A DNA stretch of 64,000 nucleotides from Halobacteria archaeon (GTDB taxonomy: Archaea; Halobacteriota; Syntropharchaeia; JACQPP01): assembly GCA_038869515.1 (NCBI GenBank), contig JAWCQZ010000003.1, positions 126,884-190,883 on the forward strand. The letters run 5' to 3'. Below, piece after piece: positions 1 to 64,000 of the stretch (position 1 is the first letter of the stretch; every line of letters starts with the position of its first letter). The notes beneath the pieces are model-generated. The model was not told the origin of the DNA. It did not search any database and was given only the letters and a program-made list of their open reading frames with translations. A program made the position numbers and the translations under genes.

Positions 1-9040: not shown

Positions 9041-10396
9041 ATGGGGACGGAACTCTCCCCCGTGGTTCCCCGGAGGCCCGGCTCCCAATTGATTCCCGCC
9101 TCCGCCCTCCTCTCCCCCCGGGAGGCCGAGGAGGTCTTCCACGCGGGCGGCGAGGCCATCTGCGTCGCATGCAAGGGGGCTCACCTCCTCTGCGGCAAGG
9201 AGCGGTGCCCCATCCTGACGCGGCTCGCGCTCTTCCAGGCTGCGCGGCCCCTCTTCGAGACCACCGAACTGGCGGGCGCGACACCGCCCGGCGTCTTCGT
9301 CGGGCGGATGGGATACCCGAAGGTGACCATCGGGCCGCTCGTCCCGCCGGTGGGCGGGGACACCACCATCCTCGACATGCCGGAGCAGTGGCTCGGCAAG
9401 CCCATCGAGGAGATCGCCTCGATGCGCTTCTCGCTGGTCCGGGGGAAAATCCGGGTCAACGCCTGCGAGGTGGAGACCTCGGGCAGACTCGTGGACATGA
9501 CCCGAGAGCTGGCGATGGCCGCCTCACCCGCCGACATCGAGGCGGAGTTCACCAGGAAGCCCGCGGGCAAGGTGGTGGTGAACGAGGACTCCCAGCCCTT
9601 CGGCCCCTCGGCGCCACTCAAGGCGCTCGATCTGGGCGACCTGAAGGTGGACCAGCGCATCGAGAAGAGATACGGCGACACCGACCTGAAAGCCAAAGGC
9701 GCAGTCCTCGACCTCTACCGGGACGGCCTGCCGGTGTCGCGCATCCAGCGCTCCTTCAGCGCGGGGCTCTTCGGGTTGAAGAAGAACCGCCACTTCGTCC
9801 CGACTCGCTGGTCCATCACCGCGGTGGACAACGCCATCGGCCTAGACCTCGTCGCGAAGGTGAAGCGCGCCCCCGAAATCAACGAGTTCCGCATCTACGA
9901 GGCGGGCAACCTCGACAACCGCTTCCTGGTCCTCATGCTCCCGATGGCGTGGTCCTACGAGCTCATCGAGGCGTGGTATCCGAACACCCTCTGGAACCCC
10001 CTCGGGAGGCGGACGGTGATTTTCGGGGATTGCGAGTTCTACGAGGGGCGGACCACCTACGCTCAAATCGGCGGATGCTACTATGCGGCACGCCTCGCCG
10101 TCGGCGAGTGTTTGACGAAGGAGAACCGTCAGGCGCGGGTCGTCATCCTCCGGGAGGCCCACCCGGGCTATATCATGCCGGTGGGGGTGTGGAACGTGCG
10201 GGAGACGGTGCGGGAGGCGCTCCGCCACGAGCCGAGGAGGTTCGACCGGCTGAGCGAGGCGCTGGCGCACGTGACGACGCGGCTCGACATACCGCTGGGG
10301 ACGTGGATTCGGCACAGCGGGTTGCTGAGGGATGTGCGAAAACAGAGGCGGTTGGTGGATTTTGCGGAGAAGAAGGAGAGTCTAAGAAATGTTTGA
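9041..10396 (+). CDS. Nre-family DNA-repair-associated protein-like (DUF650/DUF651-like)
   Basis: 451 aa; N-terminal Cys cluster ICVACKGAHLLCGKERCPIL, then a conserved central region; assignment from memory of archaeal Nre proteins, not searched. Confidence 0.55.
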   Translation: MGTELSPVVPRRPGSQLIPASALLSPREAEEVFHAGGEAICVACKGAHLLCGKERCPILTRLALFQAARPLFETTELAGATPPGVFVGRMGYPKVTIGPLVPPVGGDTTILDMPEQWLGKPIEEIASMRFSLVRGKIRVNACEVETSGRLVDMTRELAMAASPADIEAEFTRKPAGKVVVNEDSQPFGPSAPLKALDLGDLKVDQRIEKRYGDTDLKAKGAVLDLYRDGLPVSRIQRSFSAGLFGLKKNRHFVPTRWSITAVDNAIGLDLVAKVKRAPEINEFRIYEAGNLDNRFLVLMLPMAWSYELIEAWYPNTLWNPLGRRTVIFGDCEFYEGRTTYAQIGGCYYAARLAVGECLTKENRQARVVILREAHPGYIMPVGVWNVRETVREALRHEPRRFDRLSEALAHVTTRLDIPLGTWIRHSGLLRDVRKQRRLVDFAEKKESLRNV

Positions 10397-10787
10397 CTTT
10401 GAGCGAGATATGTGCTGTGGAATTGGGCTGTTCATAGGGATTTTTGCATTAATCGGAGGCTTCGTTTCGCTGTTGCCGCAACCATGGAGGGAGCCAGTCG
10501 CTTATGGATTGTCTGTTCCAACTTTGATAGTTCTCGTACTTTACATCTGGGGAACCGCGAAGACTCACGAAGTTCGCGAAAAGGCAGAAGAAACTCGCTT
10601 AAGAGGACTAACCGAGCCTGAATCATTCCTAATCCCCAAATGGAAGAGGAAAGAAATGAGCAGTTCAGAAAGGAAGTGCCCTAGTTGTAAATCTACAGTT
10701 CCGCCTGGAGTCAATATTTGCGGAAGTTGCGGGCATGACTTTTCAATTGACGAGCTTCGGAGGCAGACTAAGTCTCGCGGCGATTGA
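10389..10787 (+). CDS. Small membrane protein with C-terminal zinc ribbon, encoded in a low-G+C segment
   Basis: 132 aa; two TM helices then CPSCKS…CGSCGHDF; codon usage A/T-rich at position 3 (ttt, gat, aaa, tta), unlike flanking genes. Confidence 0.5.
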   Translation: MFDFERDMCCGIGLFIGIFALIGGFVSLLPQPWREPVAYGLSVPTLIVLVLYIWGTAKTHEVREKAEETRLRGLTEPESFLIPKWKRKEMSSSERKCPSCKSTVPPGVNICGSCGHDFSIDELRRQTKSRGD

Positions 10788-10870
10788 GCCGAGTTGCGCA
10801 CCCGACAATCAACTTGTTCTTCTTGCGTAGCCCCCTTGCGCTCGCGCGCGGGCCCTTCATGGGTCGCGGG

Positions 10871-11098
10871 CTATTCCAACAGGCGGAGAAACTCTTCCAC
10901 AGTGAACCCCGCCTGCCGGAGGATGGCTCGCAGGGTCCCCCGCGAGACCTCCGCATGGGCGGGGACGGTCAGAGGCGGCCGCTCAGGGTGGCGCAGGTGG
11001 ATGTGGCTGCCCTTCTGGTCGCGGACGTAGTATCCCGTTTTGCCCAGGGCCCGGAGGACTTCCCGCGCCGACAAAACGGGCAGCCGGGGCACCGCCAA
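10871..11098 (-). CDS. hicA: Type II toxin HicA (mRNA interferase)
   Basis: 75 aa; LSAREVLRALGKTGYYVRDQKGSHIHLRHP…LTVPAH…LRAILRQAGFTVEEF matches the HicA/YcfA fold. Confidence 0.8.
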   Translation of the reverse strand: MAVPRLPVLSAREVLRALGKTGYYVRDQKGSHIHLRHPERPPLTVPAHAEVSRGTLRAILRQAGFTVEEFLRLLE

Positions 11099-11317
11099 TC
11101 ACACGGCGACCGAAACGGTGACCTCTTTGACCTTCGCCGACGGGCGGATGGGGAGGCCGTCCTCGGCCAGGGACTTCAGGTGCAACTCGATGGCCTCCTT
11201 GATGTTCCGCTTGGCATCGGCCACGGTCTTGCCTTGGGAGATGCAGCCCGGCAGGCTCGGCACGGTGGCCACATACCATCCGTCCTCTTCCTTCTCGAGG
11301 TGGACCTTGAACTTCAT
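11099..11317 (-). CDS. hicB: Antitoxin HicB
   Basis: 72 aa from ATG at 11317 (MKFKVHLEKEEDGWYVATVPSLPGCISQGKTVADAKRNIKEAIELHL…), HicB/UPF0150 signature; track start 11449 is an extension across a repeat; TATA-like ATTTAATAGG about 25 bp upstream. Confidence 0.75.
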   Translation of the reverse strand: MKFKVHLEKEEDGWYVATVPSLPGCISQGKTVADAKRNIKEAIELHLKSLAEDGLPIRPSAKVKEVTVSVAV

Positions 11318-11496
11318 CGCCCAATTGTGGGTTTTCAAGCCTATTAAATCTTCACGCCCGCGGGCTGTGCCCGAGAACTCCCCGCAGGAAGTGAACCCGC
11401 AGCTCTCGCACGCTCGCGCGCGGGCCCTCCGGGGTCGCCACTCGCGCAAGCGCGGGGGCTCCCCCGGGCCCGCGCTTGTTGCCGTCCCCCGACGCC

Positions 11497-11530
11497 TTTA
11501 AATACCATTGAATCAATTGATTCAATTGAA
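11497..11530 (+). promoter_or_regulatory. TATA box plus 23-bp palindromic operator upstream of the antitoxin/RelE pair
   Basis: TTTAAATA at 11497-11504; palindrome TTGAATCAATTGATTCAATTGAA at 11508-11530; ATG at 11534. Confidence 0.45.
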
Positions 11531-11533
11531 CCC

Positions 11534-11737
11534 ATGCCCCTCACCACCGTCTCCCTCAAGCCCGAGACCTTGGCGAGCCTGCGGGCCTACAAGGTGGGCG
11601 GGGCGTCCTACGACGACGTCCTCAACGATTTGATGGACGACCACCCCCCCGCGACCTTCGTGCAGGAGCACCTGCGGCGCCTCCGGGAAGAGGAGCGCAG
11701 CGACTGGGAGTCGGCCAAGCGAAAACTGAAGGTCTGA
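11534..11737 (+). CDS. Putative type II antitoxin (partner of the RelE/ParE-like toxin)
   Basis: 67 aa; directly upstream of and 10 bp from the toxin gene; …SYDDVLNDLMDD… resembles archaeal antitoxins. Confidence 0.6.
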   Translation: MPLTTVSLKPETLASLRAYKVGGASYDDVLNDLMDDHPPATFVQEHLRRLREEERSDWESAKRKLKV

Positions 11738-11746
11738 GCCGGGGCC

Positions 11747-12016
11747 GTGGCGCCCTTCGAGGTCCAACTGACCCGGAGCGCCGAGAAGGAGTTGTCCAAG
11801 TTGCCCCGGGAGGCCATCCTGCGGTTCGCCGCGGCCATCGACCGACTTCGGGAGGACCCGAACCACGCGCGGCCCGGCGTGGATGTGAAAAAGCTGAAAG
11901 GGACCCGCTCAGCGTGGCAGCTGCGGGTCGGGGACTACCGGGGCATCTACGAGGTCGAGGGGGACAGGGTCGTGTTCACACGGTTCGCCCACCGGTCGAA
12001 GGTTTACCGAGTGTAG
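11747..12016 (+). CDS. RelE/ParE-family type II toxin
   Basis: 89 aa; …WQLRVGDYRGIYEVEGDRVVFTRFAHRSKVY matches the RelE/ParE C-terminal fold. Confidence 0.8.
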   Translation: MAPFEVQLTRSAEKELSKLPREAILRFAAAIDRLREDPNHARPGVDVKKLKGTRSAWQLRVGDYRGIYEVEGDRVVFTRFAHRSKVYRV

Positions 12017-12017
12017 T

Positions 12018-12452
12018 TCACTTCGCTTGCCCCTTCTTCTTCATCTCCCCGGGGACCGCGTCCATGTCCATGTAGAACGGCTCCCAGATGTGCCCGTCGA
12101 GGTCCTGGAAGGCGCGCCCGTACATCCACCCGTAGTCCTGCTTCTCCCGGTACTCACGGCCTCCCGCGGCCACGGCGCTTTTCAGCATCTCGTCCACCGC
12201 CTTGCGGCTCTCGAGAGAGAGCGCGACGAGGACCTCGGTGCTCTTTTTTGCATCACATATCTCCCGGCCCGGGAGGAACCCCTTGAAGAATTTCTCCGCC
12301 AGCAGCATGGCGAACATGTTCTCCCCGACGACCATGCACGCCGCGTTGTCGTCGGTGAACATCGGGTTGAACTTGAAACCCAGTTTGGCGAAGAATGCGG
12401 TCGTCTTCTTGAGGTCTTTGACCGGCAGGTTGACGAAAATCTTGTCCGCCAT
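12018..12452 (-). CDS. VOC-family (glyoxalase/bleomycin-resistance fold) protein
   Basis: 144 aa from ATG at 12452 (MADKIFVNLPVKDLKKTTAFFAKLGFKF…); the track N-terminal extension has poor codon bias. Confidence 0.75.
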   Translation of the reverse strand: MADKIFVNLPVKDLKKTTAFFAKLGFKFNPMFTDDNAACMVVGENMFAMLLAEKFFKGFLPGREICDAKKSTEVLVALSLESRKAVDEMLKSAVAAGGREYREKQDYGWMYGRAFQDLDGHIWEPFYMDMDAVPGEMKKKGQAK

Positions 12453-12466
12453 CCGCCCCGCGGGCC

Positions 12467-12595
12467 TCACCCCATCCCCATCTTCTTGGCGAACTCCTTC
12501 GCCCGTGCCTTGACCGCCTTGGCGGCGTCCCGGGCGCAGAACGCGGGGGCGAGGGCGCGGTAGCCGTCGGGGATGGGCATTGCTCCGGGGGCCAT
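12467..12595 (-). CDS. Candidate leaderless mini-ORF (42 aa) upstream of the VOC gene
   Basis: Hand-translated (below the track length cut-off): ATG at 12595 sits about 25 bp downstream of TATA box ATATAAAAAAA (12616-12626, minus-strand sense); frame has strong codon-3 G+C; no family recognised. Confidence 0.25.
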   Translation of the reverse strand: MAPGAMPIPDGYRALAPAFCARDAAKAVKARAKEFAKKMGMG

Positions 12596-12671
12596 CCAAC
12601 TCCCCCCCGCCCGGGATATAAAAAAACTACCCGAAGGTCGCCCGGATGCGGCCCCCGGTCCCGAGGGGACC

Positions 12672-12842
12672 CTAGAGGTCTGCGGCCCGGATGGTGGAGC
12701 GGCCGTTGGCCTTGGCCCTCTTGGCCGCGGTGGCCAGGAGGTCCGCGACCGCCTTGTCGAGGGCGTCGTAGAGGTCTCCCGAGACCCGCATGCCTTTGGG
12801 CGCCTTGGCCTTGACCGCCGATTTGACGACGAGTCCTGCCAT
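12672..12842 (-). CDS. Small basic protein, possibly histone-fold/DUF1931-like DNA-binding
   Basis: 56 aa from ATG at 12842 (MAGLVVKSAVKAKAPKGMRVSGDLYDALDKAVADLLATAAKRAKANGRSTIRAADL); TATA-like element about 25 bp upstream; family assignment tentative. Confidence 0.45.
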   Translation of the reverse strand: MAGLVVKSAVKAKAPKGMRVSGDLYDALDKAVADLLATAAKRAKANGRSTIRAADL

Positions 12843-12961
12843 AGGGGGTCCCACGGCAGAAGTGCCTAAAAACCCTGCGGTCCTCCCCGGGGGCGCGGGG
12901 CCTGTTTTCCGAGGGAGTTGGGACGAAGTTCATTATCCAGCGGCCGCAAACCCGCCCCAGG

Positions 12962-13987
12962 ATGGCGACCCGGCCCCCTCCCCCCGTAGGGATGGTCCTG
13001 TGCGGCGGCCACGGCAAGCGCCTCATGCCCTTGACCCAGGACATCCCCAAGCCCCTCGTGGAGCTCCGGCCCGGATACACCATCCTCGACCGGCAACTCT
13101 TCGACTTCTCCGCCGCGAACATCAACAGGGCCATCCTGCTGACCGGGCACCTCGGCGACAAGATAGAGAAGCGGTACGGGAAGGAGTTCAAGGGCGTGAA
13201 AATCGAGTACTCGGTGGAGGAGGAGCCCAAGGGGACGCTCTTCGCCATCCGCCAGGGCATGGAGATGGCCGGGCCCGGGACGGAGGTCGTGGTCCGGAAC
13301 GGCGACGTGGTCGCCGACGTGAACCTGATGAAGATGATGGCCCACCACCATCGCCACCGGGGCGGGCTCAAGGCGACGATGTTCGTCACTCGGATGCGCT
13401 CCCCCTACGGGATCGTCGAACTCGAAGGCGAGCGCATCCGCTCCTTCCGGGAGAAGCCCATGCTCGACCAGCACATCAACGGGGGCATCTACTGCCTCTC
13501 GCCCGGCATCCCGATGGACGGCTACGACCGGGGCGAAATCGAGAAGACGGTCTTCCCGGCACTCGCGCAGAGCGGAGAACTGGGCCACTACCGGGAGGAG
13601 GGTTTCTGGCTCGCGGTGGACACCGTGAAAGAATTGGAGGAGGCCCGGAAGGAGTACTCGAACCGGGAGGACAAGCCCTGGGGCTACGAGAAGGTCCTCG
13701 TCCGGACGGAGAAGTACATGACCAAGGAGCTGTTCATCCGTGAGGGCTACTCGACGAGCGTCCACTACCACAAGGAGAAGGACGAGACCCTCTACGTCCA
13801 GAGCGGGACGCTCGCGGTCGAGTTCAAGGACGGGGTCAAGAAGACCTTCAACCGCAACGACTCATTCCGGATCACGCCCGGGATGCACCACCGGCTCATC
13901 GGCCTGGAGAACGTGGTGCTCCAGGAGGTCTCGACGCCGCAACTCGACGACACGGTGCGGGTGAAGGACTTCTACGCGGCTCGATGA
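12962..13987 (+). CDS. Sugar-phosphate nucleotidyltransferase with C-terminal cupin domain (mannose-1-phosphate guanylyltransferase-like)
   Basis: 341 aa; N-terminal GGxGxRL nucleotidyltransferase motif (LCGGHGKRLMPLT), C-terminal cupin region; start could be the downstream ATG. Confidence 0.8.
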   Translation: MATRPPPPVGMVLCGGHGKRLMPLTQDIPKPLVELRPGYTILDRQLFDFSAANINRAILLTGHLGDKIEKRYGKEFKGVKIEYSVEEEPKGTLFAIRQGMEMAGPGTEVVVRNGDVVADVNLMKMMAHHHRHRGGLKATMFVTRMRSPYGIVELEGERIRSFREKPMLDQHINGGIYCLSPGIPMDGYDRGEIEKTVFPALAQSGELGHYREEGFWLAVDTVKELEEARKEYSNREDKPWGYEKVLVRTEKYMTKELFIREGYSTSVHYHKEKDETLYVQSGTLAVEFKDGVKKTFNRNDSFRITPGMHHRLIGLENVVLQEVSTPQLDDTVRVKDFYAAR

Positions 13988-15237
13988 GCGCCCCGCGCCC
14001 CATCGGTTTCCTCGGCCTCGGCTACGCCGGGCTGACCACCGCCCTCGGCCTCTGCGAACTGGGCCACTCGGTCGTCGCCTACGACATCGACCCGGAGAAA
14101 ATCCGGGCGCTCGACGCGGGGAGGATTCCGTTTCACGAGCCGGGGCTGCCGGAGCTGCTGAAGAAGCACCGGGGGAAGCGGTTCGCCGCGACCGCGAACG
14201 TGGCGGCCCTCGAGGGGGTCCCGATGGCATTCATCTGCGTCCCGACCCCCTCGAAGGCGGACGGCTCCATCGACACCCGGCACGTCGAGTCTGCCGCCGA
14301 CGCGTTCGCGAAGGCGGCCCCGAAAGCGGTCGCCGTCATGAAGTCCACCGTGGTCCCGGGGACCACGGAGCGGGTCCTCGGCCCCCGGTTCGAGCGCTGG
14401 GCGGTCAATCCGGAATTCCTCCGGGAAGGCTCGGCGGTCCACGACCTCCTCCACCCCGACCGCATTGTCGTCGGTGCGCCCGACCCCAAAACGGCGGGCG
14501 AGGTGGCCGCCCTCTACGCGAAACTCAAGGCCCCGGTGGTCAGGACGACCCCCGCCACCGCCGAGATGATCAAATATGCGAGCAACGCCGCCCTCGCCGC
14601 GAAAATCTCCTTCGCCAACGAGATGGGCAACCTCGCCAAGGCGCTCGGCGTGGATGTCTACGAGGTGATGGAGGGCGTCGGCCTCGACAAGCGCATCGGC
14701 CGCGCATTCCTCGACGCCGGGGCGGGCTTCGGCGGGTCGTGCTTCCCGAAGGACGTGCGGGCCCTCCGGGCGCTCGCGAAGGAGAAGGGGACCGGGACGG
14801 AGGTCATGGACGCCACGCTCCGGGTCAACGACCACCAGCCGGAGCGGATGGTGGCGCTCCTCGAGAAGCACGTGGGGACCCTCGCCGGCAAGACCGTCGC
14901 GGTCCTCGGCCTCGCCTTCAAGCCCGACACCGACGACATCCGGGAGAGCCGGGCCCTCGAAGCCATCCGAATTCTGCGCCAGCGGGAGGCCAGGGTGCGG
15001 GCGTACGACCCTTTGGCCATCGAGGCGACCCGCAAGGTGTTCCCTGATATCGAATACGCCGCCTCCTCCCCGGACGCCCTGGCGGAGGCCGACGGGGCGC
15101 TGGTGATGACCGCATGGCCCGAGTTCCGCAAGATTCCCGCCGAGGCGTGGAGGAGCCTGAAGCATCGCGTGGTCGTCGACGGGAGGCGAGCGGTGAAAGT
15201 GCCGGCCGGGGTCACCTGCGAGGGGCTCTGCTGGTAG
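13984..15237 (+). CDS. Nucleotide-sugar dehydrogenase (UDP-glucose/GDP-mannose 6-dehydrogenase family)
   Basis: 417 aa; N-terminal Rossmann GLGYAG, catalytic GFGGSCFPKD motif. Confidence 0.85.
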   Translation: MSAPRPIGFLGLGYAGLTTALGLCELGHSVVAYDIDPEKIRALDAGRIPFHEPGLPELLKKHRGKRFAATANVAALEGVPMAFICVPTPSKADGSIDTRHVESAADAFAKAAPKAVAVMKSTVVPGTTERVLGPRFERWAVNPEFLREGSAVHDLLHPDRIVVGAPDPKTAGEVAALYAKLKAPVVRTTPATAEMIKYASNAALAAKISFANEMGNLAKALGVDVYEVMEGVGLDKRIGRAFLDAGAGFGGSCFPKDVRALRALAKEKGTGTEVMDATLRVNDHQPERMVALLEKHVGTLAGKTVAVLGLAFKPDTDDIRESRALEAIRILRQREARVRAYDPLAIEATRKVFPDIEYAASSPDALAEADGALVMTAWPEFRKIPAEAWRSLKHRVVVDGRRAVKVPAGVTCEGLCW

Positions 15238-15999
15238 TCAGGACTCCCGCGTCGCCAACCGGTCCGCCTCCAGCAGCGACTCGAACGTCCCGACGTCATA
15301 CCTCTCCCCGTGGAACCGGTGGGCGTAGACGGCGCGGCCCGCCCTCCTCATTTTCTCGACCGCGTCGGTGAGCCACACCTCGCCCCCCCGGCCCGGACGG
15401 GTCTGCGCGAGGAACCTGAAAATCTCCGGGTGGAGCACGAGCAGCCCTGCGATGTTGTAGTAATACCCGTCCACCCTGTAGGGGCGCGCCTGGGCGAGGG
15501 TCGGCTTCTCGACGAGCCCTCGCACCCGGCCCCCCTTCCCGACCTTCACGATGCCGAACCTGCGCGGGTCGTCCACGGGGTGGACCAGCAGCGTGGCCCT
15601 CGCCAGCCTCCGCCTGTGGAGGGCGAAGGCCTCGGCCACCGCGTCCGGGGGCCGGAAGTAGTTGTCCCCGAACATCACCGCGAACTCGTCGTCCCCGACC
15701 CAGGAGCGGGCCAGCGAGACCGCATGCCCCACGCCCTTCGGTTCCTCCTGGACGCGGTAGGCAACTTCGAGGCCGAACTGCCGCCCCGAGCCGAGGTAGT
15801 CGAGGATGGCCCCCTTCCGCCACCCAACGATGACCAGGACCTCCTCGACGCCGCCCGACCGGAGGGCCTCCAGGACGTGGTGGATGACCGGCTTGGTGCC
15901 GACGCGGATGAGCTCCTTGGGGATGGCCTGGGTGAGGGGGGCGAGGCGGCTTCCGACTCCCGCTGCGGGGACGACTGCCTTCCGGATGGGGGCGGGCAT
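15238..15999 (-). CDS. Sugar nucleotidyltransferase (glucose-1-phosphate thymidylyl/uridylyltransferase-like)
   Basis: 253 aa; AVVPAAGVGSRLAPLTQAIPKEL N-terminal motif. Confidence 0.85.
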   Translation of the reverse strand: MPAPIRKAVVPAAGVGSRLAPLTQAIPKELIRVGTKPVIHHVLEALRSGGVEEVLVIVGWRKGAILDYLGSGRQFGLEVAYRVQEEPKGVGHAVSLARSWVGDDEFAVMFGDNYFRPPDAVAEAFALHRRRLARATLLVHPVDDPRRFGIVKVGKGGRVRGLVEKPTLAQARPYRVDGYYYNIAGLLVLHPEIFRFLAQTRPGRGGEVWLTDAVEKMRRAGRAVYAHRFHGERYDVGTFESLLEADRLATRES

Positions 16000-16042
16000 G
16001 AACGGCCTTCTTTTTCAATCCATGATATAGCCTGTGGCCCCG

Positions 16043-17800
16043 ATGTCTCCCGGGTCCGTCCCGGCCGCCCTCCTGCTCGCCGTCCTGGCGGCCGCTTCCG
16101 CCCAGGACGCGGCGCCCTCCCTCGGCCTCTCCACCGACCTGGGGGACGTGGCTCTGGAGGCCGGGGTGGAGAGGACCTTCGCGGTGGCGGTGACCAACCT
16201 CCGCGACCTCCCTCTTCCGGTCCGCATCAGCGTCGCCGGGGCCGCCGAAGCGCTCGCGGGCCCGCCCCTGGAGTTCACCCTCGGTCCCGAGGAGCGGCGG
16301 GAGGTGCAGCTGCGCCTCAACTCGACGAGGCCCGGAACCTACCTGGGGACCCTGGTGGCCCAGGGAGGCGGCGACCGGCGCGAAATCCCCTTCCAGGCCC
16401 AGGTCCGGGTCACCCTGACCGGGCAGCCCGTGGCCCTCCGGGTCGAGCCCGGGAGCCTGAAGGCCGGGGAGGTCCTCACGGTCCTCACCTCGCCCCGGGT
16501 CTCCGTGCCCCTCCCGGGCGCCCTCGTCCTCTGGAGCGAGGACGGGACCCTCCTCTCGGAAATGGACCTCGACTTCTCCGTGCCCCGGAACGTGACCCTG
16601 ACCATCCCCGCGGGAACGCCCCCGGGGAGGGTGAGCGTCGAAGCCGCGGTCCCGCGCCTCGGCTCGGCGGTCCAGACCGTGACCGTCCTCCCCACGCCAT
16701 TCCCGACCTACCTGCTGCTCCTCCCCGCCGGGGCCGCCGCGGGCGTCGTTCTCCTCCGGTGGCGCGAGGAGCTCGCGGCCCTCCTGGCGGGGAACCGGCG
16801 CTACCCTCCCCTGACCGCCTACGGGGAGTTGCCCCGGGGCCCCTTCGCCGTGGGGCGGGTGGCGGGCAGCCGCAAGCGGTTCGAACTGGGACCGGAGCAC
16901 CTGCGGGGCCACGTCCTGGTCGCCGGGGCGACCGGCGGGGGCAAGAGCGTCGCGGCGATGGTCCTGGCCGAGGAGGCCCTGCGGCAGAAGTGGGCGGTGG
17001 TGGTGTGCGACCCCACCCTCCAGTGGACCGGCCTCCTCCGGCCCTGCGGCGATGCGGGCCTCCTCCGGCGCTACAGACTCTTCGGCATGGGGGAGGCGGG
17101 AGGCTGGCCGGGGGCCCGGAAGGAGGAGCCGGAGTTCGACCCGGGGGACCTGGTCCCGGGGCGCCTCCTCCTCTACGACTTCGGCGACGACTACGACGGG
17201 AATCTCGCCCGGCTGCTCGACCGGTTCCGGGTCGCCGGGAGCCCCCGCGTGCCCCTCCTGGTGGTCCTGGAGGAGATTCACCGGGCCCTCCCCAAATACG
17301 GCGCCCCGAGCCAGCTCTACCCGCTCCTGGAGAGCGTGGTCCGGGAGTTCCGCCACCGGGGCATATCCCTCATCCTGACCTCCCAACTGCTCTCCGACTT
17401 CAGTTCCGAAATCGGCGACAACATCCTGACCGAGATTCAGATGCTCACCAAAGGCCCCGAGGACCTGACGCGCTTGGAGAAGAAGTATGGCGCCGCCATG
17501 GCCCGGCTCGCGACCCGCCTCGAGCCCGGCGCGGGGCTGTTGCACCACCCCCAGGTCAACGGGGGGCTGCCGGTGGCGGTGGAGTTCCGGCCGACCCTGG
17601 GGGAGCCCCACAAACTGCCGGGCCCCCTGCTCGAGCGGTGGCGCGACCTGTGGGCCAGGCACGGGAGGCTGGCCGCGAAGGTGCGCGCCCCCGAGGGGGC
17701 CCAGGCCCTGGCCCGGGCCCGGGAGCGGCTGGAGACGCTGCGGCTCGAGATGGCCCATATCTATCTCGACGAGGCCGAGGGCGAGCGCAAGAAGCCTTAA
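16043..17800 (+). CDS. Membrane-anchored HerA/FtsK-like P-loop ATPase (DUF87-like) with N-terminal extracytoplasmic domain
   Basis: 585 aa from ATG 16043; signal peptide, about 200-aa extracellular region with N-x-S/T sequons, one TM helix, then cytoplasmic domain with Walker A GATGGGKS and Walker-B-like LLVVLEEIH. Confidence 0.65.
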   Translation: MSPGSVPAALLLAVLAAASAQDAAPSLGLSTDLGDVALEAGVERTFAVAVTNLRDLPLPVRISVAGAAEALAGPPLEFTLGPEERREVQLRLNSTRPGTYLGTLVAQGGGDRREIPFQAQVRVTLTGQPVALRVEPGSLKAGEVLTVLTSPRVSVPLPGALVLWSEDGTLLSEMDLDFSVPRNVTLTIPAGTPPGRVSVEAAVPRLGSAVQTVTVLPTPFPTYLLLLPAGAAAGVVLLRWREELAALLAGNRRYPPLTAYGELPRGPFAVGRVAGSRKRFELGPEHLRGHVLVAGATGGGKSVAAMVLAEEALRQKWAVVVCDPTLQWTGLLRPCGDAGLLRRYRLFGMGEAGGWPGARKEEPEFDPGDLVPGRLLLYDFGDDYDGNLARLLDRFRVAGSPRVPLLVVLEEIHRALPKYGAPSQLYPLLESVVREFRHRGISLILTSQLLSDFSSEIGDNILTEIQMLTKGPEDLTRLEKKYGAAMARLATRLEPGAGLLHHPQVNGGLPVAVEFRPTLGEPHKLPGPLLERWRDLWARHGRLAAKVRAPEGAQALARARERLETLRLEMAHIYLDEAEGERKKP

Positions 17801-17822
17801 CTTCCGCGCGCCGATTTTTCCG

Positions 17823-18605
17823 ATGGACCCGAAGGGGCGGACCGTGCTGGTCACCGGCGGCGGGACCGGCATCGGCGCCGCCACCGCCCGCCGCCTCGCC
17901 GCCGCGGGGGCCCGGGTCGCGCTCATGGGGCGCCGCCCGGGACCGCTCGAAAGCGTCGCGCGGGAAATCCGCAAGGAGCGCCGGGGCGGCAGGGTCGTCG
18001 CGGTGCCCGGGGACGTCTCGAAGCCCGCCGAAGTGCAGAGTTGCGTGGCGCGCGCGGAAAAGGCGCTGGGGCCCGTCGACATCCTCGTGAACAACGCGGC
18101 CGTCCTCATCACAGGCCCGGTCGCCGAGCAGCCCCTGGAGGAGTTCCGCCGAATGATGGAAATCAACTACTTCGGCCCGGTGATGATGGCGCGCGCGGTG
18201 CTGCCGGGGATGCGGAGGCGCGGCTCGGGCCACATCGTCACGGTCGCGTCGGTGGCGGGCCGGAAATCGATCTCCGGCTACGGCGCCTACGCCGCCACGA
18301 AGTTCGCGGTCATCGGATTCATGGACGCCCTCCGGCAGGAGTTGCACGGCAGCGGAATCGGGGTCTCCACGGTCCTCCCCGGCGCTGCGGCGACCCCCAT
18401 CGGCGACCCCTTCGCCGAGAAGAGTCCGCTGGCCCGGATGTCGGTCGTGAGGCCGGAGATGGTCGCGGGCGCCATCCTGGAGGCGCTCCTCCTCAACAAG
18501 CCGCAGGTCTACGTCCCGAAGCCGCTCCAAACGCTGGCGCTGATGAACGAGTTGTCACCCCGGGGGGCGGACCTCGTCATGCGGCTCGTGACCGGGGGCC
18601 GGTGA
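17823..18605 (+). CDS. SDR-family short-chain dehydrogenase/reductase
   Basis: 260 aa from ATG 17823; TGGGTGIG cofactor motif and YxxxK (YAATK) catalytic motif; track start 17487 is a spurious extension. Confidence 0.85.
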   Translation: MDPKGRTVLVTGGGTGIGAATARRLAAAGARVALMGRRPGPLESVAREIRKERRGGRVVAVPGDVSKPAEVQSCVARAEKALGPVDILVNNAAVLITGPVAEQPLEEFRRMMEINYFGPVMMARAVLPGMRRRGSGHIVTVASVAGRKSISGYGAYAATKFAVIGFMDALRQELHGSGIGVSTVLPGAAATPIGDPFAEKSPLARMSVVRPEMVAGAILEALLLNKPQVYVPKPLQTLALMNELSPRGADLVMRLVTGGR

Positions 18606-18678
18606 AAAAAAGCAAGATAGCAAGGGCTATCCCCCACATATCGCATTTTTTGCGCATTTCGTGTTTGGATGGAGGGCT

Positions 18679-20151
18679 TCACTTCCCAACAGCCGCTTCG
18701 CCCCCGGAGTCCGGAACCGGCCCGTGTCTTGCCCTGTCCGACCGGAGCAGGAAGAGGGAAAGGACGACGCCGGCGGCGACGCACCCCGCCGCGATGGCGA
18801 ATGCGAGATGGTAGCCGGCCGTGAAGGCCTCGGCGCGCGAGGACCCCCCGGCGAGGAGGTCGGCGCTTCTCCAGGCGGCCGCGCTCGCAAGGACCGTGAG
18901 ACCGAAAGCGCCGCCCATCTGCCCCATCACCTGGACGAGGCCGGAGGCGAGGCCCGAGTCGCCCGGCGCGACCCCCGACATCGCCAGCATCATCAGCGGC
19001 ATGAAGGCGAGCCCGGCCCCGACGCCGAAGAGGAGCATCCCCGGAAGCAGGTCTGCCGCGAACTGGCCGCCCACGGGGACACGGGCGAAGAGGACGAGGC
19101 CGGCCGCAATCAGCGCGAGACCTGGCACCAGGGTCGCCTTCGCCCCGAACCGCGTCATCAGGCGCGCGGTGAGGCCGACGGAGAAGAGGCCGATGAGGAC
19201 GGCGACCGGCAGGAAGGCGAGCCCGGTCCCGAGGGCGTCGTAGCCGAGGACCCCCTGCAGGTAGAGGGTCAAGAGGAAGAACGAGCCGAACATGCCGGTG
19301 GAGAGGGAGACCATGACGAGATTCGCGCCGGCGAGGTCGCGGGAGCGGAAAATCCGGAGGGGCACGAGCGGGTTGGGGACCCGCGACTCCACCAGGACGA
19401 ACGCCGCCAGCAGGGCGAGGGCGCCAAGGCCGAAGCCGAGGGTGGGCGCTGAGCCCCAACCGCTCTCGCCCGCCTGTACGATGGCGTAGACCCCGAGCAT
19501 CGGCGCGGCGATGACGAGGAGGACCCCGGGGAGGTCGACGCCGCCGCGGAGCCCGGTGCCCGGGTCCCGGGGGATGAGCGCCGAGGCGAGCAGCACGGTG
19601 ACGGCGCCGATGGGCAGGTTGACGAAGAAGATCCAGTGCCAGTTGATCGACTGGGTCAGGACGCCTCCCATGAGAAGCCCGACGGAGCCGCCCGCCGAGG
19701 CGAAGAAACTGAAGACCCCCATGGCCCGCGCCTGCTCCCCGGGCTCGGGGAATGAGGTGACGAGGATGGCGAGGGTCACCGCGGAGACGAGAGCTCCCCC
19801 GGCCCCCTGCAGGGCCCGGGCCGCGATGAGGAGGCCCTGGCTGTCGGCGAGGCCGCAGAGGAGAGAGGCGACCGTGAAGACAACCAGTCCCGCGATGAAG
19901 ACGCTCTTCCGCCCCACGAGGTCGCCGAGCCGGCCCGCCAGCAAGAGGAAGCCGCCGAAGGTCAGGAGGTAGGCGTTGACGACCCAGGAGAGGGAGGCCT
20001 GGGAGAAGCCGAGGTCGCGCTGGATGGAGGGGAGCGCGACATTGACGATGGTGATGTCGAGCACCATCATCAGCATCCCGATGCAGAGCACCGCGAGGGC
20101 CAACCAACGGCGGCGGTCGCCGGTTGTTGCCGCTCCACCCGCGCTCTTCAT
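18679..20151 (-). CDS. MFS transporter, DHA2 (EmrB/QacA)-like drug:H+ antiporter
   Basis: 490 aa, about 14 TM helices, MFS motifs (GRLGDLVGRK). Confidence 0.85.
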   Translation of the reverse strand: MKSAGGAATTGDRRRWLALAVLCIGMLMMVLDITIVNVALPSIQRDLGFSQASLSWVVNAYLLTFGGFLLLAGRLGDLVGRKSVFIAGLVVFTVASLLCGLADSQGLLIAARALQGAGGALVSAVTLAILVTSFPEPGEQARAMGVFSFFASAGGSVGLLMGGVLTQSINWHWIFFVNLPIGAVTVLLASALIPRDPGTGLRGGVDLPGVLLVIAAPMLGVYAIVQAGESGWGSAPTLGFGLGALALLAAFVLVESRVPNPLVPLRIFRSRDLAGANLVMVSLSTGMFGSFFLLTLYLQGVLGYDALGTGLAFLPVAVLIGLFSVGLTARLMTRFGAKATLVPGLALIAAGLVLFARVPVGGQFAADLLPGMLLFGVGAGLAFMPLMMLAMSGVAPGDSGLASGLVQVMGQMGGAFGLTVLASAAAWRSADLLAGGSSRAEAFTAGYHLAFAIAAGCVAAGVVLSLFLLRSDRARHGPVPDSGGEAAVGK

Positions 20152-20732
20152 GCCTCGTCGGCGAGGGGTTCAATCCCGCGAGCCATCCGGCTCCCTTGGC
20201 AGTCAATGGATGAGGCCCTCGCCGGTCCTCTCCTGCATCGTCCGCGTCCCGTGGGCAACGGCAGGAAGCCCATGGAGGACATGGGGGAGGATCCGTGCGG
20301 AATGGGAGATGGGGCGCCCATGTGGCGCCGCATTCCTGCGCCCCGCATATCAAGTTCCCGGCCCCGCCGGTCGGGGGTCGCGGTGATGCGGTGTGGCGGG
20401 ACGGGTTGCCGGGGGGTTCCCGGGCGGCTTGCCTTGCGAAAGATAGAAAGGACAATCGCCGAGCCGCATTTTTTCCTGCCTTGTTCTCGAAAGCAGGCGG
20501 CTTCTACCGCCCCGGCCCGATGGGAAAGGGGGGCGAGGGGGGAACGGGCACGGGAGGCAGGGGGGCGGGGACGCCGGGGGTCCAGCGGGGCGCGGAAGAT
20601 GTCATCGATGGTTCCTGGGCGGCGAAGGGCATATGGAGCGGGATTTTCCCGACCCGCTCACACCCGCATGTTCAAGCCCGCCCACACCGTGGTGAAATAA
20701 AAAATAGAATCGGCGGGCCAAATCCAGACGAA

Positions 20733-21011
20733 TTACGACTCCAAAAAGGCTTGGAGTTTCTTCCGCAACTCCTCGCGCTTCCTCTCTGCGTCGCGCTCCC
20801 CGGCCCGGGCGGCCTTCGCGGCCTCGACGACCGCGTCCGCGATGTCGGCGAGCCGCTGCCCCTCGTCGCGCTCGACCCGGGCGCGGATTTTCTCGTAGAG
20901 CAGCTCCCTCCGGGCCCAGTGAGCGAACGGGAGGAGCCGCGCCTCGGCGGCGTCCACGGGGTGGCCCGGGGAGCGGTCGAGTGTCACGGAACATGCGCCG
21001 TAGTGTGTCAT
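20733..21011 (-). CDS. Hypothetical protein
   Basis: 92 aa, strong codon-3 G+C, charged helical C-terminus; no family recognised. Confidence 0.4.
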   Translation of the reverse strand: MTHYGACSVTLDRSPGHPVDAAEARLLPFAHWARRELLYEKIRARVERDEGQRLADIADAVVEAAKAARAGERDAERKREELRKKLQAFLES

Positions 21012-21077
21012 GCAATCACCTCCATTCGGTACTGAAGATGCGGGAGTCGGGATATGGAGCAGGAGGGGGAGGATCCG

Positions 21078-21110
21078 GTCACAAGAATTTTCGCTGCGCG
21101 AAAATTCTTA
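21078..21110. repeat. 33-bp palindromic element GTCACAAGAATTTTCGCTGCGCGAAAATTCTTA (family 2, copy 1)
   Basis: Reverse complement of 47911-47943 with one mismatch; intergenic. Confidence 0.55.
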
Positions 21111-21137
21111 TTCACGCGTCCGAAGCGGGCTCAAAGT

Positions 21138-21659
21138 TCAGACCGGCTCGCCCGGACCGCGCGCGACCTGCCCGAAGAGCAGGTAGGCCGCCCGCACCGC
21201 CTCGCCCCATGCGCCTTCGCGTGCGAAAACCTCGATGGCGAGTTCCTCGGCCCCGAGCTGCAGGTCGACCCGGAACCCTCCGTCGGGCGAGGCCCACTGG
21301 AGGCGGGAGCCGTTGTCCCGGGTCCCCTGCCACCTCAGGGGGCCGACCCAGCGGCCCTGGAGGGACTCGGCCACCGCCTCGGGGGTCGTCCCGGGCGGCA
21401 GGCGCGCTTCGAGGACCTCGACTCCGGGGAGGTCGGACGGTTCGTCGATGGGGATGGCGCGGGAGCCGAGGCGGTAGCCCCTCTCGGTCCGCTCGATGTA
21501 TCCCGCCCGCTCCAGCCTCCGGAGGGTGCGGCTCAGGATTTCGGGGTGGAGGCCGAGGTGGCGCCGGAACCCCTGGAACGGGACCACCGCCCCCGGCTCG
21601 CCGAGGGTACGGAGGACCGCCTGCTCGCGGTCGGGGAGAGTGGTCAGGGAGGCCTCCAT
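21138..21659 (-). CDS. Winged-helix transcriptional regulator
   Basis: 173 aa; N-terminal wHTH (…LSRTLRRLERAGYIERTERGYRL…) plus C-terminal domain. Confidence 0.6.
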   Translation of the reverse strand: MEASLTTLPDREQAVLRTLGEPGAVVPFQGFRRHLGLHPEILSRTLRRLERAGYIERTERGYRLGSRAIPIDEPSDLPGVEVLEARLPPGTTPEAVAESLQGRWVGPLRWQGTRDNGSRLQWASPDGGFRVDLQLGAEELAIEVFAREGAWGEAVRAAYLLFGQVARGPGEPV

Positions 21660-21661
21660 GG

Positions 21662-21690
21662 CACTAACTTTAGGTTAGTGATATAAATAC
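21662..21690 (-). promoter_or_regulatory. Promoter of the wHTH regulator with overlapping palindromic operator
   Basis: Inverted repeat CACTAAC-TTTAG-GTTAGTG (21662-21680) between TATA-like TTTATATC and the ATG at 21659. Confidence 0.4.
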
Positions 21691-22893
21691 CTATGGGCGC
21701 TCCCGCCGGAGTTCCATGTAGCGCACTTGTTGCCGCTCCACGCGGAAACCCTCTCGTCCCGTCGGCGCGGGCTTCTCTCCCGCGACGCCTTCGCGTCGCG
21801 TGGCAGTATCGGAGGCCCGCGCCGGTCCTTTCGGGAACCCTCTCGTCTCGTCGGCAACGGACGGCGTCGTCCCGGCGGTCTGCAGGGGGCCCGTGACTTC
21901 GAGATGCGCAAACACCAGCCGCTTTCTCACCGACTGCGCCAGCCGCACCGCCCGCGCCATCTCCTCCAACGTGAAAACGTGGTCCGGCGCCAGCACGTGG
22001 ACCAGATAATCGGAGTGCCTCGCGGGCCACTTCGAGTAGACCCGGAAGTGGGCGCCGAACTTGAAGCCGGTGCGGGCGACGAGCCCGCGGTCGCGCAAGT
22101 CGCGGTAAACGGCAAGCCGAGTCTGGAAATCGGCCCCCCCGGCGCCTCGTTCCGCGACGCGCCGGCGCTGGAACCAACCCCGCTTCGGAGGAGTCGCGAT
22201 TCCGTTCCCGGCGGGCAACTTCAGCACCCCCCGCCCCGCGAGGTAGGCCGCCTCGAGGCGCGAGAGCCAGAGGCGCCCCTCCTCGACCCGGCCGAAGAAG
22301 GCGGCCTCGCACGCCTCCGCGGCAGCCGCGTGGGAGACCAGGACGCGGCTCCCCGCCGGGACCCCCTCAGACGGGGGAATCTCGGCGGGTTTCCCTTCGG
22401 GCAGGTGGGGCCGGCGCGCCTCGTAGAAGGTGGCGTCCCCCTCGGAGTCCACCATCCCCAGGAGGAGCCTCTTGTGGACGTTGGTGGCCTCGGTGAGGAC
22501 TCCCGCCAGCTCCCCCAGCGCCACAGGCTCGCGCTCCGACAGGGCCCAGACGTAGGCCTCCGACGGCCCCCCGCCCGGCCCCGAGCCCCGCTTGTAGAGC
22601 CGGAAGTCCCGGGGCCCCGCCGCCAGCCGGTAGCCCCGGAGGCGCAGGCTGCGGTAGACCGGATAGCGCACTTCGAACCGGGGCTGGAGGGCCGCCGCAG
22701 CCCTGATGAGAGCGGGGTAGTCGAGGGGCTTCCCGTCCCTGCGGACCTCGAGCCGCCCCCGCTCGCAGAGGTGGGCCGCCTCCTCGGGGCCGAGGCGGAC
22801 CCTGCCGCCGGCGGGCTCCCCGGCGTTGGGCGGGGCCTCCTCGGGCTCCGCGAGGACGGCCCCGTCCACAAGTTCCGCCATAGGAAAGCCCAT
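21691..22893 (-). CDS. endA: tRNA-splicing endonuclease EndA (tandem-repeat type) with low-complexity C-terminal tail
   Basis: 400 aa from ATG 22893; C-terminal catalytic unit TGFKFGAHFRVY…HSDYLVHV, N-terminal degenerate repeat (…YRLYKRG…); track start 23472 is an extension. Confidence 0.75.
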   Translation of the reverse strand: MGFPMAELVDGAVLAEPEEAPPNAGEPAGGRVRLGPEEAAHLCERGRLEVRRDGKPLDYPALIRAAAALQPRFEVRYPVYRSLRLRGYRLAAGPRDFRLYKRGSGPGGGPSEAYVWALSEREPVALGELAGVLTEATNVHKRLLLGMVDSEGDATFYEARRPHLPEGKPAEIPPSEGVPAGSRVLVSHAAAAEACEAAFFGRVEEGRLWLSRLEAAYLAGRGVLKLPAGNGIATPPKRGWFQRRRVAERGAGGADFQTRLAVYRDLRDRGLVARTGFKFGAHFRVYSKWPARHSDYLVHVLAPDHVFTLEEMARAVRLAQSVRKRLVFAHLEVTGPLQTAGTTPSVADETRGFPKGPARASDTATRREGVAGEKPAPTGREGFRVERQQVRYMELRRERP

Positions 22894-22920
22894 CTCCTCC
22901 GCACCCAAAAACCGTTCCTG

Positions 22921-23727
22921 ATGACGAACCCCGTCAAGACCCCTGGAGGGGGGAGGGGGGGCGGGCCTGTGGACGGGGAGGAGCTCCACCCCTCCCCCCC
23001 GGCGACAGCCCGCCTCTTCGCCGTCGAAATCGCCCGCGTCACTCCCCGGGCGGCGGTGGACGGGGTTCCGGTGAGCCCCACCGGTGCCCCCTGCCTGCGC
23101 ATCTTCACCGTCGGGCTCCTCACCTCCGTCGAGAAGCGTGGGGCGGAGCACCGGGGGAGCGTCGCCGATTTGACCGGCGAGGTCCGCCTCGAGGCCTCGG
23201 CGAACGAGCCCGCTCCGGCCCTGTTCCTGGGCAACGCCGAGACGCCGGCGCTGGTGGCGGCGACCGTGCGCTGGACCCCGGGGGGGCTGCGCGCAGAGGA
23301 GATCCACCGCTCCACGGAGTCGGCCCGGAGCCGCTGGGTCGTGGAGACGGCGAACCGGACCCTCGACCGCGTCGAACGGATGCGGGCCTTCCTCGCCTCC
23401 CGCGGGAGGGGCTTCCCGGAGGCGGAGGCAAGACGGCTGCGCGCGGCCGCCGAGAACTACCGTCTCACCCATTCGGCCCTGGACGAAATGGAGGAGGAGG
23501 CCGCCGCCGCCATCCGGATCGTCTCGGGCGGCCCCGACCCGGAGAAGACCCTGCTCGAACTTCTCGGGCGGCCCGGCTCCGAGGGCGGGCTGGCCCGGGA
23601 GGGGCTGCTCCGGGAGGCGGCCAAGGCGGGAACCCCCCGTGGCGCCGCGGAGCGGGCGCTCGACTCGCTGCTGGCGGAGGGGCGGTGCTTCGAGCCGAAG
23701 GAGGGGATGATCCGGAGGGTGGCATGA
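22921..23727 (+). CDS. Hypothetical protein (possible nucleic-acid-binding fold)
   Basis: 268 aa from ATG 22921; good codon bias in the C-terminal two-thirds; divergent from endA with only about 28 bp between starts, so the start is uncertain. Confidence 0.45.
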   Translation: MTNPVKTPGGGRGGGPVDGEELHPSPPATARLFAVEIARVTPRAAVDGVPVSPTGAPCLRIFTVGLLTSVEKRGAEHRGSVADLTGEVRLEASANEPAPALFLGNAETPALVAATVRWTPGGLRAEEIHRSTESARSRWVVETANRTLDRVERMRAFLASRGRGFPEAEARRLRAAAENYRLTHSALDEMEEEAAAAIRIVSGGPDPEKTLLELLGRPGSEGGLAREGLLREAAKAGTPRGAAERALDSLLAEGRCFEPKEGMIRRVA

Positions 23728-24404
23728 AACTGAAGCTCGACCTGCACGTGCATACCGCCCGCTCCTATGACGGCGTGGACTCCGTCGCCGAAACCCTCCG
23801 GTGGGCGAAAGCGAACGGGCTCGACGGCCTCGCCGTCACCGACCACAACACGGTGGCGGGACTGCGGGAGGCGGAGGGCGCGGCCTCCGGCCTCCTCGTC
23901 ATCCCGGGGGTCGAGGTCACGACGGCCGAGGGGCACCTCCTCCTCCTCGGGATCCGGGAGGCCGCGCCGCCGAGGCGCCCCCCGGAAGAGACCATCGAGT
24001 GGGCCGAGGCGCGCGGGGCGACCGTCATCGCGCCCCATCCCTTCCACCCCCTGCGCCATTCGCTGGGCCGGGTCGAAGGGCTGAAGGTCCACGCGGTGGA
24101 GGCGTTCAACTCCCGCTTCGTCACCGGCTGGGCGAACCGGAAGGCGGAGCGCGAAGTCGCGCGCCTTCGCCTCCCCGGCGTCGGCTCCTCCGACGCCCAC
24201 CGGGCGCGCTTCGCGGGGCGCGGGGTGACCGAGGTGGAGGCGGAGGGGCGGAGCGTCGAGGCGGTCCTCGAAGCGGTCCGGAAGGGGCGGACCTCCTGGA
24301 GCGGGAGCCGCACCCAGGTCTCCTCCTACCTCGGGCAACTGGGGCGCGGGAACCTGCGGAAGGTGCGGGGCCGGGGCCCCGTTCCCCGGACTCCCGGGCC
24401 ATGA
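23724..24404 (+). CDS. PHP-domain phosphoesterase
   Basis: 226 aa; LDLHVHTARSYDG…AVTDHNT…GVEV…HPFH motifs of the PHP family. Confidence 0.75.
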   Translation: MKLKLDLHVHTARSYDGVDSVAETLRWAKANGLDGLAVTDHNTVAGLREAEGAASGLLVIPGVEVTTAEGHLLLLGIREAAPPRRPPEETIEWAEARGATVIAPHPFHPLRHSLGRVEGLKVHAVEAFNSRFVTGWANRKAEREVARLRLPGVGSSDAHRARFAGRGVTEVEAEGRSVEAVLEAVRKGRTSWSGSRTQVSSYLGQLGRGNLRKVRGRGPVPRTPGP

Positions 24405-24964
24405 AGCCGGGGGTCCGCGCCCTCGGAGTCGCCGAAAGTTTCCGCAAGCGGGGCAAAAAATCGCTCCTCGCGGGCGTCGTTCTCCGCTCCGACGGACCGG
24501 TCGACGGCGTCGCCCTGGAGTCGGCCACAGTGGGAGGGATGGACGCGACCGACGGCATCCTCCGGCTCCACCGCGCGCTCCGCCGGGACGACGTCCCCCT
24601 GCTCTTCCTCGGCGGCTGCGTCATCTCCTGGTTCAACATCGTCGACCTGGAGCGGGTGCACCGCGAGACCCGCATCCCCCTCGTCTGCGTGACCTACGAG
24701 GAGAGCCCCGGGCTGGAGGGGCACCTGCGCGACCTCTTTCCCGAGGACGGCGAGGAGCGGGTCGCCCTCTACCGGAGCCTCGGGAAGCGCGAGAGGTTCC
24801 GTTTGGCGACGGGGCACGACGTCTACGCGCGCTTCCTCGGCCTCACCCGGAAGGGGGCGCAGGAGTGGCTCGACCGGTTCACCCGCCACGGCAAGGTCCC
24901 CGAGCCGGTCCGGGTGGCGCGGCTGGTGGCGAGGGCCGCCCTCAACCAATCTTTAAACCCCTGA
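24401..24964 (+). CDS. DUF99 (UPF0215) family protein
   Basis: 187 aa from ATG 24401 (overlaps the PHP stop as ATGA); archaeal DUF99-like conserved core. Confidence 0.65.
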   Translation: MKPGVRALGVAESFRKRGKKSLLAGVVLRSDGPVDGVALESATVGGMDATDGILRLHRALRRDDVPLLFLGGCVISWFNIVDLERVHRETRIPLVCVTYEESPGLEGHLRDLFPEDGEERVALYRSLGKRERFRLATGHDVYARFLGLTRKGAQEWLDRFTRHGKVPEPVRVARLVARAALNQSLNP

Positions 24965-24979
24965 CTCCGAGCCGTAGCG

Positions 24980-25795
24980 ATGTCCACCGACGGTCGCCGG
25001 AGGGTGGAGGCGTGGCCGGTCCGCCTCCCGGGCCTCGTGAAGCCGGGCGATGACTTGGCCGCGATGCTGGCGCAAGCCGCCGACCTCCGCCCCGGGGACG
25101 TCGTGGCGGTCTCCTCCACCGTCGTCGCGAAGGCGGAGGGGCGGGCTGTCGCCCTCGCCGAGGTGGAGCCGGGGGCGGAGGCGCGGCGCATCGCGAGGCG
25201 CAACCGGGACGACCCGCGGTTCGTCGAGGTGGTGCTGCGGGAGGCCTCCGAGGTCCTCATTGAGAGCCCCTTCCTCCTGGTCCGCACCCGCTTCGGCGCC
25301 GTCTGCCCCAACGCCGGCGTGGACCGCTCCAACACAGAGCCCGGGACCGCCCTCCGCCATCCCGCCGACCCCGACCGGAGCGCCCGGGGCCTGCGGTCGG
25401 CCCTGGAGAGGCGGGCCGGGAAGCCGCTCGCCGTGGTCGTGACCGACACCTGCGGCCGCCCCTTCCGCCTCGGGCAGGCCGGGGCAGCCCTCGGCCTCTC
25501 GGGCTTCGCGGCCATCACCGACTGGCGGGGCCGGAAGGACCTCCACGGCAACCTCCTCGAAGTGAAGCAGGAGGCGGTCGCCGACGAACTGGCGGCCCTC
25601 GGGAACTTCCTCATGGGGGAGTCGTCGGAGGGGACGCCCGCAGCGGTCATCCGGGGCCACCGGTTCGCGGCCGCGAACGGGGGGGCCAAGGCCCTTCACA
25701 GGCCGGTCGCCGAGGATATCGTAAGGAGGGCGTTGCTCCACTACAAAGATGGCGGAAGAGAAAGAGGTCAAAGAGCCGGGCGTCGTCCGGTATAG
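24980..25795 (+). CDS. cofE: Coenzyme F420:L-glutamate ligase (F420-0:gamma-glutamyl ligase)
   Basis: 271 aa; GDDLAAML…GDVVAVSSTVVAKAEGR…VCPNAGVDRSN…VVVTDTCGRPFRLGQAGAALG…DELAA matches the CofE family. Confidence 0.85.
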   Translation: MSTDGRRRVEAWPVRLPGLVKPGDDLAAMLAQAADLRPGDVVAVSSTVVAKAEGRAVALAEVEPGAEARRIARRNRDDPRFVEVVLREASEVLIESPFLLVRTRFGAVCPNAGVDRSNTEPGTALRHPADPDRSARGLRSALERRAGKPLAVVVTDTCGRPFRLGQAGAALGLSGFAAITDWRGRKDLHGNLLEVKQEAVADELAALGNFLMGESSEGTPAAVIRGHRFAAANGGAKALHRPVAEDIVRRALLHYKDGGRERGQRAGRRPV

Positions 25796-25924
25796 CCTGG
25801 GACGTCTCGGGGAGAGGCTTTTCGGGAGGTTCTACTGCCTCTTCGGCCGCCACAAGTTCCGGGAGGAGGGGGTCGCCATCTGCATGAGGTGCCTGAAGCA
25901 GGTGAAGGAGAGGTACGAGTAGTC

Positions 25925-26110
25925 CTATTCGAGCCCCATCTGCATCGCTTTCACTACCGCGGCTTCCCGCTTCATTCCGTGCTTCCGCGTGAGGTGGATG
26001 ACCGCCTCGTCGTAGAGGTCCCAGGTGCTGGTGGTGTCCCGGAGGACCGCGTTGCAGAGGTCGCACTGGAACTCCTTGGTGCCCGCGACGGCGGGGGTGG
26101 CGCCCATCAC
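25925..26110 (-). CDS. Small zinc-finger-like protein (C-x2-C…H-x3-H)
   Basis: 61 aa; FQCDLCNAVLRDTTSTWDLYDEAVIHLTRKHG; excellent codon-3 G+C. Confidence 0.5.
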   Translation of the reverse strand: MMGATPAVAGTKEFQCDLCNAVLRDTTSTWDLYDEAVIHLTRKHGMKREAAVVKAMQMGLE

Positions 26111-26147
26111 CGGCCATCCACCCCCGGGTTAAAAAATCTGCGGCCGA

Positions 26148-27590
26148 CTAAAGGACCTCGACATCGTGGGGCCGGCTCTCCTTCGCTCCCGCCTCGGTGA
26201 TGCGCACGAACTGGGCGTTCTTCCGCATCTCCTCCACGCTCCGCGCCCCGCAGTAGGAGATTCCCGACCGGAGCCCGCCGACCAACTGGTGCAGAATCTC
26301 CGACGCGCGCCCCCGGTAGGGCACCATCGCCTCCACGCCCTCCGCGACCACCTCGGTGAGGTCGTCCTCCAGCGCCTCGCCGTTCTCGCGGCGGGTCCGG
26401 TCCACCGTGGCGCCCATCGAGGCCATGCCCCGGCTCATCTTGTATTTCACGTTGTTCCGCATGACGGTCACGCCGGGGGCCTCGTCGGTTCCCGCGAGGA
26501 GGCTGCCGACCATCACGGAACTCGCGCCGGCGGCGAGGGCCTTCGTGACGTCGCCCGAAGTCCGGATGCCGCCGTCGGCGATGAGCGGGACGCCCTTGGG
26601 GCGCGCCGCCTTGGCGCACTCCAGGATGGCGGTGAGTTGGGGGACGCCGGCGCCGGTGACAATGCGGGTGATGCAGATGGAGCCCGGCCCGACGCCGACC
26701 TTGACGGCGTCGGCCCCTGCATGGATGAGGTCCCGGGTCCCCTCCTCGGTGGCGACGTTGCCCGCGACGAGCTCCACGTCCTCGAACTGCTCCCGGAGGT
26801 TCCGGAGGGCCTCGATGGCATGGTCCGAGTGGCCGTGGGCGATGTCGAGGACGAGGGCGTCGGATCCCGCCTTCAGGAGAGCCGCCGCCCGCTCCAGGTA
26901 GTCGCCCTTGACCCCGATGGCGGCGCCGACCCGCAGCCGGCCCCGCCCGTCCTTGCAGGCCATGGGATACTGGGTGAGTTTCAGGATGTCCTTGCCGGTG
27001 ATGAGTCCCCGGACGTTGCCCTCCCTGTCCACCAGCGGAAGTTTCTCGATTTTGTGCTTGTGGAGGACCTTCTTCGCCTCTTCAAGGGAGGTGCCCACCG
27101 GCGCCGTCACCAGCTCCTCCCGGGGAGTCATCAACTCCGAGACCTTGCGCTTGCCGTTGGTCTCGAACCGGATGTCCCGGTGGGTGAGGATGCCCTCCAG
27201 GCGCCCCCTCCCGTTGACCACCAGGAGGCTCGTGATGCCCTGGGCGGCCATGTACTCCTTCGCCCGGGCCAGGGTCTTGTCGCCGGCGATGACGTAGGGG
27301 TTGTCAATCACGAACGACTCGGAGCGCTTCACCTTCTCGACCTCCTTGACCTCCTCCTCGATGGAGAGGAAGCGGTGGATGATCCCCATGCCCCCCTCCC
27401 GGGCCACCGTGATGGCCATGGCGGACTCGGTGACGGTGTCCATGTTGGCGCTCACCACGGGGATGTTCAGGGTGATGCTCCGGGAGAGCCGGGTCCTGGT
27501 GTCGATTTCCCTGCGGCTCCGGACCACCGCCTTCTTGGGGACGAGGAGGACGTCGTCGAACGTGAGACCGAGACGGATGGAGGACTCCAT
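26148..27590 (-). CDS. guaB: Inosine-5'-monophosphate dehydrogenase
   Basis: 480 aa; IMPDH TIM barrel with CBS pair, catalytic GPGSICITR loop. Confidence 0.9.
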
Positions 27591-27617
27591 GCCGTCTATC
27601 CCTTCTTTTCTCCCTCT

Positions 27618-28289
27618 TTAAGACTTTCCCGCCTTCCCGAGCAGGACGGGGTGGAGGCCGCGGACTGCGACCCCGAACCCGAGGCCCCGCAGCATTCCGG
27701 CGGCCCGTCCGCGTCCGTGGAGCAGCAGTTCCAGCAGGTCGTCGGGCTCGTCCACGTCCTGGGCGAGGCGGAAGGAGTCGAGGACGCCGACCTCCAGCCC
27801 GAGGGCGCGGGCCGCCTCGAGGTGCTTCCGGAAGGAGCCCCGGTGGTAATCCGCCCGGAAGCTGCGGTCGCGGGCGAGGAGGAGCGAGGTGCCGCCCCGG
27901 CGCCCAGGGGCGAGGACCACCGGTTGGGGCATGGAGGCCGCGACGCGGAGGTGGTCGGGCTCCGCCAGAGGAACGTCGGGAACCAGAACGGCGACCCCCC
28001 CGCGGGGCCATCCCCGCCGCCGGAGGCGCTCCAGCATCCGGTTCACGGCGGGGGTGAGAGGGCGCGGGTCGGTCTCGACCCGAACGCGCCCCGGGAGGCG
28101 GGGCAGCCCGCCCTTGCCCGTCGCCAGCACCGTCACCGGCCCGAGGCGCGCCCCGATGGCGGCATCGAGGACGTCGAGGAGCATCGCGTCGGCGAGGGCC
28201 TTCCGCTCGGCGGGTCGGAGGGCCGGGGAGAGGCGCGACTTGGGGCTCCCCGCCTTGTAGGGGATGACCGTGTGTACGGGTCCGGCCAT
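27618..28289 (-). CDS. cofC: 2-phospho-L-lactate guanylyltransferase (F420 biosynthesis)
   Basis: 223 aa from ATG 28289 (MAGPVHTVIPYKAGSPKSRLSP…); CofC-like N-terminal motif and size; track start 28424 is an extension. Confidence 0.7.
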   Translation of the reverse strand: MAGPVHTVIPYKAGSPKSRLSPALRPAERKALADAMLLDVLDAAIGARLGPVTVLATGKGGLPRLPGRVRVETDPRPLTPAVNRMLERLRRRGWPRGGVAVLVPDVPLAEPDHLRVAASMPQPVVLAPGRRGGTSLLLARDRSFRADYHRGSFRKHLEAARALGLEVGVLDSFRLAQDVDEPDDLLELLLHGRGRAAGMLRGLGFGVAVRGLHPVLLGKAGKS

Positions 28290-28294
28290 TCGGC

Positions 28295-28786
28295 TCAGAG
28301 ATGGTCCGCGATGTTCCCGCCGAACGGCCGCTCGCAGTAGACGCACCGGAGCCCCTGCGGGGTCCGGAGGAACCGGGGGACCGTGGGCTCGTTGCTGTTG
28401 GTGATGCAGGAGGGGTTCAGGCACTTCAGGAGGCCCTCGACCTCCCGCGGGGGCTCCACCTTGAACTTGCGGACGACCCGGGTGTCCTCGACGATGTTGA
28501 TGGTCGCCCGGGGGGCCACCAGGGCGATTTTCTGGACCTCCTGGGGCCGCAGGCGGCGGTTCTCCACCTTCACGATGTCCTTGCGGCCCATGGCGCCGCT
28601 GGGGACGTTCATCGCGATGGAGACCGTGTTCCGCTCCTTCTCGGAAATGGAGAGGATGCGGACCACCTTCAGCGCCTGCCCCGCGGGGATGTGGTCTATC
28701 ACCGTCCCGTTGCGGATGGGAAGGATGCGCAGCGTCTTCGGCTGGGAACCGCCGCCGGGGCCCCGGCCGTACCCACTCCGGCCCAC
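28295..28786 (-). CDS. pyrI: Aspartate carbamoyltransferase regulatory subunit
   Basis: PyrI fold with C-terminal zinc domain (CxxxxC…CxxC); track start is GTG, true start may lie a few codons downstream. Confidence 0.85.
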   Translation of the reverse strand: MGRSGYGRGPGGGSQPKTLRILPIRNGTVIDHIPAGQALKVVRILSISEKERNTVSIAMNVPSGAMGRKDIVKVENRRLRPQEVQKIALVAPRATINIVEDTRVVRKFKVEPPREVEGLLKCLNPSCITNSNEPTVPRFLRTPQGLRCVYCERPFGGNIADHL

Positions 28787-28789
28787 GGC

Positions 28790-29764
28790 CTAGCGCCTCC
28801 CGGCGTCGGCGCCCATCACCCGCGCCAGGACCGCCATCCGCACCGGCACTCCGTAGGCCGCCTGGTGGAAGTAGCGGGCGTGGGGGGAGTCGTCGAGGGC
28901 GGGGTCCACCTCGTCCACCCGCGGCAGGGGGTGGAGGACGATGAGGCGCTTCGGCGCCCCGCGGAGGGTCTCAGGGGTCAGCCGGTAGGAGCCCGCGACC
29001 TTGCGGTGCTCCTCGGGGTCGGGGAACCGCTCCTTCTGGATGCGGGTCACGTAGAGCGCGTCGAGCCGGGAGAGGACTCTCTGGAGGGAGGTCGCCTCCT
29101 CGACCCGGGCCCCGGCCGCCCGGACGTCCCGGAGGACCTCCCGGGGCATCCGGAGGGGCTCGGGGGAGATGAGGGTGAGGCGGGCCCGATAGAGGGCGAG
29201 GGCGTAGGCGAGGGAGTGGACCGTGCGGGCGTAGCGGAGGTCCCCGACGAGGCCGACCCGGAGCCCGTGGAGCCGGCTCTCCCTCCGCAGGGTGTAGAGA
29301 TCGAGGAGGGTCTGGGTCGGGTGCTGGCCCGCCCCGTCGCCGGCGTTGATGATGGGGACCTTGGAGATGGCCGCGGCCATCCGGGCCGACCCTTCCTTGG
29401 GGTGGCGGAGGACGATGGCGTCCGCGTAGGCCCCCATGACGCGGATGGTGTCGCTCAGGGTCTCCCCCTTGGCCATCGAGGTGACCTCGGCGGCGTCCAG
29501 GCTGAGGACGTCCCCCCCGAGGCGCTTCATGGCCGCCTCGAAGGAGATGCGGGTCCGGGTGGAGGGCTCGAAGAAGAGGTTGGCCAGGATTTTCCCCTTC
29601 AGGAGGCCCGCGGGCGGCCTGCGCTCCATGACCTCGGCGAGGTCGAGGAAGCCGTCGAGGTCGGCGCGGGAGAAGTCCCGCATGGAGAGGATGTGCCGCG
29701 GAGGCCCGGGCAAAGGAGCGCCCCCGGAAGCGTGCGGGCCCGCCTGTCCGAGGGAACGGGTCAT
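28790..29764 (-). CDS. pyrB: Aspartate carbamoyltransferase catalytic subunit
   Basis: 324 aa; STRTR carbamoyl-phosphate motif, HPTQ, and HPLP motifs. Confidence 0.9.
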   Translation of the reverse strand: MTRSLGQAGPHASGGAPLPGPPRHILSMRDFSRADLDGFLDLAEVMERRPPAGLLKGKILANLFFEPSTRTRISFEAAMKRLGGDVLSLDAAEVTSMAKGETLSDTIRVMGAYADAIVLRHPKEGSARMAAAISKVPIINAGDGAGQHPTQTLLDLYTLRRESRLHGLRVGLVGDLRYARTVHSLAYALALYRARLTLISPEPLRMPREVLRDVRAAGARVEEATSLQRVLSRLDALYVTRIQKERFPDPEEHRKVAGSYRLTPETLRGAPKRLIVLHPLPRVDEVDPALDDSPHARYFHQAAYGVPVRMAVLARVMGADAGRR

Positions 29765-29845
29765 CCCGGGAGAACGGGGCCCCGGCAGAGGCTTATACTT
29801 TGCTTAAATCAGGTTTAAATCCCGGCCCGGGGTGATGCTTCCTCC

Positions 29846-30853
29846 ATGAGGATGCGCACGCGGCCCCTCGGCCGCACCCCAATCAGGGTCTCCGAAATCG
29901 GCTTCGGGGTCTGGACGCTCTCGACCGGCTGGTGGGGAAACTACACCGACGAACAGGCGTGCGCGCTCCTCCGAAAGGCGTTCAAGGCCGGCATCAACTT
30001 CTTCGACGCGGCCGACACCTACGGGAACGGGCGCGCCGAGATGCTGCTCGCGAAGGCCCTCGGCGACGTCCGGGACGAGATTGTCATCGCGACCAAGTTC
30101 GGCTACGACTTCTACTCCCACCCGGGCCGGGACGGGCAGCGGGAATTGCCCCAGAACTGGTCGCCGCAATACGCGGAAGAGGCCCTCCGCAAGAGCCTGG
30201 AGCGCCTCCACACCGACCGGGTGGACTTCTACCAGTTGCACAACCCGCGCCTCGACGCCCTTCAGGACCCCGCCCTCTTCGAGACGATGGACCGGCTGAA
30301 GGAGCAGGGGATGGTCCGGTCGGTAGGGGCCGCCCTGGGACCCGCCCTGCAAGAGAGGCAAATCGCCGAGGGGCGGTTCGCCCTCCGGACCCGCAGGATG
30401 GCGGGCGTCCAAATCATCTACAACATGCTGGAGCAGACCCTGGGCCGCGCCCTCTTCCCCCTGGCCCGGGAGCACGGCGGCGCCCTTCTCGTCCGCGTCC
30501 CCCACGCCTCGGGGATGCTGGAGGGCTCCATGAGCGGCGAGGAGAAATTCGGCCCCGGGGACCACCGGTCCCACCGGGTCAACGACCCCCAGAAGCAGCA
30601 GCGGTGGGCAGAAATGAAGAAGAAGGCCGACGCCCTGGCCGAGTTCCTGACCCGGGACATGACCCTGGGGCAGGCGGCCCTCAAGTTCATCCTCATGCAG
30701 GATCCGGTCGCCACAGTCCTCCCCAACATCTACACCGAGGCGCAACTGGAGGAGTTCGTCCGCGCCTCGGGGGTCCGGGACCTCACCCGGAGCGAGATGG
30801 CGCGCATCGAGCAGATTTGCGCCCCACCCGTGGCCGTGGTTCGCAACCCGTGA
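29846..30853 (+). CDS. Aldo/keto reductase
   Basis: 335 aa; AKR TIM-barrel motifs (…FFDAADTYGNGRAE…). Confidence 0.85.
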   Translation: MRMRTRPLGRTPIRVSEIGFGVWTLSTGWWGNYTDEQACALLRKAFKAGINFFDAADTYGNGRAEMLLAKALGDVRDEIVIATKFGYDFYSHPGRDGQRELPQNWSPQYAEEALRKSLERLHTDRVDFYQLHNPRLDALQDPALFETMDRLKEQGMVRSVGAALGPALQERQIAEGRFALRTRRMAGVQIIYNMLEQTLGRALFPLAREHGGALLVRVPHASGMLEGSMSGEEKFGPGDHRSHRVNDPQKQQRWAEMKKKADALAEFLTRDMTLGQAALKFILMQDPVATVLPNIYTEAQLEEFVRASGVRDLTRSEMARIEQICAPPVAVVRNP

Positions 30854-31542
30854 CGGGGCCGCACCTCCGCCACGGCCACTCCGCGGACGACCCCCGCGCG
30901 CTGGCTCACGAGGTCGGCTCCAACTTCTGGAGCCTCGTGGCACGAGAGGACCTGAAGGCCGAGACCGTCCTCGACGTCGGCTGCGGGACCGGGAGCGCGA
31001 CCCGCCGCCTCGCCACCGTGGCGAGGAGGGTCGTCGGGCTCGACGTGGACCCGAAAGCCCTCGACCGCGCGAAGCGGGAGGCGGAGGAGTGCCGGGTGAA
31101 GAACGTGGAGTTCGTCCAGGGGGACGCGACCGCGGCGGACTATGCGAAATTCGGGCCGCTGGCCATGGTGACCTCCCACTATTTCATGGAGGATGGGGTG
31201 GTCCGGCGCGCCGGGGCCGCCCTCCCCCGGGGCGGGACCCTCGTCTTCGCCTGCTTCCACCCGGACCGCTACCGGGAGGCGGGCATCGAGTCGAGGTTCG
31301 GCTACTCGGAGGAGCGGATGCGGGGCCTTCTCGAAGAATCGGGCTTCGCGGTCGAGGCCCTCCTCGTGGAGCGCGAGAGGGCCCGGGTCGCCTCCTACGG
31401 GGAGGCCTGCATGGTCTTCGGGGAGCGGGCGGTCCGGCGGTGGAAGGAGGACGGCCGGTGGGAGGCGGTGGCGCGGTTCATCGACCGGGGCGGCGGGATG
31501 GTGACGCTCGCCACGCTGGTGGGCAAGGGACGAAAAATCTGA
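30850..31542 (+). CDS. Class I SAM-dependent methyltransferase
   Basis: 230 aa from GTG overlapping the AKR stop (GTGA); motif I VLDVGCGTGS. Confidence 0.7.
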   Translation: MTGPHLRHGHSADDPRALAHEVGSNFWSLVAREDLKAETVLDVGCGTGSATRRLATVARRVVGLDVDPKALDRAKREAEECRVKNVEFVQGDATAADYAKFGPLAMVTSHYFMEDGVVRRAGAALPRGGTLVFACFHPDRYREAGIESRFGYSEERMRGLLEESGFAVEALLVERERARVASYGEACMVFGERAVRRWKEDGRWEAVARFIDRGGGMVTLATLVGKGRKI

Positions 31543-31543
31543 G

Positions 31544-31909
31544 TCAGGCCTGCTCGACCATCCGCTCCACCCACTCCAGGGCCCTTTCCAGGCTCTCGAA
31601 GTTCTGGCACTCCCCCCCGGCCTCATCGCGGCCCGCCGGGTCCGCCGGCCGGAAGGTGTCGCGGGTAGTGACGTCCCGGACCCGGTAGCCGGCGGGGGTC
31701 TTCTCGACGGTGATGGTCCGGACCGTAGCATCGCCGCCCGCGTAGGAGGCGGCGAGGGTCTTCCGGAACCTCACCTGCGAGACCCCGAGACGCCAGAAGA
31801 TTTCCATGGAGTAGTCATCGTGGCTCTTTCGAAGTCGGGCGCAGGCAGGGCTGCGGCGGACACCTTCCTGCAATTCGCGGATTTCCGCGTCAATGGCCCG
31901 GCGGTCCAT
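31544..31909 (-). CDS. Hypothetical protein
   Basis: 121 aa; good codon bias; no family recognised. Confidence 0.45.
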   Translation of the reverse strand: MDRRAIDAEIRELQEGVRRSPACARLRKSHDDYSMEIFWRLGVSQVRFRKTLAASYAGGDATVRTITVEKTPAGYRVRDVTTRDTFRPADPAGRDEAGGECQNFESLERALEWVERMVEQA

Positions 31910-31911
31910 GG

Positions 31912-32526
31912 CTATCCGTGCGGGGATTTTTGCAGGAGCCCGATGGGGAACGGCAGCGGCTTCGGTCCCGGCAGGAGACCGGCCTCGGCCCTCCGCATCA
32001 CCAGGGCGTCGACTCCGTCGCTGTAGTATCCGGGGAGACGGCCCGCCGGTTCGAAGCCGAACCGCCGGTAGAGGGCCTGGGCGGGCCCGTTGTCCATCCG
32101 CACCTCCAGGCGCACAGCGGAAATCCCCTCGGCCCGGTAGAGGTCGAGGGCGCGCTGGAGGAGCGCGGCGGCCACCCCCCGCTTCCGGTGGGCGGGGTCC
32201 ACTGCGAGAGAGAAGATGCGGCCTTCCAACAACCGCCCCGAACTCTCGCGTTCCGAAGCGAAATGGGGTTGAGGCGAGGCCCGCGACCCGTCCCGTTCAC
32301 ATCTCGAAACGCGAGGGTCGCGGGCCGAGAGGGGCGGTTGGTCCTCCGCCAGGGCCGCCACGATGTAGCCGACCACGAGGCCGTCCGCCTCGGCCACGTA
32401 GAAGCCGTCGCTGGCCATCTCGTAGAGTTGGATGAAGAGGGGGGCGTAGTCCTCCGCGAACGCGGCCCGCTCGATGGCGACGACCCGCGAGAAGTCCTCA
32501 GGACGGAACAGCCGCACCCGGAGCAT
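31912..32526 (-). CDS. GNAT-family N-acetyltransferase (RimI-like) with about 40-aa in-frame insertion
   Basis: 204 aa; GNAT motifs (…AVDPAHRKRGVAAALL…YRRFGF…) interrupted by a low-complexity insert encoded by a palindromic DNA segment. Confidence 0.75.
   Translation of the reverse strand: MLRVRLFRPEDFSRVVAIERAAFAEDYAPLFIQLYEMASDGFYVAEADGLVVGYIVAALAEDQPPLSARDPRVSRCERDGSRASPQPHFASERESSGRLLEGRIFSLAVDPAHRKRGVAAALLQRALDLYRAEGISAVRLEVRMDNGPAQALYRRFGFEPAGRLPGYYSDGVDALVMRRAEAGLLPGPKPLPFPIGLLQKSPHG
32245..32326. repeat. Nested inverted repeat inside the GNAT coding sequence
   Basis: GGCCCGCGACCC (32278-32289) and GGGTCGCGGGCC (32315-32326) are perfect reverse complements; outer pair CTCGCGTT (32245-32252) / AACGCGAG (32308-32315). 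Confidence 0.5.
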
Positions 32527-33586
32527 CCTTCACCAATCCCGCCAGACGGGATTTGAGTTCCGCCATCCCCTCCCCGGTCCGCGCCGAGACCGCCACGCTC
32601 TCCAGCCCCCCGGCCTGCGGGAGGCGGCCGCCGTCGGCCCGGTCCACCTTGCTCCAGACCAGAAGGACGCGGTCGGGGTCCACCTTCAGGTGGCCCAGGA
32701 CGCGGCGGGCCTCCCACAGTTTCCGCTCGGCCACCGCCGGGGGCTCGGAGGCGTCCACCACGAGGAGGACGCGGTCGGCGGCCCGCACCTCCTCCAGGGT
32801 CAGATCGAAGGAGGCGACGATCTCCTCCAGGTCGTCCATCGCCTGCACGAGGCCGATGGAGTCGGCGACAAAAACGGGGGCCGGGGAATGGAGGCGCCCG
32901 ACCTTGGAGGAGAGGGTCGTGAAAGGGTGGTCCGCGACCTCCTGGCTCCCCCGGGTCAGGGCGTTGAAGAGTGTGGACTTTCCCGCGTTGTAGAATCCGG
33001 TGAGGGCGACCAGGGGCCCCTTGCCCGCCCGGGCCTTGCGGTGGAGCCCGCGCTGCCTCTGGACCGATTTCAGCCTCTCGGAGGTCCGGCGGACGACCGC
33101 CCGCATCTGCTTCACCTCCCGGAGGTAGGCGAACTCCCCGCGGCCCTTGGGCCCGGGCTGCTCGCCCTTCAGCCTCTCGGAGGCGCGGAACCGCTCGACC
33201 GGGAAGCGCTTCCGCAGGAGGGCGAGTTCAATCTGCATCTTGGCCTCGGGGGTGCGCGCGTTCTTGCGGAAGAGTTCCAGGATCAACTCGGCCCGGTCGA
33301 GGACCGTGCGCTCGAGGGTCTTCTCGAGGTCGTATTTCTGCCGGGAGGTGAGACGGTCCCAGAAGACGACGACCGCGTCGGGAGCGGCGTCGAGCCGGGA
33401 CTTCACCTCCTCCACCTTCCCGGCCCCCACCAGGAATTTGGGGTCGGGCCTCGCCCGCGTCTGGGTGACCCGGTCGAGGACCGCGTAGCCCGCTGCCCGG
33501 GCGATGGCCTCCATCTCCTCCATGCGGCTCGTCCAGACATCGGGGTCGCCGGGGCCCTGGCGGAGCATCACGAGCAGGGCCTTCAT
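32498..33586 (-). CDS. hflX: GTPase HflX
   Basis: 362 aa from ATG 33586; HflX N-terminal domain plus G domain (GFYNAGKSTLFNALT, DSIG, SKVD). Confidence 0.85.
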   Translation of the reverse strand: MKALLVMLRQGPGDPDVWTSRMEEMEAIARAAGYAVLDRVTQTRARPDPKFLVGAGKVEEVKSRLDAAPDAVVVFWDRLTSRQKYDLEKTLERTVLDRAELILELFRKNARTPEAKMQIELALLRKRFPVERFRASERLKGEQPGPKGRGEFAYLREVKQMRAVVRRTSERLKSVQRQRGLHRKARAGKGPLVALTGFYNAGKSTLFNALTRGSQEVADHPFTTLSSKVGRLHSPAPVFVADSIGLVQAMDDLEEIVASFDLTLEEVRAADRVLLVVDASEPPAVAERKLWEARRVLGHLKVDPDRVLLVWSKVDRADGGRLPQAGGLESVAVSARTGEGMAELKSRLAGLVKDAPGAAVPS

Positions 33587-33617
33587 CCCATTGCTTGTTG
33601 GATGATGTTGAAAAACG

Positions 33618-34430
33618 TTATTCAAAAAACCGGAAGAACCGGACTGCGTTCTCCGCGGTCGCACGGGCCACCCGGGCGGGGTCCTCGCCCCGGAACTCCG
33701 CGACGGCCCGGCAGACCCCGGCGACGTCGCCGGGCTCGGTCCGCTCACCGAGGCCGAAGAACGGAGCATCGGTCTCGACGACCAGGCTCTCCAGCGGGGC
33801 GGATTCCGCGGCCCGTTTCGGATTCTTGAACTTGGCCACGTTGGGGGCGATGCTGACGAGGTGGCCCCGGGAGGCCGCCTCGAGGGCGAGGCTCCGGGAG
33901 GCGGTCCAGCAGTGAAACTGGCACGGGACCCCGGAGTCGAGAACGCGCCGGTAGTCCTCCTCCGGCGCGTTCCGCATATGGAGGACCGCGGGGAGGCGCA
34001 ACTCCTTCGCCAGGTCCAGGAAGCGGTCCGCCACCTCACCCATCCGCTTCTGCTGGGCGGGCTCGCGGACCCACTTGTAGTCGAAGCCGAACTCCCCCAC
34101 CGCGACCATCTGCCCCCGGAGGTCCCGCAAACGGTCCATGTAATCCTGAATCGCTGCGCCGGTGGTGCGCAGGAGCGCGGAGGGGTGGAGGCCCAGAGCC
34201 GCGTGGACGAAACCGGGGTGCGCCCGGCGAAGGGCGAGGACCGGCTCCACCTCTTCCGGGGAGCAGGCGCTTACGACCACCCCCGCGAGACCCTCCCGGG
34301 CCCGGGCCAAGACCGAGTCGCGGTCGGAGTCGAAGGCCGGGTGGTGGAGGTGGCAGTGGGCGTCTATGGGCGCAAAATCGCAGCCCTCGCTCGCTGCGCT
34401 CTCTCGGGCGCGATTTTGCAAGGTTGCCAT
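33618..34430 (-). CDS. tatD: TatD-family metal-dependent hydrolase
   Basis: 270 aa; IDAHCHLH…, conserved His/Asp/Glu ligand pattern; the first about 20 codons are encoded by a family-1 repeat, so the true start may be downstream. Confidence 0.8.
   Translation of the reverse strand: MATLQNRARESAASEGCDFAPIDAHCHLHHPAFDSDRDSVLARAREGLAGVVVSACSPEEVEPVLALRRAHPGFVHAALGLHPSALLRTTGAAIQDYMDRLRDLRGQMVAVGEFGFDYKWVREPAQQKRMGEVADRFLDLAKELRLPAVLHMRNAPEEDYRRVLDSGVPCQFHCWTASRSLALEAASRGHLVSIAPNVAKFKNPKRAAESAPLESLVVETDAPFFGLGERTEPGDVAGVCRAVAEFRGEDPARVARATAENAVRFFRFFE
34370..34419. repeat. Family-1 palindromic element (GCGCAAAATCGC-core-GCGATTTTGC)
   Basis: Arms GCAAAATCGC / GCGATTTTGC flank core AGCCCTCGCTCGCTGCGCTCTCTCGGGC; near-identical core at 6091-6120 and, reverse-complemented, 57015-57047. 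Confidence 0.55.
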
Positions 34431-34480
34431 GTGTGAATTCCAGGGGCCGGGGCTTTAAAAGGAAGAGGGATACCCTCCCC

Positions 34481-35236
34481 ATGCGCTGGCGGGCCCTGCC
34501 CCTGCTGCTTCTCCTCGCCCTCCCCACGGCGGGCCTCCGGCTCACCGGCCAGCTCTACGAACTGGGGCCGGGACCCGACCTTCAGCCTGCCACGGAGACC
34601 CTGGTGGTGGAAGCCCGCAGCAACGGGGAGCTTTCGGGCCGGACCGTGGCAAGCCGGGGAGCCTACACCCTCGAACTGGGGCCCGGGGAGTATCGCATCC
34701 TCGCCCTCTCCCCCGCCGGCGAGGTCCGGGCCAGCGAGAACGTGAGCCTCCGGGCCGACGCCCGGCTGGACCTCATTCTCCTCCCCTCCCTCGACCTTCC
34801 GGACCTTCCTCTGAACGAGAGCCTCCTGGGGAACCTGACCCTTCCCGCAGGGAGGGGGGAGAGGAGCCTCCTCTGGGCCGGCGGTGTGGCCGTGGCCGCT
34901 GCGGCTGCGGGCGCGCTCCTGCTCCTCCGGCTCCGGAAGCGGAGGTCCGAGGTCGCGCCTCCGCCCTCGCCGGGGGGCCTCCCGGACGACCTCCAGGCCA
35001 TGCTCCGCGCCCTGGAGCGGGAGGGGGGCCGGACGACCCAGAAGGAGTTGCGGAGGCACCTGGGCTACTCGGAGGCGAAGGTCAGCCTCATGGTCGCCGA
35101 CCTGGAGAACCGCGGGCTCGTCCGGAAGTTCAAGGTGGGGCGGGGCAACATCGTGGTCCTGGAGAAGGGCCCGGAGGGCTCCTCCCAGCCGCCGAAGGCC
35201 CCGCAAAGCGACCGGAAGCAAAATGAAGGGTCGTAA
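34481..35236 (+). CDS. Membrane-tethered winged-helix regulator (signal peptide, extracytoplasmic domain, TM, cytoplasmic wHTH)
   Basis: 251 aa from ATG 34481, about 25 bp after TATA-like CTTTAAAAGG; signal peptide; three N-x-S/T sequons in the N-terminal domain; TM helix followed by RKRRSE; C-terminal wHTH (…TQKELRRHLGYSEAKVSLMVADLENRGLVRKFKVGRGNIVVL…). Confidence 0.6.
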   Translation: MRWRALPLLLLLALPTAGLRLTGQLYELGPGPDLQPATETLVVEARSNGELSGRTVASRGAYTLELGPGEYRILALSPAGEVRASENVSLRADARLDLILLPSLDLPDLPLNESLLGNLTLPAGRGERSLLWAGGVAVAAAAAGALLLLRLRKRRSEVAPPPSPGGLPDDLQAMLRALEREGGRTTQKELRRHLGYSEAKVSLMVADLENRGLVRKFKVGRGNIVVLEKGPEGSSQPPKAPQSDRKQNEGS

Positions 35237-35238
35237 AG

Positions 35239-35268
35239 TTTTTTCGCGCTTGAAGAGTGCGAAAAAAA
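35239..35268 (+). terminator. Hairpin with flanking T/A runs immediately after the preceding stop codon
   Basis: TTTTTTCGC-GCTTGAAGAGT-GCGAAAAAAA; arms are reverse complements. Confidence 0.35.
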
Positions 35269-35486
35269 CGAGGGTCTTTATCCGATTCCCAATGAGAGGC
35301 ATGTCCGGCCATGTCGGACGAGCGGATTCCGAACCGCGAAGCAGCCGCATTCCGGAAGGGCCGGGCGCCGGATTCCCGACCCAAAACCGGCAAGCAGAGC
35401 CGCGTCGCGGGAGGGTCTGTTTGCCCCGACATCTTTAAGCCACTGGGGGGAGATTTCCCCCTGTCAAATGGACGGGAGGTGAGACA

Positions 35487-36812
35487 ATGAATATGAAAAC
35501 CAGCAAGACACTTTTCGCCATTTTCGTCATCACCCTCTTCGCCGCCACCATGGTTCCGGCCCAGGCCCAAGAAACTGCCCGCGAGAAGGCTTCGGAAGAG
35601 GCCAAGGAGCGGACGGCCCGGGAAGCCAAAGAACGCGCAGCCGAGGAGGCCAAGGAACGCGGTCTCGAGCGGGCCAAGGAGATGGCCTCCGAGCGTGGCA
35701 AGGAGATGGGCCTCAAGCGGGCCGAGGAGGCGAAGAAGCGCGCCAGCGAGGCCAGGCAGAAGGCCGCTGAGGCCGGGCAGAAGGCCGCCGAGGCCGAGCA
35801 GAAGGGCGACATCGCCAAGGCCCGGGTCGAAGAGGCCAAGCAGCGCCACGAAGAGGCGCGCGAGAAGGCCCAAGCGGCCATGGAGAGGCTCGAGAACGCC
35901 AAGGACCGCGCCGCCAGCGCCAAGGAACGGCATGATGCCGCCCGTGAGAACGCGAAGGAGTTCCGCGAGAACGCCAAGCAGGCCCACGAGCGGTTCTCCC
36001 AGGCCAAGCAGCGGTTCCAGGAGTTCAAGGGCAAGGCCATCGCGACGGGCAAGGACCGGAAGGCGGCCCTCGAGGCCACCGCCGACGTCCAGGTCGCCGC
36101 CGCGACCGAGGTCCAGTCCACCGTGGACGAGACCGCCGCCGTGACCGAGGAGACGGTCGAAGCTCTCCGGGCCGACAGCGACCTGACCGGGGCGGAGCAG
36201 CAGGAGATTCTGGACGAGTCGGGGGTGCTTGAGGTCGCCCCCGAGGCCGCCTCCGGCAGCGAGGACCTCGGCGCCATCGCCAGCGAGACCGAGGCCGAAA
36301 CCACGACCATCCCCAGCGAACCGGACGAGAAGACCTACAACGAGAAGAAGGAGAAACTCAAGGAGAAACTCGAGAAACTCAAGAAGAAGCACGCCGAACT
36401 CCAGCACAAGCACAAGGCGCACGTCTGCAAAGTGATTTCCGCCAAGATGCTCCACGCCATCAAGAAGGCGCAGAAGTTCGCCGACCGGCTCGAACTGCAG
36501 GGGAAGGACGTGTCCACCCTGCGGGCCAAAATCACCGACGCCATCGCCGAGGCCAAGGACATCGCGAGACTCTGCAGGAGCATCAAGGATGCCAGAGGCG
36601 TGGACGCCATCGTGAGGGAGGTCCAGCCGAAGATTCAGGAACTCCGCAAGAGCCTCCAAGAGGCCTTCGTCCTCCTGAAGCAGCAGGCTGGACTGCCCGC
36701 CGCGAGCCCGAGCCCGTTGCCTCCGGTGACGGCCCCGGCGCCGGCTCCGACCACGGCTCCAGCACCCGCACCTACAACGGCCGCCTCCCCGGCGGCTGCC
36801 GCCTCTCCGTAA
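35487..36812 (+). CDS. Secreted coiled-coil protein with AKER/EEAK repeats and C-terminal Pro/Thr/Ala-rich tail
   Basis: 441 aa; signal peptide (MNMKTSKTLFAIFVITLFAATMVPAQA), long Lys/Glu/Ala/Arg-rich helical repeats, PAPAPTT tail; GGAGGTGA ribosome-binding-like site before the ATG. Confidence 0.65.
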   Translation: MNMKTSKTLFAIFVITLFAATMVPAQAQETAREKASEEAKERTAREAKERAAEEAKERGLERAKEMASERGKEMGLKRAEEAKKRASEARQKAAEAGQKAAEAEQKGDIAKARVEEAKQRHEEAREKAQAAMERLENAKDRAASAKERHDAARENAKEFRENAKQAHERFSQAKQRFQEFKGKAIATGKDRKAALEATADVQVAAATEVQSTVDETAAVTEETVEALRADSDLTGAEQQEILDESGVLEVAPEAASGSEDLGAIASETEAETTTIPSEPDEKTYNEKKEKLKEKLEKLKKKHAELQHKHKAHVCKVISAKMLHAIKKAQKFADRLELQGKDVSTLRAKITDAIAEAKDIARLCRSIKDARGVDAIVREVQPKIQELRKSLQEAFVLLKQQAGLPAASPSPLPPVTAPAPAPTTAPAPAPTTAASPAAAASP

Positions 36813-36815
36813 GCG

Positions 36816-37034
36816 ATGAAAGCAACCCTGTTCATCGTGGCGGCTCTGATGGCCGCGGCCCTCTTGGTCAGCGGGTGCGCGAGCGGCCCCTCGCCCGCCG
36901 TGCCTCCCGCGGCCACCAAGGCCCCGTCGGCCACCGGAGCGAAGGGAATCTCCGCGGACGACGCGAAGACTCTCGAGTCGCTGCTGAACACGACCATCCC
37001 GGACCTTCCAGAACTGCCCGACCTGAGCCTCTGA
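36816..37034 (+). CDS. Small secreted/lipoprotein-like protein
   Basis: 72 aa; signal peptide with lipobox-like LVSGC; 3 bp after the coiled-coil gene. Confidence 0.45.
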   Translation: MKATLFIVAALMAAALLVSGCASGPSPAVPPAATKAPSATGAKGISADDAKTLESLLNTTIPDLPELPDLSL

Positions 37035-37086
37035 CCGGCAGAGGCTCGGGCCCTCCTTTTTTATCCCCTGCGACGCCGAGCGGAGC

Positions 37087-38157
37087 TCAGGCCTGGGTGC
37101 GAGGAATCCAGCCTTTCAGCCGGATGACCGTGTAAACGACCAGGGTGGACACGAACGAGGAGAGGCCCAGCAGGGGTAACCAGAGGGGGCTGCCCCGTTC
37201 CAGGCCGAGGGCCTCGGGCCCGATGGTGGCGAGGGTGTTGGGGGCGAGGAACGCCGTCCCGGCCAGGGCGAGCAGGAACGCCACGTAGGAGATGCGGTTG
37301 TTGAGAATCGTCAACTGATTGTTGTAGATGGACTGGAGGACCTCCAGGCCCGAGGCGAGAACCGTGCTCATCTGCTCGCTCAGGGAGATGTGGCGGTTGA
37401 CCTCCTCGCCCAGGATGGCGACCCTCTGGAGGAGTCGGGGCTCGTCGGTGATGGTTTCCGCGTCGCCGTAGCGCAGGGAGTTGACCACGTCAAGGGTCGC
37501 CCAGAGGGCGTCGAGGTAGGCGATGAGGGCCTGCTTCATCTGGTAGATCTCCTTTCCGACTTCCGGGCGGATGGAGGCGGGCTCGATCAGGAGTTTGCCG
37601 ATTTTTCCCCCCTCCTCCTCGATTTTCCGGAGGCCGGCGAAGTTGCTGTCGTTGTTTTCGTCGAGGATGCGGGTGAGGAAGAGGGTGAGCCGGTCGTTCC
37701 AGGCCAGGCTGGGCTTCAGTTTCTTCATGACGATGTCGGCATACCGGTAGAGGCGCCCCATGCGCCCGATCTCGGGGGAGTGGAGGGTGACGATGAGGCC
37801 TTTCCGCAGGAGGACGAGGAGCGGCGTCACCCTCACCTGGAGAGCGTCGATGCGGACCGCGGGGACGGCGAGACCCAGCTCGGTCTCCAGGTCCTCGTAG
37901 GCGGAGGTGGGGCGGGCGAGGAGGGCGGTGGCCAGGGCCTGGCTGAAGCCGAGGGAGGAGGCCGCGGCGGGGGCCTCCTCTGCCAGATGGTCCAGGGTCA
38001 GGTCGATCCAGGCAATCGAGGCCTGGGAGAGGGCCGCGGAGAAGTCCTGGACCGACTGGCCCGTGAGCTTGAGGGGGCCGTTGGCCCCCAGGGCCACGCA
38101 GAATGCGCGGGGGGGCGGAGCGGGGGCCGACGGAGCCGAAACGGGGGCGCTTGCCAT
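37087..38157 (-). CDS. CorA-like divalent cation transporter (MIT superfamily); canonical GMN motif not evident
   Basis: 356 aa; cytoplasmic N-terminal domain plus two C-terminal TM helices in CorA arrangement; pore motif reads APN rather than GMN. Confidence 0.6.
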   Translation of the reverse strand: MASAPVSAPSAPAPPPRAFCVALGANGPLKLTGQSVQDFSAALSQASIAWIDLTLDHLAEEAPAAASSLGFSQALATALLARPTSAYEDLETELGLAVPAVRIDALQVRVTPLLVLLRKGLIVTLHSPEIGRMGRLYRYADIVMKKLKPSLAWNDRLTLFLTRILDENNDSNFAGLRKIEEEGGKIGKLLIEPASIRPEVGKEIYQMKQALIAYLDALWATLDVVNSLRYGDAETITDEPRLLQRVAILGEEVNRHISLSEQMSTVLASGLEVLQSIYNNQLTILNNRISYVAFLLALAGTAFLAPNTLATIGPEALGLERGSPLWLPLLGLSSFVSTLVVYTVIRLKGWIPRTQA

Positions 38158-38243
38158 AACTGGGGTCCTCTCGCCGCCAATAAAATTTATATGTTGCCCG
38201 CCGGGTTCGACCCTATGGGCATGAACCGGGGGCTCGGGGCCAG

Positions 38244-38717
38244 ATGATTCCCCGCCGCTACTTCGTCACGTCGGGCAAGGCCATCAGCCAGGTCACCGAC
38301 CTGAACGCCTTCGACCGGGCCCTCATCCAGGCGGGCATCGGGGAGCAGAACCTGGTCTACGTCTCCTCGGTCATCCCGGTCGGCGCCAAGCAGGTCGGCA
38401 GGACCAAACTCCCGATGGGGGCCATCACCCACACGGTCCTCGCCCAGATGCGCGGCTCCGAGGGCGAAACCATCTCCGCGGGCATCTCCTACGCCTACCG
38501 GAAGGACGGCCACGGGGGATACGTGGCGGAGGGGCACGGCTACATGAACTCCAGGGCCATGCGGCAGATTCTCCAGTGGAAGATGGACGAGATGGCCAAG
38601 TTGCGCGACGTCGAACTCCACCCCATCCGCTTCAAAATCGAGGAGCTCTCGATTCCCATGGACAACTACGGGGCCTGCATCTCGGCCCTGGTGTGGCTGC
38701 CGCCCTTCGACACCTGA
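38244..38717 (+). CDS. pdaD: Pyruvoyl-dependent arginine decarboxylase
   Basis: 157 aa; …FDRALIQAGIGEQNLVYVSSVIP… with the Ser-Ser self-cleavage site typical of PdaD. Confidence 0.8.
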   Translation: MIPRRYFVTSGKAISQVTDLNAFDRALIQAGIGEQNLVYVSSVIPVGAKQVGRTKLPMGAITHTVLAQMRGSEGETISAGISYAYRKDGHGGYVAEGHGYMNSRAMRQILQWKMDEMAKLRDVELHPIRFKIEELSIPMDNYGACISALVWLPPFDT

Positions 38718-38724
38718 TTCGCCG

Positions 38725-39033
38725 ATGGCCCGCAACTACCCCCTCAAGCGCGGCGTCTCTCCCGACCCGAAGCGCATCGAGGGGCTCCTCCACGAGTGCT
38801 TCGGCGTGGCCCCGCGGAGCCAGGAGGGGCGCTTCAGCGTCCAGTTCGGCTCCTTCGCGAGCCTCACGGTCTGGCTCGACGGGAAGTCCCTGATGGTGGA
38901 GAGCCGGCCCGCCCCGGGGACCCCCAGGGAGGCCATCCAGGACACCATCCGCAGATTTAACGACTTCCTCTTCAAGGCCACCGGATTCACCTCCAAGGAG
39001 CGGACGAAGAAGATGGGCAAAGAGGACGCCTGA
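38725..39033 (+). CDS. Hypothetical protein
   Basis: 102 aa; good codon bias; no family recognised. Confidence 0.5.
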   Translation: MARNYPLKRGVSPDPKRIEGLLHECFGVAPRSQEGRFSVQFGSFASLTVWLDGKSLMVESRPAPGTPREAIQDTIRRFNDFLFKATGFTSKERTKKMGKEDA

Positions 39034-39116
39034 CCCCCCGCAGCCGGGAAGGGGAGGGGGGCGCCGATCCCGGGTCAGGTTATAAATAGGAGGACCCCTT
39101 TCCCCATAGTCCTCCG

Positions 39117-39572
39117 ATGGCCCGAATGCACACCCGCCGGCGCGGCAAATCGAGCAGCCGGCGCTTCCCCCGGACGGCCCTCCCGGAGTGGGCGGTTCTC
39201 GACGCGTCCGAGATCGGGAACACCGTCCTCGCCCTCCGGAACCAGGGGCTCACCCCCTCGCGCATCGGCATGGCCCTGCGGGACCGCTACGGAGTCCCCT
39301 CCGCGCGGCTCGCCGGGAAGCGGGTCACCCGACTCCTCGAGGAGAAGGGGGCGGCCCCGAAGATTCCCGAGGACCTCGCGGCCCTCCTGGGGCGGGCGGT
39401 CCGCCTCAGCAAGCACCTCGGCGCCCACAAGACCGACGTCCACAACCGCAGGAACCTCCAGAGGGTCGAGTCCAAAATCCGGCGCCTGGCCAGATACTAC
39501 TCCCGGACCGGCAAACTCCCCACCGACTGGAACTACAGCCTGGAGACTGCCGAGGTCCTCCTGGCCCGGTAG
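39117..39572 (+). CDS. rps15: 30S ribosomal protein S15 (uS15)
   Basis: 151 aa; MARMHTRRRGKS…, archaeal S15/S13e signature throughout. Confidence 0.9.
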   Translation: MARMHTRRRGKSSSRRFPRTALPEWAVLDASEIGNTVLALRNQGLTPSRIGMALRDRYGVPSARLAGKRVTRLLEEKGAAPKIPEDLAALLGRAVRLSKHLGAHKTDVHNRRNLQRVESKIRRLARYYSRTGKLPTDWNYSLETAEVLLAR

Positions 39573-39576
39573 GCGG

Positions 39577-40863
39577 ATGGAACTGGCGTCGCGGCTCGAC
39601 GAAGCCGCAGCGCGGCTCTCCCGCCGCAGCTCGGTCCGGGTGGTGGCCCACCACGACGCCGACGGCATCGCCGCGGCGGCCATCCTCTTCCAGGCCCTCG
39701 CCCGGCGCGGGGCCTCCGTCCAGATCACGGCGACGAGCCGGGTCTCCCCCGAACTGCGGGCCGACCTGGCGGGGGAGGAGGCCGTGGTCTTCTGCGACCT
39801 TGGCTCCCAGGCGGCGTCCGGCGCGGACGGCCGGGCGGAGGTCATCCATCTCGACCACCACCCCCTGGCGGCGGGCCTCCCGGGCCTCGTGGTGAACCCG
39901 TGGCTCGACGGGCTCGACGGGACCGAGGCGGTCTCCTCCGCCGGCCTCGCCTACCTCCTCGCCCGGCGGCTGGGACCCTGCGGGGACCTCGCGGGCGTGG
40001 CCCTGGCGGGGACCCTCAGCGACCGGCAGCCTGTGGCGGGGCTGAACCGCGAAATCCTGGACGACGGGATCCGCGCGGGCTCGGTCCGGGTCGAGCGCGG
40101 CCCCCGGATCCCCGGGGACGCACGGACGCCGGTCCGCGACGCCCTCCTCCACCTCGCGGAACCGTGGACCGACATCGCCGGCGACCCCGGTGCGGTGGGC
40201 CGGTTCCTGGAGACCCTCTCCCTCGACGGCTCCCTCGGCCTGCGGGAGCTCGCCCCCGACTCCACCGAGGCGCTCGGGCGGGGGCTCGACGGCCTGCGGC
40301 GCTCCGCAGAGCCGGCGCCCCTGATGGGGGAGGTCTACACCCTGCCCCGCGGGGCCGTCGGGGAGGCTCTCCTCCTCGGCACGGTGCTGAACTGCGCGGG
40401 GTACTCCGGGGAGCCGTCGGTGGGCATCGCCCTCGCCTGCGGCGACGGCAGGTTGAGGGAGCGGGGGCTCGACCTGTGGCGGAAATTCCAGGGGCGGCTC
40501 ATCGGGGCCCTCCGGACCCTCCGGCCGGAGGAGTCCCGCCTCCTCCGCGTCGTCCGGGCCCCCGAGAGGAGCCTCGGCGGCGCCCTCGCCTCGGTGGCGG
40601 CCCGCTGCTTCCCGGCCGACCGGCCGCTGCTCGTCCTCCACGAGGGGCCCGGAGGCGTCAAGGTCTCCGCCCGGGCCCTGCGCCCCCTCCGGGAGCGCGG
40701 CGTGGACCTGGGCGAGGCGCTCGGGCGGGCCGCCTCACGGCTCGGAGGGGCGGGCGGGGGCCACCCGGTCGCCGCGGGGGCGACGCTGCCGGCGGGGACG
40801 GCCGGGGAGTTCCTCGCCTCAGTGGAGGAGATGGTCGGGGGTCAACTCGGAGGGGGGACGTGA
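39577..40863 (+). CDS. DHH-family phosphoesterase (archaeal RecJ-like)
   Basis: 428 aa; DHH motifs (VVAHHDADGI); conserved position after rps15. Confidence 0.75.
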   Translation: MELASRLDEAAARLSRRSSVRVVAHHDADGIAAAAILFQALARRGASVQITATSRVSPELRADLAGEEAVVFCDLGSQAASGADGRAEVIHLDHHPLAAGLPGLVVNPWLDGLDGTEAVSSAGLAYLLARRLGPCGDLAGVALAGTLSDRQPVAGLNREILDDGIRAGSVRVERGPRIPGDARTPVRDALLHLAEPWTDIAGDPGAVGRFLETLSLDGSLGLRELAPDSTEALGRGLDGLRRSAEPAPLMGEVYTLPRGAVGEALLLGTVLNCAGYSGEPSVGIALACGDGRLRERGLDLWRKFQGRLIGALRTLRPEESRLLRVVRAPERSLGGALASVAARCFPADRPLLVLHEGPGGVKVSARALRPLRERGVDLGEALGRAASRLGGAGGGHPVAAGATLPAGTAGEFLASVEEMVGGQLGGGT

Positions 40864-40987
40864 GAGAGCGGCGGAGGGCATTCGCGGTCGAAATCCGGCA
40901 GGGGCGCCGCCTGCTGCTGCGGGCCTCGGAGCCGGAACTCGCCGCTCTCCGGGAGCGGGTGGACGCGTTCCTGGCCGGGAAGGGCGC

Positions 40988-41728
40988 TCAGGCGGACTTG
41001 CGGCCCAGGCGGGCGGCGATGCGGCCCCAGTCGAGGCGGAAGAGCAGGTAGAGGATGGCCAGGATGGCGATGATGGTCGCCACGCCCGAGACCCACGATT
41101 CCTCGGGGCCGAACACCCTGAGAAGGCTCCGCCCGTAGTAGAAGGCGCCGTAGGCCACGGCCAGGAGGAGGGTCAGTTTCCCCAGCCACATCGCGGTCAC
41201 GGCGTAGCGGAAGCGGAACCCCGCGATGCCCGCGGGAATCATGACCACCTTGTCGGGCAGGGGAGTCACCGCCATGATAAAAATCAGGAAATACATGAGC
41301 CTCGGCCGCACCCTGGCCGCGGATTGGAGTTCCTGGACCTTTTTGGAGCCGGCGGCCACCCTGCGGATGCCTGCGCCGATGAGATAGCCCACCGACTCGC
41401 CGAAGAAGGCCCCGATGGAGGCCACCGCGGCCACGAACGCCGGGAACCAGGGCTCGGCAGGGGGCTCCGAGAGGAAGAAGACCGCGAGGATGTAGGGGCT
41501 CGGGAAGGGGCTGATGTTCCCGAGGAGAGTGATGCCCACCGTCACCAGGAGGGCGGTCCCGAGGGCCTCGCTCTTCAGGTGCTGCGTCCAGTCGCGCCAT
41601 TGGCCCAGGGAGAGGGCCCGGCCCGCTTCGGGGTTGCCGAAAAGGTAGAGAGCGAGGAGCCCCACCCCGGCCAGGGAGAGAAGGAAGGCGAGGTCTATTT
41701 TGCGAATGGGGAGTTTCATGGGGCGCAT
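40988..41728 (-). CDS. DedA/SNARE-associated (VTT-domain) membrane protein
   Basis: 246 aa from ATG 41728; multi-pass membrane protein with VTT-domain motif. Confidence 0.7.
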   Translation of the reverse strand: MRPMKLPIRKIDLAFLLSLAGVGLLALYLFGNPEAGRALSLGQWRDWTQHLKSEALGTALLVTVGITLLGNISPFPSPYILAVFFLSEPPAEPWFPAFVAAVASIGAFFGESVGYLIGAGIRRVAAGSKKVQELQSAARVRPRLMYFLIFIMAVTPLPDKVVMIPAGIAGFRFRYAVTAMWLGKLTLLLAVAYGAFYYGRSLLRVFGPEESWVSGVATIIAILAILYLLFRLDWGRIAARLGRKSA

Positions 41729-41816
41729 CTCGCAGGGCGGCATATAACCCCTCCGCAGGAGGCCCCCGGCGCCCTTCCGCCGATGGGTATTTGGGAGGGG
41801 GACGGGAGTCCCGGCG

Positions 41817-43013
41817 ATGCCACGGCTCCCCGGGTTCGCCGCCATCCTCTCCCCCGGCGCCGCGCCCCCCCTCACGGCGGGGAGCATCTGGCCGGTTCCG
41901 GTGGTCGTCTTCTCGGCCCTCCTCATCGCCTGGGCCGCCGAGGTCGCGGAGTTCTTCGTCTCCCAGGGCCTCGCCCTGGCCGTCCTCGCCTTCCTCCAGG
42001 TCCTGCCGGAGTTCGCCGTCGAGGCGGCCATCGCCCACAACGCCGCCCAGAACCCGAGCCTCATCGGACTGGTCACGGCGAACTTCACCGGCTCCAACAG
42101 GCTCCTGGTCGGCGTCGGGCTGCCGCTGGTGTTCTTCCTCGCCGCGTTCGCCGCCCGCCGGAGGAGGGAGCGCTTCCGGGCCATCGAATTGCGCCCCGGC
42201 CACAGCGTCGAGGTCCTCTTCCTCCTCATCCCCACGGCCTACATGGCGGTGCCCTACCTCCGGGGCGCCCTCGGACTCGTGGACTCGGCGGTTCTGGCCT
42301 CGATATTCGGGCTCTACCTCTGGATTCTGGGAAGGCTCCCCCCGGAACCCAGGGGGGCCGCAGAGGTCGTTCCAGGGGTGGCGGGGTTCGTCCTCACGAA
42401 AAGCGCGCGGGTGCAGAAGAGTTTCGTCCTCGGGGGGTTCCTCGGCGGGGGACTCCTCCTCTTCCTCGCGGCGGAGCCCTTCCTCGGGGCGATGATGGGA
42501 GTCGCCGCTGCCCTCGGCATCTCCACTTTCTTCTTCGTCCAGTGGATTGCCCCTGCCCTCTCCGAGTTCCCCGAGTTCATCGCAGCCTCCCGGTGGGCGG
42601 TCCAGGTCCGCGCAGCCACCCCCGCCCTGGTGAACATCCTGTCGGCCAAGGTGAACCAGTGGACCCTCCTGGTGGCGATGATTCCGATGGTATTCTCCAT
42701 TTCGCTCGGCCGGAACGCGGACGTCCCGCTGGGGGACATCCACGGGGTCCAGCGGGTGGAACTGCTGCTGACGGCGGCCCAGTCCGTCGCGGCGGTGGCC
42801 ATTTTCCTGAAGATGCGGATGACCGCCCTGGACGCCGGGCTCCTTTTCGGCCTCTGGTTCTTCCAATTCGTCGAGCCGGGTCTCCGGGAGGAGATGATTC
42901 CGGTCTACCTCGCCTTCGCGGTGTTCGAGGTCGTCCGCCACCGGAAGGAACTGCGGCTCCTCCGGGACTTCCGGGAGGTCCTGCGGAGCCACGCCGTCCG
43001 GAGGCCCGCCTGA
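41817..43013 (+). CDS. Ca2+/cation antiporter (CaCA)-like membrane protein
   Basis: 398 aa; two internal alpha-repeat-like segments (…LSEFPEF…); start may be internal. Confidence 0.55.
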   Translation: MPRLPGFAAILSPGAAPPLTAGSIWPVPVVVFSALLIAWAAEVAEFFVSQGLALAVLAFLQVLPEFAVEAAIAHNAAQNPSLIGLVTANFTGSNRLLVGVGLPLVFFLAAFAARRRRERFRAIELRPGHSVEVLFLLIPTAYMAVPYLRGALGLVDSAVLASIFGLYLWILGRLPPEPRGAAEVVPGVAGFVLTKSARVQKSFVLGGFLGGGLLLFLAAEPFLGAMMGVAAALGISTFFFVQWIAPALSEFPEFIAASRWAVQVRAATPALVNILSAKVNQWTLLVAMIPMVFSISLGRNADVPLGDIHGVQRVELLLTAAQSVAAVAIFLKMRMTALDAGLLFGLWFFQFVEPGLREEMIPVYLAFAVFEVVRHRKELRLLRDFREVLRSHAVRRPA

Positions 43014-43066
43014 CGCCGGAGACCGTTGGCAATAAGATTTAAACGGCACGGGCCGAAGCACCCCCG

Positions 43067-43423
43067 ATGGCCACCGACGCCACCGGCCTCGCGGTCTTCG
43101 TCCTCCTGGGGCTCCTCTTCCCGACCACCGGCATCCTCGCCACCAAGTTGTTCCGGCCCCACCGCCCTTCGGTCCGCAAGGAGGCCATCTACGAGTGCGG
43201 CGAGACGCCCCTCGGGGAGACGCCGCTGCAGTTCCACTTCCAGTATTACATCTACGCCCTCATCTTCGTCGTCTTCGACATCCTCGCCGTGTTCCTCTTC
43301 CTCTGGGCCTACGTCTACCGGGCGGCGCCGGCGGAGACGCTCCTGCCCGTGGGGGCCCTGGTCGGAATCATGCTGGTGGCGCTGACCTACGCGCTGAAAA
43401 AGGAGTCCTACACCTGGATCTAA
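43067..43423 (+). CDS. nuoA: NADH-quinone (or F420H2) oxidoreductase subunit A
   Basis: 118 aa, 3 TM helices, YECGE motif; TATA-like AAGATTTAAACGG about 25 bp upstream. Confidence 0.8.
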   Translation: MATDATGLAVFVLLGLLFPTTGILATKLFRPHRPSVRKEAIYECGETPLGETPLQFHFQYYIYALIFVVFDILAVFLFLWAYVYRAAPAETLLPVGALVGIMLVALTYALKKESYTWI

Positions 43424-43426
43424 GCC

Positions 43427-43993
43427 ATGGTGCTCCCCGACCCCCTACGGCTCGCCTCCCACGGCACCACGGTCATCCTCGCCAAGTTCCGCGACCTCCT
43501 CGACACCGTGACCAACCCCCTCCTCCGCTGGGGGGCGGCCAACTCACTCTGGCTCTACACCCTCGGCATCAAGTGCTGCGCCGTGGAGATGGCGGGCCTC
43601 GGCATCCGGTTCGACGCCGACCGGTTCGGCATCGTGCCCCGGGCGAGTCCCCGCCAGTGCGACCTGCTCATCGTCAACGGCCCCATCACCCACAAGTTCG
43701 CGCCGAAGATGCGGACCCTCTACGAGCAGATGGCGGAGCCCAAGTACGTGCTCGCCATGGGGGACTGCTCCATCTGCGGCGGACCGTTCTTCGACTCTTA
43801 CAGCGTGATGGAGGGGGTGGACAAGCTCTTCCCGGTGGACGTCTACGTCCCCGGCTGCCCCCCGCGGCCCGAGACCCTGATTGACGGCATCCTGAAACTG
43901 CAGGAGAAAATCAAGCGGGGCGAAATCGGCCGCTACCGTGTGCCCCACGACACCGTGGGAGTCATCACCTCCCCGGCCTCGGGCAAGGCGTAG
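43427..43993 (+). CDS. nuoB: NADH-quinone oxidoreductase subunit B
   Basis: 188 aa; [14 protein letters not shown] and PGCPP Fe-S motifs. Confidence 0.9.
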
Positions 43994-43995
43994 CC

Positions 43996-44577
43996 ATGGC
44001 CGCCGAAGCGAAGCCCGCGGCCCCGGCCCCCGCGCCCCCTGGCCCCGAGTCGGAACTCCTCGCCGCCCTCCTCGCCGCCATCCCCGGCGCCCAAGGAAAG
44101 GTGAAGCGGGCGCGCCGCATCGAGGTCACCTTGCCAAAGGAGCAACTGCTCGACGCCGCCCGCTGGCTCGCCGAGAGGACCTTCGTCCACTGCTCCTCGG
44201 TCGTGGGAGTGGATCGCCACCCCAAGCCGGAGATGGAGTCGGTCGCGCACGCCTGGTCCTACGAGAAGAGGATGCTGGTGAGCCTGCGGGTCGTCCTGCC
44301 CCGCGACAGCCCCAGGGTCGCCTCGGTGACCCCGGTCTGGCCCGGGGCGAACTGGCACGAGCGGGAGGCGTGGGACCTCCTCGGCATCGCCTACGAGGGG
44401 CACCCCGGCCTGCGGCGCATCCTCAACCCGGACGATTGGCGGGGCCACCCCCTGCGCAAGGACGAGCCCCTGCCGGAGAAGAAGCGGTTCATCACGCCGC
44501 ACGACTACGAAGCGGAGGTCGCGGCCGAAATCGAGGCGCGGCGGGCCCAGGGCTACCTGCGGGGGGCGGAGGAGTGA
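43996..44577 (+). CDS. nuoC: NADH-quinone oxidoreductase subunit C
   Basis: 193 aa; …[24 protein letters not shown]…HPLRKD…. Confidence 0.85.
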
Positions 44578-45692
44578 TGGCGGTCGAACTCCCGGGCCGG
44601 GCGACGGAGCCGATGTGGATCAACATGGGGCCGCAGCACCCGGCCACCCACGGCCTCTGGGACCTCCGCATCCAGGTGAGCGGCGAGACCGTCCTCGACG
44701 CCGACCCCGCCATCGGCTACATCCACCGGGGCATCGAGAAACTCTGCGAGCACCGCAACTACAACCAGATCATCCCCCTCATGGACCGGACCGGATACGT
44801 CTCCTCCATGTCGTGGGCCATCATGCACTGCCTCGCTGCGGAGGAGGTCCTCAAGGTCGAGGTCCCGCCCCGCGCCGAGATGCTCCGCATCGTCTGCTAC
44901 GAACTGCAGCGCATCGCCTCCCACCTGCTCTTCGTCTTCGGCATCGCGGAGAACACCGGCCTGCTGACGATCTGGCTCTACGGGGCCCGGGACCGCGAAT
45001 ACATCCTCGATCTCTTCCAGTCCCTCTCGGGGGCCCGGATGCACTACAACTACCCGCGGGTCGGCGGGGTCCGCTGGGACATGCCGCCCAACTGGGACCG
45101 GCAGGTCCGGACGGCGCTCGACACCATCGAGGCGCGGCTGAAGGAGTATGAGGCGATGTGCCTCCAGTCGAAGGTGTTCCGCATGCGGCTGGAGGGGGTC
45201 GCGCCCCTGCGGAAGGAGGACGCGCTCCGCCTCGGGGTGACCGGCCCCAACCTCCGGGCCTCCGGGGTCAAGGACGACGTGCGCCTGAGCGACCCCATCA
45301 TGGACTACAGCCGCTTCGACTTCGATGTCCCCGTGGGGAAGAACGGCGACTGCATGGACCGCTTCCGGATGCGGATGGAGGAGATTCGCCAGTCGGCCCG
45401 CATCGTGCGGCAGGCGCTCGACGCGATGCCCGAGGGCCCGGTGATGGCCCGCGGCCTGAAGCGGGTGAAGCCCCCGCCCGGAGAGGCCTACGTGCGGGTG
45501 GAGGACCCGAGGGGCGAGGCGGCGGAGCACATCATCTCCGACGGCTCTGAGAGGCCCTTCCGGGTGAAACTGAGGAGCCCCGTCTTCTCCACGATGCAGG
45601 CTCTGCCGCTGATGCTGAAGGGGTGCAAGGTGGCCGACGTGCCGGTGGTCATGGAGTCGATTGATTTGCTGATTGGGGAGACGGACAGATAG
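44577..45692 (+). CDS. nuoD: NADH-quinone oxidoreductase subunit D (no [NiFe] ligand cysteines)
   Basis: 371 aa from ATG overlapping the nuoC stop (TGATG); GPQHPATHG motif; C-terminus lacks the DPCxxC of hydrogenase large subunits. Confidence 0.9.
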   Translation: MAVELPGRATEPMWINMGPQHPATHGLWDLRIQVSGETVLDADPAIGYIHRGIEKLCEHRNYNQIIPLMDRTGYVSSMSWAIMHCLAAEEVLKVEVPPRAEMLRIVCYELQRIASHLLFVFGIAENTGLLTIWLYGARDREYILDLFQSLSGARMHYNYPRVGGVRWDMPPNWDRQVRTALDTIEARLKEYEAMCLQSKVFRMRLEGVAPLRKEDALRLGVTGPNLRASGVKDDVRLSDPIMDYSRFDFDVPVGKNGDCMDRFRMRMEEIRQSARIVRQALDAMPEGPVMARGLKRVKPPPGEAYVRVEDPRGEAAEHIISDGSERPFRVKLRSPVFSTMQALPLMLKGCKVADVPVVMESIDLLIGETDR

Positions 45693-45937
45693 CCCGCGCC
45701 AAAGCGGATGGCTTGACCTTGGCCCCACCCGGATAACTTAGGCAACGACCTCTCACAAGAGCAAGGGCCGCAGCGCGACGGCGCCCGTCAGCACCAATGT
45801 GCGACGAGCGCCGACCCGAGGGAGGCGCGAGGAGCGGCGCTGGGCGAGCCGAGCGAACGAAGTGAGCGGGCGAGTCACGGGCGCCGAGCGCGCGGCCCGT
45901 CGAGAAAGGTTTCTATGGCGACGGAGAGAGTTGGCCC

Positions 45938-46678
45938 ATGAACCTCCGCTTCCTCACCCGCAGCGCTGTCCTCCCCCTCTCCATCGCCATCCTCGCCGCC
46001 TTCGCAGCGCAGGTCGCGTCGGATAGGTTCACCATCGCGGGGATGTTCATCCCGCAACTGGCGCTCGCGGAACCCTGGCGCTGGGTCACCTCCGCGTTCC
46101 TGCACGGCGGGTTCTACCACCTCTTCTTCAACCTCTTCGCCCTCTACCTCTTCGGCGTGGTGCTGGAGAACCAGATCGGCTCCCGCAAGGTGCTGGCGCT
46201 TTTCTTCGGGGGCGCCATCGCGGGGGACGTGGGCTACCTGGCGACGGGCGGGACCGCCCCCGCCCTGGGGGCCAGCGGGGCGGTCTACACCCTCATGGGG
46301 GCCCTGGCGGTCCTCCAGCCCCGCCTGCCCCTCTCCTTCTTCTTCGGCCCCCCTCTGCCCCTCATCGCCTGGGTGTTCATCTGGGCCGCCCTCGACGTCT
46401 TCCGCGTATTCACCCCCTCCACCATCGCCGGCGGCGCCCACCTGGGAGGCCTCGCCCTCGGCCTCTGGGCCGGGTTCTACTTCCGGCGGCCCCGGCAGCC
46501 GCGCCCCGCCGCCGAGGAGCGGGCCATCGTAGCCCCCAGGATGCGGGTGAAGGCTCCGCCCCGGGAGGGGGCGCGGTTCGAGTGCCGGAGGTGCGGCTAC
46601 GTCGCCACTCACTTCTCCGAAATCGAGTCCCCCAGGTGCCCCGGGTGCGGGGAGCCGACCGTCTGGCGTCCACTCTGA
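45938..46678 (+). CDS. Rhomboid-family intramembrane serine protease with C-terminal zinc ribbon
   Basis: 246 aa; GASGAVY catalytic-Ser motif, downstream His in a TM helix; C-terminal CxxC…CxxC. Confidence 0.8.
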   Translation: MNLRFLTRSAVLPLSIAILAAFAAQVASDRFTIAGMFIPQLALAEPWRWVTSAFLHGGFYHLFFNLFALYLFGVVLENQIGSRKVLALFFGGAIAGDVGYLATGGTAPALGASGAVYTLMGALAVLQPRLPLSFFFGPPLPLIAWVFIWAALDVFRVFTPSTIAGGAHLGGLALGLWAGFYFRRPRQPRPAAEERAIVAPRMRVKAPPREGARFECRRCGYVATHFSEIESPRCPGCGEPTVWRPL

Positions 46679-46736
46679 TTCGCCACTGGAGGAAGAGCGT
46701 GAGAAAGATTAAAAAGGGGCCCGCCTAGCCCCGCCC

Positions 46737-47840
46737 ATGGGCCTCGACCAGGTCGCCCTCTTCATTCTGCGCCCCCTGCTGGAGCTGCTCTCCTCGGTCG
46801 TCGCCTGGGTCGGGGGGGCGATCCCGCCCCTCTCGCCCCTCACCGACCGGGTTCTCGCCCTCCTCCAGCACCCCGACATGGTCCGCTTCCTCGTCCTCTT
46901 CGTCGTGGCCAACCTCCTCCTGGTCTACATGACGCTCACGGTGCTCGCCGTGACCTGGCTGGAGCGGAAACTCCTCGCGCGCCTCCAGGACCGCCGGGGC
47001 CCGATGCACGTCGGCAAGTTCGGCCTCCTCCAGCCCATCGCGGACATGTTCAAGTTCCTCGGCAAGGAGGACACCGTCCCCCGCAGCGCCGACCGGTTCC
47101 TCTTCACCCTGGCCGTCGTGGCCCTGCCCGCCATCGCCTTCACCGCGCTCGGGGTGGTCCCCATGGCGGAGGGATGGGTCCCGGTCCGGAGCGACGTGGC
47201 CCTGATTCTCGTCTTCGCCATCTTCTCCCTCGGACCCCTCTGGGTCTTCGTGGGGGGCTGGGCCGCCAACAACAAATACACCCTCCTCGGCGGGATGCGG
47301 GGCGCGGCGCAGATGATCGCCTACGAAATCCCCCTCATCCTGAGCACGGTCGGCATCGTCATCCTGGTCGGCTCCTTCAACGTGGTGGACATCGTGAAGG
47401 CGCAGGATTCCGTCTGGCTCGCCCTGCTGCAGCCCCTCGGCTTCTTCGTCTTCGCCGTCGGGATGATCGCCGAGGTGGAGCGGTTGCCTTTCGACATCCC
47501 CGAGGCGGAGGCGGAACTGGTGGCGGGCTGGAACACCGAGTACTCCGGCCTCAAGTTCGGCATGGCCCAGGTCGCCGAGTTCGCCCGGCTCTACATCGGC
47601 TCCGCCCTCCTCGTCCTCCTCTTCCTCGGCGGCTGGAACGGGCCCTTCCTCCACCCGGTCCTCTGGTTCCTCGTCAAGGTCTGGATCGTCATGGCGGTCG
47701 TGATGTGGGCCACCCGGGCCTCCTTCCCGCGGCTGCGGATGGACCAGTTGCTGAACGTCGGCTGGAAGCGGTTCCTGCCCCTCGCCATGGTGAACATCCT
47801 GATGGCGATGGCGGTGGTGTCGCTGGGGTGGCGACCGTGA
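46737..47840 (+). CDS. nuoH: NADH-quinone oxidoreductase subunit H
   Basis: 367 aa; …ERKLLARLQDRRGP… and conserved TM helices; A/T-rich TATA-like element upstream. Confidence 0.9.
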   Translation: MGLDQVALFILRPLLELLSSVVAWVGGAIPPLSPLTDRVLALLQHPDMVRFLVLFVVANLLLVYMTLTVLAVTWLERKLLARLQDRRGPMHVGKFGLLQPIADMFKFLGKEDTVPRSADRFLFTLAVVALPAIAFTALGVVPMAEGWVPVRSDVALILVFAIFSLGPLWVFVGGWAANNKYTLLGGMRGAAQMIAYEIPLILSTVGIVILVGSFNVVDIVKAQDSVWLALLQPLGFFVFAVGMIAEVERLPFDIPEAEAELVAGWNTEYSGLKFGMAQVAEFARLYIGSALLVLLFLGGWNGPFLHPVLWFLVKVWIVMAVVMWATRASFPRLRMDQLLNVGWKRFLPLAMVNILMAMAVVSLGWRP

Positions 47841-47979
47841 CAGAGCTCGCGCTCGCGCGAGCTCTGCGATGCCCCGGCCTGAAGGCCGGGACGTCCGCCG
47901 GCGGGCCTTTTAAGAATTTTCGCGCAGTGAAAATTCTTGTGACGGCAGACTTTTTAATCCCCATTCCCGATGTGTCGGG
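47841..47979. repeat. Hairpin-dense nuoH-nuoI spacer including a family-2 element
   Basis: Palindrome CAGAGCTCGCGCTCGCGCGAGCTCTG (47841-47866); CCGGCCTGAAGGCCGG (47874-47889); family-2 element TAAGAATTTTCGCGCAGTGAAAATTCTTGTGAC (47911-47943); TCCCGATGTGTCGGGA before the nuoI ATG. Confidence 0.55.
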
Positions 47980-48546
47980 ATGAAGCTCTCCGAGTTCCCC
48001 CAGTTGTTCGCCAGGCCCATGGCGGTCCCCCTCCGCTACCTCTTCCGGAGGCCCTTCACGGTCATCTACCCCTTCGAGCGCCTCGACCGGCCGGACATGA
48101 TGGCGGGCAAGCGGGGCATCGGCGCCCTGGGCGAGGAGAGCGCCTGGGTCCGGTGGCGGGGGAGGCCGGTCCTCGACCTCGATGAGTGCACCTCGTGCTA
48201 CATGTGCGCCGACAACTGCCCCGACAAGTGCATCACCATGGCCAAAATCGGGAGCCGGGAGTTCCCGGAGATCAACCTGGAGCGGTGCATGTTCTGCGAC
48301 ATCTGCTCGGAGGTCTGCCCCCGGGACTGCCTCTGGTTCAGTTCCGACTACAACCTGGCGGAGTTCGACAAGCGGAGCCTCTACTACGACACCCCGCGGA
48401 TGACCGGCCGGGGCCTCCTCGACATCGCCACCGCCGTCAGTCCGCAGGAGAGGCGGAAGCAGGCGCAGGCCGCGGCGAAGCCAGCCCCCAAGCCGGCGGC
48501 TCCGGGGGCCCCCGCGACGCCCGCCCCCGCCGCGCCCCAGTCATGA
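47980..48546 (+). CDS. nuoI: NADH-quinone oxidoreductase subunit I (2x[4Fe-4S] ferredoxin-type)
   Basis: 188 aa; CTSCYMCADNCP and CMFCDICSEVCP cluster motifs. Confidence 0.85.
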   Translation: MKLSEFPQLFARPMAVPLRYLFRRPFTVIYPFERLDRPDMMAGKRGIGALGEESAWVRWRGRPVLDLDECTSCYMCADNCPDKCITMAKIGSREFPEINLERCMFCDICSEVCPRDCLWFSSDYNLAEFDKRSLYYDTPRMTGRGLLDIATAVSPQERRKQAQAAAKPAPKPAAPGAPATPAPAAPQS

Positions 48547-48803
48547 GCCCCGAGCCCGCCGCGTGGCCCGAGGAGGCGAAGAAGAAAATCGAGGAGATTT
48601 CCAAGGAGTCCGGCTTCCCGGTTTCCACGCTGGTGAGCATGTTCAACGGCCTCTACCGGTCGGACTACATCCAGGAGAAACTGAGGGGGCGGGCGCCCGA
48701 CAAGGCGCTCGACTACATCGTCCGGCGGATGAAACTCCAGGTCCAGGAAATCAAGAAGGACCTGCCGGGGCACCTGTGGGCGCGGGCGGGGAAGGGCGAA
48801 TGA
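48543..48803 (+). CDS. Hypothetical protein coupled to nuoI
   Basis: 86 aa; ATG overlaps the nuoI stop (ATGA); good codon bias; no family recognised. Confidence 0.4.
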   Translation: MSPEPAAWPEEAKKKIEEISKESGFPVSTLVSMFNGLYRSDYIQEKLRGRAPDKALDYIVRRMKLQVQEIKKDLPGHLWARAGKGE

Positions 48804-49065
48804 ACCACGCCGGAACCCGCAGATAATCCTTACAGATTTTGGAAAACCCCCTTACGTCAGACCGGCACAGTGGGGAGCAGAGAGAGGTGGCAGACGGGCT
48901 GCCACAACGGATTGCTCCCTCCCTCCTCCCGGCGGCGGGCCACCTCTCACTGTCGCCGGAGGGGGGGGACCTGTGCGGTCCCCTCCCCCCGTCCACAGGC
49001 CCACCCCCCTCCCCCGCATACTCAAGCCATTCACACCTTGGCGGAAGTCAATAAGGGCTATCAAT

Positions 49066-49521
49066 TCAGAACCCGCCCTCGCGGACCACGAACGTCAGGT
49101 TCGACCGGGAGACCCGCTTCCCGTGCTGGTTCTGGGTCTCCAATTCGAAGGTGACCCAAAGTTTTCCTCCTTTCTCCTCGATGCGGGTCAATTTGCCCGA
49201 TGTGGTCAGGGCGTCCCCCGCCCGGACCGGCTCGAAGAACTCGTAGGTCTGGGAGCCGTGGACCACCTTGTCAAGCCGCTTCACGAACTTCTGGAGGCTC
49301 CCGAGGGCCGACCCGAGGTTCATGGTCCGCGCGATGTAGGCGCTGGCGTAGATGGGGGGCGCGGGGTCGCCCTGCAGGTACTCGGGTCGAAGGTCGCCCA
49401 CGGATTCGGCGAACTTCTTCACATGGTCGGCCGGGACGGTGAAGGGCTTGCCGGGAGGGAGGGGCGTCCCGACGTACCGGGCGTATTTCGGGTCGGTCAC
49501 GGCCACGGCCGTGTCAGGCAT
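49066..49521 (-). CDS. MaoC-like (hotdog-fold) dehydratase
   Basis: 151 aa; hotdog-fold hydratase pattern. Confidence 0.75.
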   Translation of the reverse strand: MPDTAVAVTDPKYARYVGTPLPPGKPFTVPADHVKKFAESVGDLRPEYLQGDPAPPIYASAYIARTMNLGSALGSLQKFVKRLDKVVHGSQTYEFFEPVRAGDALTTSGKLTRIEEKGGKLWVTFELETQNQHGKRVSRSNLTFVVREGGF

Positions 49522-51208
49522 TCTTCTCGTCCCGCAACTCGCGCCGCAGGACCTTCCCGATGACGCTCTTGGGCAGGGTCTCCCGGAACTCGATGTTCTT
49601 GGGCACCTTGTAGGCGGCCAGTTTGGTCTTGCAATAGGCGATGATTTCCTCGGCGGTGGCCTTCTCTCCGGGCTTCAGGACGATGAAGGCCTTCGGGGCC
49701 TCGCCACGGTACTCGTCCTTGACGCCGATGACGGCGGCCTCCAGGATTTTGGGGTGCTCGTAGAGGATGCCTTCGATTTCGTTGGGATAGACGTTGTACC
49801 CGCCGGCGATGATCATGTCCTTCTTGCGGTCCACGATGTAGAAGAAGCCCTCCTCGTCCATCTTCGCCAGGTCGCCGGTGTAGAGCCATCCGTTCCGGAG
49901 GGCCTTGGCGCTCTCCTGCGGCCGGTTCCAGTAGCCCGCCATCAACTGGGGGCCCGAGATGATGAGTTCGCCCTCCTTCCCGGGAGGGAGTTCGGTCTTC
50001 TCGTCGGCGGAGTCCACAATCTTCGCGTCGGTCCCGGGCAGGGGCACGCCGACGCTGCCCAGTTTCTGGTTCCCGTAGACCGGGTTGGCGTGGGTGACCG
50101 GGCTCGCCTCGGTGAGGCCGAAGACCTCGACCAGGGAAGCGCCGGTCGCCGCTTTCCAGCGGTGGGCCACTTCGAGGGGCATGGGGGCCGCCCCGGAGAG
50201 GCAGTATTTGACGCTCTTCAGGTCGTATTTCCCGATGCCGGGGTAGTTCGCGAGGGCGTTGAAGAGGGTCGGGACCCCGGGGAAGGTGGTCGGCCGGTGC
50301 TTCTGGACCGCCTTCAGGAAGCGGTCGGGCCGGTCCCGGTCGAACCTCGGAATCAGGATCATCGAGGTCGCCATGGAGAGGGCCTGGAAGCAGATGATCA
50401 TTCCCGCGGCGTGGAACAAGGGGAAAATGACCACCGCGGTCTCCTTCCCCGGCTCGTCCTTGTAGAACCACGCCCGGATCTGGGCCACGTTGGCCCCGAT
50501 GGAGCCGTGGGTCAGGACTGCGCTCTTGGGCAAACCGGTGGTCCCCCCGGTGTATTGGAGCAGGGCGGGGTCTCCGGGAGCGATGTCCACCTTCGGGAGG
50601 GCGGGATTCGTGGCGCGGATGATGGCGGCGAAGTCGGCGATGCCGGAGTCCTTCGCCGGCGGCTTCTGGAGGTTCGGGTAGCGCTCCTTGCGGATTTTCT
50701 TCTCCGCCACCGGGAAGAGGAGCCGGAGGAGCGGGGGCAGGCAGGGCTTGAACGAAGCGGCGATGTAGCGCTCCACCTTGGGCGCCTTCGGCCGGACGTT
50801 TTGCGCCGTGGGCAGGAGGAGGTCCCAGAAGACCAGCACCTTCGCCCCGGAGTCGGTGAGCTGGTGTTCCAGTTCGCGCTCGGTGTAGAGGGGGTTGTTG
50901 TTCACCAGCACGGCGCCCAGGCGGAGGACCGCCGAGTAGGTGATGACGTAGGGGGGGCAGTTGGGGAGGAAGGCCGCGACCCGGTCCCCCTTGCGGATCC
51001 CCATCTGGTGGAGCGCCGTGGCGAGGCGGTCGGCCTGCTCATCCAGCTCCTTGTAGGTCATTCGGGCGCCGAAGAAAATCGTCGCGGGCCGGTCGGGGAA
51101 CTTGCGGGCCGACTCCCGGAGGAGGTCCCCCAGGGGCCGGAACTCGTGCTTGAACTCCTTCGGGACTTCGGGAGGGTAGTGCTTGAACCAGGGGCGGTCG
51201 GAGGGCAC
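49514..51208 (-). CDS. Acyl-CoA synthetase (AMP-forming, long-chain-fatty-acid-CoA ligase-like)
   Basis: 564 aa; AMP-binding signature YTGGTTGLPK and C-terminal domain. Confidence 0.9.
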   Translation of the reverse strand: MPSDRPWFKHYPPEVPKEFKHEFRPLGDLLRESARKFPDRPATIFFGARMTYKELDEQADRLATALHQMGIRKGDRVAAFLPNCPPYVITYSAVLRLGAVLVNNNPLYTERELEHQLTDSGAKVLVFWDLLLPTAQNVRPKAPKVERYIAASFKPCLPPLLRLLFPVAEKKIRKERYPNLQKPPAKDSGIADFAAIIRATNPALPKVDIAPGDPALLQYTGGTTGLPKSAVLTHGSIGANVAQIRAWFYKDEPGKETAVVIFPLFHAAGMIICFQALSMATSMILIPRFDRDRPDRFLKAVQKHRPTTFPGVPTLFNALANYPGIGKYDLKSVKYCLSGAAPMPLEVAHRWKAATGASLVEVFGLTEASPVTHANPVYGNQKLGSVGVPLPGTDAKIVDSADEKTELPPGKEGELIISGPQLMAGYWNRPQESAKALRNGWLYTGDLAKMDEEGFFYIVDRKKDMIIAGGYNVYPNEIEGILYEHPKILEAAVIGVKDEYRGEAPKAFIVLKPGEKATAEEIIAYCKTKLAAYKVPKNIEFRETLPKSVIGKVLRRELRDEKNA

Positions 51209-51257
51209 GAGCCTCGATGGGAGGGGCGACGGATAAAATTGGCGGCCGGTGCGAGGC

Positions 51258-52022
51258 CTACTTCGGCCTCCTGGGCTCCGTCTTGGCGCCTTCCTTCCTC
51301 GGAGGAGGGGCTGTGGAGGCCGGTTTCTCGTCCGAGGCCGCCGCCTTGGCGGGCGGGGGCTGCTTCTTCGGGTTCGGGAACCGCGTCTCCACCCTCAACT
51401 CTTTCAGGTCGAGGTGCTCGAACGCCTGCTCGGCCAGGAGGCGGAAGAGGCCGACCGGCAGGTTTGGCGGGAGCTCCGCGGGGAGCCGCACCGTCCCGGC
51501 GGAGTCCTGGACCGACGCTTCGGCGGGGACCGGGAGGACCATCCTGGCGAGGGCCTCCAGCCGCTTCTCGGGACCCTCGACACGCTCCTCGATTTTGTAG
51601 TCGTACACCAGGGTTTTGCCGGCCAGGGGGTGGTTGAAGTCCACCCGCACCCTGCGGCCGATGACCGTCTCCACGACGCCGTGCCTCCCCTCCAGGGAGA
51701 CCTCCATGCCCGGGTAGGGGGGCTCGGGGAAGCGGGCAACCGTGAAGGTCTCGATGCGGTCGGGCTTCCGGGGGCCGACCCCCTTCTCCGGCGGCACGGT
51801 GACCGATCCCCTGGCGCCCGCCTCCTTGCCCAGGAGGGCCTCCTCGAGGCCGGGGATTGCGGAGTTGGCCCCGAGGACGAGGGTCCGGGGGCCGTAGGTC
51901 GCCCCCTCCTTGTGGAGCCCCATCTCCCTGGCGACCGACTCGTCGGTGGTCTCGATGACCGCGCCGGTGTCCAACTTGGCCGTGTAGGTGATGCGCACGA
52001 AGTCGCCCTTCTGGAGCGGCAT
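51258..52022 (-). CDS. FKBP-type peptidyl-prolyl cis-trans isomerase (long archaeal type)
   Basis: 254 aa from ATG 52022 (MPLQKGDFVRITYTAKLDTG…); FKBP domain plus insert and basic tail. Confidence 0.8.
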   Translation of the reverse strand: MPLQKGDFVRITYTAKLDTGAVIETTDESVAREMGLHKEGATYGPRTLVLGANSAIPGLEEALLGKEAGARGSVTVPPEKGVGPRKPDRIETFTVARFPEPPYPGMEVSLEGRHGVVETVIGRRVRVDFNHPLAGKTLVYDYKIEERVEGPEKRLEALARMVLPVPAEASVQDSAGTVRLPAELPPNLPVGLFRLLAEQAFEHLDLKELRVETRFPNPKKQPPPAKAAASDEKPASTAPPPRKEGAKTEPRRPK

Positions 52023-52047
52023 GGCCCCGATGGGCCGGGTCCCCGAT

Positions 52048-53190
52048 TTATGCCTTTCCCGGCCCAGGGCCCGGAGCATCGGCGGCCATCCTGGAACCCG
52101 CCCTCTCCAGGAGGTATCCCGCCAGCGCCATGCCGGCCGCGAAGACGAAGGCGCCCCGGAAACCGAACTGCTCCGCGAGGAAACCCCCCGCCAGGGGCCC
52201 CGGGATGTGGGCCAGCGAGACGAGGGATGACATGATGCCGGTCGCGGTGGCGGTCTCCTCGTTGCGCTTGAGGAGGGTCGAGACCGAGCCGACGTAGAGG
52301 GCGCTCCAGGCCACCGCGACGGTCACCTGCAGGGGGAGGAGGAGGGGCCATGAGGGGACGAGGGCGTAGCCGAGGAACGAGGCGACGGTGAGCATGAACC
52401 CCGCTGGAATCAGCAGGTCGTCCCTCCACCGCTGGATGCGGCGCATGACGAGGGCCTGGGTGAAGAGGTTCAAGGCGTGGATGGGTCCGATGAACCCGAG
52501 AGGGACTCCAAGGCCTCCCCGGTCGGCCGGGATGAAGAGGAAGGGGGTGAAGACAATCCAAACCGCCTGGGCGCCGGTGTGGCGGAGGAGGAACGGGAAG
52601 TAGACCGACCAGTTCTTGCGGAGGATGGCGGTGGAGAAGAAGGGGACGCGCAGGCGGGGCTCCGCTGTCCGGGGGAGACCGAGGGCGAGGAGGAAGGCCC
52701 CCGCATAGCAGCCCCCCGAGAGGAGGAAGACGAGGCGGGCCGCCCCGAGAACCTCCGACCCGGCCGCCTGGCTCAGGGGCCACGCCAGGGTGTAGCCGAG
52801 GGCCCACCCGAGTGAGGAGCGGGAGATGAAGGGGCCGAGCGCCTCGCCCCGGGAGTGGCCGAGGGCCACGAGGGCCGCGGGGTAGAGGCCGTGGGCCATC
52901 CCGGCGAGACCCCAGAGGACGAGGAGGTCGGAGGGGCTGCGGGCGAGGACCAGGGCGAAAAATGCGACCGAAGAGGCTCCGAGACCCGCCGCCACCACGG
53001 GCCACCGGCCCTTCCGGTCCGCCACGACCCCCCCGGCGTAGTTGGAGACGAGCGCCAGGGCCCCGTAAGCCATCATGATGAGCCCCGCCTGCCCCGGCGT
53101 GGCCCCGAGAGAAAACGCGAGGAGGACCACCATCATGGAGCAGCCCGAGAGCGGGATGTTGGCGAGGACCTGGATGGCGCCGAGGCGCAT
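52048..53190 (-). CDS. MFS transporter
   Basis: 380 aa from ATG 53190; 10-12 TM helices; MFS motif GGVVADRKGR. Confidence 0.8.
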   Translation of the reverse strand: MRLGAIQVLANIPLSGCSMMVVLLAFSLGATPGQAGLIMMAYGALALVSNYAGGVVADRKGRWPVVAAGLGASSVAFFALVLARSPSDLLVLWGLAGMAHGLYPAALVALGHSRGEALGPFISRSSLGWALGYTLAWPLSQAAGSEVLGAARLVFLLSGGCYAGAFLLALGLPRTAEPRLRVPFFSTAILRKNWSVYFPFLLRHTGAQAVWIVFTPFLFIPADRGGLGVPLGFIGPIHALNLFTQALVMRRIQRWRDDLLIPAGFMLTVASFLGYALVPSWPLLLPLQVTVAVAWSALYVGSVSTLLKRNEETATATGIMSSLVSLAHIPGPLAGGFLAEQFGFRGAFVFAAGMALAGYLLERAGSRMAADAPGPGPGKA

Positions 53191-53258
53191 ATCCCGGCAG
53201 GGCGCGGGGCGTAAAGGCGTTTCCGGGAGCCTCACGCGGCGCCCTTGCATGCGGTCTC

Positions 53259-53981
53259 CTAATACGCCATCTCCCCTTTGAGGAACTTCCGCGTCTCCTC
53301 CCTCTCCGGGTTCTCGAAGAACCTCGTCTTCTCCGCCACCTCCACCAGCCGGCCCCCGAGGAGCAGCCCCACCCGGTCGGCCATCCGCTTCGCCTGCAGG
53401 AAGTTGTGGGAGGCCATGAGGACCGCCCCCCCTCCCTGCGCCCGGTAGCGGAGGACCGCCTGCTCCAGCAGCGCTACGTTCGCGGGGTCGAGGTTGGCGG
53501 TGAACTCGTCCAGCAGGAGGAGCCGGGGCTGCGTCGCGATGGCCCGGGCGAATGCGACCCGCTGCGCCTCGCCTCCCGAGAGGCTCCGCGCGCGGGAGGA
53601 GGCGCGGTCGCGGAGGCCCACGGCCTCCAGGCAGGCTCCGACCTCCCGTTCGACCTCCGGCTCGGGCCAGTTCCGGAGCCGCAACCCGTAGGCGACGTTG
53701 TCGAAGACCGTGCCCCGGAAGAGGTGGGGGCGCTGGTGGAGCATCGCAATCTGCCTCCGGGAGTTCCAGGCCGGGGCGTGGCCGACCCGGCCGCCGTCGG
53801 GGGCGTCGAGGAGGGCGGCGACGCGGAGGAGGGTGGTCTTCCCCGCGCCCGAGGGGCCCACCAGGCAGAAGATTTCCCGCGACCTCACGCACAGGCTCAC
53901 GCCGTCCAGAGCGGTCACCGGGCCGAACCTCTTGGTGACCTCTTGGAGGTCCGCCTCAAGGCCGGTGGCGGGCCGGGTCAT
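53259..53981 (-). CDS. ABC transporter ATP-binding protein (molybdate/tungstate-type)
   Basis: 240 aa; Walker A GPSGAGKTT, signature LSGGEAQR, Walker B LLLDE. Confidence 0.85.
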   Translation of the reverse strand: MTRPATGLEADLQEVTKRFGPVTALDGVSLCVRSREIFCLVGPSGAGKTTLLRVAALLDAPDGGRVGHAPAWNSRRQIAMLHQRPHLFRGTVFDNVAYGLRLRNWPEPEVEREVGACLEAVGLRDRASSRARSLSGGEAQRVAFARAIATQPRLLLLDEFTANLDPANVALLEQAVLRYRAQGGGAVLMASHNFLQAKRMADRVGLLLGGRLVEVAEKTRFFENPEREETRKFLKGEMAY

Positions 53982-54667
53982 CCTCTCCCCTCCCGGCGAC
54001 CGCGCCGCAACAGGCCGCCCACTTCGTGGGCGTCCTCCTGGAATCGGGTCATCAGGGCGGACACCGCCAGGGCCAGCGCCAGCAGGATGCCGCCGAGGGT
54101 CAGGGCGAACTGGAAGTTCCCGGCCTCGGTCTCCAGGACGATGGCGGTGGTGAGGACCCGGGTCCGGTCGGCGATGTTGCCGCCGACGATGATGACCGCC
54201 CCCACCTCCGAAACGGCGCGGCCGAAGGCGACGAGGACTGCGTGGGCGAGTTGGGGGCGGGCCTCGCGGAGAACGGCGCGCACCGCCTCGCGTTCGCCGG
54301 CCCCCAGGGCCCGGGCGGTCTCGGCCGCCTCCGGAGGGACCGAGGCGACGGCGCTCGCGGTGAAGCCGACGACGATGGGGAGCAGGAGGGATGTCTGGGC
54401 GATGACCATCGCCACCGGCGTGAAGAGGAGCCCCAGGTCGCCCAGCGGTCCCGCCTTGCTCAGGAGGAGGTAGACGACGAGTCCCATGATGACCGGGGGC
54501 ATGCCGTAGAAGGCGTGGGTGAATACCAGGAAGGGGAGCCTGCGCTTCGACCGCTGGAGGCCCAAACGGGCGCCGAGAGGGATGCCGATGAGGGAGGCGA
54601 GGAGGGTGCTGGAGCCGGAGACCTGGAGGGTGAGGAGGGTGATTGAAATTACATCGGCCATGCTCAC
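53978..54667 (-). CDS. ABC transporter permease (molybdate/tungstate-type)
   Basis: About 228 aa; 5-6 TM helices; overlaps the ATPase gene by 4 bp; ATG at 54661 or GTG at 54667. Confidence 0.8.
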   Translation of the reverse strand: MSMADVISITLLTLQVSGSSTLLASLIGIPLGARLGLQRSKRRLPFLVFTHAFYGMPPVIMGLVVYLLLSKAGPLGDLGLLFTPVAMVIAQTSLLLPIVVGFTASAVASVPPEAAETARALGAGEREAVRAVLREARPQLAHAVLVAFGRAVSEVGAVIIVGGNIADRTRVLTTAIVLETEAGNFQFALTLGGILLALALAVSALMTRFQEDAHEVGGLLRRGRREGRG

Positions 54668-54723
54668 CCGGAGTGGTCCGGAGTTAATCTAACCTTGCGT
54701 CTCTGCAAGCCCTGAGCGGGAGA

Positions 54724-54749
54724 ATATCACATCTCTCACTCTTCTCTGG
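54724..54749. repeat. 26-bp motif ATATCACATCTCTCACTCTTCTCTGG (copy 2 of 2)
   Basis: Matches 8942-8967 at 25 of 26 positions; overlaps the last codons and stop of the substrate-binding-protein gene and the spacer before the permease gene. Confidence 0.5.
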
Positions 54750-55584
54750 CATATCGAAACGGCCTGAACAGCCCATCTCCGAACGCCCCCACCATCCCCA
54801 GACCCCTCTCCGACAGCAGCCACTCGGCGAACGCCTTCGCCGGGGCGTGGTTCTTCCCGGGGAACCGGGTCTCGTTCAGCAGCAGGACGCTGTAGGTGTT
54901 CAGGAATGCGGGCTCGTCCCCGGGATTGAGCACGTCAAGGTCCAGCCGGCCCCTGTAGGAGCGATAGGTCCCCTCGTCGGTGAGCGTGTAGGCCCCGAGT
55001 TCGAAGGCCTTCTGGAGCGTCGCCCCCATCCCCGCACCCGCCGAGAGGTACCAGGCGTTGGAGGGGACGGAAATCTCCGTCGTGTAGTTGTATCCTGCCC
55101 CCTTCCAGAGCAACTGCTCCCGGGCGTGGGTGCCGGACCGGTCGCCCCGGGATACGAAGGTGGCGTTCCGGTCGTGGATGGCCCGGAAGGTCCCTGCGGC
55201 GTCGAGGCCCCGGACTCCGGCCGGGTCGGCGGGCGGCCCGACCACCTGGAAGCGGTTGGTGGCGAAGGGGGTCCGCGTGAAGTATCCCTCGGCGACCATC
55301 GCCAGTTCCAAATCAGGGTCGTGGGTGAGGGCCATATCCACGTCGCCCCGGCGCGCCAGTTCGATCGCCTGGCCCGAGCCCACCGGGATGAAATACATCC
55401 GGGTCCCGGTCTCGCGGGTGAAGTTCGAGGCGAGGGAATCGAGGAGCCCCGTGTGGACGAGGCTCGTGGTGGTGGAGGCGAGGAGCGGGGGGGGCGGGCC
55501 GAGGGGGCGGAGAATGGGGACCAGAAGCAGCGCCAGCAGGAGGCCCCCCAGGAGAGCCCAGTGCAAAGTCCGGGAAACGCGCAT
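54736..55584 (-). CDS. ABC transporter substrate-binding protein (tungstate/molybdate TupA/WtpA-like)
   Basis: 282 aa; signal anchor; periplasmic-binding-protein fold motifs; first gene of a three-gene ABC operon. Confidence 0.7.
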   Translation of the reverse strand: MRVSRTLHWALLGGLLLALLLVPILRPLGPPPPLLASTTTSLVHTGLLDSLASNFTRETGTRMYFIPVGSGQAIELARRGDVDMALTHDPDLELAMVAEGYFTRTPFATNRFQVVGPPADPAGVRGLDAAGTFRAIHDRNATFVSRGDRSGTHAREQLLWKGAGYNYTTEISVPSNAWYLSAGAGMGATLQKAFELGAYTLTDEGTYRSYRGRLDLDVLNPGDEPAFLNTYSVLLLNETRFPGKNHAPAKAFAEWLLSERGLGMVGAFGDGLFRPFRYAREE

Positions 55585-55621
55585 CGGAAACGCCTTTGCC
55601 GGGATTACTTAAAGCGACATC

Positions 55622-56536
55622 ATGGACGACCCGCGCATCGTCATTCTCGGCGCCGGAGCCGTCGGCTCCCTTTTCGGAGGACTCCTCGCCAAATCGGGCC
55701 TCGACGTGGCCCTCGTGGGCCGCCCGGTCCACATGAAGGCCATCCGCAACCGCGGCCTCCGCATTGAGGGGCTCACCCGCGCCACGGTCCGCCCCCGGGC
55801 CGCCACCCGAGCCCCCGAGGGGGACCTCGTCCTGCTGACCGTCAAGTCCTATGACACGGCCCGGACACTCCGGTCGGTCCGGCTCTCCCGCAACGGCGCG
55901 GTGCTGACACTGCAAAACGGGGTCGGGAACGCAGAGAAGGTCGCGGCCCGCTTCGGTGCGCGCCGGACCCTGGCGGGGGTCACGTCCTGCGGCGCGCTGC
56001 TCGCGGGGCCGGGGCGGGTGGTCCACACGGGGAGGGGGCCGACGGTGGTGGGAGAGTGGTCGAAGGGCGCGACCGTCGGAGCGCGAGAGGTTGCCGCGCT
56101 CTTCAACTCGGCCCGGATTCCGACGAGGGTCTCGCGAGACATCCGGGCGGAGTTGTGGCGGAAGGTGGCGGTGAACGCCGCCATCAACCCGCTCACCGCC
56201 CTCACCGGCCTTCCGAACCGGGCCGTCGCGGAGACGCGGGGGCTGCGAGACCTCGCCGCCGCGGTGGTGGAGGAGGCGGAGCGGGTCGCGCGGGCGCGGC
56301 GCATCTCCCTGGGGCGCGACCCTCTCGGGCGGGTGCTTGAGGTGGCCCGAAGGACCGGGGCGAACCGTTCCTCGATGCTCCGCGACCTGGAGCGGGGGCG
56401 GAGGACCGAAATCGAGGCCATCACCGGGGCGCTGCTGCGGGAGGCGGAGAGAGCGGGGGTGGAGGCGCCGGTCAATCGGTTGCTCTACGAGTTGGTGAGG
56501 TCTCTCGAACGAAAGGCAGATAAGCGGCGGTCGTAG
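55622..56536 (+). CDS. panE: 2-dehydropantoate 2-reductase (ketopantoate reductase)
   Basis: 304 aa; N-terminal Rossmann ILGAGAVG, ApbA/PanE C-terminal domain. Confidence 0.8.
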   Translation: MDDPRIVILGAGAVGSLFGGLLAKSGLDVALVGRPVHMKAIRNRGLRIEGLTRATVRPRAATRAPEGDLVLLTVKSYDTARTLRSVRLSRNGAVLTLQNGVGNAEKVAARFGARRTLAGVTSCGALLAGPGRVVHTGRGPTVVGEWSKGATVGAREVAALFNSARIPTRVSRDIRAELWRKVAVNAAINPLTALTGLPNRAVAETRGLRDLAAAVVEEAERVARARRISLGRDPLGRVLEVARRTGANRSSMLRDLERGRRTEIEAITGALLREAERAGVEAPVNRLLYELVRSLERKADKRRS

Positions 56537-56546
56537 AGGACGGGGC

Positions 56547-56951
56547 ATGGTCAACCGCGTCCGCAAGTTCCGGGGCCTCTCCACCCACGGCAAGGGCACC
56601 CACAAGAACCGGAGGGGCGGCGGCTCCCGGGGGGGCCGGGGGCGCTCGGGGGGCGACAAGCACCACTACCTCCTCTACGGCATCCACTGGGGCAAGCACG
56701 GCTTCACCCGGCCCAACACGAAGCGGGTCCGGGCGCTCTCGCTCCGGGACCTGGAGGAGATGGCCCACCGGTGGGCCGCGGAGGGGAGGGTCAAGAAGGA
56801 GGGGGACGCCCTGCTCCTCGACCTCGGCGCCCTCGGGGTCTCGAAGGTGGTCGGGGGCTGGACCCCCCGGACGAAACTGGTGGTCCGGGGGGGCTCCGTC
56901 ACCGGGGGCGCCAAGTCCGCAATCGAGGAAGCGGGCGGCAAAGTATCCTGA
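56547..56951 (+). CDS. rpl15p: 50S ribosomal protein uL15 (L15P/L27a family)
   Basis: 134 aa; Gly/Arg-rich N-terminus (…NRRGGGSRGGRGRSGG…), C-terminal …AKSAIEEAGGKV. Confidence 0.75.
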   Translation: MVNRVRKFRGLSTHGKGTHKNRRGGGSRGGRGRSGGDKHHYLLYGIHWGKHGFTRPNTKRVRALSLRDLEEMAHRWAAEGRVKKEGDALLLDLGALGVSKVVGGWTPRTKLVVRGGSVTGGAKSAIEEAGGKVS

Positions 56952-56971
56952 CGGGTTGCTACCCGCGGGGA

Positions 56972-57047
56972 CTTGCAAAATCGCGGCCGAGAGAAGCGAG
57001 GCCAGCGATTTTGCCCCGCCCCGAGAGAGCGCAGCGAGCGAGGGGCT
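56972..57047. repeat. Family-1 palindromic element (reverse orientation, 1.5 units)
   Basis: GCAAAATCGC (56975-56984) … GCGATTTTGC (57005-57014) followed by CCCGCCCCGAGAGAGCGCAGCGAGCGAGGGGCTG, the reverse complement of the core at 34380-34409. Confidence 0.55.
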
Positions 57048-57052
57048 GAGAA

Positions 57053-57292
57053 TTACCTGACTTCGACCTTCTCGACCGCTCGCTGGGCCTCGGCCTCCTC
57101 CATCCGCGCCAGTTCGTCCTCGATGGCGGTCTTCGCCGCCATGAGGAGGTCGCGCCGGACGGCCCGGAGGGGGGCCTTGACCTCCTCGGGGACGGCCCAG
57201 AAGAGGTCCACGGGGGGCACGACGCCCCGGACCGCTGCCCGGAGGTGGCCTGCGGCGTTGAGAAGGTGGTCCGCAACGTCTCGGGTGGCCAT
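57053..57292 (-). CDS. Hypothetical small helical protein downstream of the ArsA-like gene
   Basis: 79 aa from ATG 57292; good codon bias; the long track ORF 57053..58234 upstream of it is antisense to the ArsA-like gene. Confidence 0.4.
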   Translation of the reverse strand: MATRDVADHLLNAAGHLRAAVRGVVPPVDLFWAVPEEVKAPLRAVRRDLLMAAKTAIEDELARMEEAEAQRAVEKVEVR

Positions 57293-57327
57293 GGGGGCAA
57301 GGTCCCCCCTCCCCCTTTTGAACCTTG

Positions 57328-58182
57328 TCACTGCTTCGAGGGCGAGAGAGGGTCGCGGCCCCCGTAGAGCCGCTTCGCCAGGGCGGCGGGTCCCTCCGAG
57401 TCTAGGCCGGGGATGTGGACCCAGGGCACCGAGGGGAGCACGCTCTCCATCCCCTCCCGGAACTCCTTCGACAGCGGGGAGCCGACCGCGGCGGCGAAGT
57501 CGGGCCGGAGGCCCGCGACGCGGTCGAAGCCGGGGGGGAAGCAGCGGCCCGCGGGGACCACGACCCGCGCGGTGCACTCGCGGGACCTCAGCCGCTGGAA
57601 CGCCTGCCGGGCCCGGACCTGGGCGCGCTCGACTTCGTGGAGGACCTCCTCGTCCGGAAGGGGGAACTTCCCAAGGCCCCCGAGCATCAGTCCGAGCCTC
57701 AGGGGCGGCATGACGTAGCGCCGGACCGGCCAGTAGAAGCGGCGCATCCCCTCGTCGAAGTCCCCGAGGCCCCGGACCAGCCGCGCCGTGTCGCGGGGGG
57801 GAAGGTGGCAATCCACCACCGCCGCGTCGAAGCCCTTCATCTGGCCCAGTTGCATGAAGGCCGATGTCGCCTCGATGCCGAGGGAGTCGAGCATCTCCTC
57901 GGGCTTCACCTTGTTCCACGCGGCGAGGCGGTGGAGGTAGCGCCACCCCGCGGGCCAGTGCTTCCGGAGCTCCCCGAAGATGTCGGTCTGGGCGACCCGG
58001 AGGTTCTTTCCCACCTCCGAGGGCTCCCCGTTGAACTCTTCCTGGAAGTGCTCCTGGAACGCCCCGGGTCGAGTGGTGATGAGCAGGGTGTCGTGGCCCG
58101 CCGCCGCGCAGGCCCACGCGGTGGCGGAGGCGACGGCGGTCTTCTCGCGCTCGCCGTGGCCCGCCACGAGGAGGGTCCTCAC
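57328..58182 (-). CDS. ArsA/GET3/ParA-superfamily ATPase-like protein with degenerate P-loop
   Basis: 284 aa from GTG 58182 (MRTLLVAGHGEREKTAVASATAWACAAAGHDTLLITT…); P-loop position reads GHGEREKT instead of GKGGVGKT; track start 58278 is a TTG extension across a TATA-like element. Confidence 0.55.
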   Translation of the reverse strand: MRTLLVAGHGEREKTAVASATAWACAAAGHDTLLITTRPGAFQEHFQEEFNGEPSEVGKNLRVAQTDIFGELRKHWPAGWRYLHRLAAWNKVKPEEMLDSLGIEATSAFMQLGQMKGFDAAVVDCHLPPRDTARLVRGLGDFDEGMRRFYWPVRRYVMPPLRLGLMLGGLGKFPLPDEEVLHEVERAQVRARQAFQRLRSRECTARVVVPAGRCFPPGFDRVAGLRPDFAAAVGSPLSKEFREGMESVLPSVPWVHIPGLDSEGPAALAKRLYGGRDPLSPSKQ

Positions 58183-58313
58183 GGGGGGGTCCTTCCCGGG
58201 GTCCGGGGCGCGGCGGCCATCCGCGGGATTCCACCTCCCCCGTTTAAAAAGCGAGGGGGGCCGCGCGTGCCCCTCCAAACAAATATTTAAGAAGGCCCGC
58301 CCAACGTCGTTCC

Positions 58314-58718
58314 ATGGCCACCACCCTCTCGGAGCCCCTCGGTGCCCGGGAACGGGACGAGAACAAGAGGAAAATCCAGCAGGAGCTCGTCGTCATCGAG
58401 CAGGCCAAGAAGGCCGCCAAGGAGATGCGCCTCAAGAAGGAGCAGCTCGACGCCCTCGAAATCCAGGGCCGGCGCCTCGAGGACAGCCTGAAAATCGTGG
58501 AGACCGGGTACCCCCTGTTCATCGAGGTCCAGGACGAGCGCGCCCAGCGCATCGCCCTCTCCTTCTACACCAAGCCCCTCCCCCCGGAGGTCATCATCCG
58601 GCTCCGGGAGCTCCAGGGGAAGGAGGTCTTCACCGACTTCGAAATCATCGAGCGGAGTGGCGATACCTTCCTCCTCGGGCGCTACGGCGAGTCCCGCGCC
58701 CTCGTCGCCAAGTGGTAA
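58314..58718 (+). CDS. Hypothetical protein
   Basis: 134 aa; ATG about 25 bp after TATA-like AAATATTTAAG; strong codon bias; no family recognised. Confidence 0.5.
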   Translation: MATTLSEPLGARERDENKRKIQQELVVIEQAKKAAKEMRLKKEQLDALEIQGRRLEDSLKIVETGYPLFIEVQDERAQRIALSFYTKPLPPEVIIRLRELQGKEVFTDFEIIERSGDTFLLGRYGESRALVAKW

Positions 58719-58726
58719 GCCGGCGA

Positions 58727-59731
58727 CTACTTCTTCGCGGGGGACTGCCGCTTCATCATCTTCCGCAGGTCCGCCCCGACCCTCTCGAGGGGGTGGTTGC
58801 GCTCCTCGTCGCGCATCCGCTTCATCGTCGGCATGCCCGCCCTCTGCTCGGCGATGAGCTCCTTCGCGTAGTTGCCGCTCTGGATGTGCTTCAGGATTTT
58901 TCCCATCCGCTTCCTGGTGTCGGCAGTCACCACGGATTTTCCGTGGAGCCGGCCGCCGTACTCCGCGGTCGTGCTGACGCAGTCCCACATGTGCTCGATG
59001 CCGCCCTCCTGGATGAGGTCCACGATCAGTTTGAGCTCGTGGAGGCACTCGAAGTAGGCCGCCTCGGGCTGGTAGCCCGCCTCGACAAGGGTGTCGAAGC
59101 CCGCCTTGACGAGTTCCGCCGTCCCGCCGCAGAGGACCGCGATCTCCCCGAAGTGGTCGGTCTCCACCTCCTCCTTGAAGGTGGTCCGGAGGACGCCCGC
59201 CCGGGTGGAGCCGATGGCCTTCGCCCACGCCAGGGCGGTCTGGAGAGCCTTTCCGCTCGCGTCCTGGTGGACCGCGACCAGGCAGGGCACGCCGAAGCCG
59301 TTCTGGAACTCCCGGCGCACCGTGGGCCCCGGAGCCTTGGGGGCAATCATGACGACGTCGCACTCCTTCGGCGGCAACACGAGGCCGTAGTAGACGCTGA
59401 ATGCGTGGCTCACTCCGAGGGTCTTGCCCGCTTTCATGTGGGGGTGGATGGAGTCGCGGTAGACCGCCTCGTGAGTCTCGTCGGGGGAGATGAGGATGAC
59501 GAGGTCGGCCCGCTTCGCGGCGTCGTCCACCAGGGTCGCCTCGAAGCCGTCCCTCTCGGCCTCGGCCCAGGAGGGGCTGCTGCGGTTCCGGAGGCCGATG
59601 AGAACCTTCAGGCCCGAGTCCTTCATGTTGAGGGCCTGGTGCCGCCCCTGGGAGCCGTAGCCGACGAATGCGACGGTCTTGCCCTTCAAGGGGTCCAGGC
59701 TCGCATCCGCGTCCGAATAGGATTTCGCCAT
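58727..59731 (-). CDS. ilvC: Ketol-acid reductoisomerase
   Basis: 334 aa; GYGSQGRHQALN Rossmann motif and conserved C-terminal knotted domain. Confidence 0.9.
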   Translation of the reverse strand: MAKSYSDADASLDPLKGKTVAFVGYGSQGRHQALNMKDSGLKVLIGLRNRSSPSWAEAERDGFEATLVDDAAKRADLVILISPDETHEAVYRDSIHPHMKAGKTLGVSHAFSVYYGLVLPPKECDVVMIAPKAPGPTVRREFQNGFGVPCLVAVHQDASGKALQTALAWAKAIGSTRAGVLRTTFKEEVETDHFGEIAVLCGGTAELVKAGFDTLVEAGYQPEAAYFECLHELKLIVDLIQEGGIEHMWDCVSTTAEYGGRLHGKSVVTADTRKRMGKILKHIQSGNYAKELIAEQRAGMPTMKRMRDEERNHPLERVGADLRKMMKRQSPAKK

Positions 59732-59758
59732 CCGGGAGAGATGCGGCCCGGGTATATA

Positions 59759-60826
59759 TCACCAGCGCCGCGCCGCCATCCAGCCGGGGACCCTATCGCG
59801 CCGGCCCGCCGCGATGTCGGCGCATAGTTTCGCGGCCAGGGTCGCGTACCCGAACCCCGTCCCGCAGAACCCGGCGCACGCCAGGATGCGGGGGCTTCCC
59901 GGGACCGGACCGGCGGTCGGGAAGCCGTCGGTCCCCCAGTCCACGGCCCCGACCCACCCGCCGCCGATCGGGCGTGCCCGGGGAAACGCCCTCCGCAGGA
60001 AGGAGCGGAGAAGGGGGCGGGAGGGACCGCCGACGAGGAGCCGGGCCGGACCGGCGGGCCTCCAGTAGAAATCCCCCGAGCGGCAGGTGCCGTGGGGCAG
60101 GGGCCGGGGGAACGGCACCTCCGACACGACGCTCCGGCAGGGCGCCACGGCACGGGCCAGCCGGGGCAGGAGGAGGCCCAGCCGCGCCGATGTGGCGGCC
60201 ACCACGGTCCCGCACCGGACCTCTCCGCGCGATGTGGCGACGCGGACTCCCCCCGCGCCGGCCCGGAGTGCGGTTGCGGCGACGCGCTCCCGGAGGGCGG
60301 CGCCCTCGGCCTCCGCAGCCCGGGCGAGCCCGCGGACGAACTCCCCGGGGTTGATGAGCCCCTCTCCGTCCACCTGCAGGGCGGCGGCGAACGCCTCCGG
60401 GAGGGGACCGGAGTAGGGCCGGCCGCGGAACCCGTCGCGGCGAAGGAGGGGGAGGCTCTCCCGCAGGGCCCGCGCCTCCCTCGGGTCCAGGGCAACGCGA
60501 AGCCCTCCGCGTTGCGCATAGCCGCAGCGAAGGGAGAGCCGGTTCACCAGCAGTCGCACGAGCCGGTGGTTCTCCCGGGTGAAACGCCACACCTCGCGGA
60601 CCCTTGCGCGGCCATAGCGCTCGGCGCTCCGCGAGTAGGGCTCCCCCAGGCCCAGAGTGATGAGCCCCGTTCCCCGCCCCGTCGCTCCCGAGGCGAGCGT
60701 CCGGGCCTCGAGGAGGAGCGTATCGAGGCCGGCCCGGGCGAGGAACCAGGCGGCGGAGACCCCGGCGAGGCCGCCGCCGACGACGACCGCGTCGGCGCGC
60801 GGGGGGAGGGGGTCAGAGAGGACCAT
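59759..60826 (-). CDS. FAD-dependent oxidoreductase (DAO family)
   Basis: 355 aa; N-terminal VVVGGGLAGVSAA dinucleotide-binding motif. Confidence 0.8.
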   Translation of the reverse strand: MVLSDPLPPRADAVVVGGGLAGVSAAWFLARAGLDTLLLEARTLASGATGRGTGLITLGLGEPYSRSAERYGRARVREVWRFTRENHRLVRLLVNRLSLRCGYAQRGGLRVALDPREARALRESLPLLRRDGFRGRPYSGPLPEAFAAALQVDGEGLINPGEFVRGLARAAEAEGAALRERVAATALRAGAGGVRVATSRGEVRCGTVVAATSARLGLLLPRLARAVAPCRSVVSEVPFPRPLPHGTCRSGDFYWRPAGPARLLVGGPSRPLLRSFLRRAFPRARPIGGGWVGAVDWGTDGFPTAGPVPGSPRILACAGFCGTGFGYATLAAKLCADIAAGRRDRVPGWMAARRW

Positions 60827-60871
60827 GGACGCTCAAATCGGGGGTCTTCCGACCTTTCGCATTCAGGTCCG

Positions 60872-61198
60872 CTACCCCTCCGCCCACTTGCCTTCCCCTT
60901 CCCACACCCGGAGGAGGAAGGGGAACTTGACGCGGGACTCGAGGCGCCTCTTCAGGGCCAGGCAGATGTTCTCCACGCTCGGGTAGTCCATGAAGTCGTT
61001 CATGTCGCGGTGGTCATACTCGGCCAGGGTCTCCCGGAGGGCCCGCTTCATCTCCGCGAAGTCGAGGATCATGCCGTCTTTGGGCGTCCCCTCCAGGACG
61101 AGTTCGACCCTGTAGGTGTGGCCGTGCTGGCGCCCGCAGCGGGGGTGGCCGGGGAGGTGGTGGGCGCAGTCCATGTACTCCACGATTCCGAGTCGCAT
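60872..61198 (-). CDS. queD: 6-pyruvoyl-tetrahydropterin synthase / QueD-family protein
   Basis: 108 aa; C-x-HHL…HGHTYRVEL zinc-binding motif. Confidence 0.8.
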   Translation of the reverse strand: MRLGIVEYMDCAHHLPGHPRCGRQHGHTYRVELVLEGTPKDGMILDFAEMKRALRETLAEYDHRDMNDFMDYPSVENICLALKRRLESRVKFPFLLRVWEGEGKWAEG

Positions 61199-61299
61199 CC
61201 CCCACCTGGGACCGGCGAGGTCCTTAAAGGCTCCAGGGACCGGTGGCGGGAGCCATGGAAATGCTTTTATATACCTCGGCCATTTTCGGCACAGCCATC

Positions 61300-61572
61300 A
61301 TGGCAAAAGCCGAACTCCGGAACTTCGTCCTCGTCGAAGGCAGCAAAGAGGTCGGCATCTTCACCGGGCGCTCCCCCCGGCAGGCGGCCCTCAAGGCGGC
61401 CAACCGGGGCTACACCACCATCGTCCTGCGGGAGCGCGGCACGAAGAAGCAGCACCTCTTCACCGGGGGGAGGAAGCAGGTCGCCGCGCCTGCGAACCGC
61501 CCCTCGTGGATGCCCGAGAAGATCTGGAAGCCCTGGGTCAAGAAGAAGGGCATCAAGAAGCTCGACAAGTAG
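61300..61572 (+). CDS. Chromosomal protein MC1
   Basis: 90 aa from ATG 61300, about 28 bp after TATA box TTTTATATA (61264-61272); …RNFVL…GIFTG…PRQAALKAANRG…LRERGTKK…NRPSWMPEKIWKP matches MC1 as I recall it; track start 61243 is a GTG extension with poor codon bias. Confidence 0.8.
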   Translation: MAKAELRNFVLVEGSKEVGIFTGRSPRQAALKAANRGYTTIVLRERGTKKQHLFTGGRKQVAAPANRPSWMPEKIWKPWVKKKGIKKLDK

Positions 61573-61733
61573 GCCCGCCGTCGAGCGTCGAGTCCACCAC
61601 CGGCCACTTTGGTTTTTGCTGAAGTTCTGGCGTTTCCCGCACCGCGGGGGAGCGGTGGATGCCCCGAAACGGGGAGTCACTGCCAGCGATCCCCCGAGGG
61701 GGCCCCTGCGGGCCCCCCTCCCCCGGAGACAGA

Positions 61734-61818
61734 CGCCGGAGAGGGGACTTGAACCCCCGATTCCCTTGCGGGATAGCAGTTTTCAAGACTGCCGCAATAG
61801 CCGCTATGCGACTCCGGC
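61734..61818 (-). tRNA. tRNA-Ser (anticodon UGA)
   Basis: Reverse complement folds as GCCGGAG acceptor stem, anticodon loop CUUGAAA (anticodon TGA), long variable arm, T-arm GGGGGTTCAAGTCCCCT, 3' CTCCGGC plus discriminator G; no encoded CCA. Confidence 0.8.
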
Positions 61819-61822
61819 TTAT

Positions 61823-61860
61823 TTTTTCGAGAGCGCGGACGTCCGCCCTCTCGAAAAAAT
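61823..61860. repeat. 38-bp perfect palindrome between the mptA stop and the tRNA-Ser 5' end
   Basis: TTTTTTCGAGAG-CGCGGACGTCCGCC-CTCTCGAAAAAA; possible bidirectional terminator and/or tRNA promoter context. Confidence 0.45.
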
Positions 61861-61861
61861 G

Positions 61862-62839
61862 TCAGCGCCCTGATGACTTCCCGTTGAGTTCCTTCCGCAA
61901 CTCCCCGAGGGTCGCCACACGCTCGGCGAAGGCGTCGTGCTGGTGGATCGACTCCTCGTTGGTCTGCTTGATGGTGACCAGGGCCGTGTCGGGCAGTTCG
62001 CGCATCTCGGCCACGAGGCGCCGGGCCATCTCCCGGACGCAATCCTCGACGAACATCGGGCGGCGGTGGGCCTCCTCGACAACGTGGGCTTCGTCGGGCC
62101 GCTTCAGCAACTCGAAAATCTCCATGCTCATGGACCTCGCGATGATGGAGATGAGCGGGTCGAGGGGGACCCGGACCCCGTTGGAGACCTCGACGGCGAT
62201 CGAGCCCCGGCCGCGCTGGTTGTGGGTCGCGGCGGGCAGGATCTCGACCACCTTCGAGGCGGTGGCCGCGGGGATGCCGTGCTTCCGCAGGGCGTCGGCG
62301 GCGTGCTCCCGGACCATCTCCTGGGCGCAGGGGCAGGCGGTCATCCCGACCACCTCGGCGCCGAGCATCTTGCGCCCCCGGTCCCGCCGGTCCTGGACAG
62401 CGCGGGCGAATACATCCACCATCCCCTGGCACGGGATTCCGGTCACGGGGGTCTTCCGGCGGACCATGTACTCCGCCCGCATGCGGACCTCGGCCCGGTC
62501 GGCGTATTCGTGGCGTTCGAGGAGGCGACCCGCCACCTCCTCGCAGAGGTCGCAGGGCGATTCGTAGCGCGGGTCCCGGACCGCCTCCTCCAGGACCTCG
62601 TTCATCACCTCCATGTTCCGGCTCAGGTTGGCGCCCTTGAGGGCGGCCGGCAGGTCCACGTAGAGGTCGAAGGTGGAGACGAGGACGACGGGCCTCTTGG
62701 CCCCGGTCCGCGACAGCTCCACGAGCTTCTTGACACCGGCAATGCCGACGCGGGAGAGCTTCATCTGGACCTGGGGGCGCAGGCCCTGGATGTCGGGCAG
62801 GCCGGACTCGCTCCGGGGGTCGCCGGCGGGATGCGCCAT
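61862..62839 (-). CDS. mptA: GTP cyclohydrolase MptA/FolE2 family
   Basis: 325 aa from ATG 62839; FolE2/MptA-like conserved Cys/His region (…GMTACPCAQ…); adjacent to a PTPS/QueD-like gene. Confidence 0.7.
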   Translation of the reverse strand: MAHPAGDPRSESGLPDIQGLRPQVQMKLSRVGIAGVKKLVELSRTGAKRPVVLVSTFDLYVDLPAALKGANLSRNMEVMNEVLEEAVRDPRYESPCDLCEEVAGRLLERHEYADRAEVRMRAEYMVRRKTPVTGIPCQGMVDVFARAVQDRRDRGRKMLGAEVVGMTACPCAQEMVREHAADALRKHGIPAATASKVVEILPAATHNQRGRGSIAVEVSNGVRVPLDPLISIIARSMSMEIFELLKRPDEAHVVEEAHRRPMFVEDCVREMARRLVAEMRELPDTALVTIKQTNEESIHQHDAFAERVATLGELRKELNGKSSGR

Positions 62840-62936
62840 GGTGCTCCTGCTCCGGACGCAGATTAAGACTTCCCCGCCCCGCCATTTTGAGAGGCGCGGG
62901 GCAACAGGTTTTAGACCGGTCCGCGGAAGGCGGGGG

Positions 62937-64000
62937 ATGGGGACGATTTTCAAGGCCTACGACATCCGGGGCGTCTACCCTCGGGAACTGGACGAGGCGG
63001 TGGCCCAGCGCATCGGCTACGCCGCGGGGACCCTCTGGCGCGGCCGGGTGGTGGTGGGGCACGACGTCCGGAGGTCCTCTCCGGCTCTCCGCCGGAGCCT
63101 CGTGAAGGGGCTGGCGGCGGCGGGGTGCGAAATCCTCGATGCGGGCCTCGTCTGCACTCCCCTCGTCCCCTTCGCGGTCAAGAAATACGGGTGCGCCCTC
63201 GGGGTCTCCATCACCGCCTCCCACAACCCCCCCGAATACAACGGGCTCAAACTCTTCGGCCCGGACGGATTGCCTCTCAGCTACGACACCGGCATCGCGG
63301 CCCTGGAGCGGGAGACGGCCCGCCTCGGGAGCCCGGAGGTCCTGCCGGAGCAGGCCGCCAGGCGCCGCGGGACCGAACCGGCGGTGGACGCGAAGCGCCG
63401 GTCCCCCGTCTCCCTGAAGGCGGGGGTCCGGGCGAGGGCCCGGCGCGTCCCGCTCCGCCACGACTACGGCCTCTTTCTCAAGCGCTCCTTCGGGACTCTC
63501 CCCCGGCGACTCTCGGTGGTGGTGGACGCGGCCAACGGCCCCGCGGGCCGGGTCTACGCCTCCCTCCTGCGCACCTTCGCGCGGGTCCACCCCCTCCACT
63601 GCGAGCCCGACGGCGACTTCCCGAACCACGAGCCCGACCCCGCCAAGGTCGAGAATCTCGCGGACCTTCAAAAGGAGGTGCGGCGCGCCGGGGCGGATGT
63701 GGGCCTCGGCTACGACGGGGACGGAGACCGGCTGGGGGTCGTGGACGACCTGGGGCGGGCGGTCCCGCCGGAGAAGGTTCTCGCCCTCCTGGCGGGCGCA
63801 GTCCTCCAGAAGCGGCCTGGGGGGAAGGTGGTCCACGACGTCCTGGCCAGCCGCTTCGTGGATGATGCCGTCCGGGCCCTGGGGGGGCAGCCCGTCGAGT
63901 GCCGGGTCGGCCACACCTTCATCAGCCAGCGGATGGCCGAGACCCGCGCCGTTTTCGCCGGGGAGCTTTCGGGCCACTACTACTTCGAGGAGACCGGCTA
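62937..64000 (+). CDS. Phosphohexomutase (phosphoglucosamine/phosphomannomutase family); 3' end runs off the window
   Basis: Active-site Ser loop SITASHNPPEYNGLK and metal-binding GLGYDGDGDR; no stop codon before the window end. Confidence 0.8.
   Translation, partial: MGTIFKAYDIRGVYPRELDEAVAQRIGYAAGTLWRGRVVVGHDVRRSSPALRRSLVKGLAAAGCEILDAGLVCTPLVPFAVKKYGCALGVSITASHNPPEYNGLKLFGPDGLPLSYDTGIAALERETARLGSPEVLPEQAARRRGTEPAVDAKRRSPVSLKAGVRARARRVPLRHDYGLFLKRSFGTLPRRLSVVVDAANGPAGRVYASLLRTFARVHPLHCEPDGDFPNHEPDPAKVENLADLQKEVRRAGADVGLGYDGDGDRLGVVDDLGRAVPPEKVLALLAGAVLQKRPGGKVVHDVLASRFVDDAVRALGGQPVECRVGHTFISQRMAETRAVFAGELSGHYYFEETG

What the first reader, a model, noticed from the sequence alone, without database searches (positions are those of the whole stretch)
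31912..32526. In-frame insertion inside a GNAT acetyltransferase gene encoded by a perfect nested palindrome
The GNAT ORF carries an approximately 40-residue low-complexity insert (…AEDQPPLSARDPRVSRCERDGSRASPQPHFASERESSGRLLE…) where the family normally has a short loop. The encoding DNA (32245-32326) contains 12-bp perfect inverted repeats GGCCCGCGACCC / GGGTCGCGGGCC and an outer 8-bp pair. This looks like a miniature palindromic element inserted into a coding region while preserving the frame, or an RNA structure embedded in the mRNA.
Basis: seen in the sequence. Interest (0 to 1): 0.5.

Follow-up and report, generated by a model that had tools for sequence, protein, structure and literature searches.

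The report
Hairpin repeat inserted in-frame in acetyltransferase
A 111-base piece of repeated, hairpin-forming "selfish" DNA (two copies nested inside each other) has landed inside an archaeal N-terminal acetyltransferase gene without breaking the reading frame. It probably just adds a floppy 37-residue surface loop, an archaeal parallel to the palindromic elements known in Rickettsia genes.

Summary
The GNAT gene (31912-32526, minus strand; RimI/Ard1-type) carries exactly 111 nt (32230-32340; 37 codons, residues 63-99) that four close orthologues lack.

Its "outer 8-bp pair" is interleaved with the 12-bp hairpin, not nested around it.

The insert belongs to a repeat family:
- Its left 44 nt are 91% identical to a ~57-nt hairpin at an unrelated locus in a sister genome. 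That locus is empty in two other relatives.
- Two more ~55-nt copies occur in another metagenome.
- The inner 12-bp hairpin is a diverged copy of the same family in the opposite orientation.

AlphaFold puts the insert as a low-confidence coil at the tip of a β-hairpin in an otherwise confident GNAT fold. Host-gene dN/dS is ~0.1. Insert GC3 is 0.68 against 0.90 for the host gene.

No splicing motif (bulge-helix-bulge, BHB) fits the boundaries, and nothing matches in Rfam.

Best reading: a MITE/RPE-like palindromic element inserted in frame and translated as a tolerated loop. Copy number, target rule and mobilising enzyme remain unknown. This is a new member of a known kind, of moderate interest.

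The parts
31912..32526 (-). Host gene: RimI/Ard1-type GNAT N-terminal acetyltransferase, 204 aa. It overlaps the 3' end of the upstream HflX gene by 29 nt.
   Evidence: Pfam Acetyltransf_1. NCBIfam TIGR01575 above cut-off. Best PDB relatives are archaeal Ard1 4PV6, 4LX9 and 2X7B. The exact protein is in NCBI as a GNAT of a 'Halobacteria archaeon' MAG.
32230..32340 (.). The 111-nt (37-codon) insertion, encoding residues 63-99. It is absent from orthologues.
   Evidence: DNA alignment with L001 and L002. Four empty sites GAGGAC-CGG/CGC/GGA-GAG/GAA. GC3 is 0.68 against 0.90 in the rest of the gene. AlphaFold gives coil with pLDDT below 50 over residues ~61-100.
32230..32239 (.). Left terminal inverted repeat CAACCGCCCC of the outer copy.
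   Evidence: Perfect 10-bp inverted repeat with 32331-32340 (I4). The core AACCGCCC is shared by all family copies.
32331..32340 (.). Right terminal inverted repeat GGGGCGGTTG of the outer copy.
   Evidence: I4.
32231..32273 (+). Left and apical part of the outer hairpin-repeat copy (family orientation = window + strand).
   Evidence: 91% identical over 44 nt to L001:63-106, E=6e-8. Covariance-model hit of 41.5 bits, E=2.4e-8.
32277..32327 (-). Inner, diverged copy of the same hairpin family in the opposite orientation. It replaces the 'TTC' of the outer copy's 3' stem.
   Evidence: Full-length covariance-model match of 25.4 bits, E=3e-4. It shares the core CUCGCGUU..CGA..GAAC.GGG and has two-sided stem changes that keep pairing. 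The best unrelated hairpin in the window scores 19 bits and lies in a rhomboid-like coding region.
32278..32289 (.). Left arm of the perfect 12-bp hairpin (stem of the inner copy).
   Evidence: I2. There are only 5 such perfect 12-bp inverted-repeat pairs in 64 kb.
32315..32326 (.). Right arm of the perfect 12-bp hairpin.
   Evidence: I2.
32245..32252 (.).
   Evidence: Invariant in all family copies. Its reverse complement at 32308-32315 is the same core in the inverted inner copy.
32308..32315 (.). AACGCGAG, the same core in the inner (inverted) copy.

Best explanation
The 111 nt at 32230-32340 are non-coding, palindromic repeat DNA of a small hairpin-element family (unit ~55 nt, consensus AACCGCCCCGAACTC-25 nt-GAGTTCGGGGCGGTT). 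This DNA inserted into the RimI/Ard1-type acetyltransferase gene of this archaeal lineage.

The insert is a composite. An outer copy in + orientation carries, inside its 3' stem, a second, diverged copy in - orientation.

The total is 3n and the host frame has no stop codon, so the element is read through and translated. It adds a 37-residue Arg/Ser/Pro/Gly-rich disordered loop at the tip of the β3-β4 hairpin, a position whose length varies among archaeal Ard1 enzymes. The fold and the acetyl-CoA motif stay intact.

Shown:
- the insertion and its boundaries
- family membership
- presence/absence at two loci
- loop position in the model
- purifying selection on the host gene

Inferred:
- that the element moves by transposition, MITE-like, with an unknown enzyme acting in trans
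- that it is translated rather than removed
- that the enzyme still works
For: 1. **Empty sites.** Four orthologues at 84-88% aa identity lack exactly 37 residues / 111 nt.
2. **Terminal repeat.** A perfect 10-bp terminal inverted repeat lies on the indel boundaries.
3. **Family copies elsewhere.**
   - L001:62-119 is 91% identical to the left 44 nt. It folds at -39 kcal/mol, z=-5.8.
   - That copy abuts a stop codon at a site that is empty in L002 and in this genome.
   - L039:576-630 and L045:4-58 are full 54-55-nt hairpins with 15-bp perfect stems.
4. **Inner hairpin.** It is a full-length, oppositely oriented match to the family model.
5. **Conservation.** Element copies are ~90% identical although host genomes differ by dS ~0.7-0.8.
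6. **Composition.** Insert GC3 is 0.68 against 0.90 for the host gene, so the insert did not evolve as coding sequence.
7. **Structure model.** AlphaFold gives strands 50-60 and 101-109 at pLDDT >90 with a coil of pLDDT <50 between them. PDB alignments are split exactly at the insert, where the Thermoplasma and Sulfolobus Ard1 chains have gaps of about 4 and 12 residues.
8. **Selection.** dN/dS is 0.09-0.13 for pairs including this gene, the same as between insert-free orthologues at 0.11.
9. **Open frames.** 4 of 6 frames of the insert are open, so an in-frame, stop-free outcome is unremarkable once selection removes frameshifts.
10. **Fixed in the population.** The insert is identical in three assemblies.
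Against: - Only five copies at four loci were found, and none elsewhere in about 81 kb of this genome. High copy number, a usual hallmark of MITEs, is not shown.
- No consistent target-site duplication: TTA/TTA at L001 only, none at the GNAT site.
- No autonomous partner with matching ends was identified. An IS5-like transposase sits beside the L039 copy, but a link is unproven.
- The match of the inner copy is modest (25 bits against noise up to 19 bits, rough E-values).
- Translation of the insert and activity of the enzyme are inferred, not observed.
- dN/dS averages over both lineages, so it cannot exclude recent inactivation.
Confidence: 0.7

Rival explanations
1. The insert is removed from the mRNA. 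It would act as an archaeal bulge-helix-bulge (BHB) intron cut by the tRNA-splicing endonuclease (EndA, encoded at 21691-22881 in this window) and re-ligated, so the protein has the orthologue length.
For: The organism is an archaeon with a two-domain EndA gene about 9.6 kb away. The insert is strongly structured. The inner hairpin can be drawn as a canonical hBHBh' motif: 11-bp outer helix, 4-bp central helix, 3-nt bulges CGU/ACG and a 4-bp inner helix. Shuffled loops reach this geometry only about 0.2% of the time.
Against: - No BHB places its cut sites at the insertion boundaries. The ends of the insert pair with each other, like terminal repeats, rather than exon with intron.
- The one good BHB-like conformer would excise 20 nt and so cause a frameshift.
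- That conformer is 9 kcal/mol less stable than the minimum-free-energy fold.
- It is not conserved in the other family copies, whose conserved pairs support the plain hairpin.
- The only frame-preserving candidate (117 nt, 32349-32233) relies on four G·U pairs and competes with the 10-bp terminal stem.
- An intron would not need to be 3n and stop-free.
Confidence: 0.04
2. The hairpin family is a host cis-element, such as a 3'-end, terminator or mRNA-stabilising hairpin, or a small RNA, rather than selfish DNA. The copy in the GNAT gene would be kept because the mRNA structure regulates translation or decay of the hflX-GNAT transcript.
For: In L001 the hairpin starts directly at the stop codon of a 69-aa gene and is followed by a T-run. 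In L039 and L045 a stop triplet (TGA) abuts one end. Stems are maintained by two-sided changes between diverged copies. Copies are more conserved than neutral DNA.
Against: - No Rfam family matches, even at E<=10.
- Copies sit at non-orthologous places and come and go between close relatives.
- One copy is nested inside another, which is typical of mobile repeats.
- No promoter or terminator context exists inside the GNAT ORF.
- Palindromy is equally explained by DNA-level requirements of transposition.
Confidence: 0.12
3. Same origin, different consequence. The insertion has disabled the acetyltransferase, through misfolding or lost activity, and the gene is a young pseudogene that merely still looks intact.
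For: 37 extra residues sit between two core β-strands. A -69 kcal/mol structure lies inside the ORF. Pairwise dN/dS cannot resolve a recent change.
Against: - The ORF is fully open and motif A (RKRGVAAALL) is intact.
- All family-invariant residues are kept.
- The insert lies in a loop that naturally varies in length among Ard1 homologues.
- AlphaFold keeps the core at pLDDT >90.
- The allele is fixed in three samples.
- No second rimI/Ard1 gene was looked for, so dispensability is untested.
Confidence: 0.12
4. The insert is not mobile DNA. It would be a lineage-specific loop expansion generated locally, for example by template-switch or hairpin-primed replication errors that create palindromes.
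For: No target-site duplication at the GNAT site. No second copy in about 81 kb of the same genome. The target shows weak similarity to the element ends: GACCG..GGGGCG against AACCG..GGGGCGG.
Against: Near-identical hairpins exist at unrelated loci in other assemblies. No donor sequence is present nearby. The inner and outer copies differ by about 40%, so they are not a recent local inverted duplication.
Confidence: 0.03

Closest known systems
Rickettsia palindromic elements (RPEs; Ogata et al. 2000, 2002, as summarised in PMC10969869)
   Same: Short palindromic repeat DNA inserted inside protein-coding genes in frame and without stops, translated into an extra peptide compatible with the protein's fold. 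Here the insert is a low-confidence coil at a β-hairpin tip. The element family also occurs outside genes.
   Different: The host is an archaeon and there is no sequence relationship. The unit is much shorter (~55 nt against ~100-150 nt). Only one intragenic case was found: a six-frame peptide search of 5.8 billion proteins returned only the gene itself, whereas RPEs sit in dozens of genes. The copy here is a nested dimer.
Prokaryotic MITEs, including the archaeal ones reported for Sulfolobus, Halobacterium and Haloquadratum (review PMC10969869)
   Same: Small, with no coding capacity of its own. Perfect terminal inverted repeats. Folds into a long hairpin. Dispersed copies. Presence/absence between close relatives. 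Nesting of copies. Contig breaks next to copies (L001, L045), as expected of repeats.
   Different: Target-site duplication is not demonstrable and no parent insertion sequence with the same termini was found. The copy number seen so far is very low. At ~55 nt it is at the very small end for MITEs.
REP/BIME elements (GTAG- or CGTC-tagged REPs mobilised by RAYT transposases; PMC3733652)
   Same: G+C-rich extragenic hairpins often placed right after stop codons, as in L001. They can occur as inverted pairs or clusters and show no target-site duplication.
   Different: REPs are 20-40 nt with a conserved GTAG/CGTC tetranucleotide at one end. This family has neither tag and is ~55 nt. RAYT association was not examined. 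REPs are by definition extragenic.
Archaeal BHB introns in protein-coding genes (cbf5 of Crenarchaeota; recalled from memory, not checked here)
   Same: An archaeal gene interrupted by a short, strongly structured segment that orthologues lack.
   Different: No BHB at the boundaries. The segment is 3n and open in frame. It belongs to a dispersed repeat family.
Mobile G+C-rich palindromic clusters in yeast mitochondrial genes, and 'byp' translational-bypass elements (recalled from memory, not checked here)
   Same: Short G+C-rich hairpin-forming mobile elements that land inside coding sequence and are tolerated.
   Different: The byp elements are skipped by the ribosome and need matching take-off and landing codons. 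Here there is no stop or matching codon pair, so no bypass is needed.

Membership tests
MITE (miniature inverted-repeat transposable element) | Short element without its own transposase gene | tested here: met
   55-nt unit and 111-nt composite. The reading frames through it are only host read-through.
MITE (miniature inverted-repeat transposable element) | Terminal inverted repeats | tested here: met
   Perfect 10 bp in the window. Perfect 15 bp in L039 and L045.
MITE (miniature inverted-repeat transposable element) | Insertion polymorphism: filled and empty orthologous sites | tested here: met
   The GNAT site is filled here and empty in 4 orthologues. The L001 site is filled, and empty in L002 and L003.
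MITE (miniature inverted-repeat transposable element) | Many dispersed copies within a genome | tested here: inconclusive
   Five copies at four loci in at least three assemblies, two of them in metagenome FWPU01. Only the GNAT locus was found in about 81 kb of this genome. Whole genomes could not be scanned.
MITE (miniature inverted-repeat transposable element) | Target-site duplication | tested here: inconclusive
   TTA/TTA flanks the L001 copy. No direct repeat is seen at the GNAT, L039 or L045 copies.
MITE (miniature inverted-repeat transposable element) | Autonomous insertion sequence with matching termini | not tested
   An IS5-like DDE transposase ORF lies beside the L039 copy. Its ends could not be defined on a 1.7-kb contig. 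The window was not scanned for transposase genes.
Rickettsia palindromic element (RPE)-type protein-coding palindrome | Palindromic repeat inserted in frame in an ORF, encoded peptide compatible with the fold | tested here: met
   111 nt = 37 codons with no stop. Coil at a β-hairpin tip with the core at pLDDT >90.
Rickettsia palindromic element (RPE)-type protein-coding palindrome | The same element (conserved peptide) recurring in many unrelated genes | tested here: not met
   Six-frame peptide queries found only the gene itself for the long form. For the short form the only hit was a read-through ORF over the L039 copy at E=0.13. Sensitivity for 18-aa peptides is poor.
Rickettsia palindromic element (RPE)-type protein-coding palindrome | Sequence homology to RPE families / Rickettsia host | tested here: not met
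   The host is an archaeal MAG. Direct comparison with RPE sequences was not run.
REP/BIME | 20-40-nt imperfect palindrome with terminal GTAG or CGTC tag | tested here: not met
   The unit is ~55 nt and its ends are (A)AACCGCCCC / GGGGCGGTT(T), with no GTAG or CGTC tag. Definition taken from PMC3733652 (abstract).
REP/BIME | Association with a RAYT (Y1 transposase) gene | not tested
   Whole genome not available. The window ORFs were not scanned exhaustively.
Archaeal BHB intron | hBHBh' (or relaxed) motif with the two 3-nt bulges at the exon-intron junctions | tested here: not met
   The scan of 32150-32420 on the mRNA strand found no strong motif at the boundaries. The best motif is internal.
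Archaeal BHB intron | Excision restores the reading frame and the orthologue-like junction | tested here: not met
   The best BHB-like conformer removes 20 nt (frameshift) and is 9 kcal/mol above the minimum-free-energy fold.
RimI/Ard1 N-terminal acetyltransferase (host gene) | GNAT fold with motif A (R/Q-x-x-G-x-G/A) and a family HMM score above cut-off | tested here: met
   RKRGVA motif is present. TIGR01575 scores 87.5 against a cut-off of 86.4, and the orthologue scores 103. AlphaFold gives a GNAT topology. PDB Ard1 hits reach E=1.9e-17.

The most novel reading that the evidence does not exclude
The inner hairpin carried by the element is a genuine bulge-helix-bulge substrate: 11-bp helix, 3-nt bulge, 4-bp helix, 3-nt bulge, 4-bp helix. 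On this reading a mobile palindromic element has delivered a splicing-endonuclease site into an mRNA. EndA would then cut the acetyltransferase transcript, or excise 20 nt from it, giving element-borne post-transcriptional control or knock-down of an archaeal protein-coding gene. A milder version is that this is the founding example of an archaeal, self-nesting hairpin-element family that colonises coding sequence as RPEs do in Rickettsia.
Probability: 0.04. Interest if true: 0.8.

Novelty: new member of a known kind. Interest (0 to 1): 0.35.

Why it matters
In-frame colonisation of genes by palindromic selfish DNA is best documented in Rickettsia and a few bacteria. Archaeal MITE-like elements are poorly catalogued.

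This locus gives a clean filled-versus-empty example in an archaeon of the Halobacteriota type. It defines a previously unannotated ~55-nt hairpin repeat family that also nests into itself. It shows how such DNA can instantly create a 37-residue disordered loop in what is probably a housekeeping N-terminal acetyltransferase without visible loss of constraint.

Practically, it warns annotators that 'low-complexity inserts' in MAG proteins can be repeat DNA. It also supplies a covariance model and consensus for finding more copies.

It does not open a new mechanism unless the splicing-motif resemblance of the inner hairpin turns out to be functional.

Tried and rejected
- **Other copies in the window.** blastn-short, a 20-mer search with 3 mismatches, and a covariance-model scan with filters off found none. 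The next-best hits, such as 46250-46287, are chance G+C hairpins in coding sequence, here apparently a rhomboid GxSG-type motif (read by eye, not tested).
- **Extending the genome.** About 8.5 kb on each side was fetched via flanking genes, with no further copy.
- **GTDB genome scan** with the terminal-repeat pattern gave 26 hits. All are bacterial, none is 111 nt long and none resembles the element internally, so they are chance matches.
- **Metagenome scan** gave 15 hits, of which 2 are true copies and 13 are chance half-sites.
- **Other collections.** Viral contigs (two patterns) and PLSDB plasmids returned nothing.
- **Six-frame peptide searches**, looking for the element inside other proteins, found only the gene itself and a read-through ORF over the L039 copy.
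- **Rfam** at gathering threshold and at E<=10 gave only meaningless miRNA-hairpin matches.
- **BHB intron** rejected.
- **Other readings rejected by reasoning:**
  - Intein: the insert is only 37 aa, and Pfam matched only GNAT-type families on this protein.
  - Ribosomal bypass: there is no stop codon and no matching take-off/landing codons.
  - C/D-box sRNA: the L001 copy contains a CTGA (D-box-like) tetranucleotide, but no C box was seen in the copies inspected by eye.
- **Target-site rule.** None could be derived from four sites.
- **Literature search** for the accession numbers found nothing.

Full report
**What is in the sequence**

The minus-strand ORF 31912-32526 encodes a 204-aa GNAT protein. 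It matches Pfam Acetyltransf_1 at E=2.6e-19. It passes the NCBIfam rimI equivalog cut-off, 87.5 against 86.4 bits. Its best solved relatives are archaeal Ard1 N-terminal acetyltransferases (4PV6, 4LX9, 2X7B).

The exact protein is deposited as a GNAT of a 'Halobacteria archaeon' MAG, GCA_038869275.1. The surrounding genes are archaeal: a two-domain tRNA-splicing endonuclease, F420 genes and MC1. The window is 69% G+C.

The same repeat scan also shows a perfect 10-bp pair, CAACCGCCCC (32230-32239) and GGGGCGGTTG (32331-32340), that encloses everything.

Its right arm lies inside the loop of the 12-bp hairpin, so it is interleaved with that hairpin, not nested around it.

**The insertion is real and exactly bounded**

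Of 61 homologues, the four closest (P0002-P0005, 84-88% identical outside the insert) are 167-169 aa. That is 37 residues shorter than the window protein.

Their DNA reads GAG GAC CGG/CGC/GGA GAG/GAA GGG. The window reads GAG GAC [CAA CCG ... CGG TTG] TTG GAA GGC. The extra DNA is 111 nt, 32230-32340, covering residues 63-99. Its ends are the 10-bp inverted repeat.

A 12-bp perfect repeat nested in a 10-bp perfect repeat occurred anywhere in only 3 of 100 Markov-simulated 64-kb windows. Coincidence with an orthologue-defined indel makes chance negligible.

The same 111 nt is identical in an NCBI contig and in Logan assemblies of two sequencing runs.

**It belongs to a repeat family**

A blastn of the insert against every locus fetched found a match in L001, the contig that carries an insert-free orthologue. 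Positions 63-106 there are 91% identical to the left 44 nt of the insert, and the terminal repeat recurs at 104-118.

That element (L001:62-119) is a near-perfect 57-nt hairpin, -39 kcal/mol with z=-5.8. It abuts the stop codon of a 69-aa gene. The same intergenic site is empty in L002 and in the window genome: CCGG-TCA-GAGG against CCGG-TT[TA AACCGCCC...GGGCGGTT T]TA-GAGG.

A metagenome scan with the shared left-end pattern returned 15 loci. Two are full copies, L039:576-630 and L045:4-58, both from FWPU01. Each is 54-55 nt with a perfect 15-bp stem, AACCGCCCCGAACTC/GAGTTCGGGGCGGTT. The other 13 are single half-sites expected by chance.

A covariance model was built from the four copies. It scores the true copies at 83-87 bits and the truncated outer copy in the window at 41.5 bits. 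It also finds the inner 12-bp hairpin (32327-32277, minus strand) as a full-length match of 25.4 bits, E about 3e-4.

That inner match keeps the core CUCGCGUU..CGA..GAAC.GGG. Its stem changes on both sides so that pairing is preserved. The strongest unrelated hairpin in the window scores 19 bits and lies in a coding region that looks like a rhomboid GxSG motif.

The 'nested palindrome' is therefore two nested, oppositely oriented copies of one hairpin family. The inner copy replaces the TTC of the outer copy's 3' stem.

**Evidence on what the insert does to the gene**

- The insert has GC3 0.68 against 0.90 for the rest of the gene, so it did not evolve as coding sequence.
- Four of its six frames are open. 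A stop-free, 3n insertion is therefore an unremarkable survivor of selection against frameshifts.
- Host-gene dN/dS is 0.09-0.13 against the orthologues, the same as between two insert-free orthologues at 0.11.
- Motif A and all family-invariant residues are intact.
- AlphaFold (11-sequence alignment, mean pLDDT 76.5) gives a normal GNAT topology. β-strands 50-60 and 101-109 have pLDDT above 90. Residues 61-100 form an unstructured coil with pLDDT below 50.
- PDB alignments break exactly there. The Thermoplasma and Sulfolobus Ard1 chains have gaps of about 4 and 12 residues at this loop, so the loop already varies in length in the family.

The best-supported mechanism is read-through translation of selfish hairpin DNA into a tolerated, disordered surface loop.

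**Rivals**

*Splicing.* A scan for the archaeal bulge-helix-bulge (BHB) geometry on the mRNA strand found nothing convincing at the boundaries.
- The ends of the insert pair with each other rather than exon with intron.
- The inner hairpin can be drawn as a textbook hBHBh' motif, which shuffled loops reach only about 0.2% of the time.
- That conformer is 9 kcal/mol above the minimum-free-energy fold and would remove 20 nt, causing a frameshift.
- It is also not conserved in the other copies.
- I keep this as a low-probability but interesting reading.

*Host cis-element.* A role as a 3'-end hairpin is suggested by the stop-codon-adjacent copies. It is weakened by the copies coming and going between relatives, by the nesting, and by the absence of any Rfam match.

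*Local origin.* A local, non-mobile origin is contradicted by the dispersed copies.

*Inactivation.* Whether the enzyme still works is untested.

**Limits**

I could not scan whole genomes.
It also showed that the MAG is not in that collection.
- No other copy lies in the 64-kb window or in about 17 kb of added flank.
- Viral contigs and plasmids hold none.
- Peptide searches cannot see 18-aa copies.

Copy number, target rule (TTA/TTA at one site only) and the mobilising enzyme therefore remain open. An IS5-like transposase ORF sits beside the L039 copy, which is a lead only.

**Comparison with known systems and verdict**

Functionally the closest analogue is the Rickettsia palindromic element, a palindromic repeat that inserts in frame and is translated (review PMC10969869). 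Structurally the element is a very small MITE-like or REP-like hairpin.

It meets the MITE criteria of small size, terminal repeats and insertion polymorphism. It does not yet meet those of copy number, target duplication or a partner insertion sequence. It fails the REP tag criterion and the BHB-intron criteria.

I file it as a new member of a known kind, an in-frame palindromic repeat insertion, here in an archaeon. Interest is moderate to low, at 0.35.

Noticed in passing
L049:14717-17507 (NCBI JAWCRK010000003.1), about 2-5 kb beyond window position 1: The same MAG carries a three-gene copper membrane monooxygenase-like cluster (Pfam Monooxygenase_B, AMO, AmoC) next to an AurF/di-iron-like gene. 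The genome also has MTD, FpoO and F420 genes. An amo/pmo-type cluster in a Halobacteriota-type archaeon looks unusual.
   Followed up: no
window 32278-32326, mRNA (minus) strand: The inner hairpin can adopt a canonical bulge-helix-bulge geometry: 11-bp helix, bulges CGU and ACG, 4-bp central helix CUCG/CGGG, 4-bp inner helix. Shuffled loops reach this about 0.2% of the time. It is 9 kcal/mol above the minimum-free-energy fold, would excise 20 nt, and is not conserved in other copies.
   Followed up: partly
L039:256-1404 (FWPU01064007.1): An IS5-like DDE transposase ORF (DUF772 + DDE_Tnp_1) ends right next to a hairpin-element copy (576-630), and the ORF reads through the copy. It could be a partner or just a neighbour. 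What looks like the C-terminal end of a DNA-methylase gene lies just beyond, judged by eye only.
   Followed up: partly
window 61821-61860: A 24-nt, 96% complementary palindrome (ATTTTTTCGAGAGCGCGGACGTCC / GGACGTCCGCCCTCTCGAAAAAAT) lies directly adjacent to the tRNA-Ser(TGA) gene at 61734-61818.
   Followed up: no
window 32498-32526; also L001:4700-4728 and L002:8001-8029: The GNAT start overlaps the end of the upstream HflX-type GTPase gene by 29 nt. The overlap and gene order (TatD - HflX - GNAT - 121-aa protein) are conserved in the relatives, which suggests a translationally coupled operon.
   Followed up: no
window 21691-22881 (-): A two-domain (tandem tRNA_int_endo) splicing endonuclease gene of 396 aa lies 9.6 kb from the insert. 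This dimeric form usually demands a strict bulge-helix-bulge motif (from memory).
   Followed up: partly
L001:1-120 and L045:1-60: Two of the short hairpin copies lie within about 60 nt of a contig end. This is the pattern expected if the repeat breaks short-read assemblies, and hints at more copies than could be seen.
   Followed up: no
window 46250-46287: A hairpin with the stem ACCGCCCC/GGGGCGGT resembles the element's terminal stem, but it lies in a coding region reading ...GASGAVYTLMG..., which looks like a rhomboid GxSG motif (by eye). It is a false positive of the covariance model at 19 bits.
   Followed up: yes

What the first reader, a model, noticed from the sequence alone, without database searches (positions are those of the whole stretch)
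34481..37034. Membrane-tethered winged-helix regulator with an extracytoplasmic sensor domain next to a secreted coiled-coil repeat protein and a lipoprotein
The regulator has a signal peptide, an extracellular domain with three N-x-S/T sequons, a TM helix with a positive-inside RKRRSE, and a cytoplasmic wHTH. This is a one-component transmembrane regulator with topology opposite to bacterial ToxR/CadC. Directly downstream are a 441-aa secreted protein built from Lys/Glu/Ala/Arg-rich helical repeats and a small lipobox protein. Together they may form an envelope-sensing module that regulates a surface structural protein.
Basis: partly seen in the sequence, partly recalled or inferred. Interest (0 to 1): 0.6.

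Follow-up and report, generated by a model that had tools for sequence, protein, structure and literature searches.

The report
Archaeal membrane-tethered regulator gene cassette
The three genes are real and form a cassette conserved across many archaeal lineages: a transcription regulator anchored in the membrane with its sensor outside the cell, a secreted all-helical protein and a small membrane-anchored acidic protein, sharing a conserved DNA repeat element that is probably the regulator's binding site; no member has been studied experimentally.

Summary
The regulator (34481-35236) has a signal peptide, a confidently modelled outside beta-sandwich with three sequons, one TM helix followed by RKRR, and a cytoplasmic winged helix matching Pfam DUF7343. 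It belongs to a large, archaea-only, uncharacterised family (about 1,150 clusters at E<=1e-30).

The 441-aa helical protein looked like an orphan but is not. A profile built without its own lineage hits it at E=1.5e-14. Homologues sit next to the regulator in 43 of 86 non-redundant loci from Hadarchaeota, Methanosarcinales, Altiarchaeota, Woesearchaeota and Archaeoglobi. They are usually followed by a small lipobox or TM-anchored acidic protein.

A cis-element of 3-4 RCTTTAY units at a 10-bp period is the top-scoring array of the whole locus. In 41 of 43 loci it lies upstream of and antisense to the helical gene (23 of 25 untrained loci, p~1e-30). In this window it is at 35202-35239, the best site in 64 kb.

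Best reading: a type-I transmembrane one-component regulator controlling an envelope-protein operon through this array. DNA binding, signal and function are inferred, not shown. It is a new variant of the known class of transmembrane transcription regulators.

The parts
34452..34461 (+). TATA-like box GCTTTAAAAG. It is about 25 nt upstream of the regulator ATG (leaderless or short-leader transcript) and 26 nt from the divergent TatD ATG at 34430.
   Evidence: Sequence. TTTAA[AG] sits at the same distance in 4 related genomes. Unit score 13.1 bits.
34481..35236 (+). Type-I transmembrane regulator, 251 aa, DUF7343 family. Segments: signal peptide aa 1-18; beta-sandwich aa 19-100; acidic linker aa 101-129 carrying 2 of the 3 sequons; TM aa 130-152; RKRR; wHTH aa 164-227; lineage-specific tail aa 228-251.
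34535..34780 (+). Extracytoplasmic transthyretin/CarboxypepD_reg-like beta-sandwich, the presumed sensor or interaction domain. It carries the family-conserved E-N-x-S/T sequon at N87.
   Evidence: pLDDT>95. Foldseek PDB hits to beta-sandwich domains, E 4e-5 to 8e-4. PF13620 is weak here (17 bits) but is precomputed for many homologues. The sequon is present in 25 of 49 homologues.
34868..34936 (+). Single transmembrane helix, followed by RLRKRRSE on the cytoplasmic side.
   Evidence: Hydropathy and K/R asymmetry. AF2 helix aa 130-155.
34970..35161 (+). Cytoplasmic winged helix-turn-helix (DUF7343 / MarR_2). The putative recognition helix YSEAKVSLM is nearly invariant in the family.
   Evidence: (invariant S197 E198 A199 K200 S202).
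35202..35239 (-). Array of four GCTTYN units at an exact 10-bp period: ACTTTACGAC CCTTCATTTT GCTTCCGGTC GCTTTGCG. It overlaps the last 35 nt of the regulator CDS and its stop codon and lies 248 bp upstream of the helical gene. Candidate operator or upstream activating site.
   Evidence: Best array in the 64-kb window, 23.4 against 18.6 for the next; the maximum of 60 Markov shuffles was 17.0. Homologous arrays occur in 41 of 43 loci. The half-sites are invariant in L001-L003.
35237..35486 (+). Intergenic region, 83% identical across 4 genomes. Elements: TATA-like TCTTTATC at 35275-35282; invariant block CCGGCCATGTCGGACGAG; TATA-like TCTTTAAG at 35432-35439; inverted repeat GGGGGG-AGATTT-CCCCC at 35445-35461; Shine-Dalgarno GGAGGTGA at 35475-35482.
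35487..36812 (+). Secreted all-alpha protein, 441 aa. Segments: signal peptide aa 1-27 (AQA|QE); long Lys/Glu/Ala/Arg helices aa 28-244; acidic disordered aa 245-280; three helices aa 281-400 with the GKDVSTL motif; Pro/Thr/Ala tail aa 401-441. It belongs to a family with no Pfam or NCBIfam model that is linked to DUF7343 regulators.
   Evidence: (E=1.5e-14 against a profile built without its own lineage).
36816..37034 (+). Small lipobox protein, 72 aa (LLVSG|C), with one sequon (N58) and the acidic C-terminal tail PDLPELPDLSL. Its start is 3 nt after the helical gene's stop, so the two are presumably co-transcribed.
37022..37062 (+). GC-rich hairpin followed by a T-run. Likely the terminator of the helical/lipoprotein operon, shared with the convergent CorA gene.
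   Evidence: and sequence.

Best explanation
This is one copy of a conserved archaeal three-gene cassette.

Gene 1 encodes a type-I transmembrane one-component transcription regulator. A signal peptide places an N-glycosylatable beta-sandwich outside the cell. A single helix crosses the membrane. A C-terminal winged helix stays in the cytoplasm at the membrane. Genes 2 and 3 encode a secreted elongated helical protein and a small membrane-anchored protein with an acidic amphipathic tail.

The proposed mechanism is as follows. Several regulator molecules bind head-to-tail to 3-4 RCTTTAY units spaced one helical turn apart. These units lie just upstream of the core promoter of the helical-protein operon. 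Binding controls that operon, most likely by activation, because the array sits upstream of the TATA box. Where the genes are divergent, the regulator may also control its own gene. The outside domain or the acidic juxtamembrane linker is proposed to read an envelope cue. That cue could be the occupancy of the helical protein and its anchor, giving feedback as in ToxR/ToxS or Cpx/CpxP.

Shown by computation: the architecture, the homology, the gene linkage and the cis-element. Inferred: that this regulator binds the array, the sign of regulation, the signal, and an envelope role for the products.
For: Architecture and topology:
- Pfam DUF7343 match, AF2 model and fold matches.
- Positive-inside charge and sequon asymmetry across 49 homologues.

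Family breadth:
- 113 homologues, all named ones archaeal.
- 350 loci in species-representative genomes.
- 1,150 cluster representatives at E<=1e-30.

Gene linkage:
- No-Pfam neighbours of distant regulators are homologous to each other, at 1e-16 to 1e-7.
- They are homologous to the window protein, at E=1.5e-14 with a profile that excludes its lineage and with a collinear alignment.
- A homologue is adjacent to the regulator in 43 of 86 non-redundant loci, in three gene orders.
- A small anchored acidic protein follows in 31 of those 43 loci.

Cis-element:
- CTTTA-N5-CTTTA occurs upstream of the regulator in 19 of 36 divergent loci, against 1 of 49 loci without the helical gene and under 1% of background windows.
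- The top-scoring array of the locus lies upstream of and antisense to the helical gene in 41 of 43 loci. Among loci not used for training it does so in 23 of 25, against 1.0 expected (p=1.5e-30).
- Its orientation relative to the helical gene is the same in all three gene orders.
- The window array is the best in 64 kb.
- Recognition-helix residues are invariant across phyla, which fits a conserved target sequence.
- In loci with short spacers (L018, L045, L004) the array lies 10-30 bp upstream of a TATA box for the helical gene.
Against: - No experiment exists for any family member; a search for DUF7343 returned no papers.
- The repeat unit resembles an archaeal TATA box, so another factor or TBP itself could bind the array.
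- Conservation of the window array in close relatives is confounded by its overlap with coding sequence.
- About half of the regulator loci, mostly Archaeoglobaceae, have neither the helical gene nor an array nearby. I could not check the rest of those genomes.
- The regulator gene has its own TATA box and is followed by a T-run in this window, so it is not in the same operon as the other two genes.
- The model of the helical protein was made from a single sequence and is low in confidence (pTM 0.28).
- Nothing identifies the signal.
Confidence: 0.6

Rival explanations
1. Same cassette, but the regulator acts after regulated proteolysis. An outside cue triggers cleavage in or near the membrane, and the released soluble wHTH then binds the array, as with anti-sigma factors or SREBP-type logic.
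For: The TM segment of the window protein is rich in Ala and Gly (WAGGVAVAAAAAGALLLL), a composition that favours intramembrane cleavage. The juxtamembrane linker is disordered (pLDDT<50 at aa 122-130).
Against: The Ala/Gly-rich TM is not conserved in the family (alignment). No protease gene is linked in any locus examined. Characterised transmembrane regulators such as ToxR and CadC can act from the membrane (PMC10269533).
Confidence: 0.15
2. The DUF7343 protein is not a gene-specific transcription factor. It is a structural membrane adaptor of an extracellular complex made of the helical protein and its anchor. Its wHTH is used for protein contacts or non-specific nucleoid tethering, and a different factor or the basal machinery reads the repeat array.
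For: The linkage evidence shows functional association, not regulation. The repeat unit is TATA-like. The regulator's linker resembles the small protein's tail, which hints at shared extracellular partners.
Against: The wHTH matches DNA-binding MarR/ArsR-type folds. Its putative recognition helix is the most conserved part of the protein. Regulators without an adjacent helical gene still keep that helix, which fits DNA targets located elsewhere.
Confidence: 0.15
3. The three genes are unrelated neighbours, and their adjacency in this window reflects only local synteny.
For: In the closest relatives (L001-L003) the whole neighbourhood is syntenic, including TatD, HflX, CorA and PvlArgDC. That comparison alone proves nothing.
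Against: The trio recurs in distant phyla where all other neighbours differ, and in three different gene orders, with a shared cis-element.
Confidence: 0.03

Closest known systems
ToxR/ToxS, TcpP/TcpH, VtrA/VtrC and CadC: bacterial transmembrane transcription regulators and 'co-component' systems
   Same: A single-pass membrane protein joins an outside domain to a cytoplasmic winged helix that works at the membrane. A small membrane-anchored partner is encoded alongside. ToxR binds AT-rich pentamer direct repeats at a 10-bp period, TNAAA-N5-TNAAA (PMC8517210). That compares with TAAAG-N5-TAAAG on the complementary strand here.
   Different: The domain order is reversed: sensor first behind a signal peptide and DNA-binding domain last, giving a type-I rather than type-II topology. 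The wHTH is MarR/ArsR-like DUF7343, not OmpR-type Trans_reg_C. The sensor is a transthyretin-like beta-sandwich. The partners are a secreted helical protein plus an acidic anchored peptide, not a lipocalin-like protein. The system is archaeal.
ArnR/ArnR1 of Sulfolobus acidocaldarius, the only characterised archaeal transmembrane regulator listed in PMC10269533
   Same: An archaeal membrane-bound one-component regulator that controls a cell-surface structure.
   Different: From my own knowledge, not tested here: ArnR has an N-terminal HTH, a HAMP-like region and C-terminal TM helices with almost no outside domain. No sequence relationship was detected.
Cpx envelope-stress system (CpxA sensor, CpxP periplasmic helical inhibitor, NlpE lipoprotein)
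   Same: The parts list matches: a membrane sensor, a secreted all-helical accessory protein under the system's control, and a lipoprotein.
   Different: There is no homology and no LTXXQ motif. The signalling is one-component, not a histidine kinase with a response regulator. Feedback in the archaeal cassette is purely hypothetical.
MarR-family regulators (the current NCBI annotation of this protein)
   Same: The wHTH matches MarR_2 at 32.5 bits against a cut-off of 27, and Foldseek finds MarR, SlyA and HosA structures.
   Different: MarR proteins are soluble dimers whose wHTH is flanked by dimerisation helices that form the ligand pocket. Here only the roughly 60-aa wHTH core is present, fused to a TM helix and an outside domain. 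The candidate site is a direct-repeat array, not a palindrome.
Pfam DUF7343 (PF24034)
   Same: Clear member: 66.4 bits, E=2e-18. All 113 homologues carry it.
   Different: The Pfam entry covers only the wHTH as a domain of unknown function. The cassette, the cis-element and the helical partner family appear in no paper I could find.

Membership tests
Pfam DUF7343 (PF24034) | HMM score above the gathering cut-off of 27.6 bits | tested here: met
   66.4 bits, E=2e-18, aa 170-227.
Transmembrane transcription regulators (TTRs) as defined by Demey et al. 2023 | A predicted DNA-binding domain and at least one TM region in one protein | tested here: met
   wHTH; single internal TM at aa 130-152; definition from PMC10269533.
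Transmembrane transcription regulators (TTRs) | Sequence-specific DNA binding and transcriptional control from the membrane | not testable with these tools
   Only indirect support: an invariant recognition helix and a conserved repeat array linked to the cassette.
ToxR/CadC family | N-terminal OmpR-type wHTH (Trans_reg_C), then a TM, then a C-terminal periplasmic sensor | tested here: not met
   No Trans_reg_C hit, and the domain order is reversed with an N-terminal signal peptide.
MarR family | Soluble homodimer with N- and C-terminal dimerisation helices around the wHTH | tested here: not met
   MarR_2 passes its cut-off only marginally (32.5 against 27), and MarR PF01047 falls below its own (18.7 against 24.6). 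The model shows no flanking dimerisation helices.
CarboxypepD_reg-like / transthyretin-like beta-sandwich (PF13620) | HMM score above 32.3 bits, or the equivalent fold | tested here: inconclusive
   Sequence scores 17 bits, below the cut-off, but many homologues carry a precomputed PF13620 hit. The high-confidence model matches beta-sandwich domains at E 4e-5 to 8e-4.
Sec signal peptide (regulator and helical protein) | Basic n-region, hydrophobic h-region, and small residues at positions -3 and -1 | tested here: met
   Regulator: MRWR, ALPLLLLLALP, TAG|L. Helical protein: MNMKTSK, TLFAIFVITLFAATMV, PAQA|Q. Of 49 regulator homologues, 48 have the h-region. No dedicated predictor was run, and cleavage is not shown.
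Lipobox lipoprotein (72-aa protein) | [LVI][ASTVI][GAS]C at the end of a signal peptide | tested here: met
   LLVSGC at aa 16-21. Orthologous position: lipobox in 25 loci and an uncleaved TM anchor in 6. Lipidation itself is not testable here.
Regulator-linked secreted helical protein family (no Pfam or NCBIfam model; defined here) | Signal peptide; collinear match to the family profile, including the GxDTxxL motif; location next to a DUF7343 gene with an upstream CTTTA array | tested here: met
   E=1.5e-14 against a profile built without its lineage, aligned over aa 147-399 with GKDVSTL in register. Array 248 bp upstream. It lacks the C-terminal Gly-rich beta-repeat domain that most members have.
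CpxP/Spy periplasmic helical proteins | LTXXQ motifs and a Pfam LTXXQ match | tested here: not met
   No Pfam or NCBIfam hit beyond coiled-coil noise.

The most novel reading that the evidence does not exclude
The cassette is a self-contained archaeal envelope-surveillance circuit, a first analogue of bacterial Cpx or ToxRS-type systems. In this reading the secreted helical protein, held at the membrane by the acidic tail of the small anchored protein, docks on the regulator's outside domain or on its look-alike acidic linker. Loss or titration of that complex by envelope damage would switch the membrane-bound wHTH on the phased CTTTA array. The cell would thereby read the state of its own surface layer directly into transcription.
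Probability: 0.25. Interest if true: 0.8.

Novelty: new variant of a known kind. Interest (0 to 1): 0.62.

Why it matters
Archaeal signal transduction across the membrane is poorly understood. PMC10269533 lists only ArnR as a characterised archaeal transmembrane regulator, and I know of no described archaeal envelope-stress pathway.

This family is large, with about 1,150 clusters at 50% identity. It spans euryarchaeal and DPANN lineages and comes with a defined parts list and a precise candidate operator. The hypothesis can therefore be tested directly by EMSA or DAP-seq with a 90-aa soluble domain, or by genetics in cultivated Methanolobus, Methanococcoides or Methanohalophilus.

The work also gives a context to two protein families that currently have no annotation at all. 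It corrects the 'MarR family' label, which hides the membrane architecture.

Tried and rejected
1. Word-index homology searches found only the 441-aa protein itself when it was the query. With the 35-sequence alignment they added just one more protein. Low-complexity Lys/Glu words swamp the index. Homology came instead from neighbours of regulator homologues and local HMM iteration.
2. Pfam, NCBIfam and PDB sequence searches for the helical and small proteins gave only coiled-coil noise such as pneumococcal PspA, SMC and designed bundles. I rejected these as homology.
3. The 59-aa ORF at 35311-35490 in the intergenic region is open in four genomes, but indels shift its frame between lineages. 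I rejected it as a gene.
4. The conserved intergenic region has no Rfam match. RNAalifold gives a stable fold but only 2 compensatory pairs from 4 sequences. This is undecided.
5. The sigma-70 promoter scan is irrelevant for an archaeon and found nothing.
I used a single-sequence model instead.
Linkage has therefore been measured only starting from the regulator.
8. A shared palindromic operator between the two promoters (GAGGGATACCCTC and GGGGGAGATTTCCCCC) was considered and dropped. The spacings differ, and only the position of a hairpin is conserved in L040, not its sequence.
Full report
**Setting.** The window is about 70% G+C and clearly archaeal. The finding is flanked by pyruvoyl-dependent arginine decarboxylase, ribosomal protein S15, a DHH/RecJ-like protein, TatD, HflX and CorA. 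The regulator is 100% identical to an NCBI protein annotated 'MAG: MarR family transcriptional regulator [Halobacteria archaeon]'.

The regulator begins MRWR-ALPLLLLLALP-TAG. It has one internal hydrophobic segment (aa 130-148), followed by RLRKRRSE. Its three sequons (N87, N112, N118) all precede the TM. Pfam gives DUF7343 at 66.4 bits (cut-off 27.6) and MarR_2 at 32.5 bits over aa 170-227, plus a weak CarboxypepD_reg match at aa 41-96.

An AlphaFold2 model built with 49 homologues has mean pLDDT 82.8. It shows:
- a beta-sandwich at aa 19-100 (pLDDT>95);
- a poorly ordered linker;
- a helix at aa 130-155;
- a winged helix at aa 164-227 (pLDDT>95).

Foldseek against the PDB matches the N-terminal half to transthyretin-like beta-sandwich domains (E 4e-5 to 8e-4). 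It matches the C-terminal half to MarR, ArsR and other wHTH DNA-binding proteins.

The topology signals are properties of the family, not accidents:
- 48 of 49 homologues have the N-terminal h-region, and 45 have exactly one internal TM.
- K+R averages 0.6 in the 12 residues before the TM and 4.5 after it.
- Sequon density is 1.9 per 100 aa outside and 0.15 inside.

The 441-aa protein has an AQA|Q signal peptide. A single-sequence model (pLDDT 69, pTM 0.28) makes it entirely helical, including one helix of about 115 residues. It has an acidic disordered stretch (aa 245-280), three C-terminal helices and a disordered Pro/Thr/Ala tail. The 72-aa protein has the lipobox LVSG|C and an acidic C-terminus.

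**The regulator family.** A search returned 113 proteins with the same architecture. Every named one is archaeal: Methanolobus, Methanohalophilus, Archaeoglobales, Woesearchaeota, Nanoarchaeota. A scan of one genome per species found 350 loci. An exhaustive profile search of 1.84 billion cluster representatives found 1,150 at E<=1e-30 and 2,029 at E<=1e-10. The most conserved part of the alignment is the putative recognition helix and wing: GGRxTQKELR...YSEAKVSLM...GRGN, with S197, E198, A199, K200 and S202 invariant. No paper in the searchable library mentions DUF7343.

**The downstream genes are not orphans.** A direct search with the 441-aa protein found only itself. In close relatives (regulators 64-75% identical) the trio is present, but so is the entire neighbourhood, which proves nothing.

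Distant regulators (35-41% identical) have different neighbours. They nonetheless sit next to a 375-505-aa protein with no Pfam match and a 73-93-aa protein: L004, L008, and L010 from Methanolobus. These large neighbours are homologous to each other (phmmer 1e-16 to 1e-7).

An HMM iterated over all ORFs of 90 fetched loci, never including the window's lineage, hits the window protein at E=1.5e-14 (Z=1e5). The alignment over aa 147-399 is collinear and places GKDVSTL on the family's GxDTxxL motif. Most members add a C-terminal Gly-rich beta-repeat domain that the window protein replaces with its Pro/Thr/Ala tail. The family has no Pfam or NCBIfam model.

A family member lies next to the regulator in 43 of 86 non-redundant loci. 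These come from Hadarchaeota, Methanosarcinales (including Methanoperedenaceae and Argoarchaeum), Methanocellaceae, Altiarchaeota, Woesearchaeota and some Archaeoglobi. Three gene orders occur:
- divergent, small<-helical | regulator->, in 36 loci;
- tandem, regulator->helical->small, in the window, L001-L004 and L040;
- helical->small->regulator, in L060.

The small gene follows the helical gene with a lipobox in 25 loci and with an uncleaved N-terminal TM anchor in 6. It always ends in an acidic amphipathic tail. Most Archaeoglobaceae loci lack the pair nearby.

**A conserved cis-element.** The divergent intergenic regions share direct repeats of CTTTA at a 10-bp period, with consensus AAGCTTTAyAAArCTTTATt. 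CTTTA-N5-CTTTA occurs within 160 bp upstream of the regulator in 19 of 36 divergent loci. That compares with 1 of 49 loci without the helical gene and 0.5-0.75% of background 160-bp windows.

I scored arrays as the best 3 of 4 units at an exact 10-bp period. The top-scoring array of the entire locus, on either strand, lies within 700 bp upstream of and antisense to the helical gene in 41 of 43 loci (1.8 expected). Among loci not used to derive the motif the figure is 23 of 25, against 1.0 expected (binomial p=1.5e-30). Top scores are higher in loci with the helical gene than without (median 21.5 against 12.3, Mann-Whitney p=2e-7). The orientation relative to the helical gene is the same in all three gene orders. 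In L060 the array lies upstream of the helical gene, not the regulator. The element therefore belongs to the helical-operon promoter.

Where spacers are short (L018, L045, L004), the array lies 10-30 bp upstream of a TATA box for the helical gene. That is the position typical of archaeal activator sites. In those divergent loci it also overlaps the regulator's own -25 region.

In this window the best array of all 64 kb is 35202-35239 on the minus strand: ACTTTACGAC CCTTCATTTT GCTTCCGGTC GCTTTGCG. It scores 23.4 against 18.6 for the next best, and the maximum of 60 Markov shuffles was 17.0. It overlaps the last 35 nt and the stop codon of the regulator gene, as in L040. Four of the window's eleven CTTTA[ATC] sites lie between 34453 and 35433.

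The window's gene order equals the common divergent order with the regulator gene inverted in place. Conservation of the window array in close relatives is partly confounded by coding constraint.

**Transcription signals in the window.**
- The regulator has a TATA-like box (34452-34461) about 25 nt before its ATG, conserved in four genomes. This implies a leaderless or short-leader transcript. The same box is 26 nt from the divergent TatD start.
- A T-run follows the regulator's stop in this window only.
- The 250-bp spacer before the helical gene is 83% identical across four genomes whose flanking proteins are 55-75% identical.
- The spacer contains two TATA-like boxes (35275, 35432), an inverted repeat (35445-35461) and a Shine-Dalgarno sequence (35475-35482).
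- The proximal block (ATCTTTAAGCC, a hairpin, GACAAATG, Shine-Dalgarno) is also found in L040, where the hairpin differs in sequence.
- The lipoprotein gene starts 3 nt after the helical gene's stop, and a hairpin plus T-run follows it.

The likely units are therefore the regulator alone and helical+lipoprotein together.

**Mechanism.** The best-supported reading is a type-I transmembrane one-component regulator that binds the phased repeat array as a head-to-tail oligomer. It would control, probably activate, an operon for a secreted helical protein and its membrane anchor. The outside beta-sandwich and the acidic linker would provide the input.

Computation shows the architecture, the family, the linkage and the element. 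Binding, sign, signal and physiological role are inferred.

The regulator's juxtamembrane linker resembles the small protein's C-terminal tail: here PSLDLPDLPLNESL against IPDLPELPDLSL. Cognate pairs score higher than non-cognate pairs (25.9 against 21.6) and rank first in 7 of 23 cases. This hints at a shared extracellular partner, but it could reflect composition.

Rival readings are release of the wHTH by regulated proteolysis, a structural adaptor role with the array read by another factor, and chance adjacency. The last is effectively excluded.

**Comparison with known systems.** Transmembrane transcription regulators are a recognised class, with 1,384 predicted in 367 archaeal genomes. 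The only characterised archaeal example listed is ArnR (PMC10269533).

The cassette works like the ToxR/ToxS-type 'co-component' systems. The phased AT-rich pentamer repeats recall the ToxR box TNAAA-N5-TNAAA (PMC8517210). It is not a member of that family, for three reasons:
- The wHTH is DUF7343/MarR-like, not OmpR-type.
- The domain order and membrane topology are reversed.
- The sensor fold differs.

It is not a canonical MarR protein either. The parts list resembles Cpx (sensor, secreted helical protein, lipoprotein) without any homology.

**Verdict.** It is a new variant of a known kind. The family is uncharacterised but catalogued, and its conserved partners and candidate operator appear undescribed.

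**Main limitations.**
- No experimental data exist for any member.
- No dedicated signal-peptide or TM predictor was available.
- Linkage was measured only starting from the regulator.
- The repeat unit is TATA-like.
- The model of the helical protein is weak.

Noticed in passing
window 35237-35486: The spacer before the helical gene is 83% identical across four genomes whose flanking proteins are only 55-75% identical. It has invariant blocks such as CCGGCCATGTCGGACGAG and GCCGGATTCCC. It may be a long structured 5' leader or a small RNA. RNAalifold gives -59 kcal/mol but only 2 compensatory pairs, and there is no Rfam match. Hadarchaeota helical genes also have a conserved GC-rich leader within an AT-rich spacer.
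   Followed up: partly
window 35311-35490: A 59-aa ORF inside that spacer is open in all four genomes. Indels put different lineages in different frames, so it is not a conserved protein. It illustrates how high G+C content produces long spurious ORFs.
   Followed up: yes
window 34431-34480: One TATA-like box (GCTTTAAAAG, nearly palindromic) lies 25 nt from the regulator ATG and 26 nt from the divergent TatD ATG. A single bidirectional promoter element for two leaderless genes is possible.
   Followed up: no
window 34781-34867 and 36990-37031; also L010, L044, L081, L087: The regulator's outside juxtamembrane linker and the small protein's C-terminal tail resemble each other within a cassette. 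Examples are DLPDLPLNESL against DLPELPDLSL here, and EDAEIANLSEAFEA against DSEIADLESDLEEFEA in L081. Cognate pairs rank first in 7 of 23 cases. This could indicate a shared binding partner, or only shared composition.
   Followed up: partly
L004 5833-7203: A second, more divergent paralogue of the helical protein in L004 ends in a PGF-CTERM-like anchor (PGF-pre-PGF domain, 27.1 bits against a 28-bit cut-off). Some family members may therefore be archaeosortase-anchored surface proteins.
   Followed up: no
L010 4465-4746; also L044, L055, L072 and L079 spacers: Methanosarcinales cassettes carry an extra gene between the helical gene and the regulator. It encodes a roughly 90-aa secreted Cys- and Asp-rich repeat protein (DGTCDN repeats).
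   Followed up: no
L087 1569-3029 and 3709-3746: Methanolobus vulcani has a second helical+lipoprotein pair 1.4 kb from the first, with its own repeat array upstream. One regulator may serve two operons.
   Followed up: no
P0119, P0139, P0141, P0157: Some proteins matching the regulator profile have two or three tandem beta-sandwich domains (360-460 aa). One 3,413-aa protein contains 33 matching stretches, so the outside domain also occurs as a repeat module in giant surface proteins.
   Followed up: no
window 37087-38157; L004 3928-4995: A CorA-like Mg2+ transporter gene lies next to the cassette here (convergent) and in L004 (immediately upstream, same strand), whose regulator is 41% identical. 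This may be lineage synteny or a functional hint.
   Followed up: no

What the first reader, a model, noticed from the sequence alone, without database searches (positions are those of the whole stretch)
47841..47979. Hairpin-dense spacer inside the nuo cluster carrying a 33-bp family-2 element also found at 21078-21110
The 139-bp nuoH-nuoI spacer consists almost entirely of four hairpins, including TAAGAATTTTCGCGCAGTGAAAATTCTTGTGAC, which is the reverse complement of 21078-21110 with one mismatch. A near-identical 33-mer at two unrelated loci, one inside an operon, suggests a mobile miniature element or a conserved RNA processing or attenuation structure splitting nuoH from nuoI.
Basis: seen in the sequence. 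Interest (0 to 1): 0.55.

Follow-up and report, generated by a model that had tools for sequence, protein, structure and literature searches.

The report
Lineage-specific hairpin insert before nuoI promoter
The hairpin-rich gap between nuoH and nuoI in this uncultured archaeon is a recent ~100-base insertion, carrying a duplicated 33-base palindrome, that sits in front of a conserved nuoI promoter, so it is most likely an ordinary gene boundary and not a conserved RNA-processing signal.

Summary
The 139-nt nuoH-nuoI spacer folds far better than shuffles (z -4.8). The 33-mer at 47911-47943 recurs, reverse-complemented with one mismatch, at 21078-21110, where none is expected by chance.

It is neither conserved nor widespread. 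Five related genomes lack the hairpin part at this site. Four related loci lack the 33-mer at the second site. Scans of the GTDB genome, JGI metagenome and IMG/VR viral collections found only chance matches. About 73 kb of this genome holds just the two copies and no transposase.

What is conserved is TTTTTAA(N), 21-23 nt before the nuoI ATG. About 14 other first-in-unit genes in the window show the same TATA geometry. nuoI with the downstream 86-codon ORF is therefore most likely its own leaderless transcription unit.

The window-specific 102 nt (47842-47943) are bracketed by a 5-bp direct repeat, GTGAC. The matching empty site reads GTGAC|GGAGG in a relative. The insert supplies TTTT-AAGAA-TTTT, a two-U4 archaeal terminator-type signal, downstream of nuoH.

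Best reading: a young duplicative insertion that forms a terminator-promoter boundary. Whether it is a PATE-, SMR- or REP-like mobile repeat or a microhomology-templated copy could not be decided. Interest is low to moderate.

The parts
46737..47840 (+). nuoH (367 aa), with its own TATA-like box GATTAAAAAG 46707-46716 about 25 nt upstream of its ATG
   Evidence: Pfam NADHdh, E 1e-108. Upstream sequence.
47837..47841 (+). Left copy of the GTGAC direct repeat. It contains the nuoH stop codon TGA and is ancestral, because relative L036 reads ccGTGAC|GGAGGTTTTTAA.
47842..47943 (+). Window-specific 102-nt insertion: hp1, hp2, a weak GC palindrome, the T4 tracts and the 33-mer, ending in the right GTGAC copy. 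It is absent from five related genomes.
   Evidence: Alignment A4. Spacers of the relatives.
47841..47866 (+). hp1, a perfect 11-bp stem with a 4-nt loop: CAGAGCTCGCG-CTCG-CGCGAGCTCTG. It is the best non-self hit of the 33-mer covariance model (16.7 bits, E 0.13, minus strand).
47868..47895 (+). hp2, a GC-rich hairpin: GAUG.CCCGGCC-UGAA-GGCCGGG.CGUC (-19.1 kcal/mol).
47908..47920 (+). TTTT-AAGAA-TTTT, two U4 tracts 68-80 nt after the nuoH stop, read as a candidate archaeal terminator signal. It is one of only five double-T4 sites in the window, and two of the other four also lie just downstream of stop codons.
   Evidence: U4-tract terminators are described in PMC8716108.
47911..47943 (+). 33-mer copy 1: T + AAGAATTTTCGC-GCA-GTGAAAATTCTT + GTGAC. 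The single difference from copy 2 (C to T at 47928) keeps a G:U pair on the sense strand only (-12.1 kcal/mol against -8.3 antisense).
47951..47958 (+). TATA box TTTTTAAT, 21 nt before the nuoI ATG. It is conserved as TTTTTAA(N), 21-23 nt before the ATG, in L035, L036, L039 and L093. The geometry matches about 14 other genes in the window.
47965..47980 (+). hp5, a small 6-bp hairpin between the TATA box and the ATG. It is not conserved in relatives.
47980..48803 (+). nuoI (188 aa, 47980-48546) and the overlapping conserved 86-codon ORF (48543-48803), read as a predicted leaderless transcription unit. There is no in-frame upstream start codon and no SD-like sequence before the ATG.
21078..21110 (-). 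33-mer copy 2, with a perfect 12-bp stem and 3-nt loop. It lies 27 nt after the stop of a MarR-type gene and 66 nt before a 92-codon ORF that has an SD sequence, GGAGGTGA. It occupies the place where relatives L087 and L085 have an AT-rich TATA-like segment followed by the same GTGA(C/G)CGG.
21138..21659 (-). MarR-family gene upstream of copy 2. It has its own leaderless promoter, TATTTATAT at 21689-21681, with a separate palindrome CACTAACCTAAAGTTAGTG.
20733..21011 (-). Conserved 92-aa ORF of unknown function downstream of copy 2.

Best explanation
The nuoH-nuoI spacer is a composite gene boundary with two layers.

(1) A conserved archaeal promoter (shown by comparison). A TATA box, TTTTTAAT at 47951-47958, lies 21 nt before the nuoI ATG. 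This makes nuoI plus the downstream 86-codon ORF a separate, leaderless transcription unit.

(2) A lineage-specific 102-nt insertion, 47842-47943 (shown). It lies between the nuoH stop codon and that promoter. It is bracketed by the direct repeat GTGAC. It consists of two perfect or near-perfect GC-rich hairpins, a short GC palindrome, and an AT-rich perfect palindrome that has one near-identical copy 26.8 kb away.

Origin (inferred): the 33-mer is a young copy-and-paste product. Either it moved as a small transposase-free palindromic repeat, like haloarchaeal PATE or SMR elements, or it was copied during repair using GTGAC microhomology. GTGAC is ancestral at both loci.

Function (inferred): together with the TTTT on its left, the sense-strand TTTT of the 33-mer forms a two-U4 tract. 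This is the kind of signal archaeal RNA polymerase and aCPSF1 use to terminate. The insert would therefore terminate or insulate nuoH transcription, and the stable hairpins could protect the 3' end, before the nuoI promoter fires. It is not an RNA-processing or attenuation site within a polycistronic nuo mRNA.
For: Promoter layer:
- TTTTTAA(N) lies 21-23 nt before the nuoI ATG in the window and in four genomes about 88% identical to it, while the rest of the spacer is unalignable.
- The same TATA position, -32 to -23, occurs before about 14 first-in-unit genes (S15, nuoA, rhomboid, nuoH, FKBP and others). It is missing before the internal genes nuoB, nuoC, nuoD and orf86.
- nuoI has no upstream in-frame start codon and no SD-like sequence.

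Insertion layer:
- Spacers in relatives are 34, 37 and 43 nt, or overlapping genes. One relative (L039) has an unrelated 75-nt insert at the same point.
- GTGAC occurs at 47837-47841 and 47939-47943. The empty site in L036 reads GTGAC|GGAGGTTTTTAA, against the window's GTGAC[...]GTGAC|GGCAGACTTTTTAA.
- The chance of a 5-nt junction repeat is about 1 in 1000.

Duplicate:
- The copies are 32/33 identical, with no match expected by chance, and the flanks are unrelated.

Terminator reading:
- T4+ runs lie within 120 nt downstream of about half of the genes that are followed by a gap. Only about 10% of random positions have one within 100 nt.
- Only five double-T4 sites exist in 64 kb. Three of them sit just after stop codons, including this one.
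- Two U4 tracts are the minimal efficient aCPSF1-dependent terminator in Methanococcus maripaludis (PMC8716108).
- Both copies lie downstream of a gene, in the same orientation relative to it. The one substitution keeps pairing only on the sense strand.
- A third AT-rich hairpin, T6-stem-loop-A7 at 35239-35267, sits 2 nt after another stop codon.
Against: - There are no expression data. The terminator and promoter roles rest on sequence geometry and on analogy with other archaea.
- Copy 2 has only one U4 tract on the sense strand.
- Copy 2 occupies the place of the neighbouring gene's TATA box in relatives. That fits a promoter or operator role at least as well as a terminator role.
- Relatives manage without the insert, so it may be neutral.
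- The orientation and G:U arguments rest on two copies and one substitution (roughly p 0.5 and p 0.15).
- The origin is undecided. hp1-hp3 have no second copy in the sequence available, so it is unclear whether the mobile unit is the 102-nt block or the 33-mer.
Confidence: 0.45

Rival explanations
1. The 33-mer, or the whole 102-nt block with palindromes at both ends, belongs to an active family of transposase-free mobile repeats (PATE-, SMR-, MITE- or REP/REPIN-like). The family would have many more copies elsewhere in the genome and a preference for GTGAC targets. Any regulatory effect would be a by-product.
For: - The insertion is absent at the orthologous site in five relatives.
- A 5-bp direct repeat, GTGAC, flanks the insert, with a matching empty site. 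At locus 2 the flanks read GTGAa...GTGAC.
- Palindromes sit at both ends of the block, and hp1 is the best non-self hit of the 33-mer model.
- The genome carries at least one other short hairpin repeat family, with three copies in the window.
- Transposase-free palindromic repeats are abundant in Haloquadratum (PMC3119063).
- Two independent Logan assemblies break at 47903, inside the spacer. Repeats or insertion polymorphism could cause that.
Against: - Only two copies occur in about 73 kb, and none in about 90 kb of related genomes.
- Public genome, metagenome and viral scans gave no related hit.
- No transposase or integrase appears among the annotated genes of the window and its flanks.
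- hp1-hp3 are single-copy.
- At locus 2, GTGAC is ancestral and the element replaces about 20 nt of promoter, so it is not a clean insertion.
- The GTAG and CGTC tags that define REPs are absent. RAYT-type Y1 enzymes were not found in archaea (PMC6006769).
- The spacing between hairpin and end does not match IS608-type ends (from my own knowledge of IS608).
Confidence: 0.27
2. The palindrome is the operator of a dimeric transcription factor that co-regulates nuoI and the 92-aa ORF. At nuoI it lies just upstream of BRE/TATA. At the other gene it overlaps the promoter.
For: - It is a perfect dyad. At nuoI the dyad centre is about 30 bp upstream of the TATA centre.
- At locus 2 it sits where relatives have the TATA region.
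- A MarR-type regulator gene lies next to copy 2.
- Other promoters in the window carry operator-like palindromes.
Against: - 32/33 identity that includes the loop and the asymmetric flank is not what independently evolved binding sites look like.
- No weaker sites were found in 64 kb with the model.
- The MarR gene has a different palindrome in its own promoter.
- Relatives keep both promoters without the element.
Confidence: 0.08
3. The hairpins act within a polycistronic nuoH-nuoI transcript as a processing, attenuation or 3'-stabilising structure that sets the nuoH:nuoI ratio, as REP or BIME elements do within bacterial operons.
For: - The predicted structure is very stable (z -4.8).
- The substitution preserves pairing on the sense strand only.
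- A different hairpin-rich insert occupies the same site in L039. That hints at selection for structure after nuoH.
Against: - The structure is not conserved in four of five relatives.
- nuoI has its own conserved TATA box at the leaderless distance and no SD sequence. A read-through transcript would therefore present nuoI poorly for translation.
- Rfam gave nothing near threshold.
Confidence: 0.1
4. The repeat is an assembly or binning artefact, or a chance repeat.
For: Contigs break at 47903 in two Logan assemblies.
Against: - The identical spacer is present in the NCBI MAG contig and in two independent Logan assemblies.
- The proteins flanking both copies are recorded in three MAGs.
- The chance expectation is 0.00.
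Confidence: 0.02

Closest known systems
Archaeal leaderless promoter plus U-tract terminator boundary (TATA box at about -26; U4-tract/aCPSF1 termination, PMC8716108)
   Same: A TATA-like octamer lies 21-23 nt before the ATG and is conserved across species. Two U4 tracts follow the upstream gene. The same geometry occurs at many other genes in the window.
   Different: The U-tracts come from a recent insertion and are embedded in a perfect palindrome. There is no experimental mapping. Archaeal termination does not need hairpins, so the four stems go beyond the known signal.
Haloarchaeal transposase-free repeats: PATEs, SMRs and MITEs of Haloquadratum walsbyi (PMC3119063)
   Same: A roughly 100-nt non-coding insert with palindromes close to both ends and no long terminal inverted repeat. 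It is present in one lineage and absent at the same site in relatives. NCBI labels the host 'Halobacteria archaeon'.
   Different: PATEs and SMRs cause no target duplication and occur in tens to hundreds of copies. Here a 5-bp direct repeat flanks the insert, only the 33-mer is repeated (twice), and no IS605-type element is in view.
Bacterial REP, BIME and REPIN elements with RAYT transposases (PMC2817692, PMC3116915, PMC3733652)
   Same: A 20-40 bp palindrome with a short asymmetric tag at one end, lying in intergenic DNA downstream of genes and inside gene clusters. Two palindromes lie close together. REPs are credited with terminator or mRNA-stabilising roles.
   Different: REPs carry GTAG or CGTC tags and usually exceed 100 copies per genome. 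RAYT-type enzymes were not found in archaea (PMC6006769). Here the tag is GTGAC and only two copies are known.
Microhomology-templated insertions, or fold-back (template-switch) formation of perfect palindromes
   Same: The donor and recipient sites share the 5-nt GTGAC at the junction. The insert is a patchwork of perfect palindromes. At locus 2 the right arm and GTGAC look partly ancestral (CGAAAATT...TCTGTGAC in L087).
   Different: This is a mutational process, not a defined element family, and it cannot be demonstrated from two copies.

Membership tests
REP/REPIN (RAYT-associated) | Short (20-40 bp) imperfect palindrome in extragenic DNA | tested here: met
   A 27-bp dyad within a 33-bp conserved unit. 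Both copies are intergenic.
REP/REPIN (RAYT-associated) | GTAG or CGTC tetranucleotide tag at one end (PMC3733652) | tested here: not met
   The ends are T... and ...GTGAC, with no GTAG or CGTC.
REP/REPIN (RAYT-associated) | High copy number (typically more than 100 per genome) | tested here: inconclusive
   Two copies in about 73 kb of the genome. The rest of the genome could not be reached.
REP/REPIN (RAYT-associated) | Cognate RAYT (Y1 HUH) gene in the genome | not testable with these tools
   None is among the annotated genes of the window and its flanks. RAYT classes are not known from archaea.
PATE (IS200/IS605-derived, PMC3119063) | Near-terminal palindromes at both ends, similar to each other, and no terminal inverted repeat | tested here: inconclusive
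   hp1 and the 33-mer hairpin lie at the two ends of the 102-nt insert. Their similarity is weak (16.7 bits, E 0.13).
PATE (IS200/IS605-derived, PMC3119063) | No target duplication, and insertion next to a conserved terminal or target oligonucleotide | tested here: inconclusive
   GTGAC occurs on both sides. This can be read as a 5-bp duplication (against membership) or as a target plus an identical terminal oligonucleotide (for membership).
PATE (IS200/IS605-derived, PMC3119063) | Related IS605-type transposon (tnpA/tnpB) with matching end palindromes in the genome | not testable with these tools
   None in about 73 kb. The genome-wide search was impossible.
MITE | Terminal inverted repeats matching a transposon, plus target-site duplication, in multiple copies | tested here: inconclusive
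   A 5-bp direct repeat is present. The ends match in only 7 of 11 positions (AGAGCTCGCGC against AGAATTTTCGC). The full block is single-copy.
Archaeal TATA/leaderless promoter | AT-rich octamer centred about 26 nt upstream of the start, with an ATG at or near the transcription start and no SD sequence | tested here: met
   TTTTTAAT at 47951-47958 with the ATG at 47980. It is conserved in four relatives, and about 14 other genes show the same geometry.
Archaeal U-tract terminator (aCPSF1-dependent) | One or more U4+ tracts shortly downstream of the stop codon, and 3' ends mapped there | tested here: inconclusive
   The sequence feature is met (two U4 tracts 68-80 nt after the stop). 3' ends cannot be mapped with these tools.
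CRISPR repeat | Regularly spaced direct repeats with unique spacers | tested here: not met
   The two copies are isolated, inverted and 26.8 kb apart. The Rfam CRISPR-DR hits elsewhere in the spacer are far below threshold, and none overlaps the 33-mer.

The most novel reading that the evidence does not exclude
The 33-mer and the 102-nt block could be members of an undescribed family of transposase-free palindromic repeats in a non-halophilic, hot-spring 'Halobacteria-related' archaeon. Such a family would target GTGAC and deliver ready-made AT-rich terminator or promoter modules into a 70% GC genome, breaking operons such as nuo into separate leaderless units. That would be an archaeal counterpart of REP/REPIN elements without a known RAYT.
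Probability: 0.12. Interest if true: 0.5.

Novelty: new member of a known kind. Interest (0 to 1): 0.2.

Why it matters
If the reading is right, an apparently odd 'structured spacer inside an operon' has an ordinary explanation. In this archaeon the nuo cluster is already split into several leaderless transcription units. Small, recently acquired palindromic inserts sit at the boundaries and may supply termination signals.

This has modest value for annotating promoters, terminators and small repeats in uncultured high-GC archaea. The finding would become more interesting only if a genome-wide census showed a real mobile family that seeds regulatory signals.

Tried and rejected
- **Collection scans.** I scanned the GTDB species genomes, the JGI metagenomes and IMG/VR for AAGAATTTTC-N7-GAAAATTCTT. 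All hits were in AT-rich bacteria, or in an unrelated Chloroflexaceae long-hairpin repeat that shares TCACAAAGAATTTTCAC. I treat that as coincidence. The window's own genome is not in either collection, so a genome-wide census was impossible.
- **Covariance model.** A model of the 33-mer was run with filters off over the window, about 9 kb of extra contig and about 90 kb of relatives. No further copy appeared.
- **Half-sites and GTSAC-plus-hairpin.** Searches for these gave nothing beyond the known sites.
- **BLAST.** blastn-short of the whole spacer showed that hp1-hp3 are single-copy. Plasmid and phage BLAST gave only chance GC-rich hits.
- **Rfam.** Gathering and E-value modes found only a tRNA elsewhere, and sub-threshold noise in the spacer.
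- **Bacterial scan.** The sigma-70 and intrinsic-terminator scan was not informative for an archaeon.
- **Readings rejected.** A CRISPR repeat, a replication-origin ORB box, a dif or att site, and a riboswitch or attenuator were considered and rejected on copy arrangement, position and lack of conservation.
- **26.8-kb mobile or invertible segment.** The idea that the two inverted copies bound such a segment was rejected. The interval holds core genes (tRNA-splicing endonuclease, IMP dehydrogenase, aspartate carbamoyltransferase, ribosomal protein S15, nuoA-H), and gene order matches the relatives.
- **Longer contig.** Attempts to reach the 257.8-kb contig of a sister MAG returned only the same 84.6-kb contig.

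Full report
**Source and setting**

The window has about 70% G+C. It matches contig JAWCRK010000003.1 of MAG GCA_038869275.1 at 99.96-99.99% and two Logan assemblies at 100%. NCBI labels the organism 'Halobacteria archaeon', and the same proteins occur in three MAGs. The gene content is archaeal: tRNA-splicing endonuclease, the chromatin protein MC1, FpoO and F420-related enzymes.

Around the finding the gene order is nuoA-B-C-D, a rhomboid protease gene, nuoH (46737-47840), the 139-nt spacer, nuoI (47980-48546) and an overlapping conserved 86-codon ORF. Convergent genes follow, so the nuo cluster ends at nuoI.

**Check of the observation**

The spacer folds to -69.4 kcal/mol. Shuffled sequences average -49.7 +/- 4.1, giving z -4.8. 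The helices are:
- 47841-47866: 11 perfect pairs.
- 47868-47895.
- 47911-47939: the 33-mer hairpin.
- 47965-47980.
- A weak CCGCCGGCGG palindrome at 47895-47904.

Two of the roughly twelve strongest perfect hairpins in the 64-kb window lie in this spacer.

The 33-mer at 47911-47943 matches 21078-21110 on the minus strand at 32 of 33 positions. No match is expected by chance, and no third copy exists even at 3 mismatches. Identity ends exactly at the 33-mer borders.

The core is a perfect dyad, AAGAATTTTCGC-GCA-GCGAAAATTCTT. It has an asymmetric conserved T on one side and GTGAC on the other. The single difference (C to T) leaves a G:U pair on the sense strand only: -12.1 kcal/mol against -8.3 for the antisense strand.

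**What is conserved: a promoter**

I retrieved the nuoH-nuoI junction from five related genomes. Four of them are about 88% identical to the window in coding DNA, so they are different species of one genus-level group. The spacers are:
- 34 nt in L035.
- 37 nt in L036.
- 43 nt in L093.
- 112 nt in L039, which has an unrelated 75-nt insert directly after the stop codon.
- Overlapping genes in the more distant L040.

The only shared element is TTTTTAA(N), 21-23 nt before the nuoI ATG.

In the window, an AT-rich box at -32 to -23 from the ATG precedes about 14 first-in-unit genes, including S15, nuoA, rhomboid, nuoH, FKBP, the AMP-ligase gene and L15. It is absent before nuoB, nuoC, nuoD and the 86-codon ORF. 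The MarR-type gene and the MC1 gene show the same pattern.

This is the classical archaeal TATA position for leaderless mRNAs (established knowledge). nuoI has no alternative in-frame start and no SD-like sequence.

I conclude, by inference from conserved geometry, that nuoI and the 86-codon ORF form their own leaderless unit. The cluster would then be organised as nuoABCD | rhomboid | nuoH | nuoI-orf86. The 33-mer therefore lies upstream of the predicted nuoI transcript. It can be RNA only as part of a nuoH 3' extension.

**What is not conserved: the hairpins**

Aligned against the relatives, the window carries 102 extra nucleotides, 47842-47943. GTGAC occurs at 47837-47841, where it includes the nuoH stop codon, and again at 47939-47943. 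L036 reads ccGTGAC|GGAGGTTTTTAA, where the window reads ccGTGAC[...TTCTTGTGAC]GGCAGACTTTTTAA.

A 5-nt junction repeat has a chance probability of about 1 in 1000. It points to a target-site duplication, to insertion next to a target pentanucleotide, or to microhomology-mediated copying.

Only the 33-mer part of the insert has a second copy. hp1-hp3 are unique in all the sequence I could reach. The best non-self hit of a covariance model built from the two 33-mers is hp1 of the same spacer (16.7 bits, E 0.13). The two terminal palindromes may therefore be distantly alike, but this is not significant on its own.

**The second locus**

Copy 2 lies 27 nt after the stop of a MarR-type gene (21138-21659, minus strand). 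It is 66 nt before a conserved 92-aa ORF that has an SD sequence. It has the same orientation relative to transcription as copy 1.

In L087 the orthologous spacer has an AT-rich TATA-like palindrome, TTCGAAAATTTATATTTTCT, at that place. It is followed by the same GTGACCGG and a well conserved 5' leader. L085 has TTTTAAAC...TGTGAGCGG. L086 and L094 have different downstream sequence.

So GTGAC is ancestral at locus 2 as well. There the element replaces about 20 nt of promoter DNA with 34 nt, which is not a clean insertion. Part of the right arm (CGAAAATT...TCTGTGAC) may even be ancestral there. That would make locus 2 the donor and the nuo spacer the recipient. The direction cannot be proven.

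**Copy number and distribution**

Scans of the GTDB species genomes, the JGI metagenomes and IMG/VR for the dyad returned 31, 44 and 0 stretches. None came from a relative of this archaeon. The model found nothing in about 9 kb of additional contig or in about 90 kb from relatives. That leaves two copies in about 73 kb.

No transposase, integrase or IS-related protein occurs among the annotated genes of the window and its flanks. The rest of the genome could not be reached with the tools. A true genome-wide census, which is the decisive test, remains open.

**How it most likely works**

T4+ runs are rare in this genome: 69 on the plus strand and 79 on the minus strand in 64 kb. They are enriched downstream of genes that are followed by a gap. 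About half of those genes have one within 120 nt, while about 10% of random positions have one within 100 nt.

Only five double-T4 sites exist in the window. Three lie just after stop codons, and one of these is TTTTAAGAATTTT at 47908-47920.

In Methanococcus maripaludis, U4 tracts are the terminator signal. Two U4 tracts are the minimal efficient element for the termination factor aCPSF1 (PMC8716108).

The insert therefore gives nuoH a terminator-type signal that the short spacers of the relatives lack. In those relatives the only T-run is the TATA box itself. A third AT-rich hairpin (T6...A7, 35239-35267) sits 2 nt after the stop of another gene. That fits a general use of AT-rich dyads at gene ends.

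The hairpins could also protect the nuoH 3' end. This functional layer is inference, and the insert may equally be neutral.

**Comparison with known systems**

- **REP/REPIN elements.** These share the size, the palindrome, an asymmetric tag and the position. They are defined by GTAG or CGTC tags and high copy number (PMC3733652). Their RAYT enzymes were not found in archaea (PMC6006769). The tag test fails here.
- **Haloquadratum PATEs and SMRs.** These are transposase-free repeats with near-terminal palindromes, and some are about 110 bp long (PMC3119063). They are the closest archaeal analogues to the 102-nt block. However, they cause no target duplication and are multi-copy, so membership is inconclusive.
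- **Operator reading.** This is disfavoured. The loop and the flank are conserved, and there are no weaker sites.
- **RNA-processing reading.** This is disfavoured by the lack of conservation and by the promoter.

**Verdict**

The feature is real, but it is an ordinary kind of thing. It is a young, lineage-specific palindromic insertion at a terminator-promoter boundary, and it carries one duplicated 33-bp palindrome of undecided origin. Interest is low to moderate (0.2). It would rise only if a census revealed a genuine archaeal REP- or PATE-like family that seeds regulatory signals.

Noticed in passing
Copies 1 and 3 lie between convergent genes, where terminators are expected. Copy 2 overlaps the first 17 codons of a TatD-like gene whose ATG (34430, minus strand) has a TATA box at the leaderless distance.
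   Followed up: partly
L088 15108-17898 (JAWCRK010000003.1, about 2-5 kb beyond window position 1): A copper membrane monooxygenase-like cluster (Pfam Monooxygenase_B, AMO and AmoC) lies on the same contig as FpoO, F420-dependent MTD and MC1. A CuMMO in a 'Halobacteria archaeon' hot-spring MAG looks unusual and may deserve its own study.
   Followed up: no
window 8943-8971 and 54724-54752: A 29-nt direct repeat, ATATCACATCTCTCACTCTTyTCTGG (93% identical), lies at two loci. One copy sits at the 3' end of the phosphate-binding-protein gene (54736-55584, minus strand).
   Followed up: no
window 45938-46678: A rhomboid protease gene with its own TATA box is inserted between nuoD and nuoH. It is also present in L036 and L037 but absent in the more distant L040. 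nuoJKLMN do not follow nuoI here, although in L040 they lie about 1.2 kb downstream. The complex I-like cluster is fragmented in this lineage.
   Followed up: partly
window 34453-34462: A single palindromic TATA box, CTTTAAAAGG, lies at the leaderless distance from two divergent start codons: 34430 (minus strand, TatD-like) and 34481 (plus strand, a membrane-anchored wHTH protein with DUF7343). This would be a shared bidirectional promoter.
   Followed up: no
window 35239-35267: An AT-rich hairpin, TTTTTTCGC-11 nt-GCGAAAAAA, sits 2 nt after a stop codon, giving T6 on one strand and T7 on the other. It looks like a bidirectional U-tract terminator and shares the TTTTCGC/GCGAAAA motif with the 33-mer.
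   Followed up: partly
L008, L014, L032, L045, L056-L060, L066, L068, L070-L072, L079-L081: A multi-copy long-hairpin repeat of about 75 nt occurs in a Chloroflexaceae MAG and in metagenome JGI12109J20283: ATGGKACTCTTTTGTCTTTTTCACAAAGAATTTTCACGAAGTGAAAATTCTTTGTGAAAAAGACAGGAATCTTCCGC. Its core, TCACAAAGAATTTTCAC, resembles the archaeal 33-mer. This is probably coincidence.
   Followed up: partly
L002 and L003 (window 47903 onward): Two independent Logan assemblies (SRR27730036 and SRR27730035) both start a contig at window position 47903, 8 nt before the 33-mer. The cause could be a coverage drop at the GC hairpins, a repeat, or insertion polymorphism in the population.
   Followed up: no
window 13084-37980 (region not covered by fetched loci): Coordinate bookkeeping shows that JAWCRK010000003.1 has a net 25 nt more than the window somewhere in this interval, and the two also differ by a few SNPs. 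The window therefore comes from a sister assembly of the same population. The indel was not located.
   Followed up: no
L085 11050-11200: Upstream of the 92-aa ORF in relative GCA_964486625.1 there is a SnoaL-family gene inserted on the opposite strand. There is also an approximately 35-nt imperfect direct repeat, cgacgagacgagagagtttccgagaggaccggc / cgacgacgggacgagagggtttccgagtggaacggc.
   Followed up: no
L039 1822-1896: An independent, unrelated hairpin-containing 75-nt insert lies directly after the nuoH stop codon in another species. The nuoH stop/nuoI promoter junction seems to be a hotspot for small insertions.
   Followed up: partly

What the first reader, a model, noticed from the sequence alone, without database searches (positions are those of the whole stretch)
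57053..58718. ArsA/ParA-like ATPase with a degenerate P-loop, a small helical partner and a divergently transcribed unknown gene
The ATPase begins directly with the P-loop position but reads GHGEREKT instead of the deviant Walker A GKGGVGKT, which may mean loss or alteration of nucleotide binding. A 79-aa helical protein follows 35 bp downstream, and a 134-aa unknown protein is transcribed divergently from a shared A/T-rich promoter region. The module is compact and uncharacterised.
Basis: partly seen in the sequence, partly recalled or inferred. Interest (0 to 1): 0.5.

Follow-up and report, generated by a model that had tools for sequence, protein, structure and literature searches.

The report
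Get3/ArsA-fold protein with dead ATP site
An uncultured archaeon keeps, under selection, a copy of the Get3/ArsA chaperone-type ATPase in which every ATP-binding motif has been rewritten, so it probably works without ATP; this is a rare lineage-specific variant of a well-known protein family rather than a new kind of system.

Summary
A 284-aa gene (57328-58182, minus strand, GTG start) encodes a Get3/ArsA-family protein: Pfam ArsA_ATPase 4e-14, and the predicted fold matches archaeal Get3 best. Its P-loop reads GHGEREKT.

This is not an error or a wrong start. Six homologues (63-83% identical, independent assemblies) all carry G[EH]GE[RA][EA]K[TS]. No canonical Walker A exists in any other frame.

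Three further motifs are also lost:
- the switch I catalytic Asp (TTRPG)
- the switch II signature (DCHLPPRDT)
- the A-loop Asn

The gene is nevertheless under purifying selection (dN/dS 0.23-0.31). I read it as a pseudo-ATPase: a Get3-fold binding or scaffold protein that acts without ATP hydrolysis.

It forms an operon with a highly conserved 79-aa helical protein, present in all 8 loci that reach downstream. The family is tiny, a single 50%-identity cluster among 1.8 billion representatives. It is sister to two other short archaeal paralogues with milder P-loop defects, and one of these sits in the same genome as a family member.

The link to the divergent 134-aa gene rests only on synteny among close relatives. 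That protein has no informative fold match.

Verdict: a new variant of a known kind, of moderate to low interest.

The parts
57328..58182 (-). Get3/ArsA-fold pseudo-ATPase gene. 284 aa, GTG start at 58182-58180, stop codon at 57328-57330.
   Evidence: ORF. Pfam ArsA_ATPase E=4e-14, 53 bits against a cut-off of 24.3. Identical NCBI and Logan protein P0001. AlphaFold model pLDDT 84, pTM 0.82. Best PDB matches are archaeal Get3 3ug7 and 3zq6, E about 1e-12, TM 0.64. dN/dS 0.23-0.31.
58138..58161 (-). Remnant of the deviant Walker A / P-loop: G8-H-G-E-R-E-K-T15, where the canonical motif is GKGGVGKT.
   Evidence: Read directly. Aligned to GKGGVGKT of TRC40 and ArsA1. The family consensus is G[EH]GE[RA][EA]K[TS], with G8, G10, E11 and K14 invariant. 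The model starts helix 1 at residue 11.
58063..58077 (-). Switch I remnant T36-T-R-P-G40. The catalytic Asp of canonical STD(P/A)AHS is replaced by an invariant Arg, and there is a one-residue deletion.
   Evidence: The role of the switch I Asp is taken from PMC10248533.
57787..57813 (-). Switch II / Walker B region D124-C-H-L-P-P-R-D-T132. The Walker B Asp is kept, while canonical DCAPT(A/G)ET is replaced. The PRD triplet is shared with the short paralogues.
   Evidence: motif table; P129, R130 and D131 invariant across the short clade.
57053..57292 (-). It lies 35 bp after the ATPase stop. A precomputed weak Pfam hit to PF27253 (AF_1253) exists on relatives.
   Evidence: It is 88-92% identical across the aligned relatives, and the most divergent copy (L010) also matches the family profile strongly. 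dN/dS 0.10-0.33. It sits directly downstream of the ATPase in the window and in L001-L005, L010 and L011. The PF27253 hit is on the L010 copy and faint on the L011 copy.
58314..58718 (+). Divergently transcribed 134-aa gene of unknown function. The model shows an N-terminal helical hairpin (residues 11-64) and a small beta-alpha-beta-beta-beta domain. Its association with the ATPase is unproven.
58243..58250 (-). TATA-like box (TTTTTAAA on the minus strand) for the ATPase operon, about 26 nt upstream of the uORF ATG.
   Evidence: Read. TTTTTAA is conserved in four of the five aligned upstream regions and reads CTTTTAA in L002; it is also present in L011. Function is inferred from archaeal promoter geometry (my own knowledge).
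58179..58220 (-). Conserved 13-codon upstream ORF. Its ATG is at 58220-58218, and its TGA (58181-58179) overlaps the ATPase GTG start as GTGA.
   Evidence: The ATG is invariant, and the frame is kept across a 3-nt indel in 6 of 7 loci. It is absent as a closed ORF in L010, where the ATPase starts with ATG.
58281..58290 (+). TATA-like box (AAATATTTAA) about 28 nt upstream of the ATG of the 134-aa gene. This geometry implies a leaderless transcript.
   Evidence: Conserved in L001, L004, L005, L010 and L011. Function is inferred.
56966..57023 (.). Hairpin with 19-nt arms and T/A runs on both strands, between the convergent 79-aa and uL15 genes. It is a probable bidirectional transcript end.
   Evidence: I1, 79% complementary.

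Best explanation
The gene encodes a lineage-specific pseudo-ATPase of the Get3/ArsA (SIMIBI) family.

What is kept: the Get3 fold, that is, the Rossmann-like core plus a full-length helical subdomain with a hydrophobic Gly/Leu/Met-rich insert.

What is changed: every element that canonical members use to bind and hydrolyse ATP.
- The P-loop glycines that form the phosphate-binding anion hole are replaced by Glu.
- The intradimeric 'signature' Lys is His or Glu.
- The switch I catalytic Asp is Arg.
- The switch II signature is rewritten.
- The A-loop Asn is gone.

Inferred mechanism: the protein does not cycle with ATP. The new acidic and basic residues (E11, E13, R38, next to the retained K14 and D124) probably fill and lock the former nucleotide pocket. 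The protein would then act as a constitutive, nucleotide-independent binding protein. It could be a holdase or adaptor for hydrophobic or helical clients, or a non-catalytic scaffold subunit.

Expression: it is made as the first gene of a two-gene operon with a highly conserved 79-aa acidic protein, which is its most likely direct partner.

Shown: family membership by sequence and fold, motif loss, conservation of the altered motifs, purifying selection, conserved gene pairing within the lineage, and the narrow distribution.

Inferred: no ATP binding, the locked pocket, the chaperone or scaffold role, and physical interaction with the 79-aa protein.
For: Family and fold:
- Pfam ArsA_ATPase above its gathering score.
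- hhalign probability 99.8% over 276 columns against canonical relatives.
- AlphaFold model pLDDT 84, whose best PDB matches are archaeal Get3, then Get3d, Get3, ArsA and BagAB.

Motif loss:
- All four nucleotide motifs are altered, and identically so across six homologues.
- 142 of the 149 nearest relatives keep GKGG[VTA]GK[TS].
- The roles of the signature Lys, Walker Lys, switch I Asp and A-loop are as described in PMC10248533.
- The model shortens the P-loop to a two-residue turn, with helix 1 starting at residue 11.

Not a decaying gene:
- dN/dS 0.23-0.31, with about 100 invariant columns in the 7-sequence alignment.

Helical subdomain:
- It keeps the canonical length (135 against 137 residues), and the insert PPLRLGLMLGGLGKFPLP is nearly invariant.

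Partner gene:
- The 79-aa gene lies 24-43 bp downstream in all 8 loci that extend that far and is 88-92% identical across the aligned relatives.

Precedent:
- ATP-independent holdase activity is documented for Get3/TRC40 (PMC6593721; PMC3613179; bioRxiv 10.1101/2024.07.10.602939).
Against: - No biochemical data exist. Loss of nucleotide binding is inferred from motifs and from a model built on only 13 sequences.
- K14, T/S15 and the Walker B Asp D124 are retained and invariant. This could mean that some phosphate or metal ligand is still bound.
- The helical subdomain is less hydrophobic (0.42 against about 0.50) and much more basic than in canonical relatives (pI 8.9 against 5.2). That does not favour a classical tail-anchor groove.
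- The pairing with the 79-aa gene is seen only in closely related genomes where the whole region is syntenic. It therefore proves co-transcription at best, not interaction.
- I could not model complexes or read the model coordinates.
Confidence: 0.55

Rival explanations
1. It is the non-catalytic half of a heterodimer. The protein pairs with the P-loop-bearing short paralogue (P0014/P0162/P0163 type, GSGGVGKS) encoded elsewhere in the genome. This would resemble the two unequal halves of ArsA or the BagA/BagB Get3-like heterodimer, with only one site binding nucleotide.
For: - The paralogue clade is the closest relative. The short clade is monophyletic in 100 of 100 NJ bootstraps, and both groups share the PRD switch II and the same ~285-300 aa architecture.
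- Both types occur in the same MAG, CAZANW01 (L005 and L006).
- Both occur in the same run, SRR22388343 (L001 and L007).
- Both occur in the same JGI sample, 3300045950 (L011 and L008).
- A Get3-like heterodimer structure exists: 6bs3, ranked 48.
Against: - The two genes are unlinked.
- No paralogue was returned from the window's own three NCBI MAGs or Logan assemblies, nor from three other samples that carry the family.
- The paralogue itself lacks the signature Lys, and the window protein offers His/Glu at that position. A heterodimer would therefore not rebuild a canonical composite site.
- Only one of the three co-occurrences is at genome level.
Confidence: 0.2
2. It is still a nucleotide-binding or hydrolysing enzyme with an unorthodox P-loop, because K14, T15 and D124 are kept.
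For: K14, T/S15 and D124 are invariant. Some Get3d proteins with a divergent switch I and a missing A-loop still hydrolyse ATP, and some replace the Walker Lys with Arg (PMC10248533).
Against: - In Get3d the P-loop itself is well conserved. Here the Gly before the Lys and the second Gly of GKGG are both Glu. My own knowledge of P-loop chemistry says this should block the phosphate both sterically and electrostatically.
- Four motifs are lost together.
- The model collapses the loop.
Confidence: 0.1
3. The former nucleotide pocket has been converted into a metal- or small-ligand-binding site, built from E11, E13, D124, C125 and H126. The protein would then act as a metallochaperone-like or sensor protein, as several SIMIBI relatives do.
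For: D124-C125-H126 and E11 are invariant in the family. H126, E11 and E13 are novelties relative to both the paralogues and canonical members. From my own knowledge, not tested here: SIMIBI metallochaperones such as HypB and UreG use Cys/His motifs near the switch regions.
Against: The idea rests purely on residue identity. I could not inspect the geometry. C125 is also present in canonical relatives (VVDCAPT), where it is not a known metal ligand. No metal-related genes are adjacent apart from an unrelated ABC transporter.
Confidence: 0.1
4. This is the first reader's reading: a three-gene functional module in which the ATPase, the 79-aa protein and the divergent 134-aa protein work together.
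For: The divergent arrangement is kept in every locus that extends upstream, including the most divergent one (L010, 63% ATPase identity). In L010 the two genes share a single A/T box 58 bp wide. All three genes are under purifying selection.
Against: All loci come from one narrow lineage with full regional synteny. The 134-aa protein has no homologues outside the lineage, no family hit and no fold match. The paralogues' neighbourhoods lack it.
Confidence: 0.15
5. It is a decaying, functionless remnant of an ArsA/Get3 gene.
For: All catalytic motifs are lost. dN/dS is somewhat higher than for the two neighbouring small genes.
Against: The ORF is intact in 7 independent assemblies at 63-83% identity. 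About 100 columns are invariant, and the replacement residues are themselves conserved. dN/dS is 0.23-0.31. The promoter and start context are conserved.
Confidence: 0.03

Closest known systems
Archaeal Get3 / TRC40 (M. jannaschii 3ug7, M. thermautotrophicus 3zq6)
   Same: Best structural matches (E about 1e-12, TM 0.64). Single-domain protein of about 300 aa. The strand-then-P-loop start is the same. N-terminal sequence similarity reaches E=1.6e-5 to 3zq6 with the family profile. A helical subdomain is present.
   Different: The deviant Walker A, switch I Asp, switch II signature and A-loop are all missing or rewritten. There is no CXXC motif. The score against TIGR00345 (GET3_arsA_TRC40) is 32.7 bits against a cut-off of 135. 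The protein is basic rather than acidic.
Bacterial ArsA-family ATPases with a C-terminal alpha-crystallin (HSP20) domain, the Get3d type (for example P0164-P0167; NosGet3d 8egk/3igf)
   Same: Closest canonical sequence relatives (E about 1e-15 and weaker; hhalign probability 99.8%). The C-terminal LYxGxDP motif and the PLP motif after the insert are shared. Get3d sets a precedent for a partly degenerate switch I and A-loop (PMC10248533).
   Different: The window protein lacks the alpha-crystallin domain and the ~14-residue helix after the A-loop. Get3d keeps the P-loop and is an active ATPase. Here the P-loop itself is destroyed.
Short archaeal paralogues P0013 (GKPGSGRT) and P0014/P0162/P0163 (GSGGVGKS)
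   Same: Sister groups in a 100%-supported short clade. Same length, shared PRD in switch II, shared WP, Y and RL motifs. They occur in the same genome or samples.
   Different: The paralogues keep the switch I Asp, the A-loop Asn and most of the P-loop. They share only 26-30% identity with the window protein. Their genomic contexts differ, and they have no 79-aa or 134-aa neighbours.
E. coli-type ArsA arsenite pump ATPase (1ii0; L. ferriphilum 9nbw)
   Same: Same Pfam family and fold.
   Different: ArsA is a tandem two-domain protein of about 570-590 aa encoded in ars operons. The window protein is a single domain. No arsB, acr3, arsD or arsR gene is among the nine neighbouring genes checked. 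TIGR04291 scores 14 bits against a cut-off of 650.
M. tuberculosis BagA/BagB Get3-like heterodimer (6bs3)
   Same: Get3 fold (rank 48). It sets a precedent for two different Get3-like subunits working as a pair (PMC10597346, names them as homologous ATP-binding proteins encoded in one operon).
   Different: NF053622 (BagA) scores 14 bits against a cut-off of 400. BagA and BagB are adjacent genes and are annotated as ATP-binding, whereas the putative partner here is unlinked and the window protein lacks the site.

Membership tests
Pfam PF02374 ArsA_ATPase (superfamily-level membership) | Sequence score above the curated gathering threshold | tested here: met
   53 bits against a cut-off of 24.3, E=4e-14, covering residues 34-241 of the 316-aa ORF.
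Get3/ArsA fold | SIMIBI nucleotide-binding-domain core plus a helical subdomain, closest in structure to Get3 | tested here: met
   Model pLDDT 84, pTM 0.82. All 50 best PDB hits listed by Foldseek are Get3, Get3d, ArsA or BagAB, with the best E=8e-13.
Get3/TRC40 (TIGR00345 GET3_arsA_TRC40) | Curated NCBIfam cut-off | tested here: not met
   32.7 bits against a cut-off of 135.
Get3/TRC40 and ArsA ATPases | Intradimeric (deviant) Walker A motif GKGGVGKT, including the signature Lys | tested here: not met
   The window reads GHGEREKT and the family reads G[EH]GE[RA][EA]K[TS].
Get3/TRC40 and ArsA ATPases | Switch I with the catalytic Asp (STDPAHS) | tested here: not met
   TTRPG-A: Asp is replaced by an invariant Arg, and there is a one-residue deletion.
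Get3/TRC40 and ArsA ATPases | Switch II / Walker B motif D(T/C)APTG(H/E)T | tested here: not met
   DCHL[PS]PRDT: only the Asp and the following Cys are kept.
Get3/TRC40 and ArsA ATPases | A-loop Asn that recognises adenine (xxNRVxP) | tested here: not met
   AAAVGSP aligns to VVANRVFP. The Asn is absent and the following helix is deleted.
Get3/TRC40 | Hydrophobic Get3 motif / TRC40-insert lining a client groove | tested here: inconclusive
   An insert of similar length (29 against 26 residues) is present and nearly invariant (PPLRLGLMLGGLGKFPLP). However, the subdomain is less hydrophobic (0.42 against about 0.50) and more basic. I could not inspect the groove geometry.
Get3/TRC40 | CXXC zinc-binding dimerisation motif | tested here: not met
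   No CXXC occurs in the sequence. Some archaeal Get3 proteins also lack it (PMC6593721).
ArsA arsenite pump ATPase | Tandem duplication (A1-A2, about 580 aa) and an ars operon context | tested here: not met
   Single domain of 284 aa. TIGR04291 scores 14.3 bits against 650. The nine neighbouring genes checked are uL15, ApbA, ABC transporter components, KARI, DAO, PTPS, MC1 and MptA.
Get3d | C-terminal alpha-crystallin domain | tested here: not met
   The protein ends at the LYGGRDP motif, at the point where relatives continue into the ~100-aa HSP20 domain.
ParA/MinD | Closest sequence or structure match to ParA/MinD, and a KGGxxGK[ST] signature | tested here: not met
   No ParA, MinD or CbiA Pfam hit at E<=1. 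None of the 50 PDB matches listed is ParA or MinD. The signature Lys is absent.
Pfam PF27253 (AF_1253), for the 79-aa protein | Profile match above threshold | not testable with these tools
   A precomputed hit is recorded on the L010 copy and a faint one on the L011 copy. The model is absent from the local Pfam copy. No paper mentions AF_1253.

The most novel reading that the evidence does not exclude
The dead ATPase and its 79-aa partner may form a previously undescribed, nucleotide-independent two-component system.

In this reading the Get3 fold is permanently locked by an internal charge network, or by a bound metal at E11/E13/D124/C125/H126. The partner protein would dock on it much as the Get1/WRB coiled-coil docks on nucleotide-free Get3. 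That would make the pair a minimal, soluble, ATP-free relative of the Get3-receptor pair.

The short archaeal clade would then record stepwise loss of ATPase chemistry, from GSGGVGKS and GKPGSGRT to GEGEREKT.
Probability: 0.1. Interest if true: 0.6.

Novelty: new variant of a known kind. Interest (0 to 1): 0.33.

Why it matters
Get3/ArsA proteins are textbook ATP-driven targeting factors and pumps, and their conformational cycle is thought to depend on the deviant Walker A site. A natural member that has erased that site yet stays under selection is a ready-made test of what the fold can do without nucleotide, for example holdase, adaptor or scaffold roles. Together with its two milder paralogues it offers a small natural series of progressive P-loop loss.

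The practical weight is limited. The family is confined to one uncultured archaeal lineage, as a single 50% cluster in 1.8 billion representatives, and nothing links it to a phenotype. It mainly warns annotators that 'ArsA-related P-loop ATPase' or 'arsenite-transporting ATPase' labels on these proteins are misleading.

Tried and rejected
- Wrong start or frameshift hiding a canonical Walker A: rejected. Six-frame scan, the conserved GTG/ATG start and identical protein calls in NCBI.
- ParA/MinD identity: rejected.
- Arsenic pump role: rejected on architecture and context.
- Anti-phage defence or viral origin: no PADLOC hit, and no meaningful PHROGs hit.
- The 79-aa or 134-aa protein as a split-off piece of the canonical ATPase, such as the missing helix or the alpha-crystallin domain: hhalign probabilities are 0.2% and 0.1%.
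- Homologues of the 79-aa protein near the paralogues: none found.
- Finding more or more distant loci failed. Two metagenome scans returned nothing, the GTDB scan returned one locus, and tblastn of the 79-aa protein against plasmids returned nothing.
- Literature on AF_1253 and on the BagAB structure paper: not in the searchable library.
- A first bootstrap tree script timed out and a second crashed. The third ran.
- PDB sequence search with the 79-aa profile: no hit at E<=10.
Full report
**1. What is there**

The window has about 70% G+C. Its genes are archaeal in character: MC1 chromatin protein, MptA-type GTP cyclohydrolase and uL15. Proteins identical to those of the finding are deposited from MAGs labelled 'Halobacteria archaeon'.

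- A 284-aa ArsA-like gene on the minus strand, 57328-58182, with a GTG start.
- A 79-aa gene 35 bp downstream, 57053-57292.
- A divergent 134-aa gene, 58314-58718.

The longest mechanical ORF for the ATPase is 316 aa from a TTG at 58278. It is not the gene. The extension is not conserved, that TTG lies upstream of the TATA-like box, and the NCBI call begins at the same GTG.

**2. The ATPase belongs to the Get3/ArsA family by sequence and fold**

- Pfam ArsA_ATPase matches at 4e-14, 53 bits against a gathering score of 24.3.
- A profile of the family aligns over 276 columns to canonical ~400-aa ArsA-family proteins with 99.8% probability.
- An AlphaFold model built on 13 sequences has pLDDT 84 and pTM 0.82.
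- Its best PDB matches are the archaeal Get3 structures 3ug7 and 3zq6 (E about 1e-12, TM 0.64). These are followed by NosGet3d, fungal and human Get3, ArsA and the mycobacterial BagAB heterodimer.
- No ParA/MinD match appears, so 'ArsA/Get3-like' is correct and 'ParA-like' is not.
- None of the curated NCBIfam equivalogs or subfamilies is reached. TIGR00345 scores 32.7 bits against 135, ArsA 14 against 650, BagA 14 against 400, and NosAFP 21.6 against 325.

**3. The degenerate P-loop is real, conserved, and only part of the story**

HMMER places GHGEREKT opposite GKGGVGKT of TRC40 and ArsA1. Six homologues from independent assemblies, 63-83% identical, read G[EH]GE[RA][EA]K[TS]. G8, G10, E11 and K14 are invariant. 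Among the 149 nearest representatives in a 1.8-billion-protein library, 142 have GKGG[VTA]GK[TS]. No other frame near the locus hides a Walker A that could belong to this gene.

The same alignment shows three further losses:

| Motif | Canonical relatives | Window family |
|---|---|---|
| Switch I | STDAAHS | TTRPG-A (catalytic Asp becomes an invariant Arg) |
| Switch II | DCAPTAET | DCHL[PS]PRDT |
| A-loop | VANRVFP | AAVVGSP (Asn lost, following ~14-residue helix deleted) |

The functional meaning of these motifs is taken from the Get3d structural paper (PMC10248533):
- The signature Lys stabilises the transition state across the dimer.
- The Walker Lys contacts the beta-phosphate.
- The switch I Asp positions the attacking water.
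- The A-loop recognises adenine.

That paper also shows that partial degeneracy, a divergent switch I with no A-loop, is compatible with ATPase activity when the P-loop is intact. Here the P-loop itself is broken. The glycine preceding the Lys and one glycine of the GG pair are glutamates. From general P-loop chemistry (my own knowledge), this should exclude the phosphates. The model accordingly starts helix 1 at residue 11 and leaves a two-residue turn.

**4. It is not a dying gene**

dN/dS against four relatives is 0.23-0.31. The 79-aa gene gives 0.10-0.33 and the 134-aa gene 0.15-0.18. About 100 columns of the 7-sequence alignment are invariant, including the replacement residues E11, R38 and H126 and the retained K14, D124 and C125. 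The helical subdomain keeps its canonical length of 135 against 137 residues. The insert PPLRLGLMLGGLGKFPLP is nearly invariant. The subdomain is, however, less hydrophobic (0.42 against about 0.50), and the protein is basic (pI 8.9 against 5.2).

**5. Distribution and relatives**

The family is a single 50%-identity cluster. The next hits drop from 5.5e-178 to 3e-29 (P0013, 289 aa, P-loop GKPGSGRT) and 1.6e-21 (P0014, 298 aa, GSGGVGKS), and then to the general ArsA cloud near 1e-15.

A neighbour-joining tree puts the window family, P0013 and the P0014 type in one 'short' clade, with 100 of 100 bootstraps against 22 canonical relatives. Long-branch attraction is a caveat. All three members deviate from the canonical Walker A in different ways, and they share a PRD switch II.

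The P0014 type co-occurs with the window family in three places:
- One MAG: CAZANW01 contigs 50 and 40, loci L005 and L006.
- One SRA run: L001 and L007.
- One JGI sample: L011 and L008.

It was not returned from the window's own assemblies. This keeps the heterodimer idea alive without establishing it. Neither protein could supply the other with a signature Lys.

**6. The neighbours**

The 79-aa protein is the most conserved of the three, 88-92% identical across the aligned relatives. It follows the ATPase by 24-43 bp in all 8 loci that reach that far. This is consistent with a bicistronic operon.

It has no hit in the local Pfam, NCBIfam, PADLOC, PHROGs or PDB sequence searches. The collection's precomputed annotations record a hit to the recent Pfam family PF27253 (AF_1253) on the L010 copy and a faint one on the L011 copy.

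Neither small protein resembles any part of canonical ArsA-family proteins. Neither occurs near the paralogues. Every locus with the trio comes from a close relative in which the whole region is syntenic. The 'module' is therefore supported only for the ATPase and 79-aa pair, and only as co-transcription.

**7. Expression signals (inferred)**

The intergenic region holds two TATA-like boxes. TTTTTAAA (58243-58250, minus strand) lies about 26 nt upstream of an invariant ATG at 58220. AAATATTTAA (58281-58290) lies about 28 nt upstream of the ATG of the 134-aa gene. Both geometries suggest leaderless transcripts.

The first ATG opens a 13-codon uORF whose TGA overlaps the ATPase GTG as GTGA. The ATG, the frame (kept across a 3-nt indel) and the overlap are conserved in 6 of 7 loci. 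In the most divergent locus, L010, the ~70-bp segment carrying the second box is missing. There the ATPase starts with ATG about 30 nt from the single A/T box, and the uORF is not closed.

A hairpin with 19-nt arms and flanking T runs separates the convergent 79-aa and uL15 genes.

**8. Interpretation**

The best-supported reading is a Get3/ArsA-fold pseudo-ATPase that works without an ATP cycle, probably together with the 79-aa protein. It would act as a constitutive binding, holdase or scaffold protein. ATP-independent chaperone activity is a documented side activity of Get3/TRC40 (PMC6593721; PMC3613179; bioRxiv 10.1101/2024.07.10.602939).

The rivals are:
- a non-catalytic subunit paired with the paralogue;
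- residual unorthodox nucleotide binding;
- a pocket converted to a metal or ligand site;
- a true three-gene module;
- gene decay (least likely).

**9. Verdict**

This is a new variant of a known kind: a Get3/ArsA-family member with the ATP site erased. It is narrowly distributed, and its cellular role is unknown. Interest is moderate to low.

Noticed in passing
window 58179-58220 (minus strand); also L001, L002, L004, L005, L011: A conserved 12-13-codon upstream ORF. Its ATG sits about 26 nt downstream of the TATA-like box, so it may be leaderless. Its TGA overlaps the ATPase GTG start as GTGA, which suggests termination-reinitiation coupling. The peptide sequence is not conserved; only the ATG, the frame and the overlap are.
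   Followed up: partly
L010 433-496 compared with window 58182-58314: The most divergent relative has a 58-bp intergenic region with a single A/T box (AATAAATATTT) between the two divergent genes, and an ATG start for the ATPase. The window and the other relatives carry an extra ~70 bp with a G+C-rich palindrome (58256-58273) and a second TATA-like box, and they use GTG.
   Followed up: partly
P0013 (L009 609-1478); P0014, P0162, P0163 (L008 275-1171, L006 5796-6689, L007 6001-6903): Two further short archaeal ArsA-like paralogue types have different, milder Walker A defects. One reads GKPGSGRT, with the Walker Lys replaced by Arg. The other reads GSGGVGKS, with the signature Lys replaced by Ser. 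Together with the window family they look like a series of progressive P-loop loss. The GSGGVGKS type is followed by a tRNA-Cys gene in two loci. P0013 follows an archaeal Nre gene.
   Followed up: partly
L010 1379-1618; L011 993-1232 (orthologues of window 57053-57292): Precomputed annotation assigns the 79-aa protein to the recent Pfam family PF27253 (AF_1253, named after an Archaeoglobus fulgidus ORF). If this holds, the small partner belongs to a wider archaeal family than the ATPase does. I could not check it, because the model is not in the local Pfam copy.
   Followed up: partly
P0131, P0145, P0091, P0048 (representative library hits): Other sporadic ArsA-family proteins also have broken Walker A motifs. 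P0131 and P0145 read GKGGAGTT and have also lost switch I, P0091 reads GKGVSKT, and P0048 reads GQGGVGKT. Pseudo-ATPases may therefore have arisen several times in this superfamily.
   Followed up: no
window 56966-57023: An inverted repeat with 19-nt arms (79% complementary, 20-nt loop) and A/T runs lies between the convergent uL15 and 79-aa genes. It is a probable bidirectional transcript terminator.
   Followed up: partly
window 56547-56951: The uL15 (Ribosomal_L27A family) gene stands alone between a ketopantoate-reductase-like gene and the 79-aa gene, with no other ribosomal protein gene among the neighbours checked. The arrangement is conserved in L001, L002, L003 and L011.
   Followed up: no
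window 57328-58182 and the paralogues: The source MAGs are labelled 'Halobacteria archaeon', yet the ATPase and its paralogues are basic (pI 8.5-9.8) and the 134-aa protein is near neutral (pI 6.4). This is not the acidic signature expected of salt-in haloarchaea, so the lineage is probably a non-halophilic relative.
   Followed up: no
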